From: Chthonomonadales bacterium
Lineage (GTDB): Bacteria; Armatimonadota; Chthonomonadetes; Chthonomonadales; CAJBBX01
Assembly: GCA_013360745.1 (NCBI GenBank)
Contig: JABWBA010000010.1
Location: forward strand, 646-64,645
Length of the DNA: 64,000 bases
Direction of reading: 5' to 3'
Shown here: positions 1 to 64,000 of the stretch, one piece after another
How the letters are laid out: every line of letters begins with the position of its first letter
How positions within the stretch are numbered: position 1 is the stretch's first letter
Program-made: the position numbers and the translations under genes
The notes under the pieces: model-generated
The model's input: the letters and a program-made list of their open reading frames with translations, nothing else
What the model was told of the DNA's origin: nothing
Databases searched by the model: none

Positions 1-13
1 GAGCAGCGCCGGG

Positions 14-3000
14 ATGCTCCGCCGGCGCCTCGAGGCGGAGCTCCGGGACTCCGGACTGGCGGTTCCCGAACCAGTGAGGGGGCCGGATGCGGTCGTGTCC
101 GGCGGCGCTCCAGGCCTGCCCGAACCCGATCAGCCTGTGACTCAAGAGCGTGAGGGTGGCCCCAGCCGCGGCCTTGCGGCGATCTTCGAGGAGAACTGGC
201 TGATCCTGCTGGCCATCCTGGCAGGGGCCTTCATCATCGGCGGCATGCGTCAGGTCCTCGGCTGGGAGTGGGTCAGTCGGCTGGCGCAGACGCTTATGCC
301 GGCTGTTCCCTCGGTTCTATCGTGGCTGCTCCTGCGGTCCGGTATGAGGGCCGAGGTCCGCGGCAAGATCGGGCCACGCGCCTGCGCCATCGTCGGGATC
401 ACCCTCGCGACCTTCGCTGTGACCTCGGCTAACCGACGGTGGCTTGGCTTCGCGCTCACGCCGGAGTGGGCGATCGTCGTCGGGATGGGTGTGTCGTTGG
501 CGCTGGCGGGATGGGCGAGGCGGCGCAGCGGCGACGGCTTTCTCGAACATGCGGCCTTCGGTGCGACGGCTCTCCTCGCCCTGTTGCTGCCCCGCGCCAT
601 CGTGTCGAGCGGCGGAGCCGATGCGGCGCCGTGGCTCTACCCTGCGACCTATGCCCTGCTGGGAGGTGGGTGCCTTGCGGCAGGCGTGGAGCGACAGCGT
701 CGGAATGGTACTGGCGCGGAAGCTCTCGCGGCGACTGCCCGTGCGATACTGTGGGCGCACCTCAGCTTCGCGGCCGTGGCCGCGCTGGCCATCTACCCTG
801 CCGTCGACGGGGACTGGACCGCCGCACCGGCGCCCGCGATCGTCGGGCTTGTCGCCGTCTGCTACGTCGCGGCGGCGCGTGCGGTTGGCGATGCTTCGCT
901 GGCCTATGCAGGCTCCGGAGCTCTGGCGCTGACCGCGGGTCTGCTCCTCGGCGCCGGGCATCGGTCGCCGACTAGCCCCGAGGGAATCGCGCTGACGACT
1001 CTGCTCGGAGCGATTGCCGCGGCGCTCGGCCAACATGAGGGGCGTCTGGTCGGCACACAGGTTGGGCGATCGCCCCTGGCGGTCGCGTACGGCCGGATGG
1101 CCTTCTCGGCCTTCGTCGGAGCAGGTCTGTTGATCCTTGCCCGGGCCGCCGATGCGGCAGCGGCAGGACGCCCGCTGGACGACGCAGGCTGGCTTCTTGT
1201 TTCCGCTTCGGCACTGGCCTGTTCGGCGGCTTACGGCGCTGCGGCGGTTGGCATGGATCTCCCGGCAGGCCTATATGCCGCGGCAGCGGCGGGTGGCTTC
1301 GCGGTCTGGCTGCCGTCCGATCGGCTCCTCGCCGCGAGTGGCGCGGCGCCTGACTACCGGTTCTGCCTGAGCATGGCGATGACCGCGGTGGTGATGGCAG
1401 CGTGTGCGTCTGCGTTCCGGATGTGGGCGGCGGCGGCGGCGGTTGCGGGGATCTTCGAGCGCCGCCCTCAACAGACACCGATGGCTCCGGCAATGGGCAT
1501 CCCGCTCGCCGTCTCGACGCTGGCTCCCATGGCCCTGGGTCTGGCGAGCGCCGCACACGGGTACGAACACGCCGGGCCCCGATGGGAGCTGTGGGCGGGC
1601 CTGACGGCGCTCTGTGCGCTGAGCGGAGCGTGCGCAGCCCGCATGGCCCGAATCCACGATGATCTGGGTGGAGCGGCCCAGGTTGCCGGAGGCCTGTGCC
1701 TCGTGGGCGGGGCCATGCTCGCGGCGTTCCTTGCCCGCGAGACGGGAGCTGTGCCCGCCGACGTGGCCTCGGGGATCGCCCTGCTCGCCTTCGCCTGGGC
1801 TGCGTCGCTTGCGGCGGCCTGGCTCCGTATCGAGGAGCGACCGCCTTCTCTATCGAGCCTCTGGCGGCTGCCCCTCAGGCTGGTTGGAGGGACCGGATTC
1901 GCGCTGGCGTGCGCGCTGCTCCTCCATGGAGGTCGGCATGCAGAACATCAGCTTCTCCTCGCAGACGTGTTCGGCGTAGCTGCTGCGGTCTATGCCCTGG
2001 GATGCCATGCCTCAGGCAGGCCCGATCGGACCACAGTCTGGGGGTCGGCTGCGCTCCTTGCAGCCATGTGGCTCGTGCTCCCCTCAGATGGCCTGTCGGA
2101 TGCTCAGGAGTGGCGGCTCATCGGCGCATCGGCCGTTGCGGCGGCCTCCTACGGATGGGCGGCATGGCAGGGGGTTCCCGGCATGGGCTGGGCTGCCGTC
2201 TTCGCCGGATCCGCGGCCTGGCTCGGCACGACGATCCGGGCTATGCACGCCAACGATTCATGGTGGTGCCTTGCTCAGCTGCCCTGGCTGGCTGGCGTCT
2301 TCGCGGTAGGCCTCGCTGCCGACACGCCGGGCCGCCATCGAGGCGGCGCCTCGCTCCGCCGGGCTGCCCTGTTCGTGGCCATCGTCTATCAGGCCGTAGC
2401 AGTCATCGCAGCCTACGATGAGGTCCGCATTGACGATCAGGCGGCCATCGCCGGGATCTGGGCGTTCACGCTTGCGTTCGGCATCCGGGCTGCGTGGCTG
2501 CCGGGCCGACGGTGGGGAGCGCTCGCGGCTGGCCACACGCTGTGGGCGTCCGGAGCGACGCTCCTACTCATGGGCGTTCCGGGACATACGTGGACTGTCC
2601 GATTCGCCCTCTCCTGCGGCGCCGTTGTCCTGGGAGCACGCATCCTTGCCCGGTCGGAGCGGGGGGCCGCAGTCGCCTACGGGGCCGATACATCCGCCGG
2701 GATCGGCGCAGGTGTGGGGCTCCTCGTCGCGCTGGCCGTCGTGGCCGAGCCGGGCGCCGGCGAGCAGAGCCTGCTGGCCATCGCACTGGCCGGAGCTGTC
2801 TGGGCCTCCATCTGGGCGACGGGCCGAGGGACCATCTGGGCGCATAGCGCGGCTCTGGCCTTCCTGCTCGGCTACGGTCTCTTCCTATACAACCGCTTCT
2901 CGATCAGCGCCGACGTGCTGGACCTCTACCTGCTCCCCGTCTCGGGCTATCTCCTGGTTCTCGGCCATATGGCCGATCGGCGGCGGAAGATCGACGCTCC

Positions 3001-3358
3001 CATCCTCTGGTGGCTCGGGCTTCTGCTGTCGCTGACTCCGACGTTCGTGGCGTTCCACCTCCACTTCCAGTCGGGCGGCACTCCCCTTCACGCCATCCTC
3101 CTCATCGTCCAGTGCGTTGGAGCCGTCCTCTGGGGCATTGCGCGACGGATCAAAGCGTTCGCGGCCTGCGGTAGCCTCTTCGCCCTCGCCTTCGCGGGCG
3201 AGCTCATCCTCGGCGCCATCGGCCAGATCTGGGCAGGCCTCATCGCTCTCGTCGTCGGATCGGCGCTGCTCGCGGCCGTCTACATCCTGAGCACGCGGAG
3301 CGCCGAAGCCCGCGCCGTCATGGACCGTACGGTTCGTCAATGGCGCAGCTGGCGCTGA
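14..3358 (+). CDS. Very large polytopic membrane protein of unknown function, probably 5'-truncated by the window edge
   Basis: 1114-aa ORF of almost continuous Ala/Leu/Gly-rich hydrophobic helices. The frame is open back to the window start, and codons end mostly in G/C. Confidence 0.8.
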   Translation: MLRRRLEAELRDSGLAVPEPVRGPDAVVSGGAPGLPEPDQPVTQEREGGPSRGLAAIFEENWLILLAILAGAFIIGGMRQVLGWEWVSRLAQTLMPAVPSVLSWLLLRSGMRAEVRGKIGPRACAIVGITLATFAVTSANRRWLGFALTPEWAIVVGMGVSLALAGWARRRSGDGFLEHAAFGATALLALLLPRAIVSSGGADAAPWLYPATYALLGGGCLAAGVERQRRNGTGAEALAATARAILWAHLSFAAVAALAIYPAVDGDWTAAPAPAIVGLVAVCYVAAARAVGDASLAYAGSGALALTAGLLLGAGHRSPTSPEGIALTTLLGAIAAALGQHEGRLVGTQVGRSPLAVAYGRMAFSAFVGAGLLILARAADAAAAGRPLDDAGWLLVSASALACSAAYGAAAVGMDLPAGLYAAAAAGGFAVWLPSDRLLAASGAAPDYRFCLSMAMTAVVMAACASAFRMWAAAAAVAGIFERRPQQTPMAPAMGIPLAVSTLAPMALGLASAAHGYEHAGPRWELWAGLTALCALSGACAARMARIHDDLGGAAQVAGGLCLVGGAMLAAFLARETGAVPADVASGIALLAFAWAASLAAAWLRIEERPPSLSSLWRLPLRLVGGTGFALACALLLHGGRHAEHQLLLADVFGVAAAVYALGCHASGRPDRTTVWGSAALLAAMWLVLPSDGLSDAQEWRLIGASAVAAASYGWAAWQGVPGMGWAAVFAGSAAWLGTTIRAMHANDSWWCLAQLPWLAGVFAVGLAADTPGRHRGGASLRRAALFVAIVYQAVAVIAAYDEVRIDDQAAIAGIWAFTLAFGIRAAWLPGRRWGALAAGHTLWASGATLLLMGVPGHTWTVRFALSCGAVVLGARILARSERGAAVAYGADTSAGIGAGVGLLVALAVVAEPGAGEQSLLAIALAGAVWASIWATGRGTIWAHSAALAFLLGYGLFLYNRFSISADVLDLYLLPVSGYLLVLGHMADRRRKIDAPILWWLGLLLSLTPTFVAFHLHFQSGGTPLHAILLIVQCVGAVLWGIARRIKAFAACGSLFALAFAGELILGAIGQIWAGLIALVVGSALLAAVYILSTRSAEARAVMDRTVRQWRSWR

Positions 3359-3549
3359 TCCTCCGCCCGCATCTGGCTCAAGGCATTGTAGTGGAAGGGC
3401 TTACGAACATTGCAGAGCTGTTCCCATCACCGGTGCACGTCGATCCGCGTAACGTGGCGACGTTCCTCGATGTACACGACACTGACGACCGGCAGGTCCT
3501 TATGCGCGACGTCTATGAGCGGGTGGCCGCCAGGTTGGAGGCGCTGTAG
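3340..3549 (+). pseudogene. Short ORF, possibly a C-terminal relic of a nucleotidyltransferase-like gene
   Basis: 69-aa ORF with GC3-rich codons overlapping the upstream stop. LRPHL..GIVVEGL..IAELFPSPVHV.P..VATFLD...RDVYERV resembles, from recall only, the C-terminus of an uncharacterised nucleotidyltransferase-like family. Confidence 0.3.
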
Positions 3550-3584
3550 TCCCACTGATCGTGAAGCTGATGAAGAACTCCCTG

Positions 3585-3630
3585 TCCCATCCCTCGTCCG
3601 GGCGTGTTACGATACGGCCCCGGGGTGGGA
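3585..3630. terminator. Imperfect GC-rich hairpin between convergent genes
   Basis: TCCCATCCC pairs with GGGTGGGA around an inner GGGCGTG/TACGGCCC stem. Confidence 0.35.
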
Positions 3631-3642
3631 GGGAAGGTGCGC

Positions 3643-5637
3643 TTACTTCCTCCAGATCAGCCGGTAGTTGAATCGCCGGTTCGGGGCTGTGTCTCCGTGC
3701 GTGCAGAGGGAAATGGGATCCTTCAGCTCTGCGGGGTTGTCGGCCCATTTGAAGTCGAAGGTGAGGGCGTCGCCGGTCAGCCCGAGGAGCTGACGGGGGA
3801 TCGCTAGTTCGAGTTCACGACCGGCATAGCGCATGGGGATGTCCGCCACGGGCTTCCAACGCCCGTCCGGCCATATCCCGACATAGCGCATCAGCGTGGT
3901 CATGCGGGCGTTTCGCACGGTACGGTTGATAAGGAAGTCGTAACCGAACCATCCGGTGTTCGGATTCCGGTCGGCGTCGATGAGCAGCAGCATCCAGTGT
4001 CTGCCCGTATGCGGGGTGATCGGTGCGCGGGTCTCAACGTAAAAGGCGACTCTGGAGGGGTCGACCGCAACCTTGCAGTTCAGTATGTCGTTGCGGCCGC
4101 TTGTATCTTTATAGTACAGGCCTCCGTAGCCTTTATAATCGCGATGGAAGGTGTCGCCGAGGGTGTCCCGATACTCAACCATCACGCCGGCCCAATCCGA
4201 AAAGGAGCCGTCAACGCGAATGGGGTTCGGACCTCGGTTCACCGGAATAGGACGCACGCCCTTGTACCGCCGGATGTTCTGGGCCATCTGCATATAGTAG
4301 TTATCGGTATATCCGCCTTTCATCGGCTGAACGCAGCGATTGAACTCCATGTTGTACTGGTCGACGAAGAAATAGTTGCTGTCGCGCCGCATGAAGGGGA
4401 ACGTCGTGCCCGGGGCCGGGGGATACTTGCCCGCCGTCCATTCGTTCCAGTCGTTGATATACAGGAACTGCGGATTCGCATTGAGCGCTTCGTCCCATCG
4501 ATCCTGAAAGTAGATCCCGTAGCCTTCGGGTCGGGCTACGGTCTTCCCCAGCCAGGGCACATAGGTCGGCTTCGGCCGGTCGTACTCGTCCAGCTCGGGC
4601 TCCCCTTTCTCCCGGGTCCACGACTTGCCGACGAGGCTGGAGGGGTGCTGGGCCGGCGTCACCGCCGCCTCCTCCCGCTGGCCCTTGTGGGTCGAGACGA
4701 GGTCCATCGGGTTCATCTTCTGGACCGGTTCGTGGCCGAGGTCGTAGCCGAAGCTCCAGTTGTCCTCGGTACCGACGAACCGCTTGCCCGCCCACTGCCA
4801 GTAGCCCCACCACATGGTCCGCAGCGTGAAGAAGCTCTTCACCTCCCGGGTGTAGTCCTTGTAGAACTCATCGGCATAGTCCGGGTCGCCGTAGTGCGGA
4901 TGGTTCGGATCGGTCGCGGCTTTCGGGTCGTAGTTCGGGTTGCTGTTCGGGTGCTGCTGCCCTGTGGCATCGGCCGTCGGGGTGGCGTTGCACAGAAGGA
5001 GGGGCTTGCCGTCCCAGTGGAACCACAGGTCCCGATACCGCCCCTGCTTGTAGATCTTCTCGTAGAGGTCCTGCACGACGCTGATCACCGGACCGTTGAA
5101 CGCCCAGAAACAGAACTGAGGCACTCTGGTCCCTTCGGCCTTCATCTTCTGCATCACCGGGAAGATCACGGACCATTCGTCGTAGTACCGGACCGCGTTC
5201 GTGACGTCCATCACGAGGACATCGACGCCCGCATCGGCCAGCATCGACATATCTCGGCGGATGACCCATTCATCCTTACTGAGGAAGTAGCCGAACTCAG
5301 GCTCCGCCCAGTGATAGGACCCGTCCTTCCAGAGCGGATTATTGCCGTCCAGTCGGGCCGAGGGGTCCTGCGACAGGACACGGCTGACATCGGCGTTGAA
5401 GGGCCGGGCGAAGCCATCGTGGAGCGAATCGGCGTGCCACGCGATGTAGAAGATGCCGACGACCCTCCGATGATCCTTCTTGACAGGGCCGACGGCTTCG
5501 AACGTCGGCATCGTCCTGCCGAGCCCGTCGGCGGCGACCCACGTATCGGAGAACAGGTCACGAGGGGGAGTCTGCGCCTCGCACGGGATGCACGAGCAGA
5601 ACAGACTCACAACGGCTGTCAACATAATGCTGCGCAT
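3643..5637 (-). CDS. Secreted glycoside hydrolase, GH99/GH71-like barrel plus C-terminal beta domain
   Basis: Signal peptide, motifs DAGVDVLVMDVTN and INDWNEW, and RBS GGAGGT. Confidence 0.7.
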   Translation of the reverse strand: MRSIMLTAVVSLFCSCIPCEAQTPPRDLFSDTWVAADGLGRTMPTFEAVGPVKKDHRRVVGIFYIAWHADSLHDGFARPFNADVSRVLSQDPSARLDGNNPLWKDGSYHWAEPEFGYFLSKDEWVIRRDMSMLADAGVDVLVMDVTNAVRYYDEWSVIFPVMQKMKAEGTRVPQFCFWAFNGPVISVVQDLYEKIYKQGRYRDLWFHWDGKPLLLCNATPTADATGQQHPNSNPNYDPKAATDPNHPHYGDPDYADEFYKDYTREVKSFFTLRTMWWGYWQWAGKRFVGTEDNWSFGYDLGHEPVQKMNPMDLVSTHKGQREEAAVTPAQHPSSLVGKSWTREKGEPELDEYDRPKPTYVPWLGKTVARPEGYGIYFQDRWDEALNANPQFLYINDWNEWTAGKYPPAPGTTFPFMRRDSNYFFVDQYNMEFNRCVQPMKGGYTDNYYMQMAQNIRRYKGVRPIPVNRGPNPIRVDGSFSDWAGVMVEYRDTLGDTFHRDYKGYGGLYYKDTSGRNDILNCKVAVDPSRVAFYVETRAPITPHTGRHWMLLLIDADRNPNTGWFGYDFLINRTVRNARMTTLMRYVGIWPDGRWKPVADIPMRYAGRELELAIPRQLLGLTGDALTFDFKWADNPAELKDPISLCTHGDTAPNRRFNYRLIWRK

Positions 5638-5649
5638 GGATTACCTCCG

Positions 5650-6195
5650 CTATTCGTTGGTGAGCGGCGCTCCGATAACCGCCGCGACCGTGGCGGCGTA
5701 GGCTGATGACTCGGTCTCCTGGTCTCCGCGCGACAGGGCGGTAAAGGCGATGTTCTCCCAGAACCACCAGTCCGGCAGCATCGTCTCGTTGACCGCATCG
5801 CCCGGCCCAAGAAAACGACACAGCGTTAGCTCCGCGCCGCGAGAGGTAACCACGCTGATGGTATAGAGATCCAGCTCCTGATAACCTGCAGAGGCAAGGT
5901 ATTGAAACGGATTGAGATCCACCCAGGTGTATCGGACGCACTCCACGGCATCGAAGTGGACGAACCTGCGGAACGATACGACCCAGAAGAGGCGGGTGTG
6001 TATCTGGATCATCCGGAGTTTCGTGTCGATGGTGACCGATCGAAGCTTCAGAAACAACGTGAACAAGGCGAGGTGCGGCATGGTCGATGCGGTCAGGCGT
6101 CCGTTCTTGCCGATGATCCGCGGGCGGATTCGGAGCATGCGGCCGAACAGCACGCGAACGATCAATCCCGTGATGAGGTCGAAGAGGCATCCCAT
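5650..6195 (-). CDS. Hypothetical membrane-associated protein
   Basis: Likely start MGCLFDL at 6195, two hydrophobic segments, packed into the minus-strand run. Confidence 0.6.
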   Translation of the reverse strand: MGCLFDLITGLIVRVLFGRMLRIRPRIIGKNGRLTASTMPHLALFTLFLKLRSVTIDTKLRMIQIHTRLFWVVSFRRFVHFDAVECVRYTWVDLNPFQYLASAGYQELDLYTISVVTSRGAELTLCRFLGPGDAVNETMLPDWWFWENIAFTALSRGDQETESSAYAATVAAVIGAPLTNE

Positions 6196-6256
6196 CACTC
6201 GGCCCCACGGCAGAGTATACGGGAACAAGCAGCACGGGTTGCGAAGCCTCTCGGAG

Positions 6257-7405
6257 TCACTTCGGAGCGCTCCAGCTCCAGACCCGCGGCGCGTCTGGGA
6301 ACGGAAGGGCCGCAGGGCCGTCGGCCGACGGGCGGCCGGTGAACTGCTCGTCACAGAAGTCGAGGAGCGCCGTTAAATCGGACAGGTTGTGTTCATGCGG
6401 ACCCGGACGGTATCGGATGCCGATCCTATCGCGGGCGCCGAGCCATGCATAGACCTCAGCGGCGGCCTGATAGGTGATCTGGCTGCCCCTGGGGTTGGCC
6501 CACAGATCGCCCAGAGCCTCCGTGCTCACAAGACTTCGGGGAGCGACGCAGGCCTTCAGAGTGTGCTGATCGAACGGCAGTCGATCCGCGCGGCCCGCGA
6601 AATCGGCGAACCGGGCATGGAACCAGTAGGGGAACTGACGCACGATGGCCTCAAGGGTCTCGGACCGGTCATCGTGGAACCGATAGCATCCCGCCCCGCC
6701 GTATCCCGAGTTGTTGGGAGCGGTGACGGCGACTCGTTCATCGGTCGCGCCGGCCAGAAGCGCGCACTTCCCTCCCCTCGAATGGCCCGTCACGGCAATG
6801 CGATTGCCGTCGACCTCGGGTACCGTCAGCAGATAATCGACCGAACGATGGAACCCCCAGGCCCAGGCGGACAGTCGGCCCCCATCGTACTCCGGCCAGG
6901 CACGGTACACGCCCGTACGCTCGGGTCCGTCCGCGCCCACTTCCTCGCGGTTGAACGCCGCAAGGATATAGCCCCGCCGGAGCACGAGGCTGATGTGCGC
7001 ATCGCCCAGACGGCCCCAGCCGAGATCACCGTCGAGGATCACGGGAAACGGCCCGGCGCCCGACGGAATGGCCAGCAGCATCCGAACTTCGACCGAGCCC
7101 TTCGGCCCCATCCGCAGCCGAACGTCGCGCACGTTCCCGAGTCCGTCGGGGAGGTCGCGTCGGCTGATCGTCCGCCCCGATACCCGATCGCCCTCCGGGG
7201 GCAGCGAGCCGTACTGATAGTGGAGGAGCGTATCGAGGAGCCGCTTCCGCTGGGTCGGCCATTCGCGTCTCGACTCGATTCGGGATCCGCGCGAGGACAG
7301 GAAGGGGTCCGGGAGCTCGGAGATCGCGTGCAGCTTCTCGACCGGCGGGTACTCACCCGGAGATGCCATCGCAGCGCAGGCCAGCAGCAGGGCCGGCATC
7401 AGCAT
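6257..7405 (-). CDS. CE15 glucuronoyl-esterase-like alpha/beta hydrolase
   Basis: Signal peptide. The CE15 nucleophile motif GHSRGGK, AWAWG, and DQH..KACVAPR are all present. Confidence 0.85.
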   Translation of the reverse strand: MLMPALLLACAAMASPGEYPPVEKLHAISELPDPFLSSRGSRIESRREWPTQRKRLLDTLLHYQYGSLPPEGDRVSGRTISRRDLPDGLGNVRDVRLRMGPKGSVEVRMLLAIPSGAGPFPVILDGDLGWGRLGDAHISLVLRRGYILAAFNREEVGADGPERTGVYRAWPEYDGGRLSAWAWGFHRSVDYLLTVPEVDGNRIAVTGHSRGGKCALLAGATDERVAVTAPNNSGYGGAGCYRFHDDRSETLEAIVRQFPYWFHARFADFAGRADRLPFDQHTLKACVAPRSLVSTEALGDLWANPRGSQITYQAAAEVYAWLGARDRIGIRYRPGPHEHNLSDLTALLDFCDEQFTGRPSADGPAALPFPDAPRVWSWSAPK

Positions 7406-7450
7406 TCGATTCTCCTTTCCGCGCGTTCCCGATCCCGATACCGGTCCTGT

Positions 7451-9478
7451 TCAGTAGCGTTGATTCCCAGCGTCGAGGATCGGTACGCCCGCGGCATCCA
7501 ACCACGAGATCGCGAGCTTCGCCGGCTGATCACAGCGCACGACCTTGATCCGGAGCCGGTTCTCCCCCGCCCTCAGCTGGACCTTCGCGCCGGGCCCGTC
7601 GGTGAGCGTGGGTCGAAACGGCCGGTGATCATGGACTTGATAGACCAACCGGTCGTTGAGCCACACCCGAACGCCGTCGTTGGTGTGCACGATGAGCCGC
7701 GCCTCCAGCGGTTCGGTCCGGCGAAGGATCGTTAGACCATAGGCGACGCCAGGCAGGCCGGTAAAGAGTTCCTCGATCTCCATAACTGAGCGCCCAAACG
7801 GCATCCTGCGCCATCCAACCAGGCCATCGCCCCGTCCGAGATGGCGCTCGGTCAGGTCCGGTGTATCCTCGACCGTGTAGCCCTTCTCGAAGCCGCCGCC
7901 GAAGTCGTTCTTCAACGGACCGATGAACCACCAGCAGGCCGACAGATAGATCGGAACCGCGAAGCGAACCGGTTCGCCATCCTCCGGTGTCAGCGTGAGT
8001 GCGATGGGATTGATCTCCGCCGATTCGACAGCCTCGGGCGCTTTGATGGCGAAGCCCAGGCGCGCGGCGCGTCCGGGATCCAGGTGCAACGTCGGCCCCT
8101 GCGCCCCGGGGACCGCCACGATCCAGCCCCTGGGCGCGGTTACCTCGACATGTCCGTCGATCGGAGTTGAGCGGAGGTTGGTCAGGGTGACCACGAAACT
8201 GCTCGCAACGCCGGCGACGATGGCCGGACCCCGGGCGGCGCAATCGAAGGAGGCCTCAACCCCGTTCCTCCGATCGACGGAGACCGACGGGTTCAGGCCG
8301 AAGAGAGGCGAACTTCGGGCCGCATCGAGCCAGTTGCAGTCCTCCGTGGTCGTTGAGGGTATGTTCGACGTTGCAGGAGGGTCCGAATCGGCGTTCGGCG
8401 GCGGCGGCGCTTCCGAAGCGGGCTCGCCGGGTTGGGGCGCCTCCGTCGGCATCGGCGCAGCCGGGTCTCGAAGGTCCGCCATGCGTACCGGCAGCCGACG
8501 GGCCTCGATCATCCGGGCTGTGACGGCCATGGTCCGCTCGGTCAGCTCGTCGACGGTCGCCGGAACCGACAGCCCTTCGACCCCCCAACCGACGACGATC
8601 CTTCGACCGATCGGCGCCAGCCAACGCTCCGGCAGGCCCTTCGCGCCGCCCCGTATGCCCATGATGGCGCCGACCGTCGCCCCGGTCGTGTCCGTATCGT
8701 AGCCGCAGTTGACCGTCGCGCAGAGCGTATTGGCGAAATCGCCCTCGCCGTAGAGGAGGCCGAGCGCGATGAAGCCGAGGTTCTGCGGGGCGTCGGTGGG
8801 GTTCGGACATCCAACGGCGTCGAGCACGGCGGATCTTGCTTGCATAGCGGTCTTCGCGGCTCCGTGGGCCTCCCGGGCCGCGCGGATGGCGCCGCAAACG
8901 CGCGAGCCGTCCGGAACCCGGGCCAGACCGATGTCGAGCAGGGTCGCGATGTCACGGACGAAGAACGCGGCGCTCTCGAGCGCGGCAAGGAACATGGCAG
9001 CCCAGACACCTTCGCCCGCATGGTCCAGGACGGCGTCATGATAGGCCAGTTCCGCTGCATGATCCGGGCAGCCTGGCGCCGCCATGGCCCATATTCCGGC
9101 CCGGCCTGCGGCGCCCACACTGGATGCGAACCAGTTGCCATGGGAGCCCGAAAGCGGAGGTCGCGCGCCCCTGCGGAGGTTGACGGTCGCATAAGCGTAT
9201 TCATCCCACGAGTAGCGCACATGGTCCATCCACTCGCCTGCAAGGTCGCCGCTGGTCAGTTCGGGGCCGTGCTCCTCCAGGGCATGAAGCCAGAGAAGCT
9301 CCAGATCCAGGTCGTCACTGGCCGCGGGCTGGACGGGCGCCGGATCATAGAAGGTGACGCCCGGCGGATCGACCTTCCCTTCGAAGGGCGCGCCGAGGGT
9401 ACCGCCGACGTTCTTCCCCAACCAGCCGCCGAGGACCCGATCGGCACAGTCGTCCAATGGTATGGTCAGATCCGCCAT
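7451..9478 (-). CDS. ADP-ribosylglycohydrolase family protein with C-terminal Ig-like and beta-sandwich domains
   Basis: GWLGKNVGGTLGAPFEG, SDDLD and GYDTDTTGA metal-binding motifs. RBS GAGGAGGG precedes ATG 9478. Confidence 0.85.
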   Translation of the reverse strand: MADLTIPLDDCADRVLGGWLGKNVGGTLGAPFEGKVDPPGVTFYDPAPVQPAASDDLDLELLWLHALEEHGPELTSGDLAGEWMDHVRYSWDEYAYATVNLRRGARPPLSGSHGNWFASSVGAAGRAGIWAMAAPGCPDHAAELAYHDAVLDHAGEGVWAAMFLAALESAAFFVRDIATLLDIGLARVPDGSRVCGAIRAAREAHGAAKTAMQARSAVLDAVGCPNPTDAPQNLGFIALGLLYGEGDFANTLCATVNCGYDTDTTGATVGAIMGIRGGAKGLPERWLAPIGRRIVVGWGVEGLSVPATVDELTERTMAVTARMIEARRLPVRMADLRDPAAPMPTEAPQPGEPASEAPPPPNADSDPPATSNIPSTTTEDCNWLDAARSSPLFGLNPSVSVDRRNGVEASFDCAARGPAIVAGVASSFVVTLTNLRSTPIDGHVEVTAPRGWIVAVPGAQGPTLHLDPGRAARLGFAIKAPEAVESAEINPIALTLTPEDGEPVRFAVPIYLSACWWFIGPLKNDFGGGFEKGYTVEDTPDLTERHLGRGDGLVGWRRMPFGRSVMEIEELFTGLPGVAYGLTILRRTEPLEARLIVHTNDGVRVWLNDRLVYQVHDHRPFRPTLTDGPGAKVQLRAGENRLRIKVVRCDQPAKLAISWLDAAGVPILDAGNQRY

Positions 9479-9535
9479 GGTGCCCTCCTCATCGATCGTG
9501 CCGCCGGTAACCGCCAACACGCATCCAACCCGATG

Positions 9536-10573
9536 TTACGCAGAATCCCCCTCACCCGAACGATCGCCGAAACTGCCCGCCCCTCGGGGCTCGGGAAAGC
9601 GATCGGACGCCCGGATGCGCGCCTCGATCTCATCAAGGACTTCGGGATTCTGTTCGAGATAGGCCCGGACGTTCTCGCGTCCCTGCCCCAGCCGCGTATC
9701 CCCGTACGAGAAGTGGGAGCCGCTGCGATGAATGATGTCCATCTCGACGGCGAGATCCAGGATATTCCCGGCGCGCGAGATCCCCTGCCCGAAGAGGATA
9801 TCGAACTCGGCCACACGGAAGGGGGGCGCGACCTTGTTCTTGACGATCTTGACCCGTGTGCGCGCGCCGACGGCTTCCGTTCCGGACTTGACCATCTCGA
9901 TGCGCCGTACATCCAGCCGTACGCTGGCCCAGTATTTGAGCGCGCGACCGCCCGGTGTCGTCTCGGGGTTGCCGAACATGACGCCGATCTTCTCGCGGAT
10001 CTGGTTGATGAAAATCGCGCAGCAGCTCGCCCGACTCAGGTTGCCGGCGATTTTGCGCAGGGCCTGCGACATCAATCGTGCCTGCGCCCCGACGTGCGCA
10101 TCGCCCATTTCGCCCTCCACCTCGGCCTTCGGCACGAGAGCCGCTACGGAGTCGAGCACGACAACATCGATCGCGCTGGAGCGGATCAGCGAGTCCATGA
10201 TCTCGAGCGCCTCTTCTCCGGTGCCCGGCTGGGAGACGAGGAGATCATCGATATTCACGCCAAGGGTCGACGAATAATCGGGATCAAGGGCATGTTCGGC
10301 ATCGACGAAGGCGCACGTGCCCCCGAGCTTCTGGGCCTGTGCGATCACGGAGAGAGCCAGCGTCGTCTTGCCGGAGGATTCCGTTCCGAAGATCTCGACG
10401 ATTCGACCTCTGGGCACGCCCCCGACGCCCAGCGCCATATCGAGCGCAATGCTGCCGGTGGGAATCGCTTCGATGCTGAGCTTCGTCGTGTCGCCGAGGC
10501 GCATGATGGCGCCTTTCCCGAACTGCTTTTCGATGGTGCTCAGCGCCATCTCCAGCGCCTTCTGCTTGTCCAT
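9536..10573 (-). CDS. recA: Recombinase RecA
   Basis: [16 protein letters not shown] (Walker A), [30 protein letters not shown]. Confidence 0.99.
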
Positions 10574-10597
10574 TCCTTACCCTGCCTCCTCGGGGAT

Positions 10598-10624
10598 AGT
10601 AGGCGCTACTGCCCATCCATTATA
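10598..10624 (-). promoter_or_regulatory. recA -10 box (TATAAT) with a downstream palindrome
   Basis: TATAAT at 10624-10619 on the minus strand, and AGTAG-N3-CTACT at 10598-10610. Confidence 0.5.
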
Positions 10625-11217
10625 TCGCCGCCCGGCCGCTGCTCGGCGGCGGTCCCGCGCAGTGCGAACGCCTCAACCGCTGTGTAGTCGGGTTCGGCCG
10701 GGCTGAGGACGCTCCGCATCAGCACGATGCGCTCCACCCGAAAGGCCCCAATCTCGCCGATCTCGATCCTCTGAAGCCCGGCCGAAACCGATACCTCCGC
10801 CGCGTAGGTCTTGATCCGGGCCAGCGTCAGATGCGCGGTCGGCGGCCGGGATTCCATCCGAAAACGCACACGCGCAAGGGCTTGGTCGATCGTCTGCGCC
10901 AGAGACGTGAAGTCATCCGCGCCCTCAGACGCCCCGATCCAAACGACGCTCGGCCTGGACGGGCTCGGGAACGCGCCGAGACCGGCAAGCCGGAGCGTAA
11001 AGGGCGCCGCCGCTTTGCATACCGGTTCTACAGCCTCGATCGCGGCCTGCGCCCGAGCCTGATTCAGGTCGCCCAGGAACTTCAGCGTGTAATGGAACAG
11101 GGCAGGACGAACCCATCGGATGGTCGGATCCGCCATCCTCCGGCTAAGCGACGTCTGCAGCTTGCCGACCTCAGCCTTCAGGTCCTCGGGAAGATCCACC
11201 GCGAAGAAGAGCCGCAT
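10606..11217 (-). CDS. thpR: RNA 2',3'-cyclic phosphodiesterase (2H family)
   Basis: MRLFFAV start, two HxT motifs (HYTLKFLG, HLTLAR), and the common position just upstream of recA. Confidence 0.92.
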   Translation of the reverse strand: MRLFFAVDLPEDLKAEVGKLQTSLSRRMADPTIRWVRPALFHYTLKFLGDLNQARAQAAIEAVEPVCKAAAPFTLRLAGLGAFPSPSRPSVVWIGASEGADDFTSLAQTIDQALARVRFRMESRPPTAHLTLARIKTYAAEVSVSAGLQRIEIGEIGAFRVERIVLMRSVLSPAEPDYTAVEAFALRGTAAEQRPGGDIMDGQ

Positions 11218-11297
11218 ACCCCCGGTCTGGCTTCCCATATCGCCAGAAGTTTCGCGACGCCCGCGGCAGAATCCTCCCGCCTGTGATCGGCAGAATG

Positions 11298-11798
11298 CTA
11301 CATCGTGATGAACTTCTCGCCCTTTGTGCGGCAGATCGGGCATGCCTCCGGCGGCGCGGAGCCCATTTCGATGTAGCCGCAGATCGGACACAGGAAGAAC
11401 TCGACGCCGACGAGATCCTTGCCGTTCTCCACGGCCTCCAGCGCCAGCGCATAGAGCCGCGCATGGACGGCTTCGGCCTCGACGGCATAGCCGAACATCC
11501 GGGCCGCCCTGTGCCCCGCTTCCTGCGCGCGCTCGTGCATCGGCGGGTACATCTCGGCGTACTCATAGGTCTCGCCGGCGATGGCGGCTCTTAGATTATC
11601 CGCCGTGGTTCCGATCCCGGCCATCGCGGCCAGATGTCCCTGGGCATGGATCGCTTCGGCTTCCGCAGTCAGGCGGAAGAGACGCGCGATGTTGGTGAAA
11701 CCGTCCTTATCGGCCTGTTTGGCGAACGCAATGTACTTGCGATTGGCCTGGCTCTCCCCTGCAAAGGCCTCCTCGAGGTCCTTCTTGATCTCCGGCAT
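11298..11798 (-). CDS. Rubrerythrin
   Basis: AFAGESQANRKY, EAEAIHA and EAVHA diiron motifs plus a CPICG..CPIC rubredoxin domain. Confidence 0.95.
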   Translation of the reverse strand: MPEIKKDLEEAFAGESQANRKYIAFAKQADKDGFTNIARLFRLTAEAEAIHAQGHLAAMAGIGTTADNLRAAIAGETYEYAEMYPPMHERAQEAGHRAARMFGYAVEAEAVHARLYALALEAVENGKDLVGVEFFLCPICGYIEMGSAPPEACPICRTKGEKFITM

Positions 11799-11826
11799 GT
11801 CCCTTTCCTTTCGTGACTTCGCGGGA

Positions 11827-12858
11827 TCAGGGCGTTGCGGCCGCCCTCCCCAGCGCGACCCGGCTTCCGGAGCGGGACGATTCGATCGCCCCGAACACCA
11901 TCGCCAGGCTCTTGATGTTGTCGTGACATTCGCCCATCGGTGTCCGGCCCGTCTCCAGGGCGTCGATAAAGTCGCGGATTGAACCCGAGATGCCCATCGG
12001 CGCTCCCGCGTCTACGGCCGCCGTGACCTCCTCAACATCCGAATGGAAACCGCCAACTGCGACGACCTTCTCGGCGACGGGCGCGTGATGCCCATCCCAA
12101 ACGGCGCTCCCGCGAGGCCCGACGGCTCTCCACTCGCTGTCCCAGGAGGTGCGCCGACCTTCGGCGCACCAGCAACCGCGATACGTGTAGCGCAGGCCTC
12201 CGCTCATCTCGAAGATCGCCACGGCGGAGGCGTCGCCCCGATACCACGACCAGCTCGGATTGGACTCTTCGCAATAGACCGCGACCGGATCGGCGCCGGT
12301 GAGATATCGCGCGGCGTCGAAGGTATGGATCGCCATATCGAGGACGAGAGGGCTATCCATCTCGTCTCGGAAGCCGCCGAAGTGGGCGCCGATGTAGAAA
12401 TCGGAGTTCAGGATGCCCGGCGGCCCGGTTGCCTCGTCGATGAGGGAACGAAACGCCTGCAGGCGGGGGTCGTACCGACGGCTCTGGCTGACCATATAGA
12501 GCTTGCCCGAACGCTCCGACGCAGCAACCATCTCTCGGGCCGCCTCCATCGAGTGGGCCATGGGCTTCTCGCCGATCACCGGCAGGCCGAGGCCCAGCGC
12601 CGTCAGAGTCACATCTCGATGGGCTTCGGGCACGGTCACATCGACGACGAAATCGGGAGCGCACTGGCGGATGGCGCCGGCCAGATCCGGACCTGTATGG
12701 ATATCCATGAGGCCGAGTTCCCGAGCGGCATCAGCAGCCGCCTCAGGACGGAGATCCACCCAGCCGGCGATCTCCGTTCGGTCGTATTCGACGAGGTTAC
12801 GGCCCCAGGCGCGGCCCATGCCGCCCGCCCCCACGATCACGGCCCTGTACGTCCTCAT
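11827..12858 (-). CDS. Gfo/Idh/MocA oxidoreductase
   Basis: GAGGMG Rossmann motif, EKP, DMAIHTFD. Confidence 0.9.
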   Translation of the reverse strand: MRTYRAVIVGAGGMGRAWGRNLVEYDRTEIAGWVDLRPEAAADAARELGLMDIHTGPDLAGAIRQCAPDFVVDVTVPEAHRDVTLTALGLGLPVIGEKPMAHSMEAAREMVAASERSGKLYMVSQSRRYDPRLQAFRSLIDEATGPPGILNSDFYIGAHFGGFRDEMDSPLVLDMAIHTFDAARYLTGADPVAVYCEESNPSWSWYRGDASAVAIFEMSGGLRYTYRGCWCAEGRRTSWDSEWRAVGPRGSAVWDGHHAPVAEKVVAVGGFHSDVEEVTAAVDAGAPMGISGSIRDFIDALETGRTPMGECHDNIKSLAMVFGAIESSRSGSRVALGRAAATP

Positions 12859-13019
12859 GGAGAAACCTCCCGTCCGGGTTGCCCCTGTCGCACTGTTCGC
12901 CGCTGCAGGCCGGAGGTCCTCCCTGTCGGTCGATCTTAGCGGAAGCGGGGTTCGTGCGGTATACCATTAGCCGTCGGATTGGCCGCTGCATACCGCAACG
13001 TACCCGTCAGGAGGTCGTC

Positions 13020-15404
13020 ATGCTCACCTTCAGGACCCGCATCCGTTTTGGATGGATCGCACCCCTTTGCATACTCGCGCTGTGCGGCGTGAGCGGTCAC
13101 GCCGCCGAGGAGGCCGACGGCGGCAAGAAGACAGCGGAGCTCAAGCTCGAGGATCTATATCCGAAGAAGAGCTTCTTCGGCAAACAGGCTCGCGGGATGG
13201 CGTGGTCGCACAACGATCGGTACGTGGCCTATCTCTGGAACGCTTACGACGACAAGGGCTGGGACCTGTGGCTCTACGATACACGGGACAGGAAGGCGAT
13301 CCGCGTCACCTCACCCGAGTTCCTGCTCCCCTTCGACCGCGATCTCAAAGAGATCATCGAGCGCTACAAAAAAGACAGGGAAGAGGACGAACGCCGTAAA
13401 AAGCTGTCCGACGAAGAGCGGAAGAAGCTCGAAGAGGAGGACGACAAGAAGGAGAAGGAGCGCAAAGAGCCCCGAAAGGAGTACGGCGGCATCGGCGAGT
13501 TCGAGTGGGCCCATAAATCGGACGAGCTCCTGTTCACCTATAAAGGGGATATCTATCGCTTCGTTATCGGGAAGGATGCTCCCGTCCGGCTGACACGCAC
13601 CACCGATGGGGAATCGGGCCTGAAGTACACTCGCGACGATAAAGGCTTCCTCTTCCAGCGGGGTGACGGCGTCTATCGGATGTCCTTTGGCGATCCGACC
13701 GTCGTTCAGCTCAATCCAGCGCTCCCCGACGGTCTCCGGTTCAGCGGTTACTGGCTCGCGCCCGACGAGTCGAAGGTCCTGATCACCGGTTATAAACCTT
13801 CCGGCAAGGACCGGGACGTCAGCTACCTCACCTACCGCGGGCGGTTCGCCGAAGCCCGGACGACCTCGAGAAACGTCGCCGATGACCCGTTCAACTCGGA
13901 ACAGCGGGCGTTCATCATCGACCTCAACGACGATCCGAAGGCGACGCTGCTCAACGACGGCAAGCCGTGGGAGATCTGGAAGTGGCCCGCCGGCAACGAG
14001 ATGGGGCAGTTCGTCGTCCACCAGGAACCCTGGTCGCCCGATTCGAAGAAAGTCGTCTTCGCCACATGGAAGCGCACGAAGCGGGAGCTGGAAGTCTGTG
14101 TCGCGGATACGGCCGAGAAGAAAGTCGCCACAATCTACAAGACGACGCACAATGGCGAGCACACGACCCCGGGGATGACCAACCCCTTCTACACCCGGGA
14201 TGGATCGCGGATCCTCCTCCTCCTGGAACAGAGCGGCTATCGGCATCTTTGTTCGCTGAACCCGCTGACGGAGGGCGCCACACAGCTGACGAGGGGCGAT
14301 TTCGAGGTCTACCCGTTGAAGCTGTCCGAGGACGGCGCCTGGGAGCTGGTCCGGAGCAGTAAGGAGCACCCGGCTCGGATGAACCTGTACCGTGTGGACC
14401 TGACCGATGGCTCGATGACCCGTCTGACCCATCGGGACGGTGATTATGGCGAGGGCGTTCTGAGCCATGACGGCAAGCGGGTGGCGGTTACCTTCGGATC
14501 CTGGAAAGTCCTGCGGGAGCTCTACCTACTGCCTGCACTCGGCAAGAAGGACGAAGTCGCCATCACCTCCTCCCATCCGGGCACGTTCGAGAAGGTGCAC
14601 AAGATCGTTGCCGAGCTCTTCAGCTTCAAGAACCGGCACGGCCATACGGTTTACGCCTTCATCCACAAACCCGCCGGCCTGAAGAAGGACGACAAGCGAC
14701 CCCTGCTGATCTACACCTACGGCGGTCCCCTCGGCACGGGCCACTCCGTCGTCGACGGCGCGTTCGGCGGCGATTCCTACCTTCTGCCCATGTACCTGGC
14801 CTACAAGTACGGCTATATCTGCGTCACGGTGGACCCCCGCGGCTCTTCGGGGTATGGGGGCCTCTTTGGCAATGCGAACTGGGAACACCCGGGCGTCGCC
14901 CAGGTCGAGGACCTCAGCGATTGCGTGAAGTATGTCAGCGAGCAATATGGGGTCGACCCGAAGCGGGTGGGCGTCAACGGCTGGTCCTTCGGCGGCTTCC
15001 AAACCCAGATGTGCCTCTATACCGCGCCCGATGTCTTTACGCTGGGTATCGCAGGGGCCGGGCCGACCGAATGGCAGAACTACAACAACTGGTACGCGGG
15101 CGGTGTGATCGGCCCGGCGACCGTGGGCAAGCCGGACGATCTGGACAAGTTCTCGCTCACCAAGCTTGCCAAGAACCTCAAAGGGGACCTGATGCTGCTG
15201 CACGGCATGGAGGACACGAACGTTCTGGCGCAGGACACGATCAAGGTCTACCGTGAGCTCCTTCAAGCCGGCAAAGGGCCGCAGGTCGAGCTGGTGCTCG
15301 ATCCGACCGGCGGGCACGGACTGGGCGGCGACATCAAGTCGAAGGATCGTGCGCTGATCTACGAATCGTTCCTCCTTCGCCGGTGGGGACCGTACAAGAA
15401 ATAG
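13020..15404 (+). CDS. S9 family (DPP-IV-like) serine peptidase
   Basis: Signal peptide, beta-propeller repeats, GWSFGG nucleophile, D (MEDTNV) and H (GGHG) triad residues, RBS AGGAGG. Confidence 0.92.
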   Translation: MLTFRTRIRFGWIAPLCILALCGVSGHAAEEADGGKKTAELKLEDLYPKKSFFGKQARGMAWSHNDRYVAYLWNAYDDKGWDLWLYDTRDRKAIRVTSPEFLLPFDRDLKEIIERYKKDREEDERRKKLSDEERKKLEEEDDKKEKERKEPRKEYGGIGEFEWAHKSDELLFTYKGDIYRFVIGKDAPVRLTRTTDGESGLKYTRDDKGFLFQRGDGVYRMSFGDPTVVQLNPALPDGLRFSGYWLAPDESKVLITGYKPSGKDRDVSYLTYRGRFAEARTTSRNVADDPFNSEQRAFIIDLNDDPKATLLNDGKPWEIWKWPAGNEMGQFVVHQEPWSPDSKKVVFATWKRTKRELEVCVADTAEKKVATIYKTTHNGEHTTPGMTNPFYTRDGSRILLLLEQSGYRHLCSLNPLTEGATQLTRGDFEVYPLKLSEDGAWELVRSSKEHPARMNLYRVDLTDGSMTRLTHRDGDYGEGVLSHDGKRVAVTFGSWKVLRELYLLPALGKKDEVAITSSHPGTFEKVHKIVAELFSFKNRHGHTVYAFIHKPAGLKKDDKRPLLIYTYGGPLGTGHSVVDGAFGGDSYLLPMYLAYKYGYICVTVDPRGSSGYGGLFGNANWEHPGVAQVEDLSDCVKYVSEQYGVDPKRVGVNGWSFGGFQTQMCLYTAPDVFTLGIAGAGPTEWQNYNNWYAGGVIGPATVGKPDDLDKFSLTKLAKNLKGDLMLLHGMEDTNVLAQDTIKVYRELLQAGKGPQVELVLDPTGGHGLGGDIKSKDRALIYESFLLRRWGPYKK

Positions 15405-15446
15405 CCGCCGTACGGCCGATGAGGCCAACGGATCGGGAGCGCCTGC

Positions 15447-18400
15447 ATGGGAGCCAGAACGATCTACATCCTCGGGGCGCTCCTCGTCCTGGTATCGCTT
15501 GCGACGACATCGGCCATGGCGGCTGAGCTCGTCCCCATCGCCGACCCAACCTCGGGCCGCTGGACCGGGTTGAAGTACGGCAGCGTTGAGCTGTCCGCGG
15601 GGCCGAGCGAGGATCTCTCAATCGAAGGTGAGCAGGCCGGGCAGCGCACAACCGCCGCCCGTACGGAGGTGCGCGTCGTCAGGCAGGGCGCCCGCACGGT
15701 TCTTTCCTATCGGTCCGGCGACTGGATGATCGACGACGTCATGACCCGCAACGGAGCTGCCGTCCGCCGCCGGATCCATGCGCAATGGGAGGGCGCCGCG
15801 ACGGCGGTCGTTACCGGTGTGACCCTCCGAACTCCGATTCTGCGTCTCTCGCCATCGACGAACGACTGGGCGCTGCTCCCGGGCAACTTCCCGATTCGCA
15901 AGATCCGCCTCGCCGCCATGACCGACGGCGAGCGCGCCACGGAGTCCGGCTGGACCCGGGGCGACTACGCCCTCGCGATGCTCCATTCACCCACGGCCCG
16001 GATCTCCGTCGTAGCAGGCTATGCGTTTCGAGGCGACGAAGCGCGGGTCTCCGTCGAACGCCTCGGGAATGGCCTCGTGCTGGAACATCGCTTCCACGCC
16101 CTCGCCCGCCTCGAACCGGGCGACAGCATGGAGATCGGTGAGCAGGTTCTGCGCGCGATTCCAGGGCCGGAAAGCGCACTCCGGCGCGGCGTGGCGAACC
16201 TGTCGGACCATCTGGACAATGGCCCGCCCGGAGATACGCCGACCGACATCGGCCGAACCGTTCTGTATGAGGTGCACCCCTGGGGGCGTTTGGAGATCTG
16301 GGGCGTCGGCGATCGGGGCTACCGGTACGACCGACTGACCAGACTCCTCCTGTACTACAAGCGGCTCGGGATCAACGCCTTCTGGCTGCTGCCCGTAAGC
16401 TGGCCCCCGCCATGGGTCTATACCCTGCCGGCGTTCGACAGGATCGCGCCCGAGAACGGCACGCCCGAGCAGCTCAAAGGCTTCGTGGACGGCGCCCACG
16501 CGCTGGGGATGCGCGTTCTCATGGACCTTGTCGTCTACGGCATCCACCCGGACTCCGAGGAGGCGGCGAAACTGCCGCCGGATGTCTGGGCCAGGGATCG
16601 TAACGGCCAACCGACCCGGGTATGGGGCGGCGCCGTCCTAGCCGCCGACACGAGCGCGCCCGCATGGCAGGCTCGGATCCGTCAGGTGTGCGACGCGTGG
16701 GTCCGGCAGTTCGGCTTCGACGGGGCGCGACTGGATTGCATCGGGTGGGGGCAGACTCCGAACTGGGCGGCGGCCCGACCCAACCGCGCTATGGCAGAGG
16801 GCGGACTGCAGCTCAATAAAGTGGTTCGGGAGGCGTTCCGCGCCGTCAACCCCCGCTCCCTCCTCCTGCCCGAAGGGGGCAAGCCGCTCGTCTTCCGTAA
16901 CGCCGACATGATCTTCGACTACCCGCTCTACCTCGCCATGCGGGACATGACCCTGCGGCCGGACCTCTCCGGCTGGATCGCCGATCTGCAAGCCTGGCTT
17001 GAATGGGAGCGCCTCTGCTATCCCCGGCGCGCCCAGGGCATCGTACGGTTTCTCGAACTGCACGATACCGTTGCCTCCACCGAATACTTCGGCGCAGGCC
17101 CAGCCCAGGCGCTGACAGCGATCTGCGTGTTCCTCCACGGCGTTCCCCTGCTGCAGCAGGATCAGGAGATCGGCTTCAGCGCCGACCTGGCCGCCTGGCT
17201 CCATCTCCGCGACCGCGAACCGCGATTCTGGAAGGGCGGGGCGCGGTACGACGCCGTTCGCAGTTCGGACGCTCGGATATGGACCTGCCTGCGGGAAGGG
17301 GCGGAAGGAGCCGCGGTCATCGGGGTGAATCTCACGGGCGCCGATATCAAAACCCGACTCCGATGGCCTGCCGACATCGCCAGAGCGTACCCTTCGGGCT
17401 TCAACGGCCTGTCGGGCCAGGCAGTGGCCCTCCGGGATGGCGCCGTCGACGTCGTCGTGCCCGCCTATCGGCCGTTCGTTCTGCTGCTCAATCCCCGCGG
17501 TGTCCGCCCGAAGCCGATTCGGCCGGTTCGGGCGACGGGCCAACGGTGGACTGTCCGGACCAGCGAAGGCGTTCTCAGCGACATCGTACAGGATTATGCG
17601 ACCGGATCGGCCGATCGGAGCATCCCCCTGAGCTCGCCGAAGGGCGATGCCGAGGAGGTCCTGCCGACGCTCCGACGGGCCCGCAATGCCCGTGAGCTCG
17701 GCCTTATGGACGGCGTTATCCCCCGATCCATTGCCGGCGGGCCGGTTCGGGTTGCCGTCGATCCGTGGTTCGTGCGGCTAACCAACGATCGCTTGCGCCT
17801 CACGCTCGCTCGGAGACACGGAGGGATCATCGCGGAGCTCGCCCGCATCGACGGGAAGGCCGCCGTGCCGTTGATCCGCACGGGCGGGGATGCCTACGCG
17901 GACCAGGGATTCTTCCCCGACAACCAGTTCGGCTCGGTGGACGGGGAGACCAACCCCCGGCTCTCGTTCATTCGATCACGAGACCGGGTGACGGTACGGT
18001 TTGCGGGCGTCCTTCGGAGTCGGTCGTGGAACGGGGTGCAGACCTGCGCGATCGCCGGCCCCCTCCTCCGATACGAGCTCGCGTACAGCATGGACACCTC
18101 GAACTCGATCCTGATCACGATGACGCTGACCTCGCCGACCGATCGGACGCCGGGGCAATCCTTCTTCGCCCTCCGCCTGCCGATCGGCAGGCTCACCGGC
18201 TGGAGCAGGGGCGCGAATAACGGCGCGGTGGATGAGGCGTCTCAGGGGCGGCTCGGCCAGGGCGCCCTATCGGAGCCGCTCGAGCTCCAGACCCGCAACG
18301 GTCGGCTAACCGCCACTCCGGGGCCGGGCATGCGCAACCTCTTCGCAATCGGCGGCGCAACAACGGACGCCCATCTGTTCCTCGCGCTCGCGGACGGGCC

Positions 18401-18482
18401 CCTTGCGGCCATGGACGCAAACCAGCCGCTCAGGGCCGAGTGTGCGCTCACCGTCGGCGCTGAGGAACCGTCCGATCCATGA
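15447..18482 (+). CDS. Secreted multidomain GH13 (alpha-amylase-like) protein
   Basis: Signal peptide. Conserved regions VLMDLV, FDGARLD, LPEG and ELHDT, flanked by long N- and C-terminal beta domains. Confidence 0.75.
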   Translation: MGARTIYILGALLVLVSLATTSAMAAELVPIADPTSGRWTGLKYGSVELSAGPSEDLSIEGEQAGQRTTAARTEVRVVRQGARTVLSYRSGDWMIDDVMTRNGAAVRRRIHAQWEGAATAVVTGVTLRTPILRLSPSTNDWALLPGNFPIRKIRLAAMTDGERATESGWTRGDYALAMLHSPTARISVVAGYAFRGDEARVSVERLGNGLVLEHRFHALARLEPGDSMEIGEQVLRAIPGPESALRRGVANLSDHLDNGPPGDTPTDIGRTVLYEVHPWGRLEIWGVGDRGYRYDRLTRLLLYYKRLGINAFWLLPVSWPPPWVYTLPAFDRIAPENGTPEQLKGFVDGAHALGMRVLMDLVVYGIHPDSEEAAKLPPDVWARDRNGQPTRVWGGAVLAADTSAPAWQARIRQVCDAWVRQFGFDGARLDCIGWGQTPNWAAARPNRAMAEGGLQLNKVVREAFRAVNPRSLLLPEGGKPLVFRNADMIFDYPLYLAMRDMTLRPDLSGWIADLQAWLEWERLCYPRRAQGIVRFLELHDTVASTEYFGAGPAQALTAICVFLHGVPLLQQDQEIGFSADLAAWLHLRDREPRFWKGGARYDAVRSSDARIWTCLREGAEGAAVIGVNLTGADIKTRLRWPADIARAYPSGFNGLSGQAVALRDGAVDVVVPAYRPFVLLLNPRGVRPKPIRPVRATGQRWTVRTSEGVLSDIVQDYATGSADRSIPLSSPKGDAEEVLPTLRRARNARELGLMDGVIPRSIAGGPVRVAVDPWFVRLTNDRLRLTLARRHGGIIAELARIDGKAAVPLIRTGGDAYADQGFFPDNQFGSVDGETNPRLSFIRSRDRVTVRFAGVLRSRSWNGVQTCAIAGPLLRYELAYSMDTSNSILITMTLTSPTDRTPGQSFFALRLPIGRLTGWSRGANNGAVDEASQGRLGQGALSEPLELQTRNGRLTATPGPGMRNLFAIGGATTDAHLFLALADGPLAAMDANQPLRAECALTVGAEEPSDP

Positions 18483-18500
18483 ACGCCCGCCGGCACGCCG

Positions 18501-20816
18501 TCAGGCGCGTCGGTCCAGTTCGTCCATGTGCGCGCGATACCAGCGGAGATCGAAGGGCGGCTGCCCCGACAGATAGTGGCTCCAGCCCGTGAGCCCGCCC
18601 CCCGACCACTCGATGAGCAGAAGTCGGCGCCGGTCCGAACGGTACGGTAGACGATGGACGGTCGCGACGGAATCCGCATCGACCGACGCCTCGCCAACCG
18701 TCAGAACCTCTCCGGTATCCATGTCCCGTACCGAGAACTCCAGCTGGATAGCCCTCGGAATGTCGCTGCAGAGGACCAGCTCCTGCATCCCCTGCTCCGG
18801 CTCCCGGAACGCCATGAGGAGCGGGGACTGGGCGCGCTGAATGGCGCGGAAGGCCCGTTTGCGGCGGAAGTAGTAGTCGACCACCGCATCGGAGAACTGC
18901 GGCCAGCCATCCAGCAGGTTCCACCAGATGATGCCGGTGCGCCGCCATTTCTGCGACCGGAACATCTCGATGAAGAACTTCATCGCCTCGGCCTGGCTCG
19001 CCTGCGACGCATAGGCGAACTCCTCCAGGCCCTCCGGGATCCGCCCGAACAGAACGCGCACCTGATTCGCCATGAGCTCGACGCGGTAGTCGTACAGGTC
19101 GACGCCCGGCACGGGCGAGGTGGCATGCAGCCGCCATTCCTCGTTGTCGGCATAGGGCCAGACCTTATCCTCCGATAGGAACTCCCGGAGCGTGGCCGGC
19201 TCCGGACAGCCGTGATAGCCGATCTCGCTGGCGAACTTGCAGAGTGCGCTCGTGTAGTACTCCCCTTTGTAGTAATCCCTCGGCCCCCAGAGGTGATCCT
19301 CGACCAGCCAGCGCGTACCGTGCTCCATGGCTTCCGGCCCGATATACGGAGAGCTCGGCAGATAGGGCCGCCCGGGATCCTCGTTCCTGAGGACCTCGGG
19401 CAGGACCCGGCGTGTCAGGACGTTCGTATTGGGATCGACTCCCGACGCCCCCCAGAGGTGCGAGGCGTCGCACTCATTGTCCCCCGCCCAGAGCGCCAGA
19501 CAGGCGTGGCTTCGGAGACGTCGGACGACCGCAACGGCTTCCCGGCGGATCACCTCCTGGAACGCCTCATCCTGGGGATAGATGCCGCAGGCCATGGCGA
19601 AATCCTGCCAGACGAGGATCCCGGTACGGTCGCACAGATCATAGAAACGGTCGCTTTCATAGACGTTGCCGCCCCAGCATCGGATCATATTGCATCCGAT
19701 CTCGACGGCAAGCTCCATCGCCCGATCGACTCGCGCACGGTCCCTGCTATGGTACGCGTCGAGCGGCGCCCAGTTGGTCCCGAGGACGAACAGCGGCGTC
19801 CCGTTGACCTGAAACAGAAACGCGCCGCCGCCTGCATCATCGGTCAGCTCGGTCCGTTCGAGGCGTATCGTCCGGATTCCATGGGTGAAGACAACGGCGT
19901 CCATCAGCTCGCCGTGACGGTACAGGCGGACCCGGCAATCGTACAGGTTCTGAGGGCCGCGCCCACGGGGCCACCACAGGAGCGGATCGGCAACGTCGAA
20001 GCGCAAGGCGCCCGCGCCCGTACAGGATGCGGGTGCGATGGGCGAAGCGGGCCTCGCCGCACCTGCCTTCGACCTCTAGCTCGTAGCCGTCGTGGGGGTG
20101 TCCCGTCAGCTCAACGGCAAAGTGCAGCCGCTGCGAAGCCCGGCCGCCGGCCGACGCGAGCTCCAGCGTCTCGAGATAGGTCTGCTCGATCCGCTCCTCC
20201 GGCAGGCCGAGCAGGTCCATCGAGCGCCAGATGCCCACCGAAAGCGCCCGGGGCATGATGTCCCATCCGTACATGTGGGGCGCTTTGCGCGTGTACAGGG
20301 ATTCGTAGTTGGAGCCCATCGCCTGAACCAGCCGAGGGTAGGCGGCTTCCGAGGCTGGGCGCAGCGGCGGATCGACAGGACGACGATCTCGGATTCCTCC
20401 GCAAGGAGCGAGGGGTCGATCGGGAACCGGCGCTCGATGAGCATGTTGTCGGCGGAGCCGAGGACTACGCCGTTGACCATCACGGTCGCGTAGCAATCGA
20501 GGCCCTGAGCTTCGAGGATCACGACGGGACCCAGCCCCTCCGGCGGACGAAACCGCCGGAAGTAGATCGCTCGACAGCGTTCAAAGCGGACGTTATCGGC
20601 GATGTTCCGACCGTGGAACGGCTCCGGGATGATGCCGTTCGCCTGAAGATCCAGCTCCAGATTGCCCGGGACCGAGGCCTCGTACACGGGCAGATCGAGG
20701 TTCCGAACGTCCGCGATCGTCCGGACGGTTTGCGCGTCGTCTCGATCGGGATCGGCAAGGACGAGGGACCAGCGGCCATCAAGGCTGAAGCGGGTGCGTC
20801 GGCAGGGCATTTCCAT
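18501..20816 (-). pseudogene. GH2 beta-mannosidase split by two frameshifts (about 20370 and about 20005)
   Basis: Three segments: N-terminal part (VPGNLELDL, GLDCYATV) in ORF 20106-20987, middle part (RKAPHMYGWDIMPR) in ORF 19837-20496, and catalytic part (RCWGGNVYE, LWAGDNE, SEIGY) in ORF 18501-20006. Confidence 0.85.
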
Positions 20817-20862
20817 GACAGCGGATGGTACCCGACAGGGCCCGGGGCCGTCCCAAGGCTCG

Positions 20863-22485
20863 CTATGGATGGGCCTGACCGGGCGCCGGCGTGGAGGCCT
20901 GGGACGTGGGCCCGCCGAACCGATACCTCGGCGTGCCGCCCTCAGCAGGACGGGCGCCGAAGGCCAGCAGGGTCGTCGCCAGAGCAAACAGACAGCACAG
21001 GACGCCGGCGACCCCGCCCAGCAGACAGCGGCGCCCCAACGGCGGCTTCCAGTTCGGCTCCGCGACAGCCGGAGGATCGACCGCGTGGGCGCCGGTCCAG
21101 AGTACTACGAGAACCGTGGTCCAACACGCGTTGATGAGGATGACCCCTTCCGTGATCAGCCGCTGTTCGGCGAACGCAACGATGGCGCGCTCGAAGTTCA
21201 TCGCGACCGAGGCGGCCAGCGTGCCGAGAAAGAGCGCCTGCCCTTTGCCCGCCCAGCTGGACGGGATCAGCGGGACGGGGCGCTTCAGATGGCGCACCAT
21301 GATCCACAGGAACGTCGCCGCAATGGCAGCCGAACCGATATTGAACCATGTGATCGTCGAGAACCAGTAGAGGGCAGGCGCGATGGCCTCCGCCTTGATC
21401 CATTCCTCGGGGTTCTTCCGGGCGTTGATGTAGGTCACGAACAGCGCGACGAACGCTGGGGCGAACCAGTCGGCCCAGCGTCGCAAAGGCGGCTGATCGG
21501 TAACCTCGGGTGCATGGCGAGCGGCAAACGCCATGGCAAGGCCGATACCGAGGCCGTTGATCAGGCCGTAGGTCTGCTCCATGACGCTGTGCCAGTTGGC
21601 AGTCCAGCCGGTCCTGATCCACAGGAGCTTGATCGCCGTGGCCAGCGAGAATCCGATGCCGCCCATGAAGCCGCCGACCAGCATCGCGTGCGTAATGCCC
21701 GGGAGCCCTCGCCGCTGAAAGAAGACCGCCGCCCCGACGGCCATGCCGAGGCAACCCGCCCAGTTATCGCCCCGGGGCGGTGTCATCCGCCAATCCAGCA
21801 GGACCGGGAAGAGAAGAAAGCCGATCCACCATCCTATTGCCAGATGCAGCATCAGGCCCGTCGCTTCGTCGGATCGCCTGCGTACGAGGCGGTAGACGAG
21901 CGGGACGACGACCGCAATGAGGGCGGTCGTCCAGTCGGTATCGAACCAGTATAGGGCTTCCTCATGGCGCATTGCCGGGTCGCCATACGAGACGCCGAGG
22001 CCTCGGGCCGCGAGCCAGGCATTGAGGCCATCGTAGGTGAGGTCATGGATGGCCAGGACGGCGAAAAACCAGAGAAGCGGCGGAAGGAACTCCGTCAGCC
22101 GCTCACGGCTGAGATAGGCGGGCAGAGCCGTCCCCGCGCCTCCCAGCGCACCCCAGAGAAAGCCGATCAGCCAGAGAGCGGCGAAGCCGTAGAGGATGTT
22201 CGGCGGGTCGCCCGAATGCGTATAGGCGATCACGTGACCGTAGGACATCGAACCGCCGAAGCTCCAGCCAATGGCCCCGAACATGCCGAAGAAGGCTACG
22301 CGCCGATGCCAGTCCGGACGATCGATGGCCAGCACGACCGCCATGGCCGCGAGAGCACCCGGGATCATGGCCCCGTGCTCGTGGCCGAAGTTGCCCCGTA
22401 TGCCCCAGCCGATGGAGAGGGAGAGCGCCGGCAGGAGGAGAATGGGCCAGGACAGGAACGGCCGCCGAACCGATATTGCGCTCAT
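20863..22485 (-). CDS. Polytopic membrane protein of unknown function
   Basis: About 14 hydrophobic segments with polar motifs WGIRGNFGHEHG, DNWAG and NWHSVMEQ. Confidence 0.8.
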   Translation of the reverse strand: MSAISVRRPFLSWPILLLPALSLSIGWGIRGNFGHEHGAMIPGALAAMAVVLAIDRPDWHRRVAFFGMFGAIGWSFGGSMSYGHVIAYTHSGDPPNILYGFAALWLIGFLWGALGGAGTALPAYLSRERLTEFLPPLLWFFAVLAIHDLTYDGLNAWLAARGLGVSYGDPAMRHEEALYWFDTDWTTALIAVVVPLVYRLVRRRSDEATGLMLHLAIGWWIGFLLFPVLLDWRMTPPRGDNWAGCLGMAVGAAVFFQRRGLPGITHAMLVGGFMGGIGFSLATAIKLLWIRTGWTANWHSVMEQTYGLINGLGIGLAMAFAARHAPEVTDQPPLRRWADWFAPAFVALFVTYINARKNPEEWIKAEAIAPALYWFSTITWFNIGSAAIAATFLWIMVRHLKRPVPLIPSSWAGKGQALFLGTLAASVAMNFERAIVAFAEQRLITEGVILINACWTTVLVVLWTGAHAVDPPAVAEPNWKPPLGRRCLLGGVAGVLCCLFALATTLLAFGARPAEGGTPRYRFGGPTSQASTPAPGQAHP

Positions 22486-22522
22486 CAGACCTCCCGGAAG
22501 GCGTCGCCCTCAGCCAGCCCCA

Positions 22523-22823
22523 CCCGGCGGCTGAGCTTGTCGAAGCCCCGGTGGCTGAGCTTGTCGAAGCCGGGAGCCAAGAGCTAAGCGCCGAGTGCTG
22601 AGAGCTGGATCGTCGTAGGGGCAATTCATGAATTGCCCGTACCAGACCGGTCCGTCCTGAGCTTGTCGAAGCCCCGGTGGCTGAGCCTGTCGAAGCCGGG
22701 AGCCAAGAGCTAAGCGCCGAGAGCTGAGAGCTGCATCGTCGTAGGGGCAATTCATGAATTGCCCGTACCAGACCGGTCCGTCCTGAGCCTGTCGAAGCCC
22801 CGGTGGCTGAGCTTGTCGAAGCC
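22523..22823. repeat. Mosaic tandem array, period 126 bp, about 2.3 units
   Basis: CTGAGC(T/C)TGTCGAAGCC at 22531, 22555, 22657, 22681, 22783 and 22807. GTAGGGGCAATTCATGAATTGCCCGTAC at 22615 and 22741. Five degenerate GAGCTRA heptamers per unit. Confidence 0.95.
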
Positions 22824-22831
22824 GCCCCGGC

Positions 22832-24187
22832 TCAAATCTGGAACAGCTTCGCATAAAGAGCGTCGGTGCGGCCGCCGAGCGCCTCCAATCGTGCCGCCGC
22901 GTCGGGGTCGCCTCCCGCATGGAGCCGCATCAGGCGCCCCTCCTCGACGCAGAGCTCATCATGGGCGGGAAAGACCTCCCGCATCAAGAAGAGAGCGTAC
23001 TTCACCAGCCGGAACGGCCCGTAGGCGCGGGCGATCTGACCGGGGAGCGCCTCGACCGCGACCGACCATAGCTTCCGGATGCTCGTCGTCAGGTCGTCGA
23101 ACTCGAGGCGGCCCGAGAACACGATGGTGTAGTACCAGCCGAAGAGCTCACCCCGCTCGCACCCGTGCGCGTCGCTCACGCCGACGATCGGCACGGATCG
23201 GCCTCGCGCCCTCTCTTCGTGGTACCGGGCCACCTGCAGCGTATTGGAGTCGATCTCATGGAGATGGTAGCCGCCGATGAGCTCATACGCGTCGTAGGGC
23301 TGGGTTGCGAAGATGTGGGAGGTGAGGGCCCCGGCCGGCGCATAGCGGTGGCCGGTGAACCAGTAGGGATGGCAGAAGATGCCCAGGCCGCCGAACTCCC
23401 GGATTTTCGCGAGGGTCCAGACGGTCGAGGCGTATTGATAGGGGTCCACGCCCGGCGGCAGAGCCTGCTCACCCGACGACTGGTCCCTACCCGGCGGCTG
23501 AGCCATACCCGGCGGCTGAGCCTGTCGAAGCCGCTCCTCCAACGCCGCAACCTCAGCTCGATAGGCCTCCTCGTCGGCGAACAGCGCATTGACGCTGCGC
23601 CGACCGCCGAAGTTGACCATATGCACCGGGTTGCCGGGCGGATGGACCTCCTCGCCGGGGTACATGCGCAGGTCGCACCGTACGCCGTCGAACGCGGCGA
23701 TCGCCTCGAGCGAGGGCTCATACTGACGGTGATCGGTGAGGGCCATGAAGTCGAGCCCGATCGATCGGCAGGAGGCCGCCACGTAGGCGGGCGCTTCTCT
23801 TCCGTCGGATCGAGACGAGTGCATGTGCAGATCGCCCTTGTAAGGGAACCTGCCCGCCAGGTCGGGACCGACGGAATAGACGCGAAACTCTCCCAGACGG
23901 CGGCGCTGATCGCCCTGAACCGCCTCGAGGAGGAACACGTGCTCCTGCTCCCCCTCGAGGTACTGACGAAATCGGAGGCTGCGCCCATCGCGCACGACGG
24001 CCGGCTTGTTCGCCTCCGGCCAGCCGCTCTGCAGAGAGAACTCCTCCGTGGGATAGTAGGTGACCTCATACTCCACGCCATCGGTCACCGCGACGTGGTC
24101 GAACAGCGGGGTGACGGTGATCTCGACCGGAGTATCAGCCCGGGCGACGAGGGGATGGACGTCGAAGATCCGACCTTCAGGACGCAT
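22832..24187 (-). CDS. PHP-domain metallo-phosphoesterase
   Basis: GDLHMHSSRSDG, LTDH, GEEVH, CHPYW and GVSDAH motifs, RBS GGAGG. Confidence 0.9.
   Translation of the reverse strand: MRPEGRIFDVHPLVARADTPVEITVTPLFDHVAVTDGVEYEVTYYPTEEFSLQSGWPEANKPAVVRDGRSLRFRQYLEGEQEHVFLLEAVQGDQRRRLGEFRVYSVGPDLAGRFPYKGDLHMHSSRSDGREAPAYVAASCRSIGLDFMALTDHRQYEPSLEAIAAFDGVRCDLRMYPGEEVHPPGNPVHMVNFGGRRSVNALFADEEAYRAEVAALEERLRQAQPPGMAQPPGRDQSSGEQALPPGVDPYQYASTVWTLAKIREFGGLGIFCHPYWFTGHRYAPAGALTSHIFATQPYDAYELIGGYHLHEIDSNTLQVARYHEERARGRSVPIVGVSDAHGCERGELFGWYYTIVFSGRLEFDDLTTSIRKLWSVAVEALPGQIARAYGPFRLVKYALFLMREVFPAHDELCVEEGRLMRLHAGGDPDAAARLEALGGRTDALYAKLFQI
23490..23532. repeat. Copy and a half of the CCCGGCGGCTGAGCCTGTCGAAGCC element inside the PHP gene
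   Basis: CCCGGCGGCTGAGCCA followed by CCCGGCGGCTGAGCCTGTCGAAGCC. Translates as RLRQAQPPGMAQPPG. Confidence 0.9.
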
Positions 24188-24233
24188 GGTCGCGCTTACC
24201 CTCCAGATGCCGGCGCCATCGAACGAGAGCCGC

Positions 24234-26255
24234 TCAATGGGGTTCGAGCTTCACGTAGTCGAGGCCGAACATATAGGACTTGACCGCCGCCGGATTGGCT
24301 CCGACGATCTCCACGGTCAGACGCCGTTCCCCTGCCGACAGATCGAGAACCCCGAGGTCCAGCTCGCCGGTCGGTACGACGCCATTGTTGTAGAGGTCGA
24401 TCGGCCCGCCGAGCTTCTGACCATCGAGCGAGATCTGGACGATGCCGTAGTCGATCGCCCTGGTCAGCTGCGCCTTGATGCCGTAGCGCCCGGCCTTCTG
24501 AACGGGTATGGCGAGGGTGAGCGTGTCGCCGGGTTTGGCCCCGGTCCACCAGAGATGCGCACCCTTGCTCCACTCGCCCTCGAACCCGCCCATATCCTGC
24601 GATGCGGTTCCTCCTCCGGAGGCGCCGAGGACCTTGATGGTCTCTCCCTCGAGGGCGCCCTTGACGGCGAATGGCTCGGGCAGCTTGAGATCGAAGTAGC
24701 CGAGTCGCTCGCTGAGCGGCTGGGGCGTGTACGGATCGCGCCCGCCGGAAACGAGGTACCAGTAGGCCGTTGCGGCGTAGAGTGTGGGGCGGTCGTTGGG
24801 ATAGTACTTCTCGATGGTTCCGGTAAAGGACTTCAGGAACGGCACGTTATCGGCGATGTGCCATCGGTTGACCGATGCATGGCCCTTGTTATTGCCGCTG
24901 TTGAACGGCTGATTGTGATAGGCGTTGAAGAACAGCGCCGGATTGCACCACGCGTAACCGAAGTAGTCCTCGGAGCCGGTGCCGAAGGTGGAGGGGAACG
25001 TCTCGCCGTCGACGTAGAACATCTCGTCGCCCTCGCCCCACCAACCGCCTTTTGGGTTCCAGACGTGCAGGTTGACGCCGACGTACCGGCCCGCTCCCTC
25101 GGTGGTCAGCATCGTCCACTCAATGCCCCGACCCGGCTGTGTCGGATTGAAGGCGTCCCGATGCCATTTGGCGTGAAAGCGAGCGTACTCGGACGCCGGT
25201 CGGCTTAGCGGCGCATGGGTCACTTCCGCCCGAAGTCGGCGAGCGGCAGGGCCGTCATTGACCACCTCGACCACCGCCTCGCTGGCAAAGGGCATGAACC
25301 AGAAACAATAGAACCCATCTTCGGTCATCCCTAGCGGTAGGGATCTGTACAGGTTGATGCCCGGCTGCGACCCGAAGAAGTCGCCGAGCGGCGCCCAGAC
25401 CGTCGTCTCACCATCGAACGTGATCTTCAGCGCCAGCTCCCGAAGGGCCAGTGTCTCATCCTCCCGGCTCTTCAGGCCCTCCACCTTGATCTTGAGGCCC
25501 GAGATGGCGCGCGCTCCGGTCAGGCGAGCGATCGTTTGCGTTTCATGGGAGCGGACCGAGAACGAACGCCGAGCGGTTTTCTGTCCGGGCCGAACGCCCG
25601 CCGGATCGGTCCCGAGCCGGTGGGTCAAGACATCGTTGGCCTGATCGAGGGCCGCGAATTCCGCCGGGCTGAGGAGACGGGTGAACGTCGGGAGTACCGT
25701 ATCGGCAGGATAGGTGGTGTACGTGAAGTGGTAATAGGCGCCCCAGTGATCATCGGCCACGATCTTGCAGGATTTCTTGAACGGGATCGGCACATAAAGG
25801 TTCTTGCCGAGCGAGGCATCGTGGACGAGCGCGGGATACGTGAACGGCGGCTGCGATCCGTCGAAGTACTGGCTGAACCGGAGATCCGCCGCCGGGTCGG
25901 TTGCCCCGTCGAGATAGATGCGGATGCGGCCATCCTGCGGCTTCGCCGACCAGATGCGCCAGATAACGCCCGGACCGTCGATTTCGGCGAAGACCTGCTT
26001 GCCGTTCTCCCGTCGGATGATGCCGTCGTTGTCGCCGTTGGCGTCCCAGCCGACGTACTCGCCGGACTGGCTAATGTAGCTCGCACGGTCGTAGCTGGAC
26101 CACTGGGCGTTCTTGACGCCGGGCTTCGGCGCAAGCGCCAGGCTCTCAAGGTCCGTCAGCTTGCGAATCAGGTCGACGTATGTGTATGTCTCAGCGCGCG
26201 CCCCGGCCAGCGCCATCAGGCAGCCCGCCACGATCAGGGCCGTCCGTCCAATCAT
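24234..26255 (-). CDS. DUF2961 (GH172) glycoside hydrolase with C-terminal CBM-like domain
   Basis: Signal peptide, GPGVIWRIWS, WWGEGDEMFYVDG and GTGSEDYFGYAW motifs. Confidence 0.88.
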   Translation of the reverse strand: MIGRTALIVAGCLMALAGARAETYTYVDLIRKLTDLESLALAPKPGVKNAQWSSYDRASYISQSGEYVGWDANGDNDGIIRRENGKQVFAEIDGPGVIWRIWSAKPQDGRIRIYLDGATDPAADLRFSQYFDGSQPPFTYPALVHDASLGKNLYVPIPFKKSCKIVADDHWGAYYHFTYTTYPADTVLPTFTRLLSPAEFAALDQANDVLTHRLGTDPAGVRPGQKTARRSFSVRSHETQTIARLTGARAISGLKIKVEGLKSREDETLALRELALKITFDGETTVWAPLGDFFGSQPGINLYRSLPLGMTEDGFYCFWFMPFASEAVVEVVNDGPAARRLRAEVTHAPLSRPASEYARFHAKWHRDAFNPTQPGRGIEWTMLTTEGAGRYVGVNLHVWNPKGGWWGEGDEMFYVDGETFPSTFGTGSEDYFGYAWCNPALFFNAYHNQPFNSGNNKGHASVNRWHIADNVPFLKSFTGTIEKYYPNDRPTLYAATAYWYLVSGGRDPYTPQPLSERLGYFDLKLPEPFAVKGALEGETIKVLGASGGGTASQDMGGFEGEWSKGAHLWWTGAKPGDTLTLAIPVQKAGRYGIKAQLTRAIDYGIVQISLDGQKLGGPIDLYNNGVVPTGELDLGVLDLSAGERRLTVEIVGANPAAVKSYMFGLDYVKLEPH

Positions 26256-26306
26256 TCCTTACCTCCCGACAGGTTGTCGATACCCCGATTCCCCGTTCGG
26301 ACCTCG

Positions 26307-26350
26307 AGCTCCTGCCTGCGACGGCGAGATCGCAGCCGGGCAGGGGAGCT
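26307..26350. other. GC-rich stem-loop in divergent intergenic region
   Basis: AGCTCC-TGCC-TGCGA...TCGCA-GGCA-GGAGCT pairing. Confidence 0.4.
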
Positions 26351-26369
26351 TGCGGCGTCGGCGGCGGGT

Positions 26370-26389
26370 GCGACAGGCTCAGCCGCCGG
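26370..26389. repeat. Degenerate, inverted-orientation copy of the GGCTGAGCCTGTCG element
   Basis: GCGACAGGCTCAGCCGCCGG is the reverse complement of CCGGCGGCTGAGCCTGTCGC. Confidence 0.75.
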
Positions 26390-26430
26390 TGTCCAGCGCC
26401 TGCCGAAGGGCGGCGCGCGGCGGCTTGCGC

Positions 26431-26450
26431 TTGACAATATCGGCGCCGAT
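26431..26450 (+). promoter_or_regulatory. Perfect -35 box (TTGACA) followed by the palindrome ATCGGCGCCGAT
   Basis: TTGACA at 26431-26436 and a 12-bp perfect palindrome at 26439-26450. No convincing -10 box at canonical spacing. Confidence 0.4.
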
Positions 26451-26526
26451 TGGCTAACCATAAGGTGGATCGAACGGGCGCCTGCCCGCAAGGCACGGTG
26501 AGCGACGATGGCGTGGAGGTGACGGG

Positions 26527-28191
26527 ATGCGTCGGATAATCGGAGGTGCGGGGATGGTCGCGGCGCTGCTCTGGGCGTCGCTCGGGATCAGCCGCTCGGA
26601 TTCCGGGGCGAGTCGGCTGAAGAAGCTGCCGGTGCAGCATCGGGTCGATGGAAGGCCGCTGCTCGGTTCGTACAACGTCGACGACGTCAACGGCATCGCC
26701 CGGATGGCCGCCATGGGCATGAACCTCGTCCTCGGCGGCGAGGAGCATCTCGACCCGGCCAAACCGCTCGGGAGTGCCTGCGCGGAGCACAACGTTCGCG
26801 TGCTGTACCATCTGACCCAGCACATCTACGGCAAGCCCCGGCTGGCGGCGCGCGTGACCCCGAGTCAGACCACCATCCCCCTCTACACCGAGGGCGCCGG
26901 CGCATTCCCCAAGCAGGGCACGATCCAGCTCGATGACGAGGTCATCGTCTACGAGGATTCCACCGAAAACACGCTGCTTCGGTGCCATCGAGGGTCAGCC
27001 GGAACCAAACCCGCCGCGCACCGGGTCGGCACGATTCTCTTCTGGCCTGATCAGGCGGCGGCCGAGATCGGGCGCGTTCGCAGTTCGCCGAATCTCTGGG
27101 GCTATTACGTGCTGGACGATAGCCCGGGCGACGCTCTCTCCGCGCTGACGGCGCTCTATCGGATCGCGAAACGACTCGATCCGGGGCGGGTCGTCGCGGC
27201 CGGATACGGGAGCGCCGGTTCGTTGTGCAACTTCGGCCCCGGCGTCTGCGACCTGATGCTTGTCTACTGGTACCCGGTCTTCGCCAGCGGCAACTACGAT
27301 CCGCTGCTCACCAGTCATCAGGTCCAGTGGATGATGGCAGAGGCCCGACGCATCGTGCCAGGGATCCCGTTCGCGGGAGTCTATCAGACCTTCGATGCGG
27401 CGTTTGAACGCCCGGAGAACCTGGGCAAGGGGCTGCCCACCCCCGAGCAGCTGCGCAAACAGATGGAGGACTTCGTCCGTGAGGGGGCGTGCGGGCTCAT
27501 CGCCTATCTCGGAGGCGTGCCGATCCTCCCCGGCTGGGAGACGCGGCCGGCGCTCCAGCGGGTGATTCAGGAGACGAACGCGGAGATCCGCGCGAAAGGC
27601 GGGCTGCTGCTGCCGCCCGAGCCGCCGGATATGGCTGCGGCTCGAACGTTCCCGATGGGATTCTGGAGCCGGGCCTCGAGCATCCCGGGCATTCCGCCGG
27701 CGTGGCACGTGATCCTGCCCTTTGGCCCCACGGGCGCGGCAGGCCTCGACGCGCAGTATCCGCCGGATCGGGAGATCCGCCTGGACGCCGAATACCCGTC
27801 CGACCAGCTGTCGATCGGCTGGATCGTGCGGCGGACGATCGGCGGCGTCATCGGCCTCGGCGAGATCGCGGCGATGGCCTCCGCGACACGGGAGGCGATG
27901 GCCTACGCCACCTGCGAGGTCATCAGCCCCGCCGAGCAAAAGGCGCTGCTGGCCTGCGGGAGCGACGACGACATGATCGTTCGCCTCAACGGCGAGGAGA
28001 TCGTACGGCGCGTGTACGCCGGAGGTCTCAAGAGAGACGCGGAACGATGGGAAATCACGCTGCGGCAAGGGGTGAACCGCCTCTTCGTCAAGGTGCATAA
28101 CAGAGCCGGCATGTGGGGCTTCCAGGTCCGCCTTCTGAGCAAGGACGGGCAACCGCTCCGCGGATTACGATTCAGCCCTGCCGCTCCATAA
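26527..28191 (+). CDS. Secreted glycosidase-like barrel protein with an inserted module and a C-terminal beta-sandwich
   Basis: Signal peptide, PNLWGYYVLDDSP, C-terminal GSDD..VRLNG...LRQGVNRLFVKV, RBS GGAGGTG. Confidence 0.7.
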   Translation: MRRIIGGAGMVAALLWASLGISRSDSGASRLKKLPVQHRVDGRPLLGSYNVDDVNGIARMAAMGMNLVLGGEEHLDPAKPLGSACAEHNVRVLYHLTQHIYGKPRLAARVTPSQTTIPLYTEGAGAFPKQGTIQLDDEVIVYEDSTENTLLRCHRGSAGTKPAAHRVGTILFWPDQAAAEIGRVRSSPNLWGYYVLDDSPGDALSALTALYRIAKRLDPGRVVAAGYGSAGSLCNFGPGVCDLMLVYWYPVFASGNYDPLLTSHQVQWMMAEARRIVPGIPFAGVYQTFDAAFERPENLGKGLPTPEQLRKQMEDFVREGACGLIAYLGGVPILPGWETRPALQRVIQETNAEIRAKGGLLLPPEPPDMAAARTFPMGFWSRASSIPGIPPAWHVILPFGPTGAAGLDAQYPPDREIRLDAEYPSDQLSIGWIVRRTIGGVIGLGEIAAMASATREAMAYATCEVISPAEQKALLACGSDDDMIVRLNGEEIVRRVYAGGLKRDAERWEITLRQGVNRLFVKVHNRAGMWGFQVRLLSKDGQPLRGLRFSPAAP

Positions 28192-28243
28192 TGTCGCGTC
28201 GAACGCGGAAGGACGGGATCACACCCATGAAAGGATCCGAACG

Positions 28244-29020
28244 ATGAGACCGATCGTCCCACTGGCCGGCGCAATCCTGCTGGCGATAGGGATCGCCGCC
28301 CAACCCGTGCAACGCCGAACGACGTGGACCCCGCTGTTCAACGGCAAGGACCTGACCGGCTGGACGCCCAAGATCAAAGGGCTACCGCTCGGCCAGGACC
28401 CGAAGAGGACGTTCCGGGTGGAGAACGGGGTCCTGAAGGTGTCGTACAGCGCGTACGATCAGTTCGACGGCGCGTTCGGCCACTTGTATTACAGGCGAAA
28501 GCTCTCCCGGTACGCCATTCGCACGGTCTACCGGTTCGTCGGCGAGCAATGCCCAGGAGGGCCGGGCTGGGCGTTCCGGAACAGCGGCATCATGCTGCAT
28601 TGCCAGCCGCCCGCCACCATGCGGGTGGATCAGGACTTCCCCGTTTCGATTGAGGCCCAACTGCTCGGTGGTGACGGGCGGGGCGAACGGCCGACGGCGA
28701 ACGTCTGCACGCCCGGCACGAACATCGTCATGGACGGCAAGCTGATCACCCAGCACTGCAGCAACTCCCGATCGAAGACCTACCACGGGGACCAGTGGGT
28801 GACCGCCGAAATCGAGGTCCATGGCGGGGGCAGGATCGTGCATCGGATCAACGGCGAGGACGTGCTCGAATACGAACAGCCGCAGCTGGACCCGACCGAC
28901 GCCGACGCCGCGCGATTGGTCCGTGCGAACAAGCTCCTCCTTGAGGAAGGCTACATCGCGCTGCAGGCGGAGAGCCACCCGGTCGAGTTCAAGAGCGTGG
29001 AGCTTAGAATGCTCCGATAG
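28244..29020 (+). CDS. DUF1080 (3-keto-disaccharide hydrolase-like) protein
   Basis: LFNGKDLTGW, NSGIM, SIEAQLLG, GYIALQAESHP. Confidence 0.92.
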   Translation: MRPIVPLAGAILLAIGIAAQPVQRRTTWTPLFNGKDLTGWTPKIKGLPLGQDPKRTFRVENGVLKVSYSAYDQFDGAFGHLYYRRKLSRYAIRTVYRFVGEQCPGGPGWAFRNSGIMLHCQPPATMRVDQDFPVSIEAQLLGGDGRGERPTANVCTPGTNIVMDGKLITQHCSNSRSKTYHGDQWVTAEIEVHGGGRIVHRINGEDVLEYEQPQLDPTDADAARLVRANKLLLEEGYIALQAESHPVEFKSVELRMLR

Positions 29021-29032
29021 CCGGGGCCGCGC

Positions 29033-29707
29033 TCAGCCAGGCGGCGGAGTCGATCGGCGGGCAGCCGGGCAGAGGTGGGCGACCGGGCATTCGTCGCATC
29101 GGGGACGACGGGCCTCGCAGAGGTCCCGGCCGTGGAGCACGATCGTATGGCCCAGGATCGTCCACTGCGCCCGCGGAAACAGCGCCATTAGATCCCGTTC
29201 GACCTTCACCGGGTCGGTATGCTCCGTCCATCCGAGCCGCCGGGCGATTCGAAGCACATGGGTATCGACGACCACGCCGTCATTACGCCCGAACGCGGCG
29301 CCGAGGATGACGTTCGCCGTCTTCCTGGCGACCCCGCGCAGCGTCAGCAGCTCCTCCATGGTGTTGGGCACTATCCCGCCGAACCGATCGACGACGTCCC
29401 GGCTCATGGCGATGAGGCTCTTCGTCTTTTGCCGGAAGAAGCCCGTCGGGTGGACGATCGCCTCAACCTCCGCCGGATCGGCGGCTGCCAGCGCTGCGGC
29501 ATCGGCGAAGCGTGCGAAGAGACGGGGCGTCACTTCGTTTACCCGAACGTCCGTGCACTGCGCGCTCAGGATCGTGGCGCAGAGGAGCTGCCAGGCGTCT
29601 TGATGGTCCAGGGCGCAGCGGGCGTCCGGATATCGCTCCCTGAGGAGCTCCAGGACCCGGGCTGCGACCGCTTGCGCCGCTGCGTTCCCGTCCGATGCTG
29701 AGGCCAT
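29033..29707 (-). CDS. nth: Endonuclease III
   Basis: ATILSAQCTD, HhH motif GVARKTAN, VDTHV, and C-x6-C-x2-C-x5-C Fe-S motif. Confidence 0.97.
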   Translation of the reverse strand: MASASDGNAAAQAVAARVLELLRERYPDARCALDHQDAWQLLCATILSAQCTDVRVNEVTPRLFARFADAAALAAADPAEVEAIVHPTGFFRQKTKSLIAMSRDVVDRFGGIVPNTMEELLTLRGVARKTANVILGAAFGRNDGVVVDTHVLRIARRLGWTEHTDPVKVERDLMALFPRAQWTILGHTIVLHGRDLCEARRPRCDECPVAHLCPAARRSTPPPG

Positions 29708-29714
29708 CCCTGCT

Positions 29715-30584
29715 TCAACCCTCCGGCGCGAAGAAGATCGGCTGCGTCCAGGCCCGCGCCGCCCCCCGCCCGTAACAATCGATCCGCGCATAGCCCACCG
29801 CCCCGTCGCGTGGTCGATAGACGGCCGATGGTCCGTCCGACTTGTGCAGGAGCCGCCCATGCGGGCCGATGTAACGGATGTGCTCCCCGTTCGAGGTGTC
29901 CACGACGATGGTTCCACCCTCCACGCTCACGCGGACGATGTCAACGCCCGTGCTGGCGTAGAACCGGCCGTTGCGCAGCGCGTCCATCACCCCGTCGCGG
30001 CTCTCCTCCGTGAGCTGCGCCATCAGCCAGCCGTGGCCGATCAGCCGTTCATGATGGGTATCGTCATGGGCGAAGCCCCAGGCGGGGATGCCCGACGAGA
30101 GCAGCTGATCCCAGCGATCCATGGCCAACGCCTCCCCTTCGAGGTATTCGACCACGCCGTTGTAGATCTCGATCCCCGCGTAGCCGGTCAGGCTCTCCAT
30201 CTCCTTCTGCGGAAAGTGGTTGTAATCCGCCTCCCAGTTCGGGTGATTCAGGATCCCGATCCCGCCCAACTGGGCGATCTCGTCGAGCGCTTGCTGGCGC
30301 GATCGTCTGTGGGACGGGACCGTCTCGACGCCGACGGCGAGGATATGCGGTCCGCCTCCCACCTCGACGCCGGGAATCATGATCAGGCCTTGAGGAGCCT
30401 CCACTGGCCACGTCAGCGTGTCATGATCCGAGATGCAAAGGAATGCGTAGCCGAGCCGTCCGTACGCTGCGGCGGTATCCGCCGGGCTGAGTGTGCCGTC
30501 GCTCTGCGTGGTGTGGGTGTGCAGGTTGCCGCGGCGCCATGTATAGCCGGCGGCCAGATAAGGGCTCTGAAATGACAGGGGCAT
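29715..30584 (-). CDS. PHP-domain (CehA/McbA-like) metallohydrolase
   Basis: RGNLHTHTTQSDG, ISDHD, LNHPNW, FAHDDTH. Confidence 0.9.
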   Translation of the reverse strand: MPLSFQSPYLAAGYTWRRGNLHTHTTQSDGTLSPADTAAAYGRLGYAFLCISDHDTLTWPVEAPQGLIMIPGVEVGGGPHILAVGVETVPSHRRSRQQALDEIAQLGGIGILNHPNWEADYNHFPQKEMESLTGYAGIEIYNGVVEYLEGEALAMDRWDQLLSSGIPAWGFAHDDTHHERLIGHGWLMAQLTEESRDGVMDALRNGRFYASTGVDIVRVSVEGGTIVVDTSNGEHIRYIGPHGRLLHKSDGPSAVYRPRDGAVGYARIDCYGRGAARAWTQPIFFAPEG

Positions 30585-30762
30585 GTGGTTCTCCCAGGAT
30601 CGTTCGGATGGTACGAGGACGATCGGTGATCGATTCAGGATACCGGACCGCGAAAAAAGTTCGGGAATCTTCGGTCCAGGCCTTGCAGGAACCGATGACA
30701 TAACGTCAAACTAAGACGTCGGTGGCGCCGGCGTTCATGCGCGCCCCACAGGAGGATGCCCC

Positions 30763-31266
30763 ATGAGATGGGGAACGATCTGCCTTGCGGCTGGAATGCT
30801 GCTTGCCCTTCGGGTTCCAAGCGCAGCGCAGTACGATGATGCAAGCAGCAAGCCATGGTCCCTTACTCTCGGCGCGTTCATTCCGACGAGCAACTACGTC
30901 GCCGGAGTACCGTCGGAGGATGTCGGCGTCACTGCTTCTCTTGCGTATACGCTCTCACAGAACGATCACGAGACGATACTGGGCCGCTTCCGCTATTCCC
31001 AGTACAAGATGAAGGACGACAACTCGATCCAGCTCGCCAGCCCGATGGTGGAGTACCGGGTCAACCTCTCCTCGCCGACGTACCTCGCCCTCGCCGTTGG
31101 AGCCGTTCTGGGTCATTATGAGACCGGAACGAGCTCGACCAGCTTGGCCTTTGAAGTTGGTGTGGGCTGGAATGTCAACAACAATCTCCTGCTGGAAGGA
31201 CGACTCATCAGGGGTTCGACGGTCGGTGAGCACGGAGTTGCGCTCAGCGCCGGACTGCGGTTCTAG
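30763..31266 (+). CDS. Small outer-membrane beta-barrel protein
   Basis: Signal peptide, alternating amphipathic strands, C-terminal LRF, RBS AGGAGGA. Confidence 0.7.
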   Translation: MRWGTICLAAGMLLALRVPSAAQYDDASSKPWSLTLGAFIPTSNYVAGVPSEDVGVTASLAYTLSQNDHETILGRFRYSQYKMKDDNSIQLASPMVEYRVNLSSPTYLALAVGAVLGHYETGTSSTSLAFEVGVGWNVNNNLLLEGRLIRGSTVGEHGVALSAGLRF

Positions 31267-31289
31267 AGAGCGGAAAGGGATAACAATCG

Positions 31290-31445
31290 ATGAGACCAAC
31301 CACACGTCGGACTCTGCGCAACGCCTTCCTGCTCTGCCTCGTCGCCATAGCAACCTCGTCGTTGCTTGGCTGCGGCGGGCCTCTGGAGCCCGGACATGAT
31401 TACGATTATGAGTCCGCCCGGATGAACCAGACTCAGAGCCGATAA
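31290..31445 (+). CDS. Small lipoprotein (51 aa), not in the ORF track
   Basis: MRPTTRRTLRNAFLLCLVAIATSSLLG-CGGPLEPGHDYDYESARMNQTQSR, with RBS AAAGGGA, a basic n-region, an h-region and an LLGC lipobox. Confidence 0.7.
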   Translation: MRPTTRRTLRNAFLLCLVAIATSSLLGCGGPLEPGHDYDYESARMNQTQSR

Positions 31446-31528
31446 CCTGGCCGATCGGCCTTCGGTCCGAGTCGACGCCCGCGCTCCAGCGGGCCGACAG
31501 GGCCGCTGGGCGTAAGAGCAACGAAACG

Positions 31529-31555
31529 ACGGGGCGCCCGCATGGGGCGCCCCGT
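31529..31555. terminator. Perfect 11-bp hairpin between convergent genes
   Basis: ACGGGGCGCCC-GCATG-GGGCGCCCCGT. Confidence 0.6.
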
Positions 31556-31600
31556 ACTCGTTCCGCCGGTTCGCGCGGTTCGCGTTGATCCGCTCTGACG

Positions 31601-32455
31601 CTAACCCAGTCCCGGCACGAAGAACTGCTCGAGGTACATTTTGCCGACGAGGAAGCCCTCCTCGCGCCCGACGGCCCCGTCCTCATGCTCAATGGAGAGA
31701 ACGCCGTTGAAGCCGTTATGGCGGAGGGCGCTGATGTACTCGCCCCAGCGGATGATCCCCAGCCCGGGGATGACATAGCGCCACCAGCCGGCGTCATGCT
31801 GATTGCCGACCCAGGACCGGCGCGCCGCATTGACCTCGGTGTCCTTGGCGTGGCTGTGGAAGATGCGGGACGCAAACGCCTCGACTGCGTGGATATAGTC
31901 GATGTCCTGCCAGGCGAGGTGCGAGGGGTCGAAGTTCAGGCCGAAGCTCGGGTTGGGCACGACTTCGAAGAGCCGCTGCCAGTGCCCGAGATGCTGGATG
32001 TTGGTGGCGTACCAGTTCTCCAGTGCGATCCGGACGCCGTTTGCCGCGGCGTACTCCGCCAGCGGCGTGAAGACTTCGACGCAGTCCTCCTCGATCGTCT
32101 GCATCTTGCTCTTGCCGGGCACCGGCATGCCCGCGAGGGTACAGACGACGTCCACATCGAGGAGCTTCGCGGCGTCGATGGCTTTCCGAACAGTATCGTT
32201 CGCGGCCGCCCGCTTCGCGGGATCCGAATCCGTATTGTTGGTGTATGCGGCGAGAGAGCTGATCTGCAGGGCGCGATCGTCGAGCAACTCCCTGACCCGT
32301 GCGGCGTCGGCGGCGGTGAAGTTGGTCAGGTCGATGTGCTTGCTGCCCGGGCCGGCGATGATCTCGAGCCCGCCGAAACGGTATTCGCCTGCGAAGGCGG
32401 CAACATGCTCCAGAGGCTCGTTGCCGAAGGGAGCGGTCAGAATACCGACGTACAT
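31601..32455 (-). CDS. Sugar-phosphate isomerase/epimerase (xylose-isomerase-like TIM barrel)
   Basis: IALEN, NFDPSH, HSHAKD and SIEHED metal ligands. Start MYVG with RBS GGAGG. Confidence 0.9.
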   Translation of the reverse strand: MYVGILTAPFGNEPLEHVAAFAGEYRFGGLEIIAGPGSKHIDLTNFTAADAARVRELLDDRALQISSLAAYTNNTDSDPAKRAAANDTVRKAIDAAKLLDVDVVCTLAGMPVPGKSKMQTIEEDCVEVFTPLAEYAAANGVRIALENWYATNIQHLGHWQRLFEVVPNPSFGLNFDPSHLAWQDIDYIHAVEAFASRIFHSHAKDTEVNAARRSWVGNQHDAGWWRYVIPGLGIIRWGEYISALRHNGFNGVLSIEHEDGAVGREEGFLVGKMYLEQFFVPGLG

Positions 32456-32634
32456 TGCATAAGTCCTCCATTTCTTGTTGACCGGGGTCCTCGCGCCACA
32501 CGGCAGCGCAACCACGATCCGCACGTCAAGCCCGGCAACCGCGTCGTCAGCGCGGATGCTGCGTATGGTCTATTCCACACCGCACACAGGGTTCCTGCCG
32601 TTCGCCCCGCAACCGTTCTGCGAACCGAGCCCTT

Positions 32635-32709
32635 GCCGCTTCAGAGGTTGTAACCTGAAGCGGCTCCGGATGCTATGATGTCATAGAACACGGACGCGTT
32701 ACGCGTCCG
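32635..32709. promoter_or_regulatory. Three consecutive inverted repeats overlapping an extended -10 box
   Basis: GCCGCTTCAG-N10-CTGAAGCGGC, CTATGA-TG-TCATAG and CGGACGCGT-T-ACGCGTCCG. TGcTATGAT at 32671-32679. Confidence 0.6.
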
Positions 32710-32739
32710 CAGCGAATCGGCGTGAGGAGCCAGAGGCCC

Positions 32740-33252
32740 ATGGGGCGTATTGTGGGACGACAACGGATCCGAGAAGGCCGCAGCCTCGGCGAGCGAGCTT
32801 CTGAGATCGTCGTGTACGTGGTGATCGCAGCCGCGCTCATCTGGGGCGGACGATGGTACTTCGTCGTCTACAGCAAATCGCCCAAGGTCGCCATGGCGCG
32901 CTATCTTGGTCTCGTCAAGTCGGGCAACGTCAAGGAGCAGTTCGCCATGCTGTCGTCGGCGTCGCAGACTTACTTCGGCACCCCTTCTCAGTACGAGGAT
33001 AAATGGCCGCCCGCGCAGAAGCTCACCGGCAGGGTGGCCGGGTGGGAGATCGGCGAGATCAAAGAGAGTGGAGATAAAGCCGAGGTCCCGGTTACGCTCA
33101 ATGTCCGCAAGGCGGGCCAGGAACTGTATCAAGCCGCGAGCGACCCCTATACGGACGACTACGTCCTCGTAAAAGAACAGCAAGGATGGCGCATTGCTCT
33201 GGAACAGAGCCATATCACCTCGGTCGAAGCGGCCAAAACGGCACGCTATTGA
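32740..33252 (+). CDS. Membrane-anchored hypothetical protein (NTF2/DUF4878-like fold suspected)
   Basis: One TM helix, then SPKVAMARYLGLVKSG...ESGDKAEVPVT...VLVKEQQGWRI. Confidence 0.7.
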   Translation: MGRIVGRQRIREGRSLGERASEIVVYVVIAAALIWGGRWYFVVYSKSPKVAMARYLGLVKSGNVKEQFAMLSSASQTYFGTPSQYEDKWPPAQKLTGRVAGWEIGEIKESGDKAEVPVTLNVRKAGQELYQAASDPYTDDYVLVKEQQGWRIALEQSHITSVEAAKTARY

Positions 33253-33300
33253 TCTCCGTCCTCCGATCGCTCGACAGCCAGATGTTGAAAGGACAGCCCC

Positions 33301-34206
33301 ATGCAGCAATGCGCTAAGTGCGCCTCGAGCGTACCGGATGGACGGACTTCGTGTCAGATCTGCGGAGCGGAGCTCGATCCGGCCACCTCGAAAGCCTCCG
33401 GGCCGACCGGCTTGCAGGCCCCGGTCCTGAGCGCCAGTCCCGCAGCTCAGGACGTCGATGCCCAGAACCTGCCCGGCATACCGGGTGTCGATAGGCCCGA
33501 CGCGCCGGAGGACGTCCTGGCCAAGCAGATCGGCGGCGGAGCGCCGCGGGCATCAGGGGGTGTGGAGCTTCGGCGAACCCTGGCCGGCGATATCATCGAA
33601 GTGCCGGTCAGCGGTCCGGTCCGAGCTGGCGGGCCGCTCCTCGGCGATACGAAACCGGGCGGTCCACCGCCCAGGCCCATCCCGACCGCCGGCGGCCCTC
33701 GGCGGTCGAGCCTGCCGCCGCAGAAGCAATCCGCCATGGATGGCGAGGACGGCGGGGGCGGCGGCACATCCAGCGTCGGGCTGATCCTTGTCATCCTCCT
33801 TGTGATCGTGCTTGCGGGAGGCGCCGGCGGTTACTGGTACTGGCAGCAGTCGAGGCCTGCCGCTGCGGTGACCTTGTTTATGGAATCCGTCAATGCGCAT
33901 AAGTGGAACGAGGTCTATGACCAGATGGAGCTTCCGGCCCAGGTTAGCCAGCAGCTCACCAAAGAGACATTCCAGCAGATGATGAGCCTCATGGGGAGCA
34001 ATCTGAAGATCGGGTCCGTCAAGATCGAAGGGACGACGATCACGGGCGACACGGCAAAGGTGAAGGTCACGGCAACCACCACCATCGGCGCAGCCAGCAA
34101 GACGGACACGACCGATATTCCGCTCCGGATGGTGAACGGTATCTGGAAAATAGACTTCGCATCGGGCGGAGCCGGTCTTCCTGGCGTCGGAGCGCCGGGC
34201 CGCTAG
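33301..34206 (+). CDS. Zinc-ribbon / Pro-Gly linker / TM / NTF2-like protein
   Basis: CAKC-x10-CQIC, one TM helix, then ITGDTAKVKV...LRMVNGIWKI. Confidence 0.75.
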   Translation: MQQCAKCASSVPDGRTSCQICGAELDPATSKASGPTGLQAPVLSASPAAQDVDAQNLPGIPGVDRPDAPEDVLAKQIGGGAPRASGGVELRRTLAGDIIEVPVSGPVRAGGPLLGDTKPGGPPPRPIPTAGGPRRSSLPPQKQSAMDGEDGGGGGTSSVGLILVILLVIVLAGGAGGYWYWQQSRPAAAVTLFMESVNAHKWNEVYDQMELPAQVSQQLTKETFQQMMSLMGSNLKIGSVKIEGTTITGDTAKVKVTATTTIGAASKTDTTDIPLRMVNGIWKIDFASGGAGLPGVGAPGR

Positions 34207-34215
34207 GCGCCGTTC

Positions 34216-35280
34216 CTATTCGGCGGCCGGATAGGAGCCGAGCACGGTCAGAAACAGCGTCTGCTCCTTCAGCTGTTTCAGAGCGCGGGCGACGCAGTCG
34301 TCCCGGACGTGCCCCTGCACATCCACATAGAAGACGTATTCCCAGACGGCCACCTTGGCCGGTCGGCTTTCGATCATCGTCAGATTGACGTCGTACTTCT
34401 CAAACGCCGCCATCGCCCGGAACAGCGCTCCCGCACGGTGGTGCACCGAGAACATCAGCGACGTTTTATCGCGACCGGTCGGATCCGGCTCGTTATAGCC
34501 GAGCACGAGGAACCGGGTACGGTTCGATGGATTGTCCTCGGTATGTTCTACGAGGATCGGGATGCCCGTCAGTTCGGCGGCCAGCGCCGGGCAGAGCGCT
34601 GCGGAGCCCGCGTCCCCTGCAGCCGCCTCCGCAGCCCGTACCGTGCTGCCGGACTCGATAACTTCGACGCCGGGAAGGTGAGCCCGAAGCCATTGCTTGC
34701 ACTGCGCCAGTGGCTGAGGATGGGAGTAGAGCGTCCGAATCTCTTCGAGACTGGCGCAGTTCGTGGCGAGATTGTGGACCACTGGCACAAATAGCTCGGA
34801 TACGACCCGGACGTTGCTCTGCAGGAACGTGTCCAGCGTCTCGGGAATCACACCCGCGAGGGAGTTCTCGACGGGGACGACGCCATAGTCGCACGACCCT
34901 CGCTCCACCCTGGCGAAGATATCGGGAATCGCTTCGCACGGCTCGATCGCCGAAGAGGTGCCGAACCGGGTGATGGCCGCCTGATGGGAGAACGTGCCCG
35001 GAGGGCCGAGAAACGCGATGGAGAGCGGCTTCTCGAGGGCGCGGCATGCCGAGATGATCTCGCGATAGACGGCCCGAAGGGCTTCCGGCGGCAACGGCCC
35101 CTTCCCCAACGCGGAGAGACGCTGGAGAATCGCCCGCTCCCGTTCAGGGGTAAAATAGTGCGTTCGCGTATTCGCCTTATGGCGCCCGATTTCCGAGGCT
35201 ACGGCTGCACGCCGATTGAGGAGCTCAACGATACGATCGTCAATGGTATCGATTTCTTTACGCAAGTCATGGACCGACAT
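34216..35280 (-). CDS. pheA: Chorismate mutase / prephenate dehydratase
   Basis: LRKEIDTIDDRIVELLNRR, LGPPGTFSH, VPVENS, NRTRF, and ACT domain LTMIESRP. Confidence 0.97.
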   Translation of the reverse strand: MSVHDLRKEIDTIDDRIVELLNRRAAVASEIGRHKANTRTHYFTPERERAILQRLSALGKGPLPPEALRAVYREIISACRALEKPLSIAFLGPPGTFSHQAAITRFGTSSAIEPCEAIPDIFARVERGSCDYGVVPVENSLAGVIPETLDTFLQSNVRVVSELFVPVVHNLATNCASLEEIRTLYSHPQPLAQCKQWLRAHLPGVEVIESGSTVRAAEAAAGDAGSAALCPALAAELTGIPILVEHTEDNPSNRTRFLVLGYNEPDPTGRDKTSLMFSVHHRAGALFRAMAAFEKYDVNLTMIESRPAKVAVWEYVFYVDVQGHVRDDCVARALKQLKEQTLFLTVLGSYPAAE

Positions 35281-35364
35281 GTCGCCTGATGCTCTCCTCC
35301 TGGAAGTCCCGGCATGGTCCGGGCGATGCGTTCGCCCCGGTCCAGCCCGCGCCCGGCGGATCCG

Positions 35365-36213
35365 ATGAGCGCCGGAGGCTGGTTCGGACGGCGCGGTCGC
35401 GCACGCGCTATGGACAGCGTACCCGACGGACTCGCCCTGAAGTGCGAAGCCTGCGATGAGATCATCTTCGCCAAAGCGCTTGAGCGGACTCTGCAGGTAT
35501 GTCCCAAGTGCGGCTATCACCGACGTCTGGGAGCTCAGGACCGCCTCGAAGCTACCGTGGACGAGGATAGCTTCGTCGAGATGGATCGGGAGCTCCAGCC
35601 CTCCGACCCGCTCCAGTTTCCCGATTACGCCGACAAGATCCGCCTCGCCCGAGAGAAGACCGGGCTGGACGAAGCGCTGGTCACAGGCCGGGCGTCCATC
35701 GAGGGTATGCAGGTGATGATCGCCGTGTCGGACTTCGGCTTCATGGGCGGATCGATGGGGTCGGTCTACGGCGAAAAGATCACCCGAACCTTCGAGCGCG
35801 CCGCAGACGAACGGCTGCCCGCAGTCGTCTTCAGCGCCTCGGGAGGTGCGCGGATGCAGGAAGGCCTCATAGCGCTGATGCAGATGGCCAAGACCAGCGC
35901 CGCCGTCCAGCGGCTTGCCCGGGCGCGGGTCCCATACATCAGCGTACTGACCAATCCCACCACCGGAGGCGTCTTCGCCAGTTACGCCTCGCTAGCCGAC
36001 GTCACCCTCGCGGAGCCGGGAGCGGTCGTGGGCTTCGCGGGACGGCGGGTGGGCCGCCAGGATCTGGGCGGGCACCTTCCGGCTAACTTCCAGACGAGCG
36101 AGTTTCAGCTCGAACACGGGATGGTCGATCGGATTGTCCCCCGGCGCGATATGCGGGGCGCGCTCGCCTACCTGCTCCGTTTCTTCTCGGATAAGACGGA
36201 CGATGGCAGCTAA
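35365..36213 (+). CDS. accD: Acetyl-CoA carboxylase carboxyltransferase beta subunit
   Basis: C4 zinc finger, FMGGSMG, SGGARMQEG, PTTGGVFAS. Confidence 0.97.
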   Translation: MSAGGWFGRRGRARAMDSVPDGLALKCEACDEIIFAKALERTLQVCPKCGYHRRLGAQDRLEATVDEDSFVEMDRELQPSDPLQFPDYADKIRLAREKTGLDEALVTGRASIEGMQVMIAVSDFGFMGGSMGSVYGEKITRTFERAADERLPAVVFSASGGARMQEGLIALMQMAKTSAAVQRLARARVPYISVLTNPTTGGVFASYASLADVTLAEPGAVVGFAGRRVGRQDLGGHLPANFQTSEFQLEHGMVDRIVPRRDMRGALAYLLRFFSDKTDDGS

Positions 36214-37216
36214 CGGCCTGGAGTTCGAAAAGCCGATCCTCGAGCTCGAAGCGCTCCTCGACGAGCTTCGAAAGCCCGAGAAACGGGAGGAGGCCCGGGC
36301 GCAGGGCATCGATCTTGATGCCGAAGTGGCGCGTCTGGAGGCCGAGCTGCGCAGGGTCATCGAGCAGGTGTTCGCCAACCTGACGCCGTGGGAACAGACC
36401 CTGCTCTCGCGGCACAAACACCGCCCGTACTCCCTCGACTACATCCGACTCGTCTTCGACGACTTCATGGAGCTGGCGGGCGACCGTCGGGCGGCTAACG
36501 ACGAAGCGGTCATCGGCGGGCCGGCCTTTCTGGACGGGGAACCGGTCATGGTCATCGGACAGCAAAAGGGCAGGGACCTCAGGGAGCGCCAGCGCCGGAA
36601 CTTCGGGAGCGCCCACGCCGAAGGATTCCGCAAAAGCCTCCGGTTGGCGCAGATGGCGTCACGGTTCCGCCGACCGCTGATCTCATTCATCGACACCGCA
36701 GCGGCCAGCGCCGATCTGCGCGCCGAAGAGTACGGCGTGAGCGAGGCCATCGCGAGGAATATGGCGGAGTTCTCCGCTCTCGAAACGCCCGTGGTGGTGG
36801 TGATCATCGGCGAAGGGGGCTCCGGCGGCGCCATCGGCCAGGCCGTCGGGGATCGAGCGCTGATGCTCGAACACTCCGTCTACTCGGTCATCCCGCCGGA
36901 AGGGGCTGCGGCCATCCTGTGGCGGGACGCCGCGAAAGCCCCGGATGCAGCGAGCGCTCTGAAGCTCACTGCCGAGGACGCCAGGCGGCTGGGAATCGTC
37001 GATGGAGTGCTGCCCGAGCCGCTCGGCGGGGCGCATCGGGATCACCACGCCGCGGCGGCGACCGTCAAGCGAGCCATCCACAAGGCCCTGAAGGAACTCT
37101 CCCGCTTGCCAGTCGACGAGCTTCTCAGCCGGCGCTATGCGAGGTTTCGTCGGTTTGGCGCATGGACGGAAGGCCCGGGTCACGGGGCAGGCACCGGAGA
37201 GTCGCCCACGCGATAA
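36203..37216 (+). CDS. accA: Acetyl-CoA carboxylase carboxyltransferase alpha subunit
   Basis: LEFEKPI, GDRRAANDEAVIGG, GEGGSGGA, EPLGGAHRD. Overlaps the accD stop. Confidence 0.96.
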   Translation: MAANGLEFEKPILELEALLDELRKPEKREEARAQGIDLDAEVARLEAELRRVIEQVFANLTPWEQTLLSRHKHRPYSLDYIRLVFDDFMELAGDRRAANDEAVIGGPAFLDGEPVMVIGQQKGRDLRERQRRNFGSAHAEGFRKSLRLAQMASRFRRPLISFIDTAAASADLRAEEYGVSEAIARNMAEFSALETPVVVVIIGEGGSGGAIGQAVGDRALMLEHSVYSVIPPEGAAAILWRDAAKAPDAASALKLTAEDARRLGIVDGVLPEPLGGAHRDHHAAAATVKRAIHKALKELSRLPVDELLSRRYARFRRFGAWTEGPGHGAGTGESPTR

Positions 37217-37733
37217 CGGCCCCCACCAACCAGCCTGCCAGGACATCCGTCGGATAGTGGTACCCCAGGTACACCCTTGTGTACCCGATCACCAGCGGCA
37301 GGAGCGCCCATGCCCACCGCTTGCGGCCCTTCGTGAACCACCAGCACACGGCCCCGAGCGCCATCATATTGGCCGAATGGTTGGACGGGAAGGAGGGCGA
37401 GCCGGGACACCGCTCGATGTTCACCACCCTCGGCGCGGTCTCGGGCCGATCGTAGCGGCCGTTGAGCACGCTTCGGCAGGGCCGTTCCACCTTGATGATC
37501 TTCTTCAGAACCCGGCTGCACGCGACGTCGCTCAACCCCACGGCGACGAGCGCGGCGATCACCCAGAGCCGCCCCCGCCGCCCGCCCCACGCCAGCGCAG
37601 CAAGGGCGACGACGCCGAGGACGACGAGGAACCAGACATGCTGATGGGCGCTGGTTAGCGCCGGGAAGACGCGATCGAAGAAGGGATTGGCGGCGCTCCG
37701 GTTCAACAGCGCAAAAAGAGGCGAGATCTCCAC
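37125..37733 (-). CDS. PAP2 family phosphatase
   Basis: KVERP, SFPSNH, RVYLGYHYPTDV. The start codon is uncertain. Confidence 0.9.
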   Translation of the reverse strand: MEISPLFALLNRSAANPFFDRVFPALTSAHQHVWFLVVLGVVALAALAWGGRRGRLWVIAALVAVGLSDVACSRVLKKIIKVERPCRSVLNGRYDRPETAPRVVNIERCPGSPSFPSNHSANMMALGAVCWWFTKGRKRWAWALLPLVIGYTRVYLGYHYPTDVLAGWLVGAVIAWATLRCLPRDPGLPSMRQTDETSHSAG

Positions 37734-37767
37734 AGCCCATACCCCCCGTTTCGAATGCGCGGCCCGA

Positions 37768-38079
37768 TCAGCGAACGATGGTGAACTCGGCGAAGGCGCC
37801 GGTCGGAGTCGACCATTCCTTCTCGATGCCGTCTACCCGGGCTCCGTCCGGCCCCCGACGCGCCCATACTGCCAGAGCCTCCAGCCGGTTCCTCGGGCCT
37901 TCGGCGATGATCTCGACCTCGCCGGAGAAGAGGTTTCGTACGGCGCCCGTCAGCCCCAGCCCTCGCGCGGCCTCGCGAGCGCTTGCCCGGTACCATACGC
38001 CCTGCACCCTGCCGCGCACCAGAATGCGAAGACGCGCCGTTGGCGACGATCCGCAGGCCCGAGGCGCCGATTCATCCAC
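37768..38079 (-). CDS. acyP: Acylphosphatase
   Basis: VRGRVQGVWYR, GAVRNL, VEIIAEG. Confidence 0.93.
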   Translation of the reverse strand: MDESAPRACGSSPTARLRILVRGRVQGVWYRASAREAARGLGLTGAVRNLFSGEVEIIAEGPRNRLEALAVWARRGPDGARVDGIEKEWSTPTGAFAEFTIVR

Positions 38080-38103
38080 GGCGCGTACCTACTCCTGCCG
38101 GAA

Positions 38104-39375
38104 TCATCCCGTCCAGAAAAACCCCACGACGAGCGCAAGGGACAGAGCGATCAACAGAGCGGTCGTCCCAACCGCCACCCAGTTCATGATAGGACCGTTC
38201 GTGTAATCCCCCATGAGACGTTTGTTATTGACAAGGCGAAGCATGAGCACGAGGATGATCGGCAGCAGCATGCCGCCGACGATATTCGCCATGATCATCA
38301 GCATGGTCAGGTGATTGGGAAAGAGCATCACGGTCGCAGCCCCGCCGATGACGAGAAGCGAATAGACTCCGATGAAGAGCGGCGCCTCACGGATCCGCCG
38401 ACCGAGGCCGGACTCCCAGCCCAGGGACTCCGTCAGGGCGTAAGCCGTCGAGAGGGGTACGGCCACGACTCCGAAGCAGCCCGAGTTGAAGAGCCCGATG
38501 GCGAAGAGAACGGTCGCCAGAGTCCCGGCCAGCGGCTTGAGCGCGAGCGCGGCTTTGCCGGCGTCCTCGATCTCATGGACCCCGGCGGCGTAGAGGGTTG
38601 AGCCGCAGCACACCACGATGAAGTAGGCGATCGCGATGGTGAAGAGAGCCCCGCCGTAGACCTCGATGCGGGTGTAGCCGTACTCCTCCGCTTTGATCCC
38701 CTTATCCCGCACGGACGACTGGATGTAGAACTGTCCCCATGGGGTGATCGTCGTACCGATCAGGTTGATCAGGACGAACACGTAATCGTGCACGTTCGGA
38801 AGCCCGCGCAGGCTCGGCGCCACTGTCTCGCGGAGCACCGTCGCCCACGGAGGGTGCGCCAGCCATGCGCTGACCACATAGAGCAGATAGACCGAGGCGG
38901 CCGCGAGGAGGACCCGCTCGACGCCCCGATAGGTCCCCTTCGATACGAGGAGCCACACCACCGCGGCCACCCCGGGCAATACCACGAAGCGGATGTCCGG
39001 TCCGGCGAAGATCCGCACAGCCGCGAGGATACCGGCGAAGTTAGCGACGGTTGTGCAGGCGTTCGCGACGAGGAGGGCCAGCATGGCCACGAGCGTGATT
39101 CGGACCCCGAACTCCTCGCGGATAAGATCGGCGAGGCCCTTGCCGGTGACGGTTCCCATCCGAGCGCCCATCTCCTGGCACACGGCCAGAGCGATCACGC
39201 ATACCGCCAGCGCCCAGAGGAGACGGTACTCATACCGCGCTCCGGCCAGCGAATAGCCCAGGATCCCGGAGGCGTCGTTATCCGCATTCGCTGCGACGAG
39301 CCCTGGCCCCGCAACAGCCAGAAACGCCCAGACCCGGCTGCGATAGAACCGCCGCCGGATCAGGCGGAGAATCAC
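38104..39375 (-). CDS. Nramp-related divalent metal transporter (DNDxxG/TITPW subgroup)
   Basis: GPGLVAANADNDASG, QEMGARMG, GTTITPWGQFY. Lacks the DPGN and MPH motifs of classic MntH. Confidence 0.9.
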   Translation of the reverse strand: MILRLIRRRFYRSRVWAFLAVAGPGLVAANADNDASGILGYSLAGARYEYRLLWALAVCVIALAVCQEMGARMGTVTGKGLADLIREEFGVRITLVAMLALLVANACTTVANFAGILAAVRIFAGPDIRFVVLPGVAAVVWLLVSKGTYRGVERVLLAAASVYLLYVVSAWLAHPPWATVLRETVAPSLRGLPNVHDYVFVLINLIGTTITPWGQFYIQSSVRDKGIKAEEYGYTRIEVYGGALFTIAIAYFIVVCCGSTLYAAGVHEIEDAGKAALALKPLAGTLATVLFAIGLFNSGCFGVVAVPLSTAYALTESLGWESGLGRRIREAPLFIGVYSLLVIGGAATVMLFPNHLTMLMIMANIVGGMLLPIILVLMLRLVNNKRLMGDYTNGPIMNWVAVGTTALLIALSLALVVGFFWTG

Positions 39376-40325
39376 GGCAGACCCGCCGAGGTCACGATGA
39401 GGTCTCCGCCATCACCCCGAGAAAGCATCGTGAACCCGTCGATGTGGCCGTCCCGCTGAAGATCACAACCCGCTTCGGGTCCGAGGATAAACAGGGCCGT
39501 CGAGAGAGCATCGGCTGCGGCTGCCGACCGAGCGACCACCGATACCGTGATCACGGTGTCGGAAGGCCATCCGGTTCGGGGATCGATGATATGACCGTAG
39601 CGCACGCCTTCTGCCTCCACGAACTGATGATAGGCGCCGGATGTGGCCAGCGCGTTATCGGCGATCTCGACCGTCGCCAGGAACTGCCCTCCGACAGGGT
39701 TGCGCACCGTGAGCCGTCGAACGGCCGGATCCGGCGCCGTCCCGACCGCGAGGATCGTGCTCAACCCGCCGTGGAGGAGCGCCCGGGTCACGCCGTAACG
39801 GCGCAGGAGCTCAGCAGCGCAATCGAGAGCATAGCCCTTCCCGACCGCGCCGAGGTTCAGCCGGATTCCGGGCCGCAAAAAGTGTACCAGATCCGTCTCG
39901 GGCTCCAGAGCCACATGCGCCATACCCGACCGGCTCATCGCCTCGGAGATCTCCTCCGCCCCGGCGACCCGGCCCGCGCCCGTATGGAACCCCCAGCAGT
40001 CGAGAAGCGCTCCGACGGCTACGTCGAACGCTCCGCCCGTGATCCTCGTCCATTCCGCACACTGGCTCAGAAGGCCGAACAGACCGGGCTCCACGCGAAC
40101 CGGGCTGTGCGAGGCCCAGGCGTTGAGGCGGGTGATGTCGCTCGTACTCTTGTAGTGGCTCAGCTGCTGATCGAGATCCTCAACGACACCGAGAGCTTCG
40201 CGCGCAACGCCGGCGCACCAGTCTGCATCATCGCCCCAGACGATGGCCTCGAACAGGCAGCCCATCGCGCCGACGCCGACTCGCGCAACGCACCTATGGG
40301 ACGGATCGTCCCCGGATATCCCCAT
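39372..40325 (-). CDS. apbE: FAD:protein FMN transferase (ApbE family)
   Basis: LNLGAVGKGY, LATSG, GHIIDPRTG, ADALSTA. Confidence 0.92.
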   Translation of the reverse strand: MGISGDDPSHRCVARVGVGAMGCLFEAIVWGDDADWCAGVAREALGVVEDLDQQLSHYKSTSDITRLNAWASHSPVRVEPGLFGLLSQCAEWTRITGGAFDVAVGALLDCWGFHTGAGRVAGAEEISEAMSRSGMAHVALEPETDLVHFLRPGIRLNLGAVGKGYALDCAAELLRRYGVTRALLHGGLSTILAVGTAPDPAVRRLTVRNPVGGQFLATVEIADNALATSGAYHQFVEAEGVRYGHIIDPRTGWPSDTVITVSVVARSAAAADALSTALFILGPEAGCDLQRDGHIDGFTMLSRGDGGDLIVTSAGLP

Positions 40326-40567
40326 CGTTTCCCGCTCCTCTCTGGTTTCCATCGACCATCGTACCGGCAATCGACCAGCCCCGCACCCGCAGGATCGCGT
40401 CGTTGTACGCAATCTGGGAGGTTCCGGCAATGAACGGGTATAACCGTCCATGCGCCCCGTTTCTGCGGCGACCACAGAGGCTCCTGCGGCAGGGCCGGGC
40501 GATCAGCGCTTCAGTCCAGCGGCTCCCCAGCCGGCCGACGGATCGGCGCCCATAGAGGAGAACCAAC

Positions 40568-43500
40568 GTGCGTCCATTTCGCACACTCGCAACGATGTTG
40601 TCGTTCGGCGTTGCCGTCCTACCGGCGCTCGGTCAGTCCACGGTAACACTGGCGCTTCGCGCCAAGGTCGGTCAGACCATGCGCTACAAAGGCGAAGGCG
40701 CCCTGACGCTGGAAGCGGCCGGTCAGAAGCTTACGATGGAGATCACGCAGACCGAGAAGGTTAACGTTACCGCCGTATCGAGCGAAGGGAACATCACCGT
40801 CGAGACCCGGACGGAATCCTATGAGATGAGCGTCAACGGAACCAAGGTCCCCGACGAGAGCCGCGACGAGGTCACCACCATCACGGTCCGTCCGAACCGC
40901 ACGCTCGTCGCCTATAAGCGGGATACAGCCGAACCCGATCCGTCCAATCTCTCCGTCCGGCTCTACGCCGCTACCACCCCGGTCCTGCCCGACAAGCCGG
41001 TCGGTGTCGGCAACAAATGGTCCCACACCTACAAAGAGGATACGGATCTCGGTACCCGGGCCGCCCATGCCGATTTCGAGCTGCTGGCCCTGGAGAAGGT
41101 GCAGGGGGTCGACACCGCGAAGATCCGGATGATCTATAAGGAGAGCGCCGGGTCACCGGCCCTTGGGGCGTCGCTAACGGCGTGGATCGAGGTATCGACC
41201 GGCGACACGGTCAAGTCGGAGACCGAGGTGGAGAACGTCCCGTTCGGCGACGGCCCTGCGTCGGCTCTGGCCAACGGCAAGATGCAGGATCAGCGGATCG
41301 AGGGAAATCCCCTCGGCGAGTCGGTACCCGCGTCGACGGGCGCCGACACACCGAAGCCGAAGAAAGAGAAGACCATCGACGAGACGGTCAAGGACTTCGA
41401 GAAGCTGCCCGGCATCTTCACGATCTACCGCAAGCAGGAATCGGGGCGAGATACCATCTATCTGGAGCTGAACAAGGATCAGCTCGGCCGTCTGTTCATG
41501 ATGGAGGTGACCGCCGTGACGGGCACCCCGGACCGACTGGCGGCGGGATCGCCCATCAACGATCTGGTCTTCAAGTTCGAGCGCAAGGACGGTCGGATCT
41601 TTCTCGTGACGCCGAACTACAAGTTTCGAGCCGATGAGGGCACGCCCGTCGCTCGTGCCGTACGGCGCTCCTTCGCGGACGCCTACCTCGAAGCCTTCAA
41701 AATCGAGGCCGAACAGCCGGATCGCAACGGCATCCTCATCAACGTAAGCGACCTGTTCCGCAGCGACATCGCCGAGATCAGCAGCGCCTTTTCGGGCGGT
41801 TCGGGGATCGCGGGTATGACCTCCGGAGGCGGAGCCTCCTACAGTATGGACCGGGACAAAACCTACGTTGAGACCGTCCAGGTGTTCCCGGAGAACCTCG
41901 TCGTCCGATCCGCGTACCATTTCACTAGAAGCGGCAGCGCCCGCAGCGCAGCTGCGGTCCTCGCTGAGGCGCAGAGCCCCCTCGCGGATCCGCGCAGCAT
42001 CCCGCTCAAGGTCTCGTACACGCTCTTTGAGCTCAAGGACACGGGATACAAGCCCCGCCTGGCCGATCCGCGGGTCGGCTACTTCCACACCGAATATCAG
42101 GACTTCTCCAGGGACAGCGCGGACGACAACAAGGTGCGGTTCATCTACCGCTGGCATCTCGAGAAATCGGACCCGAAGGCCGCCGTCTCGACCCCGAAGA
42201 ACCCGATCGTGTTCTGGCTGGACAACGCGATCCCGCTCGAGTACCGGGACGCGGTGCGGCATGGCATCCTCGACTGGAACAAGGCGTTTCTCAAGGCAGG
42301 CTTCAAGGATGCCATCGTCGTCAAGCAGATGCCCGATGACGCCGACTGGGACCATGCCGACATGCGCTACAACACCATCCGCTGGGTGACCTCGCCGGAA
42401 GATGGCTACGCCGTAGCGCTCTTCCGCATCAACCCGCTCACCGGACAGATCCTGAACGCCAACATCACCGTCGATGCGAACATCGTCCGGTATACGAGAC
42501 TTGAGAAACGCCGTATCGTGAACCCGGCGGCCTATTTCGACGATTCGGCCGACGGCCACGATCCCAGAGCCTGCAGCTACGCCTCCATGGCGATGTCGGA
42601 GGCATGGTTCGGCCATCTCGCCGTATCGATGGCGCGGGGCGAATCGCCCGCCCTCAACGAACTGGAGTTCGCCCGGGCGTTCCTCCGGAGCATCGTCACC
42701 CACGAAATGGGGCACATCGTCGGCCTGCGGCATAACTTCATCGCCAGCGCGGCGTTCTCTGCCGATCAGCTCCAGAAGCGGGCGTTCGTCGAACGTGAAG
42801 GCGTCACGGCCTCGGTGATGGACTACACACCCTTCAACATCATGGCCCTGAAGCGGAGCGAAGCGCCGTTCTGGTCCGGTACCGTCGGACGCTACGACAT
42901 CTGGGCGGTGCAGTACGGCTACGAGCCCTCCGGCGCCGCAACGCCGCAGGGCGAGCTCGCCGCGCTCAAGAAGATCGCCTCAAAATGCAACGATACAGGC
43001 CTCGCCTATCAGAGCGATGAGATCGCCGATGGGTTCGATCCCGCCGTTACTCGCTTCGACTTAACGTCCGATCCGCTGGCCTACTGGACCCAGAATCTGC
43101 GCGTGATGCGCTATCTGCTGCTCAACCTCGACAAGCGGGCGCCGAAGCAGGGTGAGAGCTACTGGACGTTCACCCAGCAGATGCAGATGCTCGTCGGCCT
43201 CTACGCGCGCGCCGCAGCCGTATCCTCCCGCTACATCGGCGGCCTGACCGCACGGCGCAACTTCCGCGGCGATCCCGGCGAGAAGCCCGTGCTGGAGCCG
43301 GTACCCGCAGCCCGACAGCGGGACGCCCTCCGCCTGATCAACACCTACATCTTCGCGCCGAACGCCTTCCGGCTGCCGACATCCTATTACGGCAAGCTCA
43401 CGACCGAGCCCTTCCCCGACCTGCTCGCGTCCATCCTGTCGGAGAGCTCGGCGGACTACCCGATCCGGGATACGTTCGCATCGATCCAGGGCGCTGCGCT

Positions 43501-43951
43501 CCGCCGCCTGCTGAGCCCCGCGGTCATGAAACGTATCCTGAACAACGAGTTCAAGACGGCTCAGAGCGCCGATTCCTTCACGCTGTCCGGCTTGTTCGAT
43601 ACGTTGCGCGGGCAGATATGGCTGGAACTCGGCCAGCCCGGCCCCATCGACTCCCTGCGGCGCCAGCTTCAGCGGACTCATCTGGATCTGCTTGGTCAGA
43701 TGGTTGTTCAGCCCGCTGCGGGGACGCCGGAGGATGCGCGGATGCTCGCCTGGCAGAGCCTCAGAGCCCTCAAGCAGCGGCTGCTCAGCGCGAAGCAGAA
43801 GGGCGCACGCGATTCGTATACGAGGATCCATATCGACGAATCGCTGATGCGGGTGAACCGGGCGCTCACCGCGCAGCAGACCGTCGGCCAGCCCGCGGCG
43901 CCATCGACGAACCTCCTGCAGATGCTGCTGGGTGGGAACCGGCCGCTCTGA
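40568..43951 (+). CDS. Secreted zinc metalloprotease (DUF5117/DUF5118/EcxA-like metzincin) with an extra N-terminal domain
   Basis: HEMGHIVGLRHN, Met-turn SVMDY, RLADPRVGYF, signal peptide. Confidence 0.88.
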   Translation: MRPFRTLATMLSFGVAVLPALGQSTVTLALRAKVGQTMRYKGEGALTLEAAGQKLTMEITQTEKVNVTAVSSEGNITVETRTESYEMSVNGTKVPDESRDEVTTITVRPNRTLVAYKRDTAEPDPSNLSVRLYAATTPVLPDKPVGVGNKWSHTYKEDTDLGTRAAHADFELLALEKVQGVDTAKIRMIYKESAGSPALGASLTAWIEVSTGDTVKSETEVENVPFGDGPASALANGKMQDQRIEGNPLGESVPASTGADTPKPKKEKTIDETVKDFEKLPGIFTIYRKQESGRDTIYLELNKDQLGRLFMMEVTAVTGTPDRLAAGSPINDLVFKFERKDGRIFLVTPNYKFRADEGTPVARAVRRSFADAYLEAFKIEAEQPDRNGILINVSDLFRSDIAEISSAFSGGSGIAGMTSGGGASYSMDRDKTYVETVQVFPENLVVRSAYHFTRSGSARSAAAVLAEAQSPLADPRSIPLKVSYTLFELKDTGYKPRLADPRVGYFHTEYQDFSRDSADDNKVRFIYRWHLEKSDPKAAVSTPKNPIVFWLDNAIPLEYRDAVRHGILDWNKAFLKAGFKDAIVVKQMPDDADWDHADMRYNTIRWVTSPEDGYAVALFRINPLTGQILNANITVDANIVRYTRLEKRRIVNPAAYFDDSADGHDPRACSYASMAMSEAWFGHLAVSMARGESPALNELEFARAFLRSIVTHEMGHIVGLRHNFIASAAFSADQLQKRAFVEREGVTASVMDYTPFNIMALKRSEAPFWSGTVGRYDIWAVQYGYEPSGAATPQGELAALKKIASKCNDTGLAYQSDEIADGFDPAVTRFDLTSDPLAYWTQNLRVMRYLLLNLDKRAPKQGESYWTFTQQMQMLVGLYARAAAVSSRYIGGLTARRNFRGDPGEKPVLEPVPAARQRDALRLINTYIFAPNAFRLPTSYYGKLTTEPFPDLLASILSESSADYPIRDTFASIQGAALRRLLSPAVMKRILNNEFKTAQSADSFTLSGLFDTLRGQIWLELGQPGPIDSLRRQLQRTHLDLLGQMVVQPAAGTPEDARMLAWQSLRALKQRLLSAKQKGARDSYTRIHIDESLMRVNRALTAQQTVGQPAAPSTNLLQMLLGGNRPL

Positions 43952-44041
43952 TATTCAGGACCAAGCCCAACGACCGCAGCCGGAACCGATCGGCCCATCA
44001 CGCCACGGACCGGCTGCGGCACGGGACCATAGGAGACCCAG

Positions 44042-45514
44042 ATGTCCGATACCCCGACCCGTAAACCCCGGCGCAAGATCCGGGGCTCTCTGCCAGCCTC
44101 GACGTTCGATACGCCGCCGGTCGTGACCCGGCATACGCTCGATCTCCCTGGGCGAACGCTCGAGTACAGCGCCCATGTCGGCATGATGCCCATGAAGAAC
44201 GACAACGGCGACGCCGAGGCTGGCATCTTCTATATGGCCTACATGCGGGAAGCCGCGCCGGACGGCGCCCCTCGGCCGATCATGTTCTCCTTCAACGGCG
44301 GTCCCGGCTCGGCCTCCGTGTGGCTCCATCTCGGAGCGCTCGGGCCCAAGCGGGTCGCCACCATGGATGGCGGCATGCCCCCGCCGCCGTACGCCGTTAT
44401 TCCCAATGAGCATACATGGCTGGACGAAACCGATCTGGTCTTCATCGACCCTGTCGGGACCGGCTACAGCCGCCCCAAGACGCCGGAGGTGGGTAAGAAG
44501 TACTGGGGCATTAACGGCGATATCGAGTCGATCGCCGAGTTCATTCGGCTGTTCCTGACCCGGTTCCAGCGCTGGTCCTCGCCCATCTTCATCGTCGGCG
44601 AAAGCTACGGCACCACCCGTGCGGCCGGCCTCGCGGGTCACCTGATCAATCGAGGGATCGCGCTCAACGGCATCGTTCTCGTCTCCTCGATCCTCAACTT
44701 TCAGACCGCCCGCTTCGCCAAGGGCAACGACCTCCCCTATATCCTCTTTCTGCCAACGTACACGGCCACCGCGTGGTACCACGGCTGCCTGGCGCCCGAC
44801 CTGCAGAAGGACCTGAAGGCGACCCTGCGCGAGGTGGAAGCCTGGGCCGCGGAGGGCTACGCCACCGCCCTCGCTAAGGGCGATGCCCTTGGCGAAGCGG
44901 AACGCCGCGACGTGATCCAGCGCCTCGCGCGCTACACCGGGCTCTCCGAACAGTACATCGATGAGACCGACCTGCGTGTGCAGATCCATCGCTTCTGCAA
45001 GGAGCTGCTGCGACGCCAGAAGCGGACCGTCGGCCGTCTGGACAGTCGGTTCATGGGCATCGACGCCATCGCGGTTACCGAGGCCCCGGACTATGATCCC
45101 TCCATCGCCGTCATCATGCCCCCCTACACGTCGGCGTTCAACGACTATGTCCGACGCGAGCTCGAGTACCGGACGGATGATGTCTATCAGATCCTCGGAA
45201 CGGGCATCAAGAGCCCCTGGGACTGGGGCTCAGCCGGCGACGGCTATCCGGACACCGCTGACGCGCTTCGCTCCGCCTTTTCCAAGAACCCCCATATGCG
45301 GGTCTTCGTCGCGAGCGGTTATTTCGACCTGGCCACCCCCTACTTCGCGACGGAGTACACCCTGAGCCACATGGGCCTCGATCCGGAGCTGCGGGGCAAC
45401 ATCACGACGGGGTACTACGAAGCCGGCCATATGATGTACGTCCACGGCGAATCGCTGGCGCGCCTGAAGGAGGACGTTAGCCGCTTCGTCGAGGGTTCGG
45501 TTCGGAAAGGCTGA
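44042..45514 (+). CDS. S10 serine carboxypeptidase
   Basis: FNGGPGSAS, GESYG, YEAGHMMY. Confidence 0.95.
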   Translation: MSDTPTRKPRRKIRGSLPASTFDTPPVVTRHTLDLPGRTLEYSAHVGMMPMKNDNGDAEAGIFYMAYMREAAPDGAPRPIMFSFNGGPGSASVWLHLGALGPKRVATMDGGMPPPPYAVIPNEHTWLDETDLVFIDPVGTGYSRPKTPEVGKKYWGINGDIESIAEFIRLFLTRFQRWSSPIFIVGESYGTTRAAGLAGHLINRGIALNGIVLVSSILNFQTARFAKGNDLPYILFLPTYTATAWYHGCLAPDLQKDLKATLREVEAWAAEGYATALAKGDALGEAERRDVIQRLARYTGLSEQYIDETDLRVQIHRFCKELLRRQKRTVGRLDSRFMGIDAIAVTEAPDYDPSIAVIMPPYTSAFNDYVRRELEYRTDDVYQILGTGIKSPWDWGSAGDGYPDTADALRSAFSKNPHMRVFVASGYFDLATPYFATEYTLSHMGLDPELRGNITTGYYEAGHMMYVHGESLARLKEDVSRFVEGSVRKG

Positions 45515-45585
45515 ACGACCGCGCGGTCGCACCTCCGGCGGATCTATTCCGCGCGCTCCCATCGGGTTCCAGCCCGATCTCCCCG

Positions 45586-47595
45586 TTACGCCTGGATCGT
45601 CGCCCAGAGAGTCAGGAGGACATCGTCCCGATCGATATGCCCGTGGGCGCCTCCGAGGGCCGGCGGCCCCGCGTACATGATCCGACTCGCATCCACGTTG
45701 AGAAATCGGCAGCCGGAACCCCGCCCGGCGATCGGATTCAACAGCGGAGGGCTGATGAGCATCGGCGGCATCACGTGGTGTTCCGCCTCCAGGTCGCCGC
45801 TCAGCCCCACGCTGCCCGCAGCCAGCCGCCCGACGCTCGCCAGAGGGTACCAGAACCCGTTGGCCGTGTCGTACCGGGTATAGAGGGCCGAGACGGCGCC
45901 CGTGATCCGGGCGCGCAGGGTGGCCTCCCGATCGTACCAACCCGACGCGATCGCGCCGTTGAGGAGCGACACCGTCCGGATGGAGCCGGAATAGCTGGTG
46001 TTGAAGGCCAGGCTCCGCGCGGCATTGCTGACGACGAGCGCCCCGAAGCTATGGCCCGCGAAATGCAGCTTCGCTTCGCCGAGGATCGGCCGCTCGCGAA
46101 CGAGCTCTGCGATCGCCTCGCCGAGCTCGACCCCCGTGCGAACGCCCCGTCGCTGCATATCGTAGTAGGCAAGCTGACTCTCGATCACATCGGCCACGCC
46201 GGTGGCCCTGCTGTCCAGAGCCACGGCCCGTCGCAGGAGCAAGATCGGCACGCGGGCGATCGACGCAAGGAGCCATCCAACGTTGAGGGCAGGCGTCCGG
46301 GATTCGGGTCGATCCCGCAGCCCCGTCCGTTCGTCGGACACCAGCCGCACCATCTGAACCAGCCGCCCCAGCCCGAAGCCGGATAGGACGAGGCCGATCA
46401 GGCTGATGGCCAGCAAGGGCATCGAGAAGAGAACCTGTAGATAGAACCACGGGATCATCGCCAGCCAGGGTATCCCTGCGGCGGGCTTGTTGAGGGCGAA
46501 CACGCTCCGCCACAGGCCCACCGCCGCCAGCAAGATGAGCGATATCAGGCCGAGTCCTGCGGCCGCCCCGAGGTGGACCCACGCGCGAGCGGGGATCATC
46601 GGCAGTCCGGCTGGAAGGTCCTCCAACACCGGCACCGACATGGCAGTCGTGCCGATAACGCGCCAACACTGGCCCGCGACGTCCCGAACGGTGCCCCGAC
46701 GCACAAGGGTCTGCGGACGGTCAGCGCCGTCGGGGCCGAGGACGAACTGCACATCCCGAACCGAGTAGCGGGGTACGGGCAGGTTCACGATCAGGCCGAC
46801 GAGGGTCAGCAGCGGCACGACCGACATCAGAAAGCCGACGAGCTTGCGGAGCCCTCCGAACGCACCCAGAAAGCCGCCCGGAGCCTCCGATTGCGGATGG
46901 ACGATCTTTCGGGGCGCGGCATAGGTGTAGCAAGTCCACAGTACGGCGACCTTCCGATCCAGCTCCGAACCGGCCGCCGCGCGGAGATCGTACCGGCTAT
47001 CGAGTGTCTCCGCAAGGTATCGCGCGAGGTCGTCGACCTCCGGCCCTGTCGCCTCGATGTCGGGCGCGGAGAGAGACGACAGGAGCTCGAACATCAGCTC
47101 GAAATCCCGCTCCATCTCGTTCTCCGTCGCAGCCGCATCGATCGGACGGAACACCTCGCGCACGTTCTTGAGGAACTCCCGCTTGCTCCTGCGGCCGTCC
47201 CTATCGATCCAGAGATTCTCGCCCGGGTCCGAATGCCAGTGCACCGCGATAAAGAGAGGATTGAAAGCGGCCGGGGGCTGGATCGCGCCCCGCCCGATGA
47301 GGTTGGCCAGGCGCGCGACGATCCGATCGTACGCGGCCATCGCGCTGAAGAAGTTCCGGTGCCAGCCGTGGCTGAGGACGATCACATCCGTGATCGGCCC
47401 GGTCTGCGCATCGATATAGGTCACGATTCTCCGCAGGACGGAAGCGCGCGCAGCGGTTCCGCGCGCCCCGAGGATCGGGAGCAAAAAGAAGGGGCGGCGA
47501 GAACGGATATCCGGCGGACCGTCCGGTCCCACTAGAAAGGGATTGGACGAGCCGGACCCCGGAACGGCGAACAAGCGTGGAGCAGACCAGCGCAT
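45586..47595 (-). CDS. Alpha/beta hydrolase with a large membrane-spanning insertion
   Basis: VIVLSHGWH, GHSFG nucleophile, C-terminal GAHGH, and several hydrophobic segments between them. RBS GAGGAGG. Confidence 0.7.
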   Translation of the reverse strand: MRWSAPRLFAVPGSGSSNPFLVGPDGPPDIRSRRPFFLLPILGARGTAARASVLRRIVTYIDAQTGPITDVIVLSHGWHRNFFSAMAAYDRIVARLANLIGRGAIQPPAAFNPLFIAVHWHSDPGENLWIDRDGRRSKREFLKNVREVFRPIDAAATENEMERDFELMFELLSSLSAPDIEATGPEVDDLARYLAETLDSRYDLRAAAGSELDRKVAVLWTCYTYAAPRKIVHPQSEAPGGFLGAFGGLRKLVGFLMSVVPLLTLVGLIVNLPVPRYSVRDVQFVLGPDGADRPQTLVRRGTVRDVAGQCWRVIGTTAMSVPVLEDLPAGLPMIPARAWVHLGAAAGLGLISLILLAAVGLWRSVFALNKPAAGIPWLAMIPWFYLQVLFSMPLLAISLIGLVLSGFGLGRLVQMVRLVSDERTGLRDRPESRTPALNVGWLLASIARVPILLLRRAVALDSRATGVADVIESQLAYYDMQRRGVRTGVELGEAIAELVRERPILGEAKLHFAGHSFGALVVSNAARSLAFNTSYSGSIRTVSLLNGAIASGWYDREATLRARITGAVSALYTRYDTANGFWYPLASVGRLAAGSVGLSGDLEAEHHVMPPMLISPPLLNPIAGRGSGCRFLNVDASRIMYAGPPALGGAHGHIDRDDVLLTLWATIQA

Positions 47596-47738
47596 CGTAA
47601 CGCCTCCTCGACCCGGCGATGGTTCGATGTCTGTGCGGGTATTCCCGACGGGCCACGCAGCATTGTACACCAGCCGTCGGGTCTCCGCGGCACGGCCCCG
47701 CAGGGCGCCTCACTCGCGACGGGCAACGACGCCCCGGG

Positions 47739-48572
47739 CTATTCCCGAGGTTTCGGGCTCCAGCGGGAGGAGGGCCAGGTGAACACGTCGCGCGGATCCT
47801 CGAGATCCCACGCGACGGTTCTGGCCGAGATTCGCCGCACGCCCGGAGCCTGTGCGACGCCCTCCGCCGCTCCGGCCCAGGACCATTCGGCGCGGACGGT
47901 GATGGGAGGGTTCGGCGTCCACGGTCGGGCGGAGCTCAACGCTCCGAGCGCCCGCGCGATCTCGGCCCGAATCGACGCCCGAACCGCCGTCGTATCGTAG
48001 AGCTCGCACGCCTCCCAGCCCAGACCCCGCTTCGTCGGAACCGCACGCACATGGGGAAAGAGGCCCCGCGCCTCCGCACACGCCGCTTCGTCGCCCGACA
48101 GGAAGACCAGCGGTACGCCGTAGACGCCCGCATAGAGGGCCATCTGGCCCAACTCGCCCTGTTCCGCGCCGTTCAACCGGTAGGAACAGATGACCTTCGC
48201 TGCCTGAGTGTGATCGAGAAATCCGCGGATCGTGTTCACCCGGGCGTGCTGGCCGATCATCGCCACGGCCGCAACCGACTCGTCCAGGCCTTCCCAGCGT
48301 ACGGGATCGAGGGATCGGAACCAGACCCGTGCGGCGCGCGGATCCAGCAGGTCCAGCATGAAGCCCCGATTCTGGTTCCTGCCGTGCCCGTCGAGGATGC
48401 GAACCTCGGTGGCGCCCGCGTCGAAACAGCCCGCGATCGCCGCGTTGGCGTCTTCGGTGAGCTGCCTGCGGCCATAGAGATAGTCCGGGTGGTCATCCTC
48501 GGCGGCGTAGCACTGGTTCCAGGTCGAGATGCCCGCCAATCCTTCCATATCCGTACAGATCCAGACAATCAT
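47739..48572 (-). CDS. M55 family D-aminopeptidase (DppA-like)
   Basis: TDMEG, DGHG, GQHA, DHT, VFLSGD. Confidence 0.9.
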   Translation of the reverse strand: MIVWICTDMEGLAGISTWNQCYAAEDDHPDYLYGRRQLTEDANAAIAGCFDAGATEVRILDGHGRNQNRGFMLDLLDPRAARVWFRSLDPVRWEGLDESVAAVAMIGQHARVNTIRGFLDHTQAAKVICSYRLNGAEQGELGQMALYAGVYGVPLVFLSGDEAACAEARGLFPHVRAVPTKRGLGWEACELYDTTAVRASIRAEIARALGALSSARPWTPNPPITVRAEWSWAGAAEGVAQAPGVRRISARTVAWDLEDPRDVFTWPSSRWSPKPRE

Positions 48573-48609
48573 CGTCGATATTCGTTCCTTTCTGACAAGG
48601 GTCCCATCC

Positions 48610-50781
48610 TTATCGCTCCGGCGGAGCGAGGGCCCGGCAGCGACGGGCGATTTCGGCGGGGGCCAGCGCCCGATCGTAGAGCCGCACCTCATCGAGCAGA
48701 CCGACAAAGTGGGCTTGATGACCCTCCTCATAGGAGCCGAGATGAAGGCGGAAGCCGTTGGGCGCGATCGGGCCCTTTCGCTCCATCGACGCGGCTTCTC
48801 GGCCGTCGACGTAGAGCCGCATCACCGTTCCGTCGAACGTTCCAACGAGATGGACCCAACGGCCCAGCGGCAGGGGCTCCGGTGCGGTCAGGTGATGGCT
48901 CCAATCGGTCAACGGCACATTGAAGCAGGGCCTATCGTCGATCAGCCCGAGGCGATAGCCGGTGTTGATCCCGCCGGCCAACACCCGGTTGATGATCCAG
49001 TTGTTCCTCTGCCCCCTTGTCTTGGCGGTCACCCAGCACTCGAGCGTCAACCCGTCGGACACCGAGAGGGCCGGGCTGTTCGGCACCGCCACGCAGCCCC
49101 CGTCGCACACCAGCGCCCGTCCTGCCAGCCCGACGGTCCGCTTCGCGCCGATCCGGACGCCGCCCAATCGGTGGCCGGAGTAATCGAACGCAACGGGCGC
49201 GTCGTCCGGCTCATCAAACGTCCACCAACCGACGAGTCCCGACATATCGGCCCCGGGTCGAGTGACCTTTTTCGAGCCGAGCCTCCGCAGTTCGCGCTCC
49301 TTACGGACGTGGGTCCGGAACGGCGTGTCGTAGGGCCCGAGCCCGACGTCCTCGGGTATGAGGTCGTCATGCCGATCGGGCGCCGTTGAAAAGACCCGGC
49401 GAACCGCATCGAGATAGCCGAAGCCGTACTCCCGATAGGGTGCGATATAGTGCCCCTCGCCCCATTCGTTCCAGTTATCGAGCAGGAGCATCCGGCTCCC
49501 GAGCTCGTCGGGCGGCAGCGATTGGGCGAAGGCCTTCGCGCTCCGCAGCAGCGTTTCGAAACTGTCCGGAGGAAGCTTCCAGATGCTGCCCTCGTCGTTC
49601 CATCCGCTCCAGGCCTGTGAGACCGTGATGACCTGCGGCAGGATCCCGAGCTCCTGAGTACGGCGGATATGGCTCATCTGGATCTCGATGGCTTTCTCCG
49701 GCGGCGGGCTGCCCGGCACGGGCCAGACATAGGCGAACGAGTAATCGAGGCCGATGTCCCGCATCAGCTGCCTGTGCTGTCGATCCAGCCCCCGGTACTC
49801 GCCGAGCAGCCAGAGGCCGTCGAACCCCGCCTGGCGCACGGCCTCGCGCATCCGATCGAACGCGCGTCGGACGTTGGCGACGCCTCCGAGATCGTCGACG
49901 AGGAACTCCGGACGATAGATGAAGAGGACCGGCTTGCGATCCACCTTCAGATAGCCCGGGTTCCTGAAATAGTTCTCCATCCAGAACGGGAGGAGATTCT
50001 CCATGAGATCCTTCTCATCGGAGACGCCCGCAACACCCCGGGCCTGGTTCTCCCACATGATCGTGAACTTCATCTGCGAGGCGTAGCGGGAACGGAAGAG
50101 CGCATCGTGAATGGCGCTGCCGAATCGCTGCCGCACGGGACCTCCCTGCCCATCCCGGTACCAGCAGTAGATGAAGAAGTTGACGCCGTGCTCCACAGCC
50201 CATTTGGTCTCCCAGTCGGCGACCTCCGGGTTCTCCTGAGCGTAGAAGCCGAGGGCGGGAGTCCGCTCCGGATGCTTCAGGACGTTGGCCCACATGTAGG
50301 GCTTGTCCGCCTCCCAGAGCGGGCAGTTGTGCGCGCCGACGAGCATGTCCGTCTCGATCGGCTTCGGTTCGGGCACGTATTCGAGCTTTCGGATGGGTTG
50401 GGGCTCCAGAAACAACACGGTCACCTCGACGGCCGCCGAACCGGCTCTGCATCCGAACCGATACTCGCCCGGCGCATCCGCCCGGACCGTCCAGGAGACG
50501 GATCGCTCCTCGTGGTCCGCAAGGCGCAGACGCCGCTCGGCCCGATCCTTGATCAGCCGAACCCCCGCAGGAACGCTGAGGGACACCGTAACCGAAGCGG
50601 CGCGATCCCCGTCATTGCGGAGCAAGGCGGTGAGGGCCGCTGGCCGCTGGGCGCGGCAGATTGGGGCCGCGGGCTGGAAGTCCTGGATCACCACCGGCGT
50701 CTTATGCGGCTCCACGGCAGACGGAGCTGCAGGCGATAGGCCTGAGGTCAGAGCGGCCAGGCCGCAGGTCCAGAGGATCAT
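48610..50781 (-). CDS. Secreted GH99-like glycoside hydrolase with N-terminal Ig-like and C-terminal LamG domains
   Basis: AVEHGVNFFIYCWY, LDNWNEWGEGH, and LamG motifs WVHLVGTFDG and GLLDEVRLY. Confidence 0.82.
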   Translation of the reverse strand: MILWTCGLAALTSGLSPAAPSAVEPHKTPVVIQDFQPAAPICRAQRPAALTALLRNDGDRAASVTVSLSVPAGVRLIKDRAERRLRLADHEERSVSWTVRADAPGEYRFGCRAGSAAVEVTVLFLEPQPIRKLEYVPEPKPIETDMLVGAHNCPLWEADKPYMWANVLKHPERTPALGFYAQENPEVADWETKWAVEHGVNFFIYCWYRDGQGGPVRQRFGSAIHDALFRSRYASQMKFTIMWENQARGVAGVSDEKDLMENLLPFWMENYFRNPGYLKVDRKPVLFIYRPEFLVDDLGGVANVRRAFDRMREAVRQAGFDGLWLLGEYRGLDRQHRQLMRDIGLDYSFAYVWPVPGSPPPEKAIEIQMSHIRRTQELGILPQVITVSQAWSGWNDEGSIWKLPPDSFETLLRSAKAFAQSLPPDELGSRMLLLDNWNEWGEGHYIAPYREYGFGYLDAVRRVFSTAPDRHDDLIPEDVGLGPYDTPFRTHVRKERELRRLGSKKVTRPGADMSGLVGWWTFDEPDDAPVAFDYSGHRLGGVRIGAKRTVGLAGRALVCDGGCVAVPNSPALSVSDGLTLECWVTAKTRGQRNNWIINRVLAGGINTGYRLGLIDDRPCFNVPLTDWSHHLTAPEPLPLGRWVHLVGTFDGTVMRLYVDGREAASMERKGPIAPNGFRLHLGSYEEGHQAHFVGLLDEVRLYDRALAPAEIARRCRALAPPER

Positions 50782-50988
50782 CGTTCCTTCCTTCTTGAGA
50801 CAGAACACCGCGACATCGCGCAGGCGGTCGATCGCGCATCATAGCCCAACTGTTCGGTATCCCATCTCGATGCACCTGCCGCCCGGAGCCCCGGGCGGTT
50901 GAGCGATTGATGGATCGTCGCGGGTCCGACGATCGTGATGATGGCCGCCGCCCTGCAGTGGCTTTTCTCGCGCGGGTACAATGGCGCC

Positions 50989-51789
50989 GTGGAGACAGAG
51001 GCCCATACTCCGGCACGCAGGACGCTGCGGGACATCCAGACGCACTATCGACAGGGCGCGATCCTATCGATGGTGACGTGCTACGATTTCGCATCCGCGC
51101 AGCTGCTCGACGGCTGCGGCATCGACATGCTGCTCGTCGGGGATTCCCTTGGCAACACGATGCTCGGATTCGAGACGACCCTTCCGGTAACCCTTGAGGA
51201 CATGATCCGCCACGGCGCCGCCGTTCGACGCGGCGCGCCCGGCGCCTTCATCGTCGTCGACATGCCCTATATGACGTGCCAGATCAGCCACGAAGAGGCC
51301 CTGCGCAACGCCGGACGCGTGATGCAGGAGACAGGCTGCGATGCGGTAAAGGTCGAAGGGGGTCAGGCGATGGCGCCCACGATCCGCCGGCTTACCGACG
51401 CGGGCTGTCCGGTGATGGGCCATATCGGACTCACACCCCAGTCGATTCACGCGCTCGGGGGCTACCGCCTGCAGGGCAAAGAGGATGAAGCCGCCAAGAG
51501 GCTCATGGCCGACGCCGTCGCTGTCCAGGACGCCGGCGCGTTCAGCATCGTCATCGAGCTCGTCGAGCAGCGCCTGTCCCGGGAGATCACGGAGTCTCTG
51601 AGCATTCCGACTATCGGTATCGGGTCGGGGCCGGGCTGCAGCGGCCAGGTCCAGGTGCTGCACGATGTCCTCGGTCTGTTTCCCGACCGTCACCTGCGGC
51701 ATGCGCGGCGCTATGCGGAAGTGGGCGAAACCATCCGCAACGCCATCCGAAGCTATGCTGAGGACGTCCGGACAGGCAGATTTCCCTGA
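50989..51789 (+). CDS. panB: 3-methyl-2-oxobutanoate hydroxymethyltransferase
   Basis: LLVGDSLG, VVDMP, VKVEGG, HIGLTPQ, GQVQVLHD. Preferred start is GTG 50989. Confidence 0.97.
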   Translation: METEAHTPARRTLRDIQTHYRQGAILSMVTCYDFASAQLLDGCGIDMLLVGDSLGNTMLGFETTLPVTLEDMIRHGAAVRRGAPGAFIVVDMPYMTCQISHEEALRNAGRVMQETGCDAVKVEGGQAMAPTIRRLTDAGCPVMGHIGLTPQSIHALGGYRLQGKEDEAAKRLMADAVAVQDAGAFSIVIELVEQRLSREITESLSIPTIGIGSGPGCSGQVQVLHDVLGLFPDRHLRHARRYAEVGETIRNAIRSYAEDVRTGRFP

Positions 51790-51829
51790 CCCTCCACCAA
51801 CGCAACCCACGACCCTCGAGGTATGTTGA

Positions 51830-52723
51830 TTGAGATCGTTTCAGCAAATCCCTGAACTTCGCACCCACCTTAATGCGCTGCGGGAGGAAAAACTGGTCAT
51901 CGGCTTCGTGCCGACGATGGGGGCTCTCCACGACGGGCACATAGCCCTGATCCGCCGGGCCGTAACCGAATGCGACCGAACCGTCGTTTCGATCTTCGTG
52001 AATCCCATTCAGTTCGGTCCGGGTGAGGACTTCGACCGATATCCGAGGGACCTCGCTCAGGACTCCCGCATCTGCCAGGAGGAGGGTGTCGACGCGCTGT
52101 TCGTCCCTGCCGTCGGGGAGATGTTCCCTTCCGCCGACGGTGACGGCCCCGCGGAATCACCAACCCGTGTGCACGTGCCCGCCCTCGAGGACATCCTCGA
52201 GGGCGCCGCACGACCGGGGCACCTGTCTGGTGTCACGACCATCTGCGCGAAGCTGTTCAATATCGTCCAGCCGAGGCGCGCCTATTTCGGCCAGAAGGAC
52301 TACCAGCAGCTGATCGCGATTCAGAGGATGGTGGCCGATCTGTGCATGCCGATCACGGTCGTGCCGGTGGCGACCGTGCGCGAGCCGGACGGGCTCGCGT
52401 TGTCCTCTCGCAACGTGTATCTGTCGCCCGAAGAGCGGCCGCGGGCCGTCGCCCTCAGCGCTGCCCTGAAGGAGGGTGAGCGGCTCTATGCGGCGGGCGA
52501 ACGGAACGCCGACACGCTCCGCGAGGCGGTCCGGGATGTCCTGGTCCGGGCGGGCTTATCGGCGATCGAGTACATCGAAGTCGCCGATCCCCGAACCATG
52601 GTCCGGTTGAATCATATCGACGATGAGGCCGTGCTCCTTGCGGCGGTGCGCATCGGCGCTCTGCGCCTGATCGACAATGTGCTGCTGGGCATCACGCTGA
52701 ACCAGCATCTGCGACGCCTGTAA
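51830..52723 (+). CDS. panC: Pantoate--beta-alanine ligase
   Basis: VPTMGALHDGH, FGQKDYQQ, LALSSRN, RLIDN. Confidence 0.98.
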   Translation: MRSFQQIPELRTHLNALREEKLVIGFVPTMGALHDGHIALIRRAVTECDRTVVSIFVNPIQFGPGEDFDRYPRDLAQDSRICQEEGVDALFVPAVGEMFPSADGDGPAESPTRVHVPALEDILEGAARPGHLSGVTTICAKLFNIVQPRRAYFGQKDYQQLIAIQRMVADLCMPITVVPVATVREPDGLALSSRNVYLSPEERPRAVALSAALKEGERLYAAGERNADTLREAVRDVLVRAGLSAIEYIEVADPRTMVRLNHIDDEAVLLAAVRIGALRLIDNVLLGITLNQHLRRL

Positions 52724-52738
52724 ACGAGGCCATAACCT

Positions 52739-53101
52739 ATGATCCTTCGATCCCTTCTCCGCAGCAAGATCCACTGGGCGCGGGTGACCGAGGCCGAAGT
52801 CGACTACGTCGGCAGCATCGCCATCGATGCGGACCTCATCGAGCGGGCCGATCTGATGCCGGGCGAACGGGTGCACGTCTGGGATGTCGAGAACGGGCAA
52901 CGGTTCGAGACGTACGTGATCGAGGCCGAACGCCTGAGCGGCACCATATGCGTCAACGGCGCGGCCGCCCACCGAGTCGAGGTTGGCGACCGGTTGATCA
53001 TCGCGGCATTCGCCCTTGCCGACGAACCGGTCGAGCCCCGGATCATCATGGTAGACGAGGACAATCGGTACAGGCCGGTTCCGCCGGCTGACGCGCGTTA
53101 G
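52739..53101 (+). CDS. panD: Aspartate 1-decarboxylase
   Basis: KIH..RVT, Y.GS cleavage site, RFETYVI, NGAAA. Confidence 0.97.
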   Translation: MILRSLLRSKIHWARVTEAEVDYVGSIAIDADLIERADLMPGERVHVWDVENGQRFETYVIEAERLSGTICVNGAAAHRVEVGDRLIIAAFALADEPVEPRIIMVDEDNRYRPVPPADAR

Positions 53102-53107
53102 CCAGTC

Positions 53108-53674
53108 ATGACGGGCCGGGACGTCGTCGACTCGCCTCCGTTTCCGGCCGGGATCACGGTCCAGCAGTCGGCGGACGAACTGCGGATCGTGCGTCGATGG
53201 AATCGCCTCGCGGGCATCGGGCTGCTTGCCTTCGCCTTCGTGTGGGACGGCTTCCTCCTCGTATGGTACCTGGCGGCCTTCAGCGGCCACGCGCCGCTGA
53301 TCGCATTCCTGTTCCCGATCGTCCATGTGATCATCGGAATCGCCCTCGCGTATTCCGGCCTTGCGAACGCGTTCAATACGACGACGATATCCGTCCGCAG
53401 CGGCCGCCTGACCGTCGTCCACAACCCGATACGCTGGCGAGCGCCCATGCCCATCTCGATCTACGATCTGCAGCAAGTCTTCGTGAAGAAACATATCCGT
53501 TCGGGCAAGCACGGGCGCACGACCACCTATTCGGTGCATGCTCTGCTGCTGAGCGGGCGCTCCATCGGCCTGGTATCCGGCCTCGACAGCCGGGAGCAGG
53601 CGCAGTTTCTGGAGCGGCGGCTCGAGCAGTATCTGGGTCTGATCGACAGCCCCGTTGCGGGAGAGATGTCGTAG
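53108..53674 (+). CDS. Hypothetical two-TM membrane protein
   Basis: Two hydrophobic helices followed by a soluble PH-like region. Lies 6 nt after the panD stop. Confidence 0.75.
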   Translation: MTGRDVVDSPPFPAGITVQQSADELRIVRRWNRLAGIGLLAFAFVWDGFLLVWYLAAFSGHAPLIAFLFPIVHVIIGIALAYSGLANAFNTTTISVRSGRLTVVHNPIRWRAPMPISIYDLQQVFVKKHIRSGKHGRTTTYSVHALLLSGRSIGLVSGLDSREQAQFLERRLEQYLGLIDSPVAGEMS

Positions 53675-53793
53675 AGGTTCCGCCCCGGACCGGCAGGAAA
53701 CGCGGCGACCCCTTTCGAACAAATCGTGCATATGCTGATCGACGAGGGCCTCCGAGCAGAGCTTGCGGTCGATGGTCGATCAAGGAGGTAAGG

Positions 53794-54825
53794 ATGTCCA
53801 GCAAGTTACGAATCGCCCTGCTGTCGTTCGCCCACGTCCACGCCGCCGGATACGCCGAAGCGGTCGCGCAGCGCTCCGACGCCGAAGCCGTCGTCGTCTG
53901 GGACGAGGATCCGGGCCGCGGGCGCGCCGAAGCGGATCGGCGAGGCCTGCCGTTCGAAGAATCCCTCGACGCCGTGCTCGCGAACAGGGCGGTCGATGCG
54001 GTGGTCGTCAACGCTGCGACCAACCTCCATACCGAGACGCTGATCAAGTCGGCGCGCGCGGGCAAGCATATCTTTACCGAAAAGGCCCTGACGATCTCAA
54101 CGGCCGACGCGAGCGCGGTCCGGGACGCGGTGAACGAGGCCGGCATCCGCTTCATGATCTCGCTCCCATCCAGAACGCGCCCCGAGATCCTGTTCGCCCG
54201 GCAGATCCTCGATCAAGGACTGTTGGGGACCATCACGGAGATGCGGGCCAGGATCGCCCATATGGCCGCTCTGGATCGGTGGTTCGGCTCGGGCGAAGGG
54301 CACGGGGGCAACGCGTGGTTCGGCGACGTCGACGCGGCGGGCGGCGGCGCCTTTTTCGATCTTGGCTGTCATCGAGTCGATATCATGCGCTGGTTCCTCG
54401 GGGAGCCGGAGTCGGTCGTGGCTCGGATGAACAACGTCAGCGGCGCGTACGATATCGACGACAACATGGTCGCTGTCGTCGAGTTCAAGAACAAAGCGCT
54501 CGGCATCCTCGACGTCTCATGGGTGCATCGTTCGGGGCCCAATCCCCTCGAGCTATACGGAACCGAGGGTTTCCTCAGCATCGGGCTGGGACCCGGCCCC
54601 AACATCTGGCTCGAGAGCCAGCGCCTGGAGGCGGCGGGCATTCGCGGCGCGATTGCTCCCTCCAACCTGCCGCCTGCCCTGCCCACGCCGATGGATCAAT
54701 GGATCGGGGCTATCAAGGACGGCACGCCCATGACCATCACGATCGACGACGGATGGAACCTGACGCAGCTCATGGATGGCTGCTATCGCGCCGCCAGGAC
54801 CGGGAGCGCCGTCCGATTCCCGTGA
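53794..54825 (+). CDS. Gfo/Idh/MocA oxidoreductase
   Basis: SFAHVHA, TEKAL, DLGCHRVD, RBS GGAGGT. Confidence 0.9.
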   Translation: MSSKLRIALLSFAHVHAAGYAEAVAQRSDAEAVVVWDEDPGRGRAEADRRGLPFEESLDAVLANRAVDAVVVNAATNLHTETLIKSARAGKHIFTEKALTISTADASAVRDAVNEAGIRFMISLPSRTRPEILFARQILDQGLLGTITEMRARIAHMAALDRWFGSGEGHGGNAWFGDVDAAGGGAFFDLGCHRVDIMRWFLGEPESVVARMNNVSGAYDIDDNMVAVVEFKNKALGILDVSWVHRSGPNPLELYGTEGFLSIGLGPGPNIWLESQRLEAAGIRGAIAPSNLPPALPTPMDQWIGAIKDGTPMTITIDDGWNLTQLMDGCYRAARTGSAVRFP

Positions 54826-55160
54826 ACGTCCGCGATGCTGTCTTTGCGGTGGTAGGCCGGATACCGCCGGGCAAGGTACTGTCCTACGGTCACGTCGCTG
54901 ACCTCGTCGACGGCGTTCGCGTTACGCCGCTCACCGTGGGCCGCATCATGGCAACCGCGGACGCAGACGCGCCATGGCACCGAGTGATGGCCCGGGATGG
55001 TGAGCTGGTGATCGCCCGACGGAGCCCCCGTCTCGCGGAACTACAGAAGATACGGCTTCTATCCGAAGGCGTTGCGTTTGATGGTGAGGGGCGTGTTCGG
55101 ATGGATCTGCACACATGGCATCCCGGAGGTACCCTGTTCGACGATATGGAGGGCGATTGA
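54822..55160 (+). CDS. Alkyltransferase-like (ATL/YbaZ) MGMT-family protein
   Basis: IPPGKVLSYGHVA and PWHRV (Trp in place of the catalytic Cys). GTGA start/stop overlap with the upstream gene. Confidence 0.88.
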   Translation: MNVRDAVFAVVGRIPPGKVLSYGHVADLVDGVRVTPLTVGRIMATADADAPWHRVMARDGELVIARRSPRLAELQKIRLLSEGVAFDGEGRVRMDLHTWHPGGTLFDDMEGD

Positions 55161-55164
55161 CGGG

Positions 55165-55731
55165 ATGGATGCCGTTGTATTCGTGGGCTTCGATTGGTCC
55201 CGTTATTTGCGGCTCCGTCCCGCCCTCGCATCGGGCGATGGGATCGGTTCCTACCGCACACTCGAGGACGCGGAGGCTCAGGCAGTCATCGCCCAGCTTC
55301 CGGAAGAGGCCTCTGGAGCCGATATCGCGAACTGCGTCCTGGCCGAGGTATGCGCCGTGGGTACGCCGGTGATGTGCCGAAGAGCGCTGGTCGATCTCGT
55401 CAAGCGGCTTCAGACCACCGATTCCGGCGAGGCCGCGTCGGAACTCCTCACCGAGCTGGCCCTCGGCAGAACGAACATCGAGCCGTGGTTCCAATCGGAT
55501 GTCGGCCTGATCGGACTTCTGACCCCCGCTGAGACGCGTCGGCTCAGGGAACACCTGAACGAACACGCTGCCGAACGCCCGGTCCAGACGAGGCGCGGCG
55601 GCCTTGCCGGCGTCATCGACCTCATGCGGGCGGATGGGAGCGAGGACGCGCTCATCGCCGAGATCCGGACCCTGGCTGTTTGGTGTGCCGCGGCGCAGTT
55701 CGGCATGGCCGCCCTCACCCGCGACTCCTGA
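55165..55731 (+). CDS. Hypothetical protein
   Basis: GC3-biased ORF immediately after the ATL stop, with GGAGGG upstream. Confidence 0.7.
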   Translation: MDAVVFVGFDWSRYLRLRPALASGDGIGSYRTLEDAEAQAVIAQLPEEASGADIANCVLAEVCAVGTPVMCRRALVDLVKRLQTTDSGEAASELLTELALGRTNIEPWFQSDVGLIGLLTPAETRRLREHLNEHAAERPVQTRRGGLAGVIDLMRADGSEDALIAEIRTLAVWCAAAQFGMAALTRDS

Positions 55732-55761
55732 GGACCGCCCGAAGCAGACGGCGGGCCAGAC

Positions 55762-55778
55762 AAGCCGTGGGACGGCTT
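55762..55778. terminator. Short hairpin between convergent genes
   Basis: AAGCCGT-GGG-ACGGCTT. Confidence 0.45.
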
Positions 55779-55841
55779 ACGCGCACCCTGCGCCATCGGC
55801 GCTCGTCTTCAGCCGCTCGCGCGGATGGAGCCGGAGCCGCC

Positions 55842-56309
55842 CTACTTCGTCTCCCCATCCTTGAGCATTCGAAGCATCTCGTTGATCCTCCTGGCGCGTG
55901 TGTCGGGCTGACGGGCCTCGTCGATCCATCGCAGGTAGTTCTTGCGACAGTAGGTCGTTAGCCCTTCGAACTTGCTCCGGGCATCGAGATCGGATGTAAG
56001 CGCGGCGACGATATCCTCCGCCATGTTATCCATCTGTGGCCCTTCCGGCCACAGCTCGACAACGACATCCTCACCGGTTGTGATCTCGTTATCGCGCAAG
56101 TACACCGGGCCGAGCGCGATCCATGATCCGGCGGCGTCGCTCTCTGTTTTGCCGCGCCACGGCCTCTCGGCAATCGTACCGGCGACAGAATGCCGCGATC
56201 GCTCGCCCCAGACTTCATCCGGGTCGAACGGCAGTCGGATACGGCCCGAGCGCCCTCGGCGCTCGATCTGTGCGCTAAAGCGCTGGATGTTCACGTGCAC
56301 CCCTCCCAA
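55842..56309 (-). CDS. DUF1905 + YdeI/OmpD-associated family protein
   Basis: LPFDPDEVWG, VAGTI, and F..LT...RKNYLRWIDEARQPDTRARRI. Confidence 0.85.
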   Translation of the reverse strand: MGGVHVNIQRFSAQIERRGRSGRIRLPFDPDEVWGERSRHSVAGTIAERPWRGKTESDAAGSWIALGPVYLRDNEITTGEDVVVELWPEGPQMDNMAEDIVAALTSDLDARSKFEGLTTYCRKNYLRWIDEARQPDTRARRINEMLRMLKDGETK

Positions 56310-56430
56310 TCGATACGTTTCACGTTAGGAGATACGACCTCGACCGGGGACCCGTTTCGAGCGAATCCGGCCCCCACCCCTGAAACACCGAGTAGGACGG
56401 ATCGTATCGGAGAGACGGCGACCGCCGGCC

Positions 56431-58305
56431 TCAGGCGGGCGGCGACTCGGGCGTTTCATCGGCCGATTGCAGATAGGCGAGCAGAGCCTCGGCGGCAGGC
56501 CTGCTCATCCCCTCGGTGGCGGCGATATCGTCGACGGCTGCGTCCCGAAGACGCGCCATGCTGCCGAATCGGCGCATCAGCGCTTTGGAACGGGCAGGCC
56601 CGATCCCAGGCACATCGAGCAGAGAGCTCCTTGTGAGTTTCCTGCCCTGGAGGACCATGCGGTAGGCATTGGCGAACCGATGCGCCTCGTCCCGGATCCG
56701 CTGGACCAGAAACAGGGCCTGCGAACCGCGGGGCAGGACGACGGGCGCCGGTTCGTCCGGGAGGATGAGGAGCTCGAACCGTTTGGCGAGGCCGCACAGG
56801 GGCGCTGCGACTCCGAGCTCCTCCATGACGGCCGCCGCCGAATCGACCTGCCCCTTGCCGCCGTCCACGATGATCAGGTCGGGCATAGCGGAGAACTTCG
56901 GATCTCCCTCCAGCCCCGCGCTCAAGCGGCGGCTCAGGACCTCCCCCATCATGCGCGGGTCATCGGGTCGGTCGAGGTGCATGCGGATGCGGAAACGCCG
57001 GTACTCCTGCTTCCTCATTTCACCCTTCTCGCAGACGACCATGGAGCCGACAAACGCTTCGGACTGGAAGTTCGAAATGTCGTAGCATTCGATCCGCCGA
57101 GGCGGTTCGGGCAGACGGAGGCTATCGGCGAGTTCCTGAAGCGCGACTTCGGTCTGGCTCAGCCGCGCCCGTATCTCGGCCCGCATCTGGTTCAACGCAT
57201 GCGCTGCGTTCTCCTGAGCCATCTCCACGAGCTTGCGCTTATCCCCTCGAACCGGGACGGTGATCTCGACCTTGCCCCCTCGCCGATTGCGGAGCCACGA
57301 TTCGACGATCTGCGCTTCGTCGATGTCGCACGGCAGCAGCACCTCCTGCGGCACGTCGGTCGCGGTCTGGTAGTACTGCTTCACGAACTCCTGCACCGCC
57401 TCCGCGGGCTCCGAATCGCCGTCCGCGCCGTCCAGCATGAAATAGTTCTGGCCCACGAGCTTGCCGCCCCGGATATAGAACATTTGAACGGCCGCGCCCG
57501 CATCCTCGGCGACGAAGGCGACCACGTCCTGATCGACCATGCGTGAGCTGATGACTTTCTGACGCTCCATCACCTGCTCCACAGCCAGGATCTGGTCGCG
57601 CAGTTTCGCGGCCCGCTCGAACCGGAGATCCTCCGCAGCCGCCTCCATCGCGCGCCTCAGGTCCTTGACGACGCCCTCCTGCTTGCCCGTCAGGAGGGCG
57701 ATCGCCCCCTGAACGGCCCTTGCGTACTCCTCGCGCATGTCCGGGCTATCGCCTGCGCAGGGCGCCAGGCACCGGCCCATATGATAGTAGAGACACGGCT
57801 TGCGTACCGCTCGGCCGTCGAAGCGTTTGCCGCACGTGACGATGGGGAAGATCCGCTTGATCAGATCCATCATGGCGAAGACGGCGCGGTTGCTCGTGTA
57901 CGGGCCGAAATAGCGGTTCCCATCGGCCTTGATGCGGCGGGTCATCACCAGGCGCGGATAGGGTTCGCCCGTGGTGATACAGAGGTACGGATAGTGCTTG
58001 TCATCCCGCAGCCGGACGTTGTATCGGGGTCGGTACCGCTTGATCAGATTGCATTCGAGCACCAGCGCTTCGAGCTCGCCGCCGGTCAGAATCGTCTCCA
58101 GATCCCGAACCTCCGACGCCAGACGCCGCACTTTCGGCGACAGACTGCCGCTCTTTTGAAAGTAGGACCGAACCCGGCTCCGGAGGTTCACCGCCTTGCC
58201 TACGTAGAGGACCGACCCGGCCCCGTCCTTGAAGAGGTAGCAGCCGGAACGGCTCGGGAGATCAGCCAGCTTCTCGCGAAGGGCAGCGGTCCTTGGGGTC
58301 GGCAT
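56431..58305 (-). CDS. uvrC: Excinuclease ABC subunit C
   Basis: GIY-YIG (LYVGKAVNLRSRVRSYF), UVR domain, RIECYDISN, DGGKGQ, IRDEAHRFA, HhH. Confidence 0.98.
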   Translation of the reverse strand: MPTPRTAALREKLADLPSRSGCYLFKDGAGSVLYVGKAVNLRSRVRSYFQKSGSLSPKVRRLASEVRDLETILTGGELEALVLECNLIKRYRPRYNVRLRDDKHYPYLCITTGEPYPRLVMTRRIKADGNRYFGPYTSNRAVFAMMDLIKRIFPIVTCGKRFDGRAVRKPCLYYHMGRCLAPCAGDSPDMREEYARAVQGAIALLTGKQEGVVKDLRRAMEAAAEDLRFERAAKLRDQILAVEQVMERQKVISSRMVDQDVVAFVAEDAGAAVQMFYIRGGKLVGQNYFMLDGADGDSEPAEAVQEFVKQYYQTATDVPQEVLLPCDIDEAQIVESWLRNRRGGKVEITVPVRGDKRKLVEMAQENAAHALNQMRAEIRARLSQTEVALQELADSLRLPEPPRRIECYDISNFQSEAFVGSMVVCEKGEMRKQEYRRFRIRMHLDRPDDPRMMGEVLSRRLSAGLEGDPKFSAMPDLIIVDGGKGQVDSAAAVMEELGVAAPLCGLAKRFELLILPDEPAPVVLPRGSQALFLVQRIRDEAHRFANAYRMVLQGRKLTRSSLLDVPGIGPARSKALMRRFGSMARLRDAAVDDIAATEGMSRPAAEALLAYLQSADETPESPPA

Positions 58306-58507
58306 CAGAGGTCCGACCCGTGCAGGCCTGAGGCCGATGGCGTTGTCGCCGTCGGAATCCGGGGTGTCCGGGATTCAATGTCTGGTAGAATAGCCTCCAC
58401 GGGCAGGAGGTGTTGCGCGAGTCGTCGTGATACCATTACGATCCTGTTTCGTCTCAAGAGTATTGGATACCTGTATACGTACACGATTGCCAGCCGGGGG
58501 AAGCGCA

Positions 58508-59365
58508 TTGATCCATCGTATCGTTCGAACAGCTGCGGGAGCAGGCTGCACAGCATTGGTGGCTGGTCTGCTCTCCTGCATTGCGGTCGCGGACGAAACG
58601 CTCGTCCTTGAGGTTCCTACGTCGCAGGAGTACGCGTCGTCTCAGGCGGATCGCGGCGCTCCGGAGCGGACCCGTCGACAGCAAAGCCTACCCAGCCGCC
58701 ACGCAGTCGCTCGCGCGTCGACGCGAACGGCCCAGAACGTCGTGGGCCGGCTTGGAGTAACATCGGCGGCTGCCCCCCTCTATGCCGCAGCCAATACCCG
58801 CAGTCGAATGATCGCCCGAGTCGAAGCCGGCACGTACCTTGCGATATGCGGTTCGAGCTCCGGCTGGTATGGAGCCCTGATGACCGACCGCTCCGTCGGC
58901 TGGATCCCCGCCCACACGGTCAAGATGCTCGAGTACGAAATCGTCGGCATGGGCGGCGCGCCGCGGAAGGCGACCCCCAACCTCGATAATCCCCTGCTCT
59001 CCGGCGGTCAGCGCACGATTCTCCAGACCGCCTATAGCTTCCTTGGTGTGCCCTATCGGTGGGGCGGGACATCGCCATCGGGGATGGACTGCTCGGCCTT
59101 TGTGCAGCGGTGCTTCCGAACCGTGGGCATCGAGCTTCCGCGCACCGCTCGCGAACAATACACCCGTGGGATGCCCGTGCCCGTCGCCCAGCTGCAGGCC
59201 TGCGATCGGCTGTATTTCCAGAACAAATCGGGCCGAATCACCCACACCGGCATCTATATCGGCGACGGCTATTTCATCCACTCCTCGAGCAGCCGCAAGG
59301 GCGTTGCGGTGAGCCGGCTCGATGAGACGCTCTATACGACCATGTACGCCGGAGCCCGTCGCTAG
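58508..59365 (+). CDS. SH3 + NlpC/P60 cell-wall peptidase
   Basis: PYRWGG, DCSAF, LPRTA, HTGIY and FIHSS. TTG start with a signal peptide. Confidence 0.92.
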   Translation: MIHRIVRTAAGAGCTALVAGLLSCIAVADETLVLEVPTSQEYASSQADRGAPERTRRQQSLPSRHAVARASTRTAQNVVGRLGVTSAAAPLYAAANTRSRMIARVEAGTYLAICGSSSGWYGALMTDRSVGWIPAHTVKMLEYEIVGMGGAPRKATPNLDNPLLSGGQRTILQTAYSFLGVPYRWGGTSPSGMDCSAFVQRCFRTVGIELPRTAREQYTRGMPVPVAQLQACDRLYFQNKSGRITHTGIYIGDGYFIHSSSSRKGVAVSRLDETLYTTMYAGARR

Positions 59366-60237
59366 CTCCTGAGCCTCGGGTCCAGGCTGTCCCGGACCGC
59401 GTCGCCCAGGAAGTTGAAGGCGAGCACCAGAGCGGCCAGCGCCGCAGACGGATAGAACAGCAAAGCCGGCGCCGACCGAAGGTAGGGCAGCGCATCGGCG
59501 ATCATCCGGCCCCAGCTGGGATAGGGCGGTTGGATGCCGATCCCGAGGAAGCTCAGGGTCGCCTCGGCCAGAACGACGTTGGCGATGTCCACAGTGGCGG
59601 CTACGAGGATCGGGCTCGCCATGTTGGGCAGCAGATGCCGGAGGATGATCCGACCGGAGGGAACGCCGACAGCCCGCGCAGCCTCCACGTACTCCTTTTC
59701 CCTGAGGGCGAGCGTCTGCCCCCGCACGAGCCGGGCCATCCCCGGCCAGTTCACCAGCGCAAGGGCGACGAAGACGGTGAGAAAGCTCGCGAAAGCCGAC
59801 GCCGGCCGAAGGATGCCGACGAGCATGATCGCGAACAGAATATCGGGAAACGCGAACATAGCGTCGGTGATCCGCATGAGCCCGATGTCCCACCAACCCC
59901 CTCGGTAGCCGGCGAGCAGCCCCAGCGTGATGCCGATGCAGGCCATGATCACCTCCACGATGATCCCGATCGACAGGGACACCCTCGCGCCGTAGAGGAG
60001 ACGCGCCCAGAGGTCCTGACCCTGGTGATCCGTGCCCAGGAGATGGCCGGGCATCGGGCCCGCCAGGACATGGTCCCGGCTAACCGCGTCGTAGGGATGG
60101 CCCGCCAACCACGGCGCAAACAGCGCGCCCGCGGCCATACTGACGATGACCAGTGCGCTGAGCCATGCGACGGGACTCTTGCGGAGCCGATCGAGCATGC
60201 GCCCTCCCTGGCCGGACCTCGGATCGCTCGCCGTCAT
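59362..60237 (-). CDS. Oligopeptide/dipeptide ABC permease (OppC/DppC-like)
   Basis: HLLGTD..GQD, EYVEAARAVG, EATLSFLGIG. Confidence 0.95.
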   Translation of the reverse strand: MTASDPRSGQGGRMLDRLRKSPVAWLSALVIVSMAAGALFAPWLAGHPYDAVSRDHVLAGPMPGHLLGTDHQGQDLWARLLYGARVSLSIGIIVEVIMACIGITLGLLAGYRGGWWDIGLMRITDAMFAFPDILFAIMLVGILRPASAFASFLTVFVALALVNWPGMARLVRGQTLALREKEYVEAARAVGVPSGRIILRHLLPNMASPILVAATVDIANVVLAEATLSFLGIGIQPPYPSWGRMIADALPYLRSAPALLFYPSAALAALVLAFNFLGDAVRDSLDPRLRS

Positions 60238-61166
60238 CGTGCGCCCCCGTACCGAATGCGGGGATCGACCAACGCGTAGAGCACGTCGACCACCAGGTTC
60301 ACGACGACGAACAACGCCGCGACGAGGAGGGCGACGCCCTGGATCACAGGATAGTCCCGAGCCAGGATCGAATGGACCGATTCGTAGCCGATGCCGGGGA
60401 TGCCGAAGATCGTTTCGACCACAAACGAGCCGGTCAGGAGATAACCGAAACTGCTCCCGATCGCCGTCAGAACGGGCAGGAAGGCGTTCTTCAGGGCGTG
60501 TCGTCGGATCACCTGCCCCCGGGAGAGGCCCTTCGCCATCGCGGTTCGAATGTAGTCCTGCCCGAGGACGTCGAGCATCGAGGAACGCATGAGCCGCGCC
60601 ATGAGGGCCGCAGGGCGCGCGGCCAGCACAAGCGCCGGCAGGACCCAGTAGGAGGGGCCCTCCCAGCCCGAGTCGGGCAGCCAGCCCAGCTTGAGCGCAA
60701 AGGCCAGCATCAACAGAGGCGCGAGGACAAACGGAGGCGTCGACACGAGGAGGAGCACCCCGCCCATAACGACGCGATCGATGAGCCGGTTGCGGTGCAG
60801 CGCCGCGATCACCCCGGCCGGAATCCCGAAACCGACCGCCGTGATAATCGACAGCGTCGCCAGCAGCGCCGTTGTGGGAAACTGCTCGCCGATCATCTGC
60901 GATACCGGCCGATCCCGATTGGCAAAGGACTTCCCGAGGTCACCCCTGACGGCGTGGACGACGAACCGACGGTACTGCTCCAGAGGCGGCAGATCGAGAC
61001 CGTACTCGTGCTCGAGACGCCGCCGCACGGACGGATCGCCGTGCTGGCCCATGAGCAGGTCGATGGGGCTCCCCGGCGCAAGGAACCCGAGGAAAAACGC
61101 GACCACCGAGACGCCCAGCAGGGTGGGGATCGCCAACAACAGACGGTTACCGATGTAGGGGAGCAC
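60234..61166 (-). CDS. Oligopeptide/dipeptide ABC permease (OppB/DppB-like)
   Basis: GDLGKSF, DYIRTAMAKG, VETIFGIPG, RDYPVIQG. Preferred start is GTG 61166. Confidence 0.95.
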   Translation of the reverse strand: MLPYIGNRLLLAIPTLLGVSVVAFFLGFLAPGSPIDLLMGQHGDPSVRRRLEHEYGLDLPPLEQYRRFVVHAVRGDLGKSFANRDRPVSQMIGEQFPTTALLATLSIITAVGFGIPAGVIAALHRNRLIDRVVMGGVLLLVSTPPFVLAPLLMLAFALKLGWLPDSGWEGPSYWVLPALVLAARPAALMARLMRSSMLDVLGQDYIRTAMAKGLSRGQVIRRHALKNAFLPVLTAIGSSFGYLLTGSFVVETIFGIPGIGYESVHSILARDYPVIQGVALLVAALFVVVNLVVDVLYALVDPRIRYGGAR

Positions 61167-61198
61167 GGTAGGAGGATACCAGACGGCGCCAGCCCGGA

Positions 61199-62053
61199 TC
61201 AGGCCCACTCATAGCGGATCTCGGTGATCGTACCGCGCCAGTACGGAAGCGGCCCGCTCGGAAGCATCCACACCGCCTCTCCTTCGGTGGGCACCAGAAA
61301 GCCGTCTCGATGGGCGTAACCGCTCCAGAGGCCGACCCACGGAGTCCCGATTCGCTGCCCGCCGGCAATCCTGACCCGGGACTCGCACCGGACGCTTTCC
61401 ATGAGATCGTCCGGGCCGAACGTAACGACGACCTCAGCGCTTGCTGAACCGTCCCTCAGCGTAGCCCGGGCGGCGCCGGGACCGTCCTCGCGCCATTCGA
61501 CGCCCTGGCCCGGCAGCAGAAACGTGGGGTACCACGCGCTCTCCGCGAGCAGCCGCATGAGCTCGCCGTCGTTGATGCCCGGATCCCCATCCACGCGCAT
61601 CACCGGCACAACGCCGAACGCCGAGGCCCTCAGGATCCCCCGGCCGCGCACATAGGCGTCGCGAACGCGCACGGAGAACAGCGCGCCCAGCCGGATCCGC
61701 GCGTCCCAATCGAAGCCCGGAGGTTCGAGTACGATGCGCTGGGTCGACGTGAACGGCCTCCACCGTTCACCCGTCTGGCTCATATTAAACTCCCCACGAT
61801 GGGCGACGGTGACGGCTGCGATCCTGGCCCCGCCGTCCGGTATCACGCGCCTGAGATAGCGCTGGACCGGCTCTGGCATCCTATCCATCTCGTTGCTGTT
61901 CGCGGATGCGGGCCGATCGGGCCGCGGACGGCTCTCGAGTTCGCGGCGAATGGAGGTCGTTCTGCGGGACCAGGCGATGTTGCCCAACGCGACCGACAGG
62001 ACGACGAGAACGAACAGTCCGAGAACCGCTTCGGCGGCGATGGCATGCGGCAC
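61199..62053 (-). CDS. DUF6544/DUF6920-like membrane-anchored protein
   Basis: MPEPVQRYLR, PGFDWDA, RLLAESAWYP and YWRG motifs (from recall). GTG start with RBS GGAGG. Confidence 0.75.
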   Translation of the reverse strand: MPHAIAAEAVLGLFVLVVLSVALGNIAWSRRTTSIRRELESRPRPDRPASANSNEMDRMPEPVQRYLRRVIPDGGARIAAVTVAHRGEFNMSQTGERWRPFTSTQRIVLEPPGFDWDARIRLGALFSVRVRDAYVRGRGILRASAFGVVPVMRVDGDPGINDGELMRLLAESAWYPTFLLPGQGVEWREDGPGAARATLRDGSASAEVVVTFGPDDLMESVRCESRVRIAGGQRIGTPWVGLWSGYAHRDGFLVPTEGEAVWMLPSGPLPYWRGTITEIRYEWA

Positions 62054-62206
62054 GGGGCGCACCTCCCGATGGGCTGCAAGATATGGTTCATTATGCCCTC
62101 CACACCGAGGGTCGAAGCGCCCCGCTCCGCAGGAGAGACGGGATCGGACGCCGAAGACTGGGTCAGACCGTTGCCCAGCGCTTCGCGCACGAAAGGCTAT
62201 CGAACC

Positions 62207-63574
62207 ATGGACCAGGATCCGTCCCTCCGCCTCACACGCCGTCAACTCATCCAGGGAGCCAGCGTCGCCGCCGCCTCCACGGCTCTCGCGGGCGCGGCGC
62301 TGCCCTATGTGCACGTTGCCGACGACGACACCATCCAGCTGGCGCTCGTCGGATGCGGCGGCCGGGGGACCGGTGCGGTCGGCGACGCCTTCGCGTCGGG
62401 GGTGGGTCCGCTGAAGCTGGTCGCAATGGCCGATCTCTTCGCCGACAGGCTCGAAGGGAGCGCCGGGCACCTCACGCAGGCGCTCAAAGAGAGGGCCGAT
62501 GTGCCGCCGGAGCGCCGATTTGTCGGCTTCGACGCCTATACGAGGGCGATGGACTGCCTCAAACCGGGGGATGTCGTCATCCTGGCCACGCCCCCGGCGT
62601 TTCGATGGGTGCACTACACCTACGCCATCGGCAAGGGGCTCCATGTCTTCATGGAGAAGCCGATTAGCGTCGACGGCCCTTCCTCACGCCGGATGCTGCA
62701 CCTTGCCGAACAGGGGAGCGCAAAAGGGCTGAAGGCCGGTGTTGGGCTGATGTGCCGGCATTGCGTCGCCCGAGGCGCGCTCAGCGAGCGGATCCGAGCC
62801 GGAGATATGGGCGAGATCATCCTGATGCGCGCGTACCGGATGCACGATCAGATCGGCTATTTCGCCTCCGACCCCAAGCCCGACGGCATCACGGAGATGC
62901 TCTATCAGACGCAGCGGTTCCACAGCTTTCTCTGGGCGGGCGGCGGCGCCTACAGCGACTTCTATATCCACCATATCGACGAGTGCTGCTGGATGAAGGG
63001 CGCGTGGCCGATCCAGGCCCACGCGCTGGGCGGCCGTCACTACCGCGGCAACTCGGTCGATCAGAACTTCGATATCTACTCGGTGGAGTACACCTTTCCC
63101 GACGGCACGAAACTCTACCTTGAAGGGCGGTGCATGCGGGATTGCCAGAACGCCTTCGCCAGCTACGCCCACGGCTCGAGGGGACTCGCGGTGATCTCGG
63201 AAAACGGCCACGCGCCGGCCCGTTCGCGCATCCTGAAAGGTCAGACGCGAGACAGCGCCGTCGCCTGGGCCTTTGAGGGACGGGAGCCGAGTCCGTACGT
63301 CCTCGAATGGCGCGATCTCCTCACCGCCATCAAAGACAACACCCCCTATAACGAAGTCCAGAGGGGCGCGGAGGCGAGCCTCGTCACGGTGATGGGTCGG
63401 ATGGCCGCACACACGGGCCAGACGATCACGTACGATCAGGCGCTGAATCACCCCGTGGAGCTCGCACCGAATCTGGATATGCTCCGAGCCGACTCACCCG
63501 CGCCGCTGCAAGCCGGACCGGACGGCAAGTACCCGACGCCGCAGCCGGGACGAAACGGCGATCGGGAGTTCTAG
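62207..63574 (+). CDS. Tat-exported Gfo/Idh/MocA oxidoreductase
   Basis: TRRQLI twin-arginine signal, GCGGRGTGA, EKP, HHID. Confidence 0.9.
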   Translation: MDQDPSLRLTRRQLIQGASVAAASTALAGAALPYVHVADDDTIQLALVGCGGRGTGAVGDAFASGVGPLKLVAMADLFADRLEGSAGHLTQALKERADVPPERRFVGFDAYTRAMDCLKPGDVVILATPPAFRWVHYTYAIGKGLHVFMEKPISVDGPSSRRMLHLAEQGSAKGLKAGVGLMCRHCVARGALSERIRAGDMGEIILMRAYRMHDQIGYFASDPKPDGITEMLYQTQRFHSFLWAGGGAYSDFYIHHIDECCWMKGAWPIQAHALGGRHYRGNSVDQNFDIYSVEYTFPDGTKLYLEGRCMRDCQNAFASYAHGSRGLAVISENGHAPARSRILKGQTRDSAVAWAFEGREPSPYVLEWRDLLTAIKDNTPYNEVQRGAEASLVTVMGRMAAHTGQTITYDQALNHPVELAPNLDMLRADSPAPLQAGPDGKYPTPQPGRNGDREF

Positions 63575-63602
63575 CGACGGTCCCGGATCGGCTCCGGCTC
63601 GG

Positions 63603-64000
63603 CTACGGTCCCGCCTGGAGCCGCTGCGCTCGCTGGAGGATCTCCGGCGAGGGCGCCAGGCTGATGATCCGCTCGAGGATCGCCGCGAAGTCCCCGGGAC
63701 GTTCGCCAACCGGCAGCTTCTCGGCGATCGAGACGAGCGCCGTACACGCCTCGGCCCGGGTTGCGATGGCTCGATGTAGCGCCGGGCCATCTGCATCGCG
63801 TCCCGTTGCGGTATGCCGCCAAGGGCGCCGAGGAGGGAACGACGCTCCTCGTCCCGGGTGACCAGCGGTTCGGCTTCGCGAAGGAAGCCCATCCGCACGT
63901 CCGGCGCGAGATCGCCCGACCCGGCCAGCCTGAGCGCGCCGCGCAGGCAGCGGATGCCGGCGGAGGAGGTCCCTTCCGCCCGGGCCAGCCTGAGCAGCTC
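63603..64000 (-). CDS. 3' end of a HEAT/ARM-repeat-like protein with an apparent frameshift near 63765
   Basis: Helical repeats ...LLGALGGIP...ARRYIE continue as ATRAEACTALVSIAEKL...* only after a frame change. The gene is cut by the window edge. Confidence 0.55.
   Translation of the reverse strand, partial: AAQAGPGGRDLLRRHPLPARRAQAGRVGRSRAGRADGLPSRSRTAGHPGRGASFPPRRPWRHTATGRDADGPALHRAIATRAEACTALVSIAEKLPVGERPGDFAAILERIISLAPSPEILQRAQRLQAGP

Follow-up and report, generated by a model that had tools for sequence, protein, structure and literature searches.

A strictly directional mosaic of a REP-type palindrome, heptamer repeats and a conserved-loop hairpin in the genome of a Chthonomonadales bacterium

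The tandem array that lies between two genes of a Chthonomonadales bacterium is best explained, with a probability of roughly 55%, as a local tandem amplification of a diverged unit from a species-specific family of orphaned, REP-derived mosaic minisatellites. The array was found in a stretch of 64,000 nucleotides (the window, C72:646-64645) of a 127-contig MAG of 3.32 Mb with 63% GC and 97% completeness (G000). Its units combine a GTAG-footed palindrome (P), a second hairpin with an invariant loop (A), tracts of heptamers and short linkers. Within this lineage, P would have been joined to the heptamer microsatellites CTGAGAG and GCWAGAG, to a CCGGTGG linker and to hairpin A, in a unit that always runs head-to-tail. 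The family would have been seeded by RAYT-mediated single-strand transposition, and the RAYT, which is common in relatives, would subsequently have been lost from G000 or be missing from the MAG; since searches of G000 turned up no Y1 transposase, evidence for this seeding comes from other genomes only. Loss of the RAYT would have turned the elements into orphans, and the arrays would now evolve as minisatellites through slippage and recombination.

REPs and BIMEs of E. coli affect mRNA decay. By analogy, the hairpins of the array may block 3'-exonucleases or serve as processing sites and thereby uncouple the expression of the two genes.

Composition and setting of the array

Tandem Repeats Finder (TRF) recovered the array with a period of 126, 97% matches and a score of 560 (Table 1). 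Units are described here in the orientation that places GTAG on the + strand; both flanking genes are read from the - strand. The order within the unit is A, CCGGTGG, A, five heptamers, ATCGTC, P and CAGACCGGTCCGTC, and the core of the 28-bp P is a perfect 20-bp palindrome. An earlier, sequence-only reading had placed the starts of three units at 22531, 22657 and 22783 with few base differences between them, which direct reading and TRF bear out, units 1 and 2 differing at 3 bases. The window unit is a diverged variant of the genome-wide family, with two A copies, a post-P linker of its own and degenerate heptamers, divergent versions of the (CTGAGAG)n(GCWAGAG)m tracts seen elsewhere in the genome. 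A 22-nt heptamer segment, GAGCCAAGAGCTAAGCGCCGAG, was found at this locus only in a genome-wide search, which argues that the last amplification step was local, a tandem duplication of the whole composite unit. The number of copies is not an artefact of the present assembly, because an independent and more contiguous assembly (GCA_026646365.1, 456-kb contig) has the same 346-bp spacer with 100% identity, and because Logan contigs, built from the short reads of at least 18 runs, all end inside module A at both array edges, as expected of a real repeat. Sequences of the organism occur in at least 20 public runs, among them SRR22348921 and SRR33293570.

Table 1. Positions of the array, its parts and the neighbouring genes in the window
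Feature	Position	Strand	Remarks
Downstream gene, 540-aa protein	20863-22485	-	ORF; ATG at 22485
Linker variant CCCGGCGG	22523-22530	+	ahead of first A; direct reading
Whole tandem array	22531-22824	+	2.3 copies of 126-bp composite unit; TRF and direct reading
Module A, CTGAGCYTGTCGAAGCC	starts 22531, 22555, 22657, 22681, 22783, 22807		copies paired 24 bp apart
Unit 1, A-linker-A	22531-22571	+	A 22531-22547; CCGGTGG; A 22555-22571
Unit 1, heptamers	22574-22608	+	five, degenerate; NNNAGAG register: CCAAGAG CTAAGCG CCGAGTG CTGAGAG
Unit 1, P, GTAGGGGCAATTCATGAATTGCCCGTAC	22615-22642	+	GTAG-footed REP hairpin; preceded by ATCGTC
Unit 1, post-P linker CAGACCGGTCCGTC	22643-22656	+	locus-specific variant; usual form CAGCCCGGTGG
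Unit 2	22657-22782	+	A 22657-22673; linker; A 22681-22697; heptamers 22700-22734; P 22741-22768; linker 22769-22782
Partial unit 3, A-linker-A	22783-22823	+	ends 8 nt short of upstream gene's stop codon
Upstream gene, 451-aa PHP-type metallohydrolase-like protein	22832-24187	-	ORF; stop codon 22832-22834
A+linker insertion in PHP gene	23465-23532	-	in-frame, 60 nt, 20 aa, QAQPPGMAQPPGRDQSSGEQ; A copy 23516-23532

The array fills a 346-bp spacer between two minus-strand ORFs, consistent with the earlier description of a spacer between co-oriented genes. The upstream protein has NCBIfam matches to CehA/McbA and PHP families below cut-off and shares 70-74% identity with orthologues in relatives; no family match was found for the downstream protein, which by its sequence resembles a multi-pass membrane protein. 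The downstream gene has a GGGAGG ribosome-binding site 5 nt ahead of its ATG. A scan of the spacer detected no promoter-like or terminator-like site, and since only 46 nt, ribosome-binding site included, separate the array from the downstream ATG, the array is probably co-transcribed within a 346-nt operon spacer. P was also considered as an intrinsic terminator and ruled out, as no T-run follows it. A structured ncRNA family is not indicated either, the whole unit showing no more predicted structure than shuffled sequence does (z = -0.9 for the + strand, -0.55 for the - strand) and an Rfam scan of 21500-24000 returning no family match at E <= 1. Elsewhere in the window, a degenerate reverse-oriented A+linker remnant (CGACAGGCTCAGCCGCCGG) lies at 26370-26389, in the divergent spacer upstream of a GH172 (DUF2961) gene.

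Throughout G000, ~42 P copies (on 6 contigs), 63 A-core matches and 26 period-7 tracts (14 of AGAGCTG, 6 of AAGAGGC) were counted, period 7 being the dominant one among tandem periods that are not a multiple of 3, and these modules make up ~35 arrays with a combined length of 6.8 kb. When tokenised, the arrays follow a single grammar of linker, (CTGAGAG)n, (GCWAGAG)m, GCCCGTCGTC, P, CAGC, linker, A and linker, in which CC(C)GGTGG is the canonical linker between modules and CGTCGTC stands between (GCWAGAG)m and P. Every P-bearing array lies between genes, whether these are convergent, divergent or in tandem, and either orientation occurs; a few A-only (24-bp period) or heptamer-only tracts sit within called ORFs. 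A pure heptamer tract of ~26 CTGAGAG/CTGAGGG copies without P or A, at C111:40068-40250, abuts a minus-strand ATG that is a possible gene start; a crude ORF caller places the same tract inside a 524-aa ORF. The concentration of 38 of the 42 P copies on C18, C66 and C91 (~7% of the genome), of which C18 and C66 adjoin according to sister-strain evidence, counts against the preferred explanation. Contamination was rejected as the source of the C18/C91 clustering, since tetranucleotide distances are typical of the genome.

The arrays share with the BIMEs of E. coli and its relatives the clustering of REP hairpins, the conserved non-palindromic linker motifs between them, a place in probably transcribed intergenic spacers and a copy number that varies between strains. 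However, BIMEs alternate the orientation of their palindromes, whereas adjacent P pairs in G000 have the same orientation in 20 cases and the opposite in 0, at a spacing of 77-148 bp, and in G000 heptamer microsatellites and another family of hairpins form part of the linkers. The earlier description of the array as BIME-like therefore stands for a mosaic with conserved linkers and falls short for alternation. BIMEs are further marked by the binding of IHF, DNA gyrase or Pol I and by stabilising upstream mRNA; the array may be BIME-like in function, by analogy, but it is not a BIME by structure. No inverted P pair occurs within 300 bp in G000, so the elements do not form a REPIN, in which an inverted REP pair makes up one long hairpin. 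Head-to-tail REP arrays or dimers have been described as rare (Di Nocera et al., 2013; PMC3733652), which weighs against the preferred explanation.

The palindrome and its link to RAYT transposases

As single-stranded DNA, P is predicted to fold at -9.6 kcal/mol (z = -5.0 against shuffled sequence). A GTAG 5' foot is present on one strand of all 42 G000 copies, and one stem position covaries, with an A-T pair in 24 copies, a G-C pair in 17 and a mispair in 4. The exact 20-mer GGGCAATTCATGAATTGCCC is found in at least 120 contigs of a species-genome collection, in which a random 20-mer would be expected ~0.5 times by our own estimate. Among the matches listed, more than 15 phyla are represented, including cyanobacteria, Chloroflexota, Omnitrophota, Planctomycetota, Nitrospirota, Patescibacteria, Deltaproteobacteria, Bacteroidota and Spirochaetota; in the same matches, P outside G000 is nearly always a symmetric GTAG...CTAC 28-mer and often caps a longer inverted repeat peculiar to its locus. 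In Nostoc, MITE-like elements that end in GGACTTACGCAAA have P in the middle. Literature searches with the exact P and A sequences returned unrelated primer matches only.

The sequence-only reading had taken the GTAG palindrome for a REP of the RAYT type, and this identification is strengthened by the genes that accompany the same palindrome elsewhere. In L103 (Anaerolineaceae), a 183-aa gene that has the motifs PNHFH, WQRNYYEH and YIESNP and a Pfam Y1_Tnp match above cut-off contains it in frame, with a second P copy 330 bp upstream; L101, L023 and L032 likewise have Y1_Tnp genes at or adjoining P. GTAG 'double-foot' REPs accompany subclass-2.4 TnpA_REP / group-4 RAYT transposases (Quentin et al., 2018; PMC6006769), and the motifs NH[FVI]H, WQRNYYEH and YIxxNP of the P-linked RAYTs, together with REPs within the gene, fit this subclass. 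Judged by its sequence, P is thus a GTAG 'double-foot' REP of the subclass-2.4 RAYT (Y1 HUH) type. It has the short palindromic stem-loop of 20-40 bp, the GT[AG]G foot and the many dispersed, mostly extragenic copies of GTAG-type REPs, and it resembles the double-foot REPs described previously in its 5' foot, its stable hairpin, the complementary CTAC foot that the identical palindrome bears in other genomes and the existence of intragenic in-frame copies (PMC6006769, PMC3733652). Unlike those REPs, the P of G000 is never single or an inverted dimer but always head-to-tail in a larger composite unit, most of its copies have a mutated 3' foot (GTAC instead of CTAC) and no RAYT was detected in the genome. 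The GTAC foot makes the G000 copies asymmetric, unlike those of every other genome of the family. The association of one exact 28-bp REP, in more than 15 phyla among the matches listed, with one RAYT subclass argues for the joint horizontal spread of both.

RAYT genes are present in 16 of the 24 genomes of the bacterial family, with two copies in the same-genus genome G001, and GTAGGGGC...GCCCCTAC hairpins with varying but self-complementary inner stems occur in 16 of 24 family genomes at 1-15 sites each. A decayed RAYT was observed in G017 (L002 1234-1534, G017:C181), where a long helicase-like ORF has at its 3' end the C-terminal half alone (WQRNYSEH, YIVNSP), joined directly to a canonical palindrome, GTAGGGGCAATTCATGAATTGCCCCTAC. 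G000 has the most P-type hairpins of its family, and the earlier statement that the window lacks a RAYT holds but was drawn too narrowly, since none was found in the whole 97%-complete genome either. A six-frame Pfam search of G000 found no Y1_Tnp, tblastn with the L103 protein found no RAYT match, tblastn with seven family RAYTs found none (best E = 0.055) and a further sequence search across the family genomes recovered neither a RAYT nor a relic in G000. All seven of the other genomes of the phylum that were tested with Pfam contain Y1_Tnp genes. A resident RAYT gene between its cognate REPs, the mark of a REPtron, was thus not found in G000, but such an association exists for the identical palindrome in L103, L101, L023 and L032.

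These results bear on an alternative in which a classical REP-RAYT system is still active, its cognate RAYT being carried on an unbinned small contig or plasmid or acting in trans, with tandem growth as a secondary effect. This explanation is unlikely, although it survives better than the remaining alternatives. The 23 P copies of G000 that are identical across 28 bp fit recent activity better than long orphanhood, but gene conversion could have made them alike as well, and the mutated 3' foot of most copies speaks against this alternative. A small RAYT contig could be missing from a 127-contig MAG that is just 97% complete, RAYTs occur in the same genus, and a sister strain has additional array-flanked DNA that is absent from G000. 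However, four independent searches found no RAYT or relic, and the arrays are otherwise assembled through, the sole array-caused contig break (C18 start/C66 start) being bridged in the sister strain by an array of ~170 bp with no gene. None of 11 sister-strain metagenome loci, covering ~80 kb around arrays, encodes a RAYT. The orphaned minisatellite family remains the preferred explanation.

Two further features were noted on C91. At the edge of one array (C91:48572-48600) stands a different canonical double-foot hairpin, GTAGGGGCCGTTCAAGAATGACCCCTAC, and the terminal members of two C91 arrays are symmetric CTAC-footed P copies. These elements may be founder copies.

Separate distributions of hairpin A and the heptamers

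The sequence-only reading had proposed that modules of different origin were combined, and the three separate distributions of the modules support separate origins. The hairpin formed by module A is weak (z = -2.2); its 13-nt loop (TGAGCYTGTCGAA) does not vary, while the stems differ yet stay complementary: GGC/GCC in G000, G015, G019 and G022, GCTGCC/GGCAGC and GGCGGC/GCCGCC in G009, and TCC/GGA in one deltaproteobacterial and one patescibacterial contig. The A 14-mer is present in 41 of 151 sampled genomes of the phylum and occurs in bursts in unrelated families (87 copies in G102, 77 in G065 and 63 in G000, with 19 and 14 in others), while a reversed-pattern control never exceeded 2 copies per genome. 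In G102 and G065 (L189-L194), the loop lies inside GTAG-headed hairpins at 77-87 copies per genome, with the structure GTAGGGGC-loop-GCCC in G102 and GTAGGGCGGGG...CCCCGCC in G065, so that each of these chimeric hairpins joins a P-type foot to the A loop. From such sequences, A is REP-like too, but with a distribution of its own. A subclass-2.4 query found no match in the A-rich genomes G065, G102 and G089, all of which contain other Y1_Tnp genes, so that independence of module A from RAYTs cannot be claimed in general.

Heptamer tracts accompany P in other phyla at 5 of 116 loci (4.3%) compared with 24 of 2124 controls (1.1%), a modest enrichment of ~4-fold. In the control windows of the cross-phylum loci L011-L130, period-7 tandem repeats are 6-20 times commoner than those of period 5, 6 or 8-11. 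Heptameric tandem repeats are known from other bacteria, such as the TAACTGA repeats of Beggiatoaceae (PMC4679880) and those of Xanthomonas and Nostoc (PMC4692102). The tracts of G000 agree with the STRR/heptamer repeats of cyanobacteria and others in being intergenic 7-bp tandem tracts of variable number, with period 7 dominant in G000 and in cross-phylum P loci, but they differ in sequence (CTGAGAG, GCWAGAG) and in being coupled, in a fixed order, to a REP and a second hairpin.

The small dispersed repeats (SDR) of Nostoc are reportedly very short conserved modules that are nested in other repeats. These cyanobacterial repeats are not known to be linked with RAYTs. P in other phyla and the A loop are similar to them in nesting in repeats, hairpin tips and heptamer tracts, although P, unlike SDRs, is tied to RAYTs in other genomes.

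It is conceivable, but doubtful, that P, the A-loop hairpin and the heptamers are three classes of ultra-small modules that are spread across phyla and, needing no resident transposase, form mosaics specific to each species. That the largest P population of the family occurs in a genome in which no Y1 HUH enzyme was found, that the A loop is invariant on covarying stems and that its copies have burst in unrelated families are compatible with such a view, which, if true, would imply an unrecognised route of mobilisation, either recognition of the 13-nt loop or the GTAG foot by a trans-acting enzyme encoded on mobile DNA, or the recombination of taken-up DNA. A stricter version, in which P, the A loop and the heptamers are RAYT-independent mobile modules comparable to Nostoc SDRs that an unknown but widespread mechanism nests in hairpin tips and heptamer tracts, the mosaic being a by-product, is improbable. 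It would account for a loop that stays invariant on differing stems, for the position of P at the tips of locus-specific longer hairpins and for A+linker inserts that come without P, but no candidate mobiliser was found, the other A-rich genomes all carry Y1_Tnp genes, the A loop of G065 and G102 lies in REP-like contexts and the enrichment of heptamers near P in other phyla is only ~4-fold. Compared with these alternatives, the REP-derived family of orphaned minisatellites is preferred. The fixed coupling of heptamers to a REP and a second conserved-loop hairpin was not found in the searchable literature.

Turnover between strains and consequences for genes

The arrays were compared one by one, at 12 loci, with metagenome contigs of strains that are 97-99% identical to G000, and all 12 differ between strains while their flanks match. 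The differences comprise the gain or loss of whole units (P units 2 vs 1, 3 vs 4, 5 vs 4 and 4 vs 3), changes in heptamer number (e.g., -7 bp), a 147-bp heptamer-P-linker-A block, present or lacking between a pair of A copies, and the exchange of segment variants for those that characterise other loci, a sign of probable conversion from one array to another. Such hypervariability suggests that change is driven at present by replication slippage, unequal recombination and gene conversion. The earlier proposal of a non-autonomous element is supported by the dispersal of the family, but change at present takes the form of unit gain and loss and of recombination.

Pieces of the unit have also entered two genes in frame since the split from the sister species, as judged from orthologue comparison. 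The insertion in the PHP gene (Table 1) is missing from three orthologues, that of the same-genus genome included, and a ~47-aa (ELVEAPVA)n insertion with the 24-bp period of A+linker (C18:8046-8170, in ORF C18:7021-9567), in a glycosidase-like protein, is absent from the G001 orthologue and shows a 39-bp copy-number difference in a sister strain. These inserts recall Rickettsia palindromic elements (RPE) and intragenic REPs, in which in-frame repeat pieces add peptides, but they consist of A+linker rather than P, have a 24-bp period and vary in copy number between strains.

The composite unit has no match at all in G001. In conserved two-gene blocks, the G001 junctions measure 30 and 54 bp, compared with ~490 and ~930 bp with arrays in G000. 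In an empty-site test, the array-flanking genes proved not to be syntenic in G001. In a synteny control with 12 random adjacent gene pairs, 3 of 8 evaluable pairs were conserved against 0 of ~5 array-flanking pairs; this difference is not significant, and hence no claim is made that arrays mark breakpoints. In a sister strain, a 5354-bp contig (L153, JAANMX010009090.1) carries a type II CRISPR-Cas locus (Cas9, Cas1, Cas2 and repeat array) that is bounded at both ends by the mosaic arrays in inverted orientation, its interior being absent from G000. The G000 array at C106:39888-40017 has an odd inverted A-A junction, where the sister strain has additional + oriented units, and the CRISPR-Cas island of L153 may sit at this C106 locus.

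Several arrays end 10-35 nt from TATACT/TATAGT boxes that lie upstream of gene starts (C18:17168-17200, C18:29401-29440, C91:24300-24320 and C91:28815-28835), the two C91 sites having a common longer motif, AGTATAGTGCGCGC. Arrays may abut promoters at such sites, and changes in heptamer number may then alter the upstream promoter context. On another view, the elements would be kept by host selection, as protein docking sites or insulators, as mRNA stabilisers or as phase-variable spacers that tune their neighbours through heptamer number. The proximity to these boxes, the high conservation of P and A among copies against heptamer numbers that vary by strain, and the position of the window array in a probable operon spacer with no promoter or terminator of its own would suit such roles. 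Nevertheless, spacers of all types are occupied in either orientation, the same-genus genome does without the arrays at matching junctions, and neither the fold of the whole unit nor the Rfam scan points to a functional RNA, so that host-selected function is a poor explanation of the family. Neither a merely local duplication nor an assembly error limited to the window spacer can explain the array in full, as the genome-wide count of the modules places them in ~35 dispersed arrays and an independent assembly has the identical spacer, even if the locus-specific GAGCCAAGAGCTAAGCGCCGAG shows the last amplification step to have been local.

On the preferred reading of an orphaned, REP-derived family of minisatellites, the largest REP population of the bacterial family is found where the enzyme is apparently absent, which provides a natural test of what becomes of REPs once orphaned. 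The array family of G000 is a fast-changing relative of REP/BIME repeats, unusual in that searches of the genome sequence found no gene for the enzyme presumed to move it. As the unit differs at every compared locus in strains that are 97-99% identical, it can serve as a strain marker and is a possible source of expression variation, and pieces of the unit that enter genes in frame lengthen proteins. Repeats of the REP/BIME type belong to the longest-standing puzzles of bacterial genomes. These findings leave what is known of REPs unchanged, and the family offers a tractable system for studying how mosaics form and spread.

Follow-up and report, generated by a model that had tools for sequence, protein, structure and literature searches.

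The window analyzed here is a 64,000-nucleotide stretch of the genome of a Chthonomonadales bacterium (3.32 Mb, 127 contigs, 63% GC). On its minus strand lies a gene for a two-domain protein, preceded on the same strand by a GH172 glycosidase gene, and inside this gene is a copy of a short repeat that also occurs between genes. The features of the locus, in window coordinates, are as follows.

22832..24187, minus strand: host gene, an open reading frame (ORF) of 451 aa encoding the two-domain protein
23468..23527, minus strand: insertion of 60 nt (20 codons) relative to all orthologs, encoding RQAQPPGMAQPPGRDQSSGE (from gaps in ortholog and DNA alignments)
23508..23531, minus strand: module A, one complete 24-nt repeat unit, GCTTCGACAGGCTCAGCCGCCGGG, read in frame as (L)RQAQPPG (exact 24-mer elsewhere in the genome)
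23471..23506, minus strand: extra 36 nt, ATGGCTCAGCCGCCGGGT plus AGGGACCAGTCGTCGGGT, encoding MAQPPGRDQSSG and missing from a sister allele (from the alignment with L001/P0122)
23444..23461, minus strand: ancestral LPPGVD codons, CTGCCGCCGGGCGTGGAC (LPPGVD is conserved in orthologs)
22523..22824, minus strand: intergenic composite array, 2.3 copies of a 126-nt unit
26364..26389, plus strand: solo degenerate copy of module A, inverted (92% complementary to 23509-23534, two mismatches)

The host protein consists of an N-terminal beta-sandwich and a PHP-fold metal-dependent phosphoesterase-like domain. Because its scores against the Pfam PHP profile (19.4 bits) and the NCBIfam CehA/McbA metallohydrolase profile (61.7 bits) were both under the cutoffs, we assign it on sequence grounds to a divergent PHP subfamily. 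An AlphaFold model (mean pLDDT, 88; input of 30 sequences) matched the PHP phosphoesterases 3e38 and 2anu and RNase AM (7ug9) in Foldseek searches with a probability of 1.0. The N-terminal HxH metal motif (H121/H123) was invariant among the 29 aligned orthologs; the protein has both this motif and the PHP fold. More than 1,400 homologs of the protein were found, most of them 428 to 436 aa long.

The translation of the host gene includes EERLRQAQPPGMAQPPGRDQSSGEQALPPGVDP, identical to the peptide quoted in the initial annotation. The initial annotation had proposed that the repeat entered this gene without breaking the frame and had predicted a gap of about 20 aa in orthologous proteins. Both proposals held: a gap of exactly 20 residues was found opposite RQAQPPGMAQPPGRDQSSGE in all of the aligned orthologs (29/29; 55 to 76% identity), none of which has a loop of equal length, and the residues flanking the gap (...L and LPPGVD) are conserved among them. 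The same 20-codon gap was observed at the insert site in the DNA of related genomes. The insert opens with 24 nt that reproduce the intergenic repeat unit GCTTCGACAGGCTCAGCCGCCGGG exactly. Read on the plus strand, positions 23443-23534 run ...CCCGGCGGCAGAGCC...CCCGGCGGCTGAGCCATACCCGGCGGCTGAGCCTGTCGAAGCCGC, and the final 24 to 26 nt of this segment agree with the repeat unit in the array at 22523-22824. The Pro/Gln-rich stretch had also been thought to interrupt a helical region, which the model contradicts. The insert is placed between helix 206-222 and helix 249-264, and pLDDT falls below 50 at residues 225-239; the insert is therefore predicted to extend an inter-helix loop, with no helix broken.

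Matches to the repeat were far more frequent in the window than in shuffled sequences. The 18-mer GGCTGAGCYTGTCGAAGC had eight matches, compared with an average of 0.15 in shuffles, none of which (0/100) reached eight. Six of these matches lie in the array (22529-22822), one is in the coding sequence (CDS; 23514-23531), and one, with two mismatches, is at 26367-26384. The last belongs to the solo copy, which the initial annotation had noticed as a degenerate copy near 26370-26389; it is real and sits between divergently oriented genes (the GH172 gene at 24234-26255, minus strand, and a gene at 26527-28191, plus strand). Elsewhere in the genome, C18:6600 and C18:24575 have a 24-mer identical to that of the CDS copy, and with two or fewer mismatches allowed the number of matching sites is 56. 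The array at 22523..22824 begins 8 nt past the stop codon of the host gene and is oriented like the CDS copy, which makes it a possible donor of the CDS unit. None of its units, however, was identical to the CDS unit over the full 24 nt, and a search of the genome found no donor copy identical beyond the 24-mer. The CDS copy carries the GCCGCCGGG variant, which is found mostly at array ends and, where junctions fall in coding sequence, beside Pro/Gly codons; internal units have GCCACCGGG. From these comparisons, we consider it very probable that a dispersed 24-nt unit was copied in frame into an inter-helix loop of a functional PHP-fold enzyme.

The limits of the insert are blurred by a few nucleotides owing to flanking microhomology. 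The segment directly after the unit, CAGGCTCTGCCGCCGGGTG, is identical to the 3' part of the unit at 19 of 21 positions, which leaves the insert boundaries ambiguous, as well as the number of units that entered (one or about two). Within the LPPGVD codons, CTGCCGCCGGG matches the repeat's CAGCCGCCGGG at 10 of 11 positions and likely served as a microhomology anchor, as judged from this resemblance. The same similarities could be read as a local event, in which the Q-A-L-P-P-G codons already in the gene were duplicated in tandem, the likeness to the repeat being coincidental. This reading draws on the 19/21 identity between CAGGCTCAGCCGCCGGGTGAG and the following CAGGCTCTGCCGCCGGGTGTG and on the 18-nt tandem period in the window allele. 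It is nevertheless very improbable. The match to the repeat extends over CTTCGACAG, a stretch upstream of any duplicated segment, and is exact over 24 nt when compared with copies on another contig; a 21-nt duplication would add 7 aa, not 8; and unrelated genes contain the unit in frame as well (see below). The exact match elsewhere, the 8-aa size, and the other genes come near to refuting a local duplication.

Natural alleles of the host gene differ in the length of the insert. The 90% identity cluster of the host protein also includes a 439-aa sister allele (L001/P0122), the DNA of which is 98% identical to the window allele outside the indel. It reads CGG CTT CGA CAG GCT CAG CCG CCG GGT GAG CAG GCT CTG CCG CCG GGT at this site, and its insert is 8 aa, i.e., exactly one 24-nt unit. 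Since the sister allele holds the one-unit insert alone, the extra 36 nt of the window allele represent a separate length change. The first 18 nt of this segment, ATGGCTCAGCCGCCGGGT, are 16/18 identical to the 18 nt before them and are significantly repeat-like, and Tandem Repeats Finder (TRF) reported a period of 18 with 1.9 copies at the insert. The second 18 nt, AGGGACCAGTCGTCGGGT, resembled the repeat family no more than shuffles did (22 of 200 scored as well), and no other copies of it were found in the genome with up to three mismatches allowed. The 8-aa form could instead have arisen from the 20-aa form by deletion, as the two alleles are unpolarized relative to each other. Gapped-pattern scans of metagenome and genome contigs recovered no further insert alleles; in the collection, the 20-aa allele was represented by 24 contigs and the 8-aa allele by 1. 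The ratio dN/dS between the window and sister alleles was 0.086 (22 synonymous and 6 nonsynonymous differences), which shows the host gene to be under purifying selection in both alleles.

These data also bear on whether the insert is a product of misassembly across repeats or a sign of a decaying gene. Assemblies do break at the neighboring array, within which many independent contigs end. Yet the identical 451-aa product was encoded on 24 independently assembled contigs, which derive from many runs and one of which is a 456-kb NCBI contig, so the insert is not an assembly artifact; the frame is intact, and outside the insert the structure is modeled with confidence. Runs that contain the gene include SRR33293570, SRR22272412, SRR20791118, SRR11233985, SRR14055734, SRR14055732, SRR36073044, and SRR28263012. 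We regard such an origin as extremely improbable, the 24 contigs and the low dN/dS together ruling it out.

The unit belongs to a family that is abundant in this genome, with about 57 copies of GGCTTCGACARGCTCAGCC at one or no mismatch. The majority of units are placed in composite arrays together with a hairpin, GTACGGGCAATTCATGAATTGCCCCTAC, and heptamer satellites; the 126-nt array unit comprises two 24-nt modules, heptamer repeats, and the hairpin GTACGGGCAATTCATGAATTGCCCCTAC. The unit has a length divisible by 3 and is free of stop codons in five of six reading frames. A single unit folded no better than shuffled sequences (-2.3 kcal/mol; z = +0.75). An inverted pair of units reached -35 kcal/mol (z = -12).

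Copies within coding sequences are not restricted to the PHP gene. The following cases were detected on other contigs.

C18:7021-9568: GH51/DUF1080 arabinofuranosidase carrying the unit's other strand as a 47-aa run, AELVEAPV x5.5
C99: candidate in-frame copies in two FHA-domain proteins and a PBP5-like carboxypeptidase, judged from ORF context alone

The 47-aa (AELVEAPV)n insert of the GH51 enzyme is missing from all 15 aligned orthologs, and strains that are 98 to 99% identical have versions of 34, 47, or 60 aa. A small secreted protein of 253 aa (C48) contains a two-unit patch, PGLRQAQPPGLGQAQPP, at a site that reads KSGEQPAAVKKM in two orthologs. The CCGCCGGG end of the repeat directly adjoins Pro/Gly codons of the host gene in three cases (the PHP, GH51, and C48 junctions), an arrangement that suggests microhomology-guided copying. 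Length alleles differ by whole units (8 versus 20 aa in the PHP protein; 34, 47, or 60 aa in GH51), with units of 24, 18, and 39 nt. Because the unit is 24 nt long and has five stop-free frames, frames would rarely be broken by insertion or by a change in copy number. Among different proteins, the unit was read in five different frames.

The initial annotation described the element as actively colonizing coding sequence. Colonization is supported by the GH51 and C48 proteins, the three candidates on C99, and the length polymorphism; "actively" goes further, since it is drawn from polymorphism and lineage-specific expansion and not from an observed insertion event. The insert in the PHP protein may also be viewed as adaptive, the Pro/Gln-rich loop having been retained because it serves the enzyme in some new way, for example as a flexible lid, as an interaction site, or in regulation. 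The strong purifying selection that persists on the PHP gene and the much higher frequency of its 20-aa allele (24 contigs versus 1) would agree with that view. We find it improbable all the same, given that length varies freely among close strains in both the PHP and GH51 genes, that the insert segment is predicted with low confidence, and that the use of five reading frames in different proteins implies that no particular peptide was selected.

The distribution of the repeat is uneven. Compared with about 57 copies in this genome, a genome of the same genus has none. Most of the 40 relatives scanned lacked copies, and a few had one to four that were identical in sequence: G022 has one copy, and in G015 and G020 (g15 genomes) a single copy is in frame in an RHS protein, as RWLSLSKP or RRLSLSKP. 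In a scan of species-representative genomes, the exact 24-mer was found in more than 118 stretches, from Bacteroidota, Chloroflexota, Acidobacteriota, Actinomycetota, Planctomycetota, Spirochaetota, Proteobacteria, and other phyla. Many of these copies are in frame inside long ORFs, most of them judged by ORF context alone. HsdM methyltransferases of Algoriphagus chordae and another Bacteroidota genome carry ASTSSATG at the same loop. The sequence GGCTTCGACARGCTCAGCCRCCGG is identical in Bacteroidota, Chloroflexota, Actinomycetota, and the present lineage. The proteins with an in-frame unit include PHP enzymes, GH51, HsdM, and RHS.

A nuclease gene is associated with the repeat in several genomes. 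In the present genome it was located at the following position.

C51:16666-16959: small GIY-YIG gene, the sole one in the genome, flanked by units

Its product matched the Pfam GIY-YIG profile at 56 bits, and an NCBIfam scan gave no match; the closest solved structures are those of the UPF0213 proteins BH0048 and EF2693. The nearest homologs among the relatives, in G009 (81% identity) and G019 (62%), are flanked by units as well. In G009, the nuclease gene follows a 73-nt hairpin unit and precedes another 73-nt unit, and the whole cassette is bordered by a 40-nt direct duplication of the 3' end of hsdM. Remoter homologs in other relatives are flanked by different repeats, which in G024 are the canonical Neisseria-type CGTCATTCCCGCGAAAGCGGGAATCC. 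Of the 118 unit-bearing loci in other phyla, 8 include a nuclease homolog (53 to 74% identity), each 16 to 192 nt from a unit.

This association raises the question of whether the nuclease itself drives mobility of the unit in a homing- or MITE-like manner, by cutting near CCGCCGGG-like sites so that repair copies the unit from elsewhere. Several observations point in that direction: units border the genome's lone UPF0213-type GIY-YIG gene and also the most similar homologs from two other genera (81% and 62% identity), the 40-nt hsdM duplication around the G009 cassette resembles an insertion footprint, all eight of the nuclease homologs at the cross-phylum loci lie within 200 nt of a unit, and a 24-mer identical across phyla implies constraint and horizontal spread. 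In addition, SsnA nucleases are published as cutting single-stranded DNA adjacent to their flanking hairpin repeats (PMC11893778). However, the role given for SsnA is to modulate transformation, and it is not described as a transposase (PMC11893778). Moreover, the CDS copy is a single non-hairpin arm without TIRs or a clear target-site duplication, its flanking 19/21 near-repeat being either microhomology or a TSD-like duplication, and slippage alone accounts for copy-number changes in multiples of the unit. Mobility driven by the nuclease therefore appears doubtful, although it is less improbable than the alternatives considered above.

The repeat shares features with several known systems. 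The initial annotation had drawn a parallel to Rickettsia palindromic elements (RPEs), which serve as the comparison case for the in-frame outcome (PMC10969869). With respect to outcome, the parallel stands: the repeat is dispersed between genes and inside ORFs, several unrelated genes are hit with the frame kept, the added peptides are at permissive surface positions of conserved enzymes, and the in-frame insertion in the PHP gene has no counterpart in orthologs. With respect to size and palindromy it fails. RPEs are palindromic, about 100 to 150 bp long, and confined to Rickettsia, whereas the insert here is 24 or 60 nt and consists of a nonpalindromic 24-nt unit or a tandem run, a lone unit being unfolded. 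Unlike RPEs, the 24-nt unit is also used in five reading frames, varies in copy number between strains, and is identical across many phyla. In coding minisatellites, the unit is likewise a multiple of 3 and whole-unit variation arises between strains without frameshifts, but here the repeat was imported from a genome-wide family and is not the host gene's own sequence.

For the pairing of repeat and nuclease, the resemblance is to Ssn/SRM systems and, more loosely, to REP/RAYT. In this genome as well as in G009 and G019, a small, single-domain GIY-YIG gene is bordered on both flanks by a short repeat dispersed genome-wide, and differing nuclease lineages have differing cognate repeats, as in Ssn/SRM; SRM repeats are present in tens to hundreds of genome copies (Chenal et al. 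2025, PMC11893778). Unlike in Ssn/SRM, the 24-nt unit does not fit the SRM pattern, and the solved relatives of the nuclease are UPF0213 proteins. None of the 28 genome matches to the pattern HGTCWY...RNCYNB was near a unit, and their total was under the chance expectation. A word search of PMC11893778 did not find the term "in-frame," and a literature search for GIY-YIG genes flanked by REP-like repeats returned no directly relevant description. REP/REPIN-RAYT systems also have a single-copy nuclease gene flanked by the genome's short repeat, with inverted pairs forming strong hairpins. There, however, the partner enzyme is an HUH/Y1 (IS200/IS605-like) transposase and not a GIY-YIG nuclease, and REPs are extragenic, in contrast to the 24-nt unit, which is found repeatedly inside genes.

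Returning to the copying of a dispersed unit into the PHP gene, we propose the following course of events. The unit would have been copied from some repeat array, the nearest of which starts immediately downstream of the host gene, by template switching or gene-conversion-like break repair. Copying may have been anchored on microhomology between the CCGCCGGG end of the repeat and the Pro-Pro-Gly codons of LPPGVD, and slippage would later have altered the length of the insert. Insertions would survive selection in surface loops or linkers alone, as neutral or near-neutral extra loops. The UPF0213-type GIY-YIG nuclease may supply the DNA breaks that initiate copying. On a broader and more tentative reading, to which we give somewhat less than even confidence, GGCTTCGACARGCTCAGCCRCCGG may be the cognate repeat of horizontally spreading UPF0213/Ssn-like nucleases and, at the same time, a cross-phylum generator of 8-aa loops and linkers, seeded by breaks and expanded by slippage.

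The dispersed repeat genuinely gives rise to new protein loops, and it is not without precedent in doing so. The locus provides a clean, polarized case in which a protein loop was gained from noncoding selfish DNA: the preinsertion state is visible in 29 orthologs, and both the one-unit allele and a longer allele are present in natural populations. Units of this kind break assemblies and can mislead the annotation and alignment of conserved enzymes. Short peptides such as LRQAQPPG, AELVEAPV, ASTSSATG, FDKLS, and LSLSKP, which occur in many phyla, are tied to a GIY-YIG-associated 24-nt repeat. If the nuclease does drive copying, Ssn-type systems would gain a second role beyond the modulation of transformation, namely, the remodeling of coding sequences.

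The 24-nt dispersed repeat unit that was copied in frame into the PHP-fold enzyme gene was also found within the reading frame of a GH51/DUF1080 arabinofuranosidase of the same genome.
Contig C18, 7021-9568 (2022-4568 of locus L022): GH51/DUF1080 arabinofuranosidase gene.
Here the unit is read on the opposite strand and encodes 5.5 copies of AELVEAPV (47 amino acids), an insert that is absent from all 15 aligned GH51 orthologs. Among strains that are 98-99% identical, the insert is 34, 47, or 60 amino acids long. Three further genes of this genome are candidate carriers of the unit.
Contig C99, 30775-32316, 33692-34717, and 35663-36952 (L024): candidate unit-bearing genes.
Two of the proteins have FHA domains, with candidate in-frame copies in linkers or termini (LRQTQPPG and GSASTSSA), and a PBP5-like carboxypeptidase has one directly past its signal peptide (RLRFDRLSGR).

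In-frame copies were also detected in other genomes.
L058 (Algoriphagus chordae), 5272-6981, and L142, 2-748: HsdM methyltransferase genes with the unit, from two Bacteroidota genomes.
L032 (related genome G015), 967-1878, and L033 (related genome G020), 1468-2130: RHS/YD-repeat protein genes with the unit.
One unit, read as ASTSSATG, occupies the same loop in both HsdM proteins (CLWF..N[KR]-ASTSSATG-..FRDR). In Algoriphagus, HsdM contains a further insert that looks unrelated (...AKQSQSLDGTDCRAALAMTE...) and may be derived from another repeat family. The sole unit copies of G015 and G020 lie in frame inside the RHS/YD-repeat proteins, where they are read as ...TQARWLSLSKPRCNG... and ...TQSRRLSLSKPQANG..., respectively.

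Matches to the unit in the Chthonomonadales genome were strongly clustered, with 36 of 76 on C18 (107 kb) and 13 of 76 on C91 (52 kb). The majority of independent assemblies with the PHP-fold gene (L003-L009) stop about 37 nt past its stop codon, within the composite array (window 22523-22824); short-read assemblies are systematically broken by this repeat.

The unit also flanks the only small GIY-YIG nuclease gene of the genome.
Contig C51, 16600-17000 (L025/L037): small GIY-YIG (UPF0213-like) nuclease gene.
The AT-rich start of this gene suggests that its G+C content is below that of the genome. Two related genomes, G009 and G019, have GIY-YIG homologs <200 nt from a 24-nt unit, as do 8 of the 118 loci from other phyla that hold the exact 24-mer. 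The nuclease gene of G009 forms part of a cassette positioned between hsdM and hsdS.
G009 contig C18, about 84.7-85.3 kb (L036, 1480-2110): 73-nt hairpin unit, nuclease gene, 73-nt unit.
At the borders of this cassette, 40 nt from the 3' end of hsdM are directly duplicated, as a result of which the open reading frame terminates in a copy of the HsdM C-terminal ...ELGYGG; the duplication is an insertion footprint that keeps the end of the host gene intact.

More distant small GIY-YIG genes (L040, L043, and L046, from G007, G022, and G024, respectively) are each flanked by their own 47- to 102-nt direct or hairpin repeats, that of G024 being of the Neisseria type (CGTCATTCCCGCGAAAGCGGGAATCC). 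This pattern suggests that nuclease and repeat covary, as was reported for the Ssn/SRM systems of GIY-YIG nucleases and flanking repeats (PMC11893778).

Follow-up and report, generated by a model that had tools for sequence, protein, structure and literature searches.

The gene and its neighbourhood

P0001 is encoded by an unannotated gene in the 64,000-nucleotide stretch of DNA that was analysed (the window). Its reading frame spans 554 codons, and the segment at issue here, residues 105-172, corresponds exactly to the nucleotides given for the insert in Table 1 and has the sequence cited in the first-pass annotation. A database search returned 111 homologues with E values down to 0, all in agreement with the plus frame, and the open reading frames on the opposite strand are therefore the usual artefacts of high-GC DNA. 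Two ATG codons are plausible starts. In addition to the Shine-Dalgarno sequence listed in Table 1, a second such site, GGAGGTG, is found 5' of the ATG at 26554 (Met10), and an identical database protein, P0002 (545 aa), begins at Met10. Given these two pairs of Shine-Dalgarno site and ATG and the start of P0002, the start codon is ambiguous. The longer product begins with a basic region followed by a hydrophobic stretch, and in the alignment the N-termini of many homologues resemble signal peptides or lipoboxes. P0001 is probably secreted.

Table 1. Features of the P0001 locus, numbered from the first nucleotide of the window.
Feature	Coordinates	Strand	Basis
Divergent neighbour, DUF2961/GH172-family, 673 aa	24234..26255	-	PF11175, E 4.6e-71
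Shine-Dalgarno sequence GGAGG	26515..26519	+	Read directly; ATG at 26527, 7 nt downstream
Gene for unannotated TIM-barrel plus β-sandwich protein, P0001, 554 aa	26527..28191	+	Open reading frame, homologues, AlphaFold2 model
Probable signal peptide, MRRIIGGAGMVAALLWASLGISRSDSG	26527..26607	+	By eye: basic n-region, then hydrophobic stretch
N-terminal part of barrel, β1-β3, aa 36-104	26632..26838	+	Order of secondary structure in AlphaFold2 model
Inserted small β-barrel module of the phage virion-repeat family, aa 105-172, β3-α3 loop	26839..27042	+	PHROGs, AlphaFold2, Foldseek, profile
Remainder of barrel, α3 to α8, aa 173-385	27043..27681	+	AlphaFold2 model; whole-model Foldseek
DDSPGD motif, aa 197-202, end of β4; candidate catalytic residues D197 and D198	27115..27132	+	Invariance, AlphaFold2
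C-terminal β-sandwich, aa 386-554	27682..28188	+	All-β in AlphaFold2 model
3-keto-disaccharide hydrolase-like protein, downstream, 52-nt gap	28244..29020	+	PF06439, E 1.4e-34

Besides the two adjacent genes, the window contains, farther out, genes for an amylase-like protein, a GH2-like fragment and an S9 peptidase. Seven loci of homologues were compared with it. A GH172 gene lies immediately downstream of the homologue P0004; at a second locus a heparinase II/III-like gene is located 15 nt upstream, together with a GH95 gene. The others feature a sulfatase, two GH29 fucosidases with a heparinase-like gene, a GH2 gene on either side of the homologue, and a β-helix protein, respectively, while the seventh has nothing telling. 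A further homologue, P0060, is fused to a WbsX-like domain. There are no phage genes near P0001 in the window and none at the seven homologue loci, nor do these seven loci share a conserved partner gene next to the family member. With neighbours that belong to cellular glycan degradation and no phage genes among them, a glycan-degrading role of the family is well supported in general terms.

Predicted structure of P0001

The AlphaFold2 model of P0001, calculated from a 39-sequence alignment (pLDDT 91, pTM 0.88), consists of a (β/α)8 barrel followed by a C-terminal β-sandwich. Strands β1 (residues 43-49), β2 (67-70) and β3 (91-95) precede the insert, which contributes strands of its own at 117-120, 131-135, 138-145 and 149-157. 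The barrel then resumes with helix α3 (174-184) and strands β4 (190-196), β5 (222-227), β6 (243-247), β7 (282-287) and β8 (323-327). The first-pass annotation held that the segment interrupts a glycosidase-like barrel, and the model bears this out, as the flanking sequences form two parts of one and the same (β/α)8 barrel. The insert is placed between strand β3 and helix α3, in a β-to-α loop. The active sites of TIM-barrel enzymes are located at the C-terminal ends of the strands, on the face formed by the β-to-α loops.

A Foldseek search of the PDB with the whole model returned solely TIM-barrel glycoside hydrolases with sandwich domains (E 3e-8 to 1e-5), drawn from families GH5, GH35, GH2, GH66, GH13, GH27 and GH158. 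The TM scores to these real glycosidases are low (0.2-0.34). Assignment of P0001 to a single GH clan from this search was rejected, given the mixture of families and TM scores of at most 0.34. The whole protein has no sequence matches in Pfam, NCBIfam or the PDB; searches with the excised insert gave nothing informative there either, nor did searches of Pfam and the PDB with two profiles of the family, a full-length one (A1) and one without the insert (A3), and no CAZy-type family model matches either P0001 or the family profiles. The C-terminal sandwich, which in some family members is weakly matched by the Pfam models for Glyco_hydro_2_N and a rhamnosidase-like N domain, is probably a sugar-binding jelly roll. 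It is missing from the subfamily P0274-P0276.

The inserted module

The module is a member of a very large family of repeats in phage tail-fibre, baseplate and capsid-associated proteins. When the excised 68 residues were compared with PHROGs, the matches were phrog_4406 (virion structural protein, E 3.6e-7), phrog_11439 (tail fibre, E 2.7e-6), phrog_2885 (baseplate wedge, E 7.7e-5) and phrog_1101 (tail protein, E 9e-4), and the PHROGs matches of repeat-bearing relatives cover the same profile positions as the P0001 module. Modelled by itself (AlphaFold2, residues 103-176, 33-sequence alignment), the module forms a small β-barrel with a pLDDT of 96.5 and is therefore an autonomous domain.

The closest structure in the PDB is 9in6_M, a chain from the capsid of Vibrio phage VP1 (TM 0.77), followed by 8jov_1, a chain of 116 residues from the portal-tail complex of phage GP4 (TM 0.73), and by 8rk3_b, the hub of the JBD30 baseplate (TM 0.72). 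The next-best structures are the N-terminal crown barrels of F1-ATPase, at a TM score of about 0.5. The paper on the GP4 capsid was set aside as a source on the 8jov chain, as it concerns another protein, a cement protein of 157 residues. In BFVD, a collection of predicted viral structures, Foldseek found 24 matches at E<=1e-3. The best ten of these have TM scores of 0.78-0.86 and identities of 22-35%, with r.m.s. deviations mostly of 1.1-2.1 Å (5.2 Å in one case). The BFVD matches come from uncultured Caudovirales, from structural, baseplate-wedge and fibre proteins of cyanophages, from tail fibres and from a protein of Bodo saltans virus. The excised segment is a discrete module and not simply a stretch of the catalytic fold, and the likeness to phage virion repeats that had been proposed from the sequence is confirmed, far above chance level, by PHROGs, by predicted viral structures and by the profile search described below.

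A profile of the module matched 5042 proteins, each representing a cluster at 50% identity, at E<=1e-3 among 1.84 billion representatives. The top matches are giant proteins of 4000-8000 residues with up to 25 copies of the module. Among 20 repeat-bearing proteins examined, none had a Pfam model covering the repeat; there were occasional Prophage_tail and Baseplate_J marks outside it, and weak matches to PF23666 (Rcc01698_C). To our knowledge, no function has been assigned to this abundant phage repeat.

From 190 copies in other proteins we derived the consensus tL...I.a..TtI.V......P..G.I.Id.E.I.Yt...g..LtgC.RG..GTtAa.H..G..Vy, and the residue pattern that the first-pass annotation had given from recall is essentially the same. 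The positions of Glu138, Arg155, Gly156, Thr160 and His165 of P0001 are conserved in 99, 99, 90, 81 and 97% of these 190 copies, respectively. The invariant residues of the module are thus the signature of the repeat itself and give no indication of catalytic recruitment or of a role specific to the enzyme. A catalytic contribution of Glu138, Arg155 and His165 from the insert was rejected on this ground.

Conservation and age of the insert

All 39 aligned homologues of P0001 (37-66% identity) contain the insert, and Glu138, Arg155, Gly156, Thr160 and His165 are invariant in them. Relatives that lack the insert were sought with profile A3, from which the insert had been deleted; this search yielded 23 further proteins, including a subfamily of about 400 residues at 29% identity that is without the C-terminal sandwich. 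Every A3 match that is complete in the insert region retains both the module and the Asp197-Asp198 pair. The survey of homologues with and without the insert that the annotation had envisaged thus produced only the former: none of the 39 aligned sequences and 23 A3 matches is an insert-less relative.

In a tree of module sequences, those of the P0001 family form one clade with a support of 0.88. Their identity to the phage-type copies averages 30% and reaches 51% at most; the phage-type copies share 33% identity with one another. The presence of the module in all homologues, down to the subfamily at 29% identity, and its descent as one clade indicate that it is an ancient and fixed part of the P0001 family, and not a recent acquisition. 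The named sources of the family are metagenome-assembled genomes (MAGs) of Chthonomonadales (Armatimonadota), Hydrogenedentota and Latescibacterota.

The putative active site

The motif DDSPGD directly follows strand β4, and its position at the C-terminal end of that strand in the model is a fitting place for a catalytic carboxylate. Asp197, Asp198, Pro200 and Gly201 are invariant in the 39 sequences and Ser199 and Asp202 nearly so; with the subfamily at 29% identity included, Asp197 and Asp198 are nearly invariant. Several aromatic or polar residues at strand ends are also conserved in homologues down to 37% identity: Tyr49, His95, Tyr247, Tyr249, Tyr286 and Gln287. The same alignment contains no conserved acid at the end of β5 (G-Y-G) or β6 (Y-W-Y-P), and position 287 at the end of β7 is occupied by Gln, or by His in two members, and in no case by Glu. 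A second conserved carboxylate at the end of β5, β6 or β7 is therefore lacking. From this pattern of conservation we infer that Asp197 and Asp198 are the best candidates for catalytic residues.

Members of clan GH-A (GH5, GH35, GH2 and GH158) are among the top Foldseek matches, and P0001 resembles them in its TIM barrel with β-sandwich and in having an acidic motif followed by proline at the end of β4. However, GH-A enzymes feature an NEP acid/base motif and a Glu on β7, whereas P0001 has DDSP on β4 and Gln (or His) at position 287, and no GH-A family HMM matches it. We have rejected a GH-A mechanism for these reasons. The first-pass annotation had read DDSP as the acid/base motif of a glycosidase: its invariance and its location at the C-terminal end of β4 agree with that proposal, but its interpretation as a variant of the GH-A motif does not survive the absence of Glu from position 287.

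In GH13 and clan GH-D barrels the nucleophile is an Asp at the end of β4, and Asp197 of P0001, which is kept in the subfamily at 29% identity, occupies a similar position. The second carboxylate of these enzymes, at the end of β5 (GH13) or β6 (GH-D), has no counterpart in P0001, and the profiles A1 and A3 gave no match to a GH13 or GH-D family in the PDB or Pfam. The substrate-assisted hexosaminidases of family GH84 have an adjacent pair of catalytic Asp residues on the β4 loop and no enzyme nucleophile. The Asp197-Asp198 pair of P0001, with no nucleophile on β7, recalls this mechanism, a likeness that we put forward as an assumption; no GH84 enzyme is among the 50 Foldseek matches listed.

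A second module-bearing family in the same genome

A search with the module profile found one other copy in the genome that encodes P0001, at G000:C106:41098-41319 (E 8e-6). It sits in P0281, a TIM-barrel-like cellular protein of 996 residues whose gene adjoins a GHL10 gene. At least 1500 proteins of about 940 residues make up the P0281 family, which is larger than that of P0001 and likewise unannotated; none of them has a Pfam domain, and they come from MAGs of Armatimonadota, Latescibacterota and Planctomycetota; the E, C, RG, GT and H positions of the module are invariant in this family.

Just before the module, the profile of the P0281 family weakly matches structures of GH36 α-galactosidase and galactosaminidase (E 0.027), in a region that reads ..iDdGW..GDW..n...FP.G.....d.iH..G... 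Just after the module stands GFDMIYLDALDG, which we take to resemble the nucleophile strand of GH27 and GH36. If so, the module of P0281 likewise lies between β3 and α3, apparently the same site as in P0001.

The modules of the two families are clearly related (hhalign probability 98.7%, E 2e-16). They are 31% identical, compared with 30% between the P0001-family modules and the phage-type copies, and they fall into separate, non-sister clades, which led us to reject the view that they are each other's closest relatives. We also do not claim a common ancestor with barrel and module already combined, given that the two barrels without the module align with an hhalign probability of less than 2%. 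Either the module was placed twice at a like site, or a common ancestor has diverged past detection. The recurrence of the module in P0281, after a weak GH36-like motif, suggests that such an arrangement brings a selective benefit to glycosidase barrels.

Possible functions of the module

Two barrel folds of glycoside hydrolases offer a precedent for an insertion of this kind. In GH13 α-amylases (domain B) and GH31 α-glucosidases (insert 1), an additional domain is inserted after β3 and forms part of the substrate cleft. By analogy, we favour, with moderate confidence, the reading that P0001 is a secreted glycan-active enzyme of an undescribed family and that its module is likewise a part of the substrate cleft. 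The position in the chain would place the module, in the β3-α3 loop, beside the invariant Asp197-Asp198 pair on the active-site face. There it may form one wall or a lid of the cleft and help to hold a polysaccharide, with Asp197 and Asp198 as the putative catalytic residues of an enzyme that would be active.

The module could instead be an element of protein-protein contact or oligomerisation that stays off the substrate, and either stabilises the barrel or assembles P0001 into multimers or onto a partner at the cell surface. The phage relatives speak for such a role. For domain VI of gp53, the baseplate hub of JBD30, an architectural function has been described: it contacts domain VII and stabilises the baseplate (PMC11445458). 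PF23666, a weak match to relatives of the module, takes its name from the C-terminal part of the RcGTA megatron protein, whose C-terminal domain is described as fibre-binding (PMC7296036), and the F1-ATPase crown barrels that come next among the structural matches are assembly domains. Yet an element that served assembly alone would be oddly placed in a β3-α3 loop on the catalytic face, two barrel families without detectable kinship retain the module at what is apparently the same site, and there is no conserved partner gene next to the P0001 family. On this balance we consider the contact role the main rival of the cleft reading, though a less likely one. In a further reading P0001 is no enzyme at all, but a protein for binding or sensing glycans, built on a dead TIM barrel, in which the module and the sandwich provide the binding surfaces. 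Such a loss of activity would be consistent with the lack of Glu on β7 and of a conserved acid on β5 or β6, with the lack of a match to any CAZy-type family model and with the low TM scores to real glycosidases. Against it stand the invariance of Asp197, Asp198, Pro200 and Gly201 and the conserved residues at the strand ends, which are typical of a working active site, as well as the operon-like grouping of the family's genes with those for GH2, GH172 and heparinase-like proteins; we regard it as decidedly improbable.

As to the origin of the insert, the word 'domesticated' in the first-pass annotation may be understood as a recent transfer from phage to host, in which a glycosidase of this lineage captured a structural module from a prophage. 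The module is indeed far commoner and more diverse in phage-type proteins. This scenario is nevertheless hardly tenable, as the module is found in every member of the family across MAGs of Armatimonadota, Hydrogenedentota and Latescibacterota and in the subfamily at 29% identity, the family modules form one clade, phage genes are absent from the vicinity, and the only other copy in the same genome belongs to a cellular protein.

The reading of the module as part of the substrate cleft can be extended. The module may represent a new CBM-like class of glycan-binding domains, common to bacterial glycosidases and to the receptor-recognition machinery of phages (fibres, baseplates and capsid decorations), in which case the P0001 and P0281 families would be new GH families with the module building the cleft. 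This proposal is tentative, a genuine though doubtful possibility. If it were true, the enzymes would open a first way to the ligand of a repeat found in more than 5000 protein clusters. A soluble enzyme with a single copy of the module would make a tractable system for finding out what the abundant phage repeat binds. The analysis also flags two candidate families of new carbohydrate-active enzymes, which are common in MAGs of Armatimonadota, Latescibacterota, Hydrogenedentota and Planctomycetota and sit in polysaccharide-utilisation neighbourhoods. Domain insertions into glycosidase barrels are familiar, but we know of no earlier description of a phage virion repeat at such a site of the barrel, or of its apparent presence there in two large unannotated families.

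Comparison with known systems

A repeated segment with the fold of the module and the signature L..I....T.I.....P..G.I.ID.E.I.Y....L..C.RG..GT.A..H..G is present in the proteins of PHROGs 4406, 2885, 708, 11439 and 1101, many of them from cyanophages. Multiple copies of it, at times a great number, often occur in these fibres and giant proteins, either in tandem or interspersed, whereas P0001 has a single copy in a loop of a putative enzyme. The P0001 module is also found outside any virion protein and outside a phage genomic context.

Domain VI of JBD30 gp53 (PDB 8rk3) is a small six-stranded β-barrel that, in its turn, branches off from another domain. It can be superimposed on the module with a TM score of 0.72 at 24% identity, and the profile aligns with it over ..vvDDEivrv....tvtlaRGcadTvPakHlaG... 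By sequence alone the match is weak (E 0.57). The phage domain is part of the baseplate of a virion, while the P0001 module resides in a cellular TIM barrel.

The Rcc01698-like C-terminal domain of the RcGTA megatron (PF23666), a distant relative, is weakly matched by P0142, P0173 and P0281 over RG..GT..H. The model has 98 positions, of which the second half alone matches, and its gathering threshold is 27 bits; neither P0001 nor the excised segment matches it at E<=1. Sugar binding is not ascribed to JBD30 domain VI (PMC11445458), nor to the C-terminal domain of the megatron (PMC7296036).

Among the glycosidases, GH13 domain B and GH31 insert 1 differ from the P0001 module in that there is no sequence kinship, the inserted fold is another one and P0001 has no identifiable GH13 or GH31 triad. 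The architecture is alike in that an extra domain follows β3; in GH13 and GH31 it lies beside the catalytic Asp of β4, and in P0001 it would adjoin the Asp pair of β4. GH13 and GH66 structures are among the Foldseek matches of the whole model.

Variation within the P0001 family

The gene of P0001, the 554-residue barrel and β-sandwich protein, has two ATGs in the same frame, at 26527 and 26554 (window 26527-26556), each preceded by GGAGGTG at a spacing of 7 nt. The identical database protein begins at the second ATG (26554), and most homologues have a conserved Met directly N-terminal to the barrel, in the column of K32/K33 of P0001. Annotated starts therefore vary within the family.

Three homologues, P0274-P0276, form a short subfamily of ~400 residues with ~29% identity. 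Barrel, module and Asp-Asp pair are all retained in these proteins, which lack the C-terminal sandwich and read VDDN/VDDA in place of LDDSPGD. Another homologue, P0060 (910 residues), carries an N-terminally fused WbsX-like domain (PF14307, residues 147-352).

Other proteins containing the module

The same genome encodes the module a second time, in P0281, where a weak GH36-like motif is followed by the module and then by GFDMIYLDALDG. The P0281 family comprises at least 1500 members of ~940 residues each, in which no Pfam domains were found. P0281 is adjoined upstream by a GHL10-domain protein and downstream by an RCC1-repeat protein with Ig domains.

Among the representative-library matches, giant proteins of 3800-8000 residues (P0113-P0120, P0122, P0131, P0166) contain 8-25 module copies each. 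A Firestonebacteria MAG is the source of one of these giant proteins, and one bears the label 'microcystin-dependent protein'.

Other genes in the window

The Pfam domain of the GH172/DUF2961 neighbour of P0001 spans only residues 271-500, leaving ~270 N-terminal and ~170 C-terminal residues unassigned. The only match of the 1011-residue protein encoded at 15447-18482 is short, alpha-amylase/GH66-like, and covers residues 300-435; this protein may be another divergent glycosidase in the region.

Locations of P0281 and of two further genes in the window
Feature	Length (aa)	Position	Strand	Remark
P0281	996	G000:C106:40018-43008 (= L012:4019-7009), outside window		second copy of module
GH172/DUF2961 neighbour of P0001 gene	673	window 24234-26255	-	Pfam domain
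1011-aa protein	1011	window 15447-18482	+	short alpha-amylase/GH66-like match
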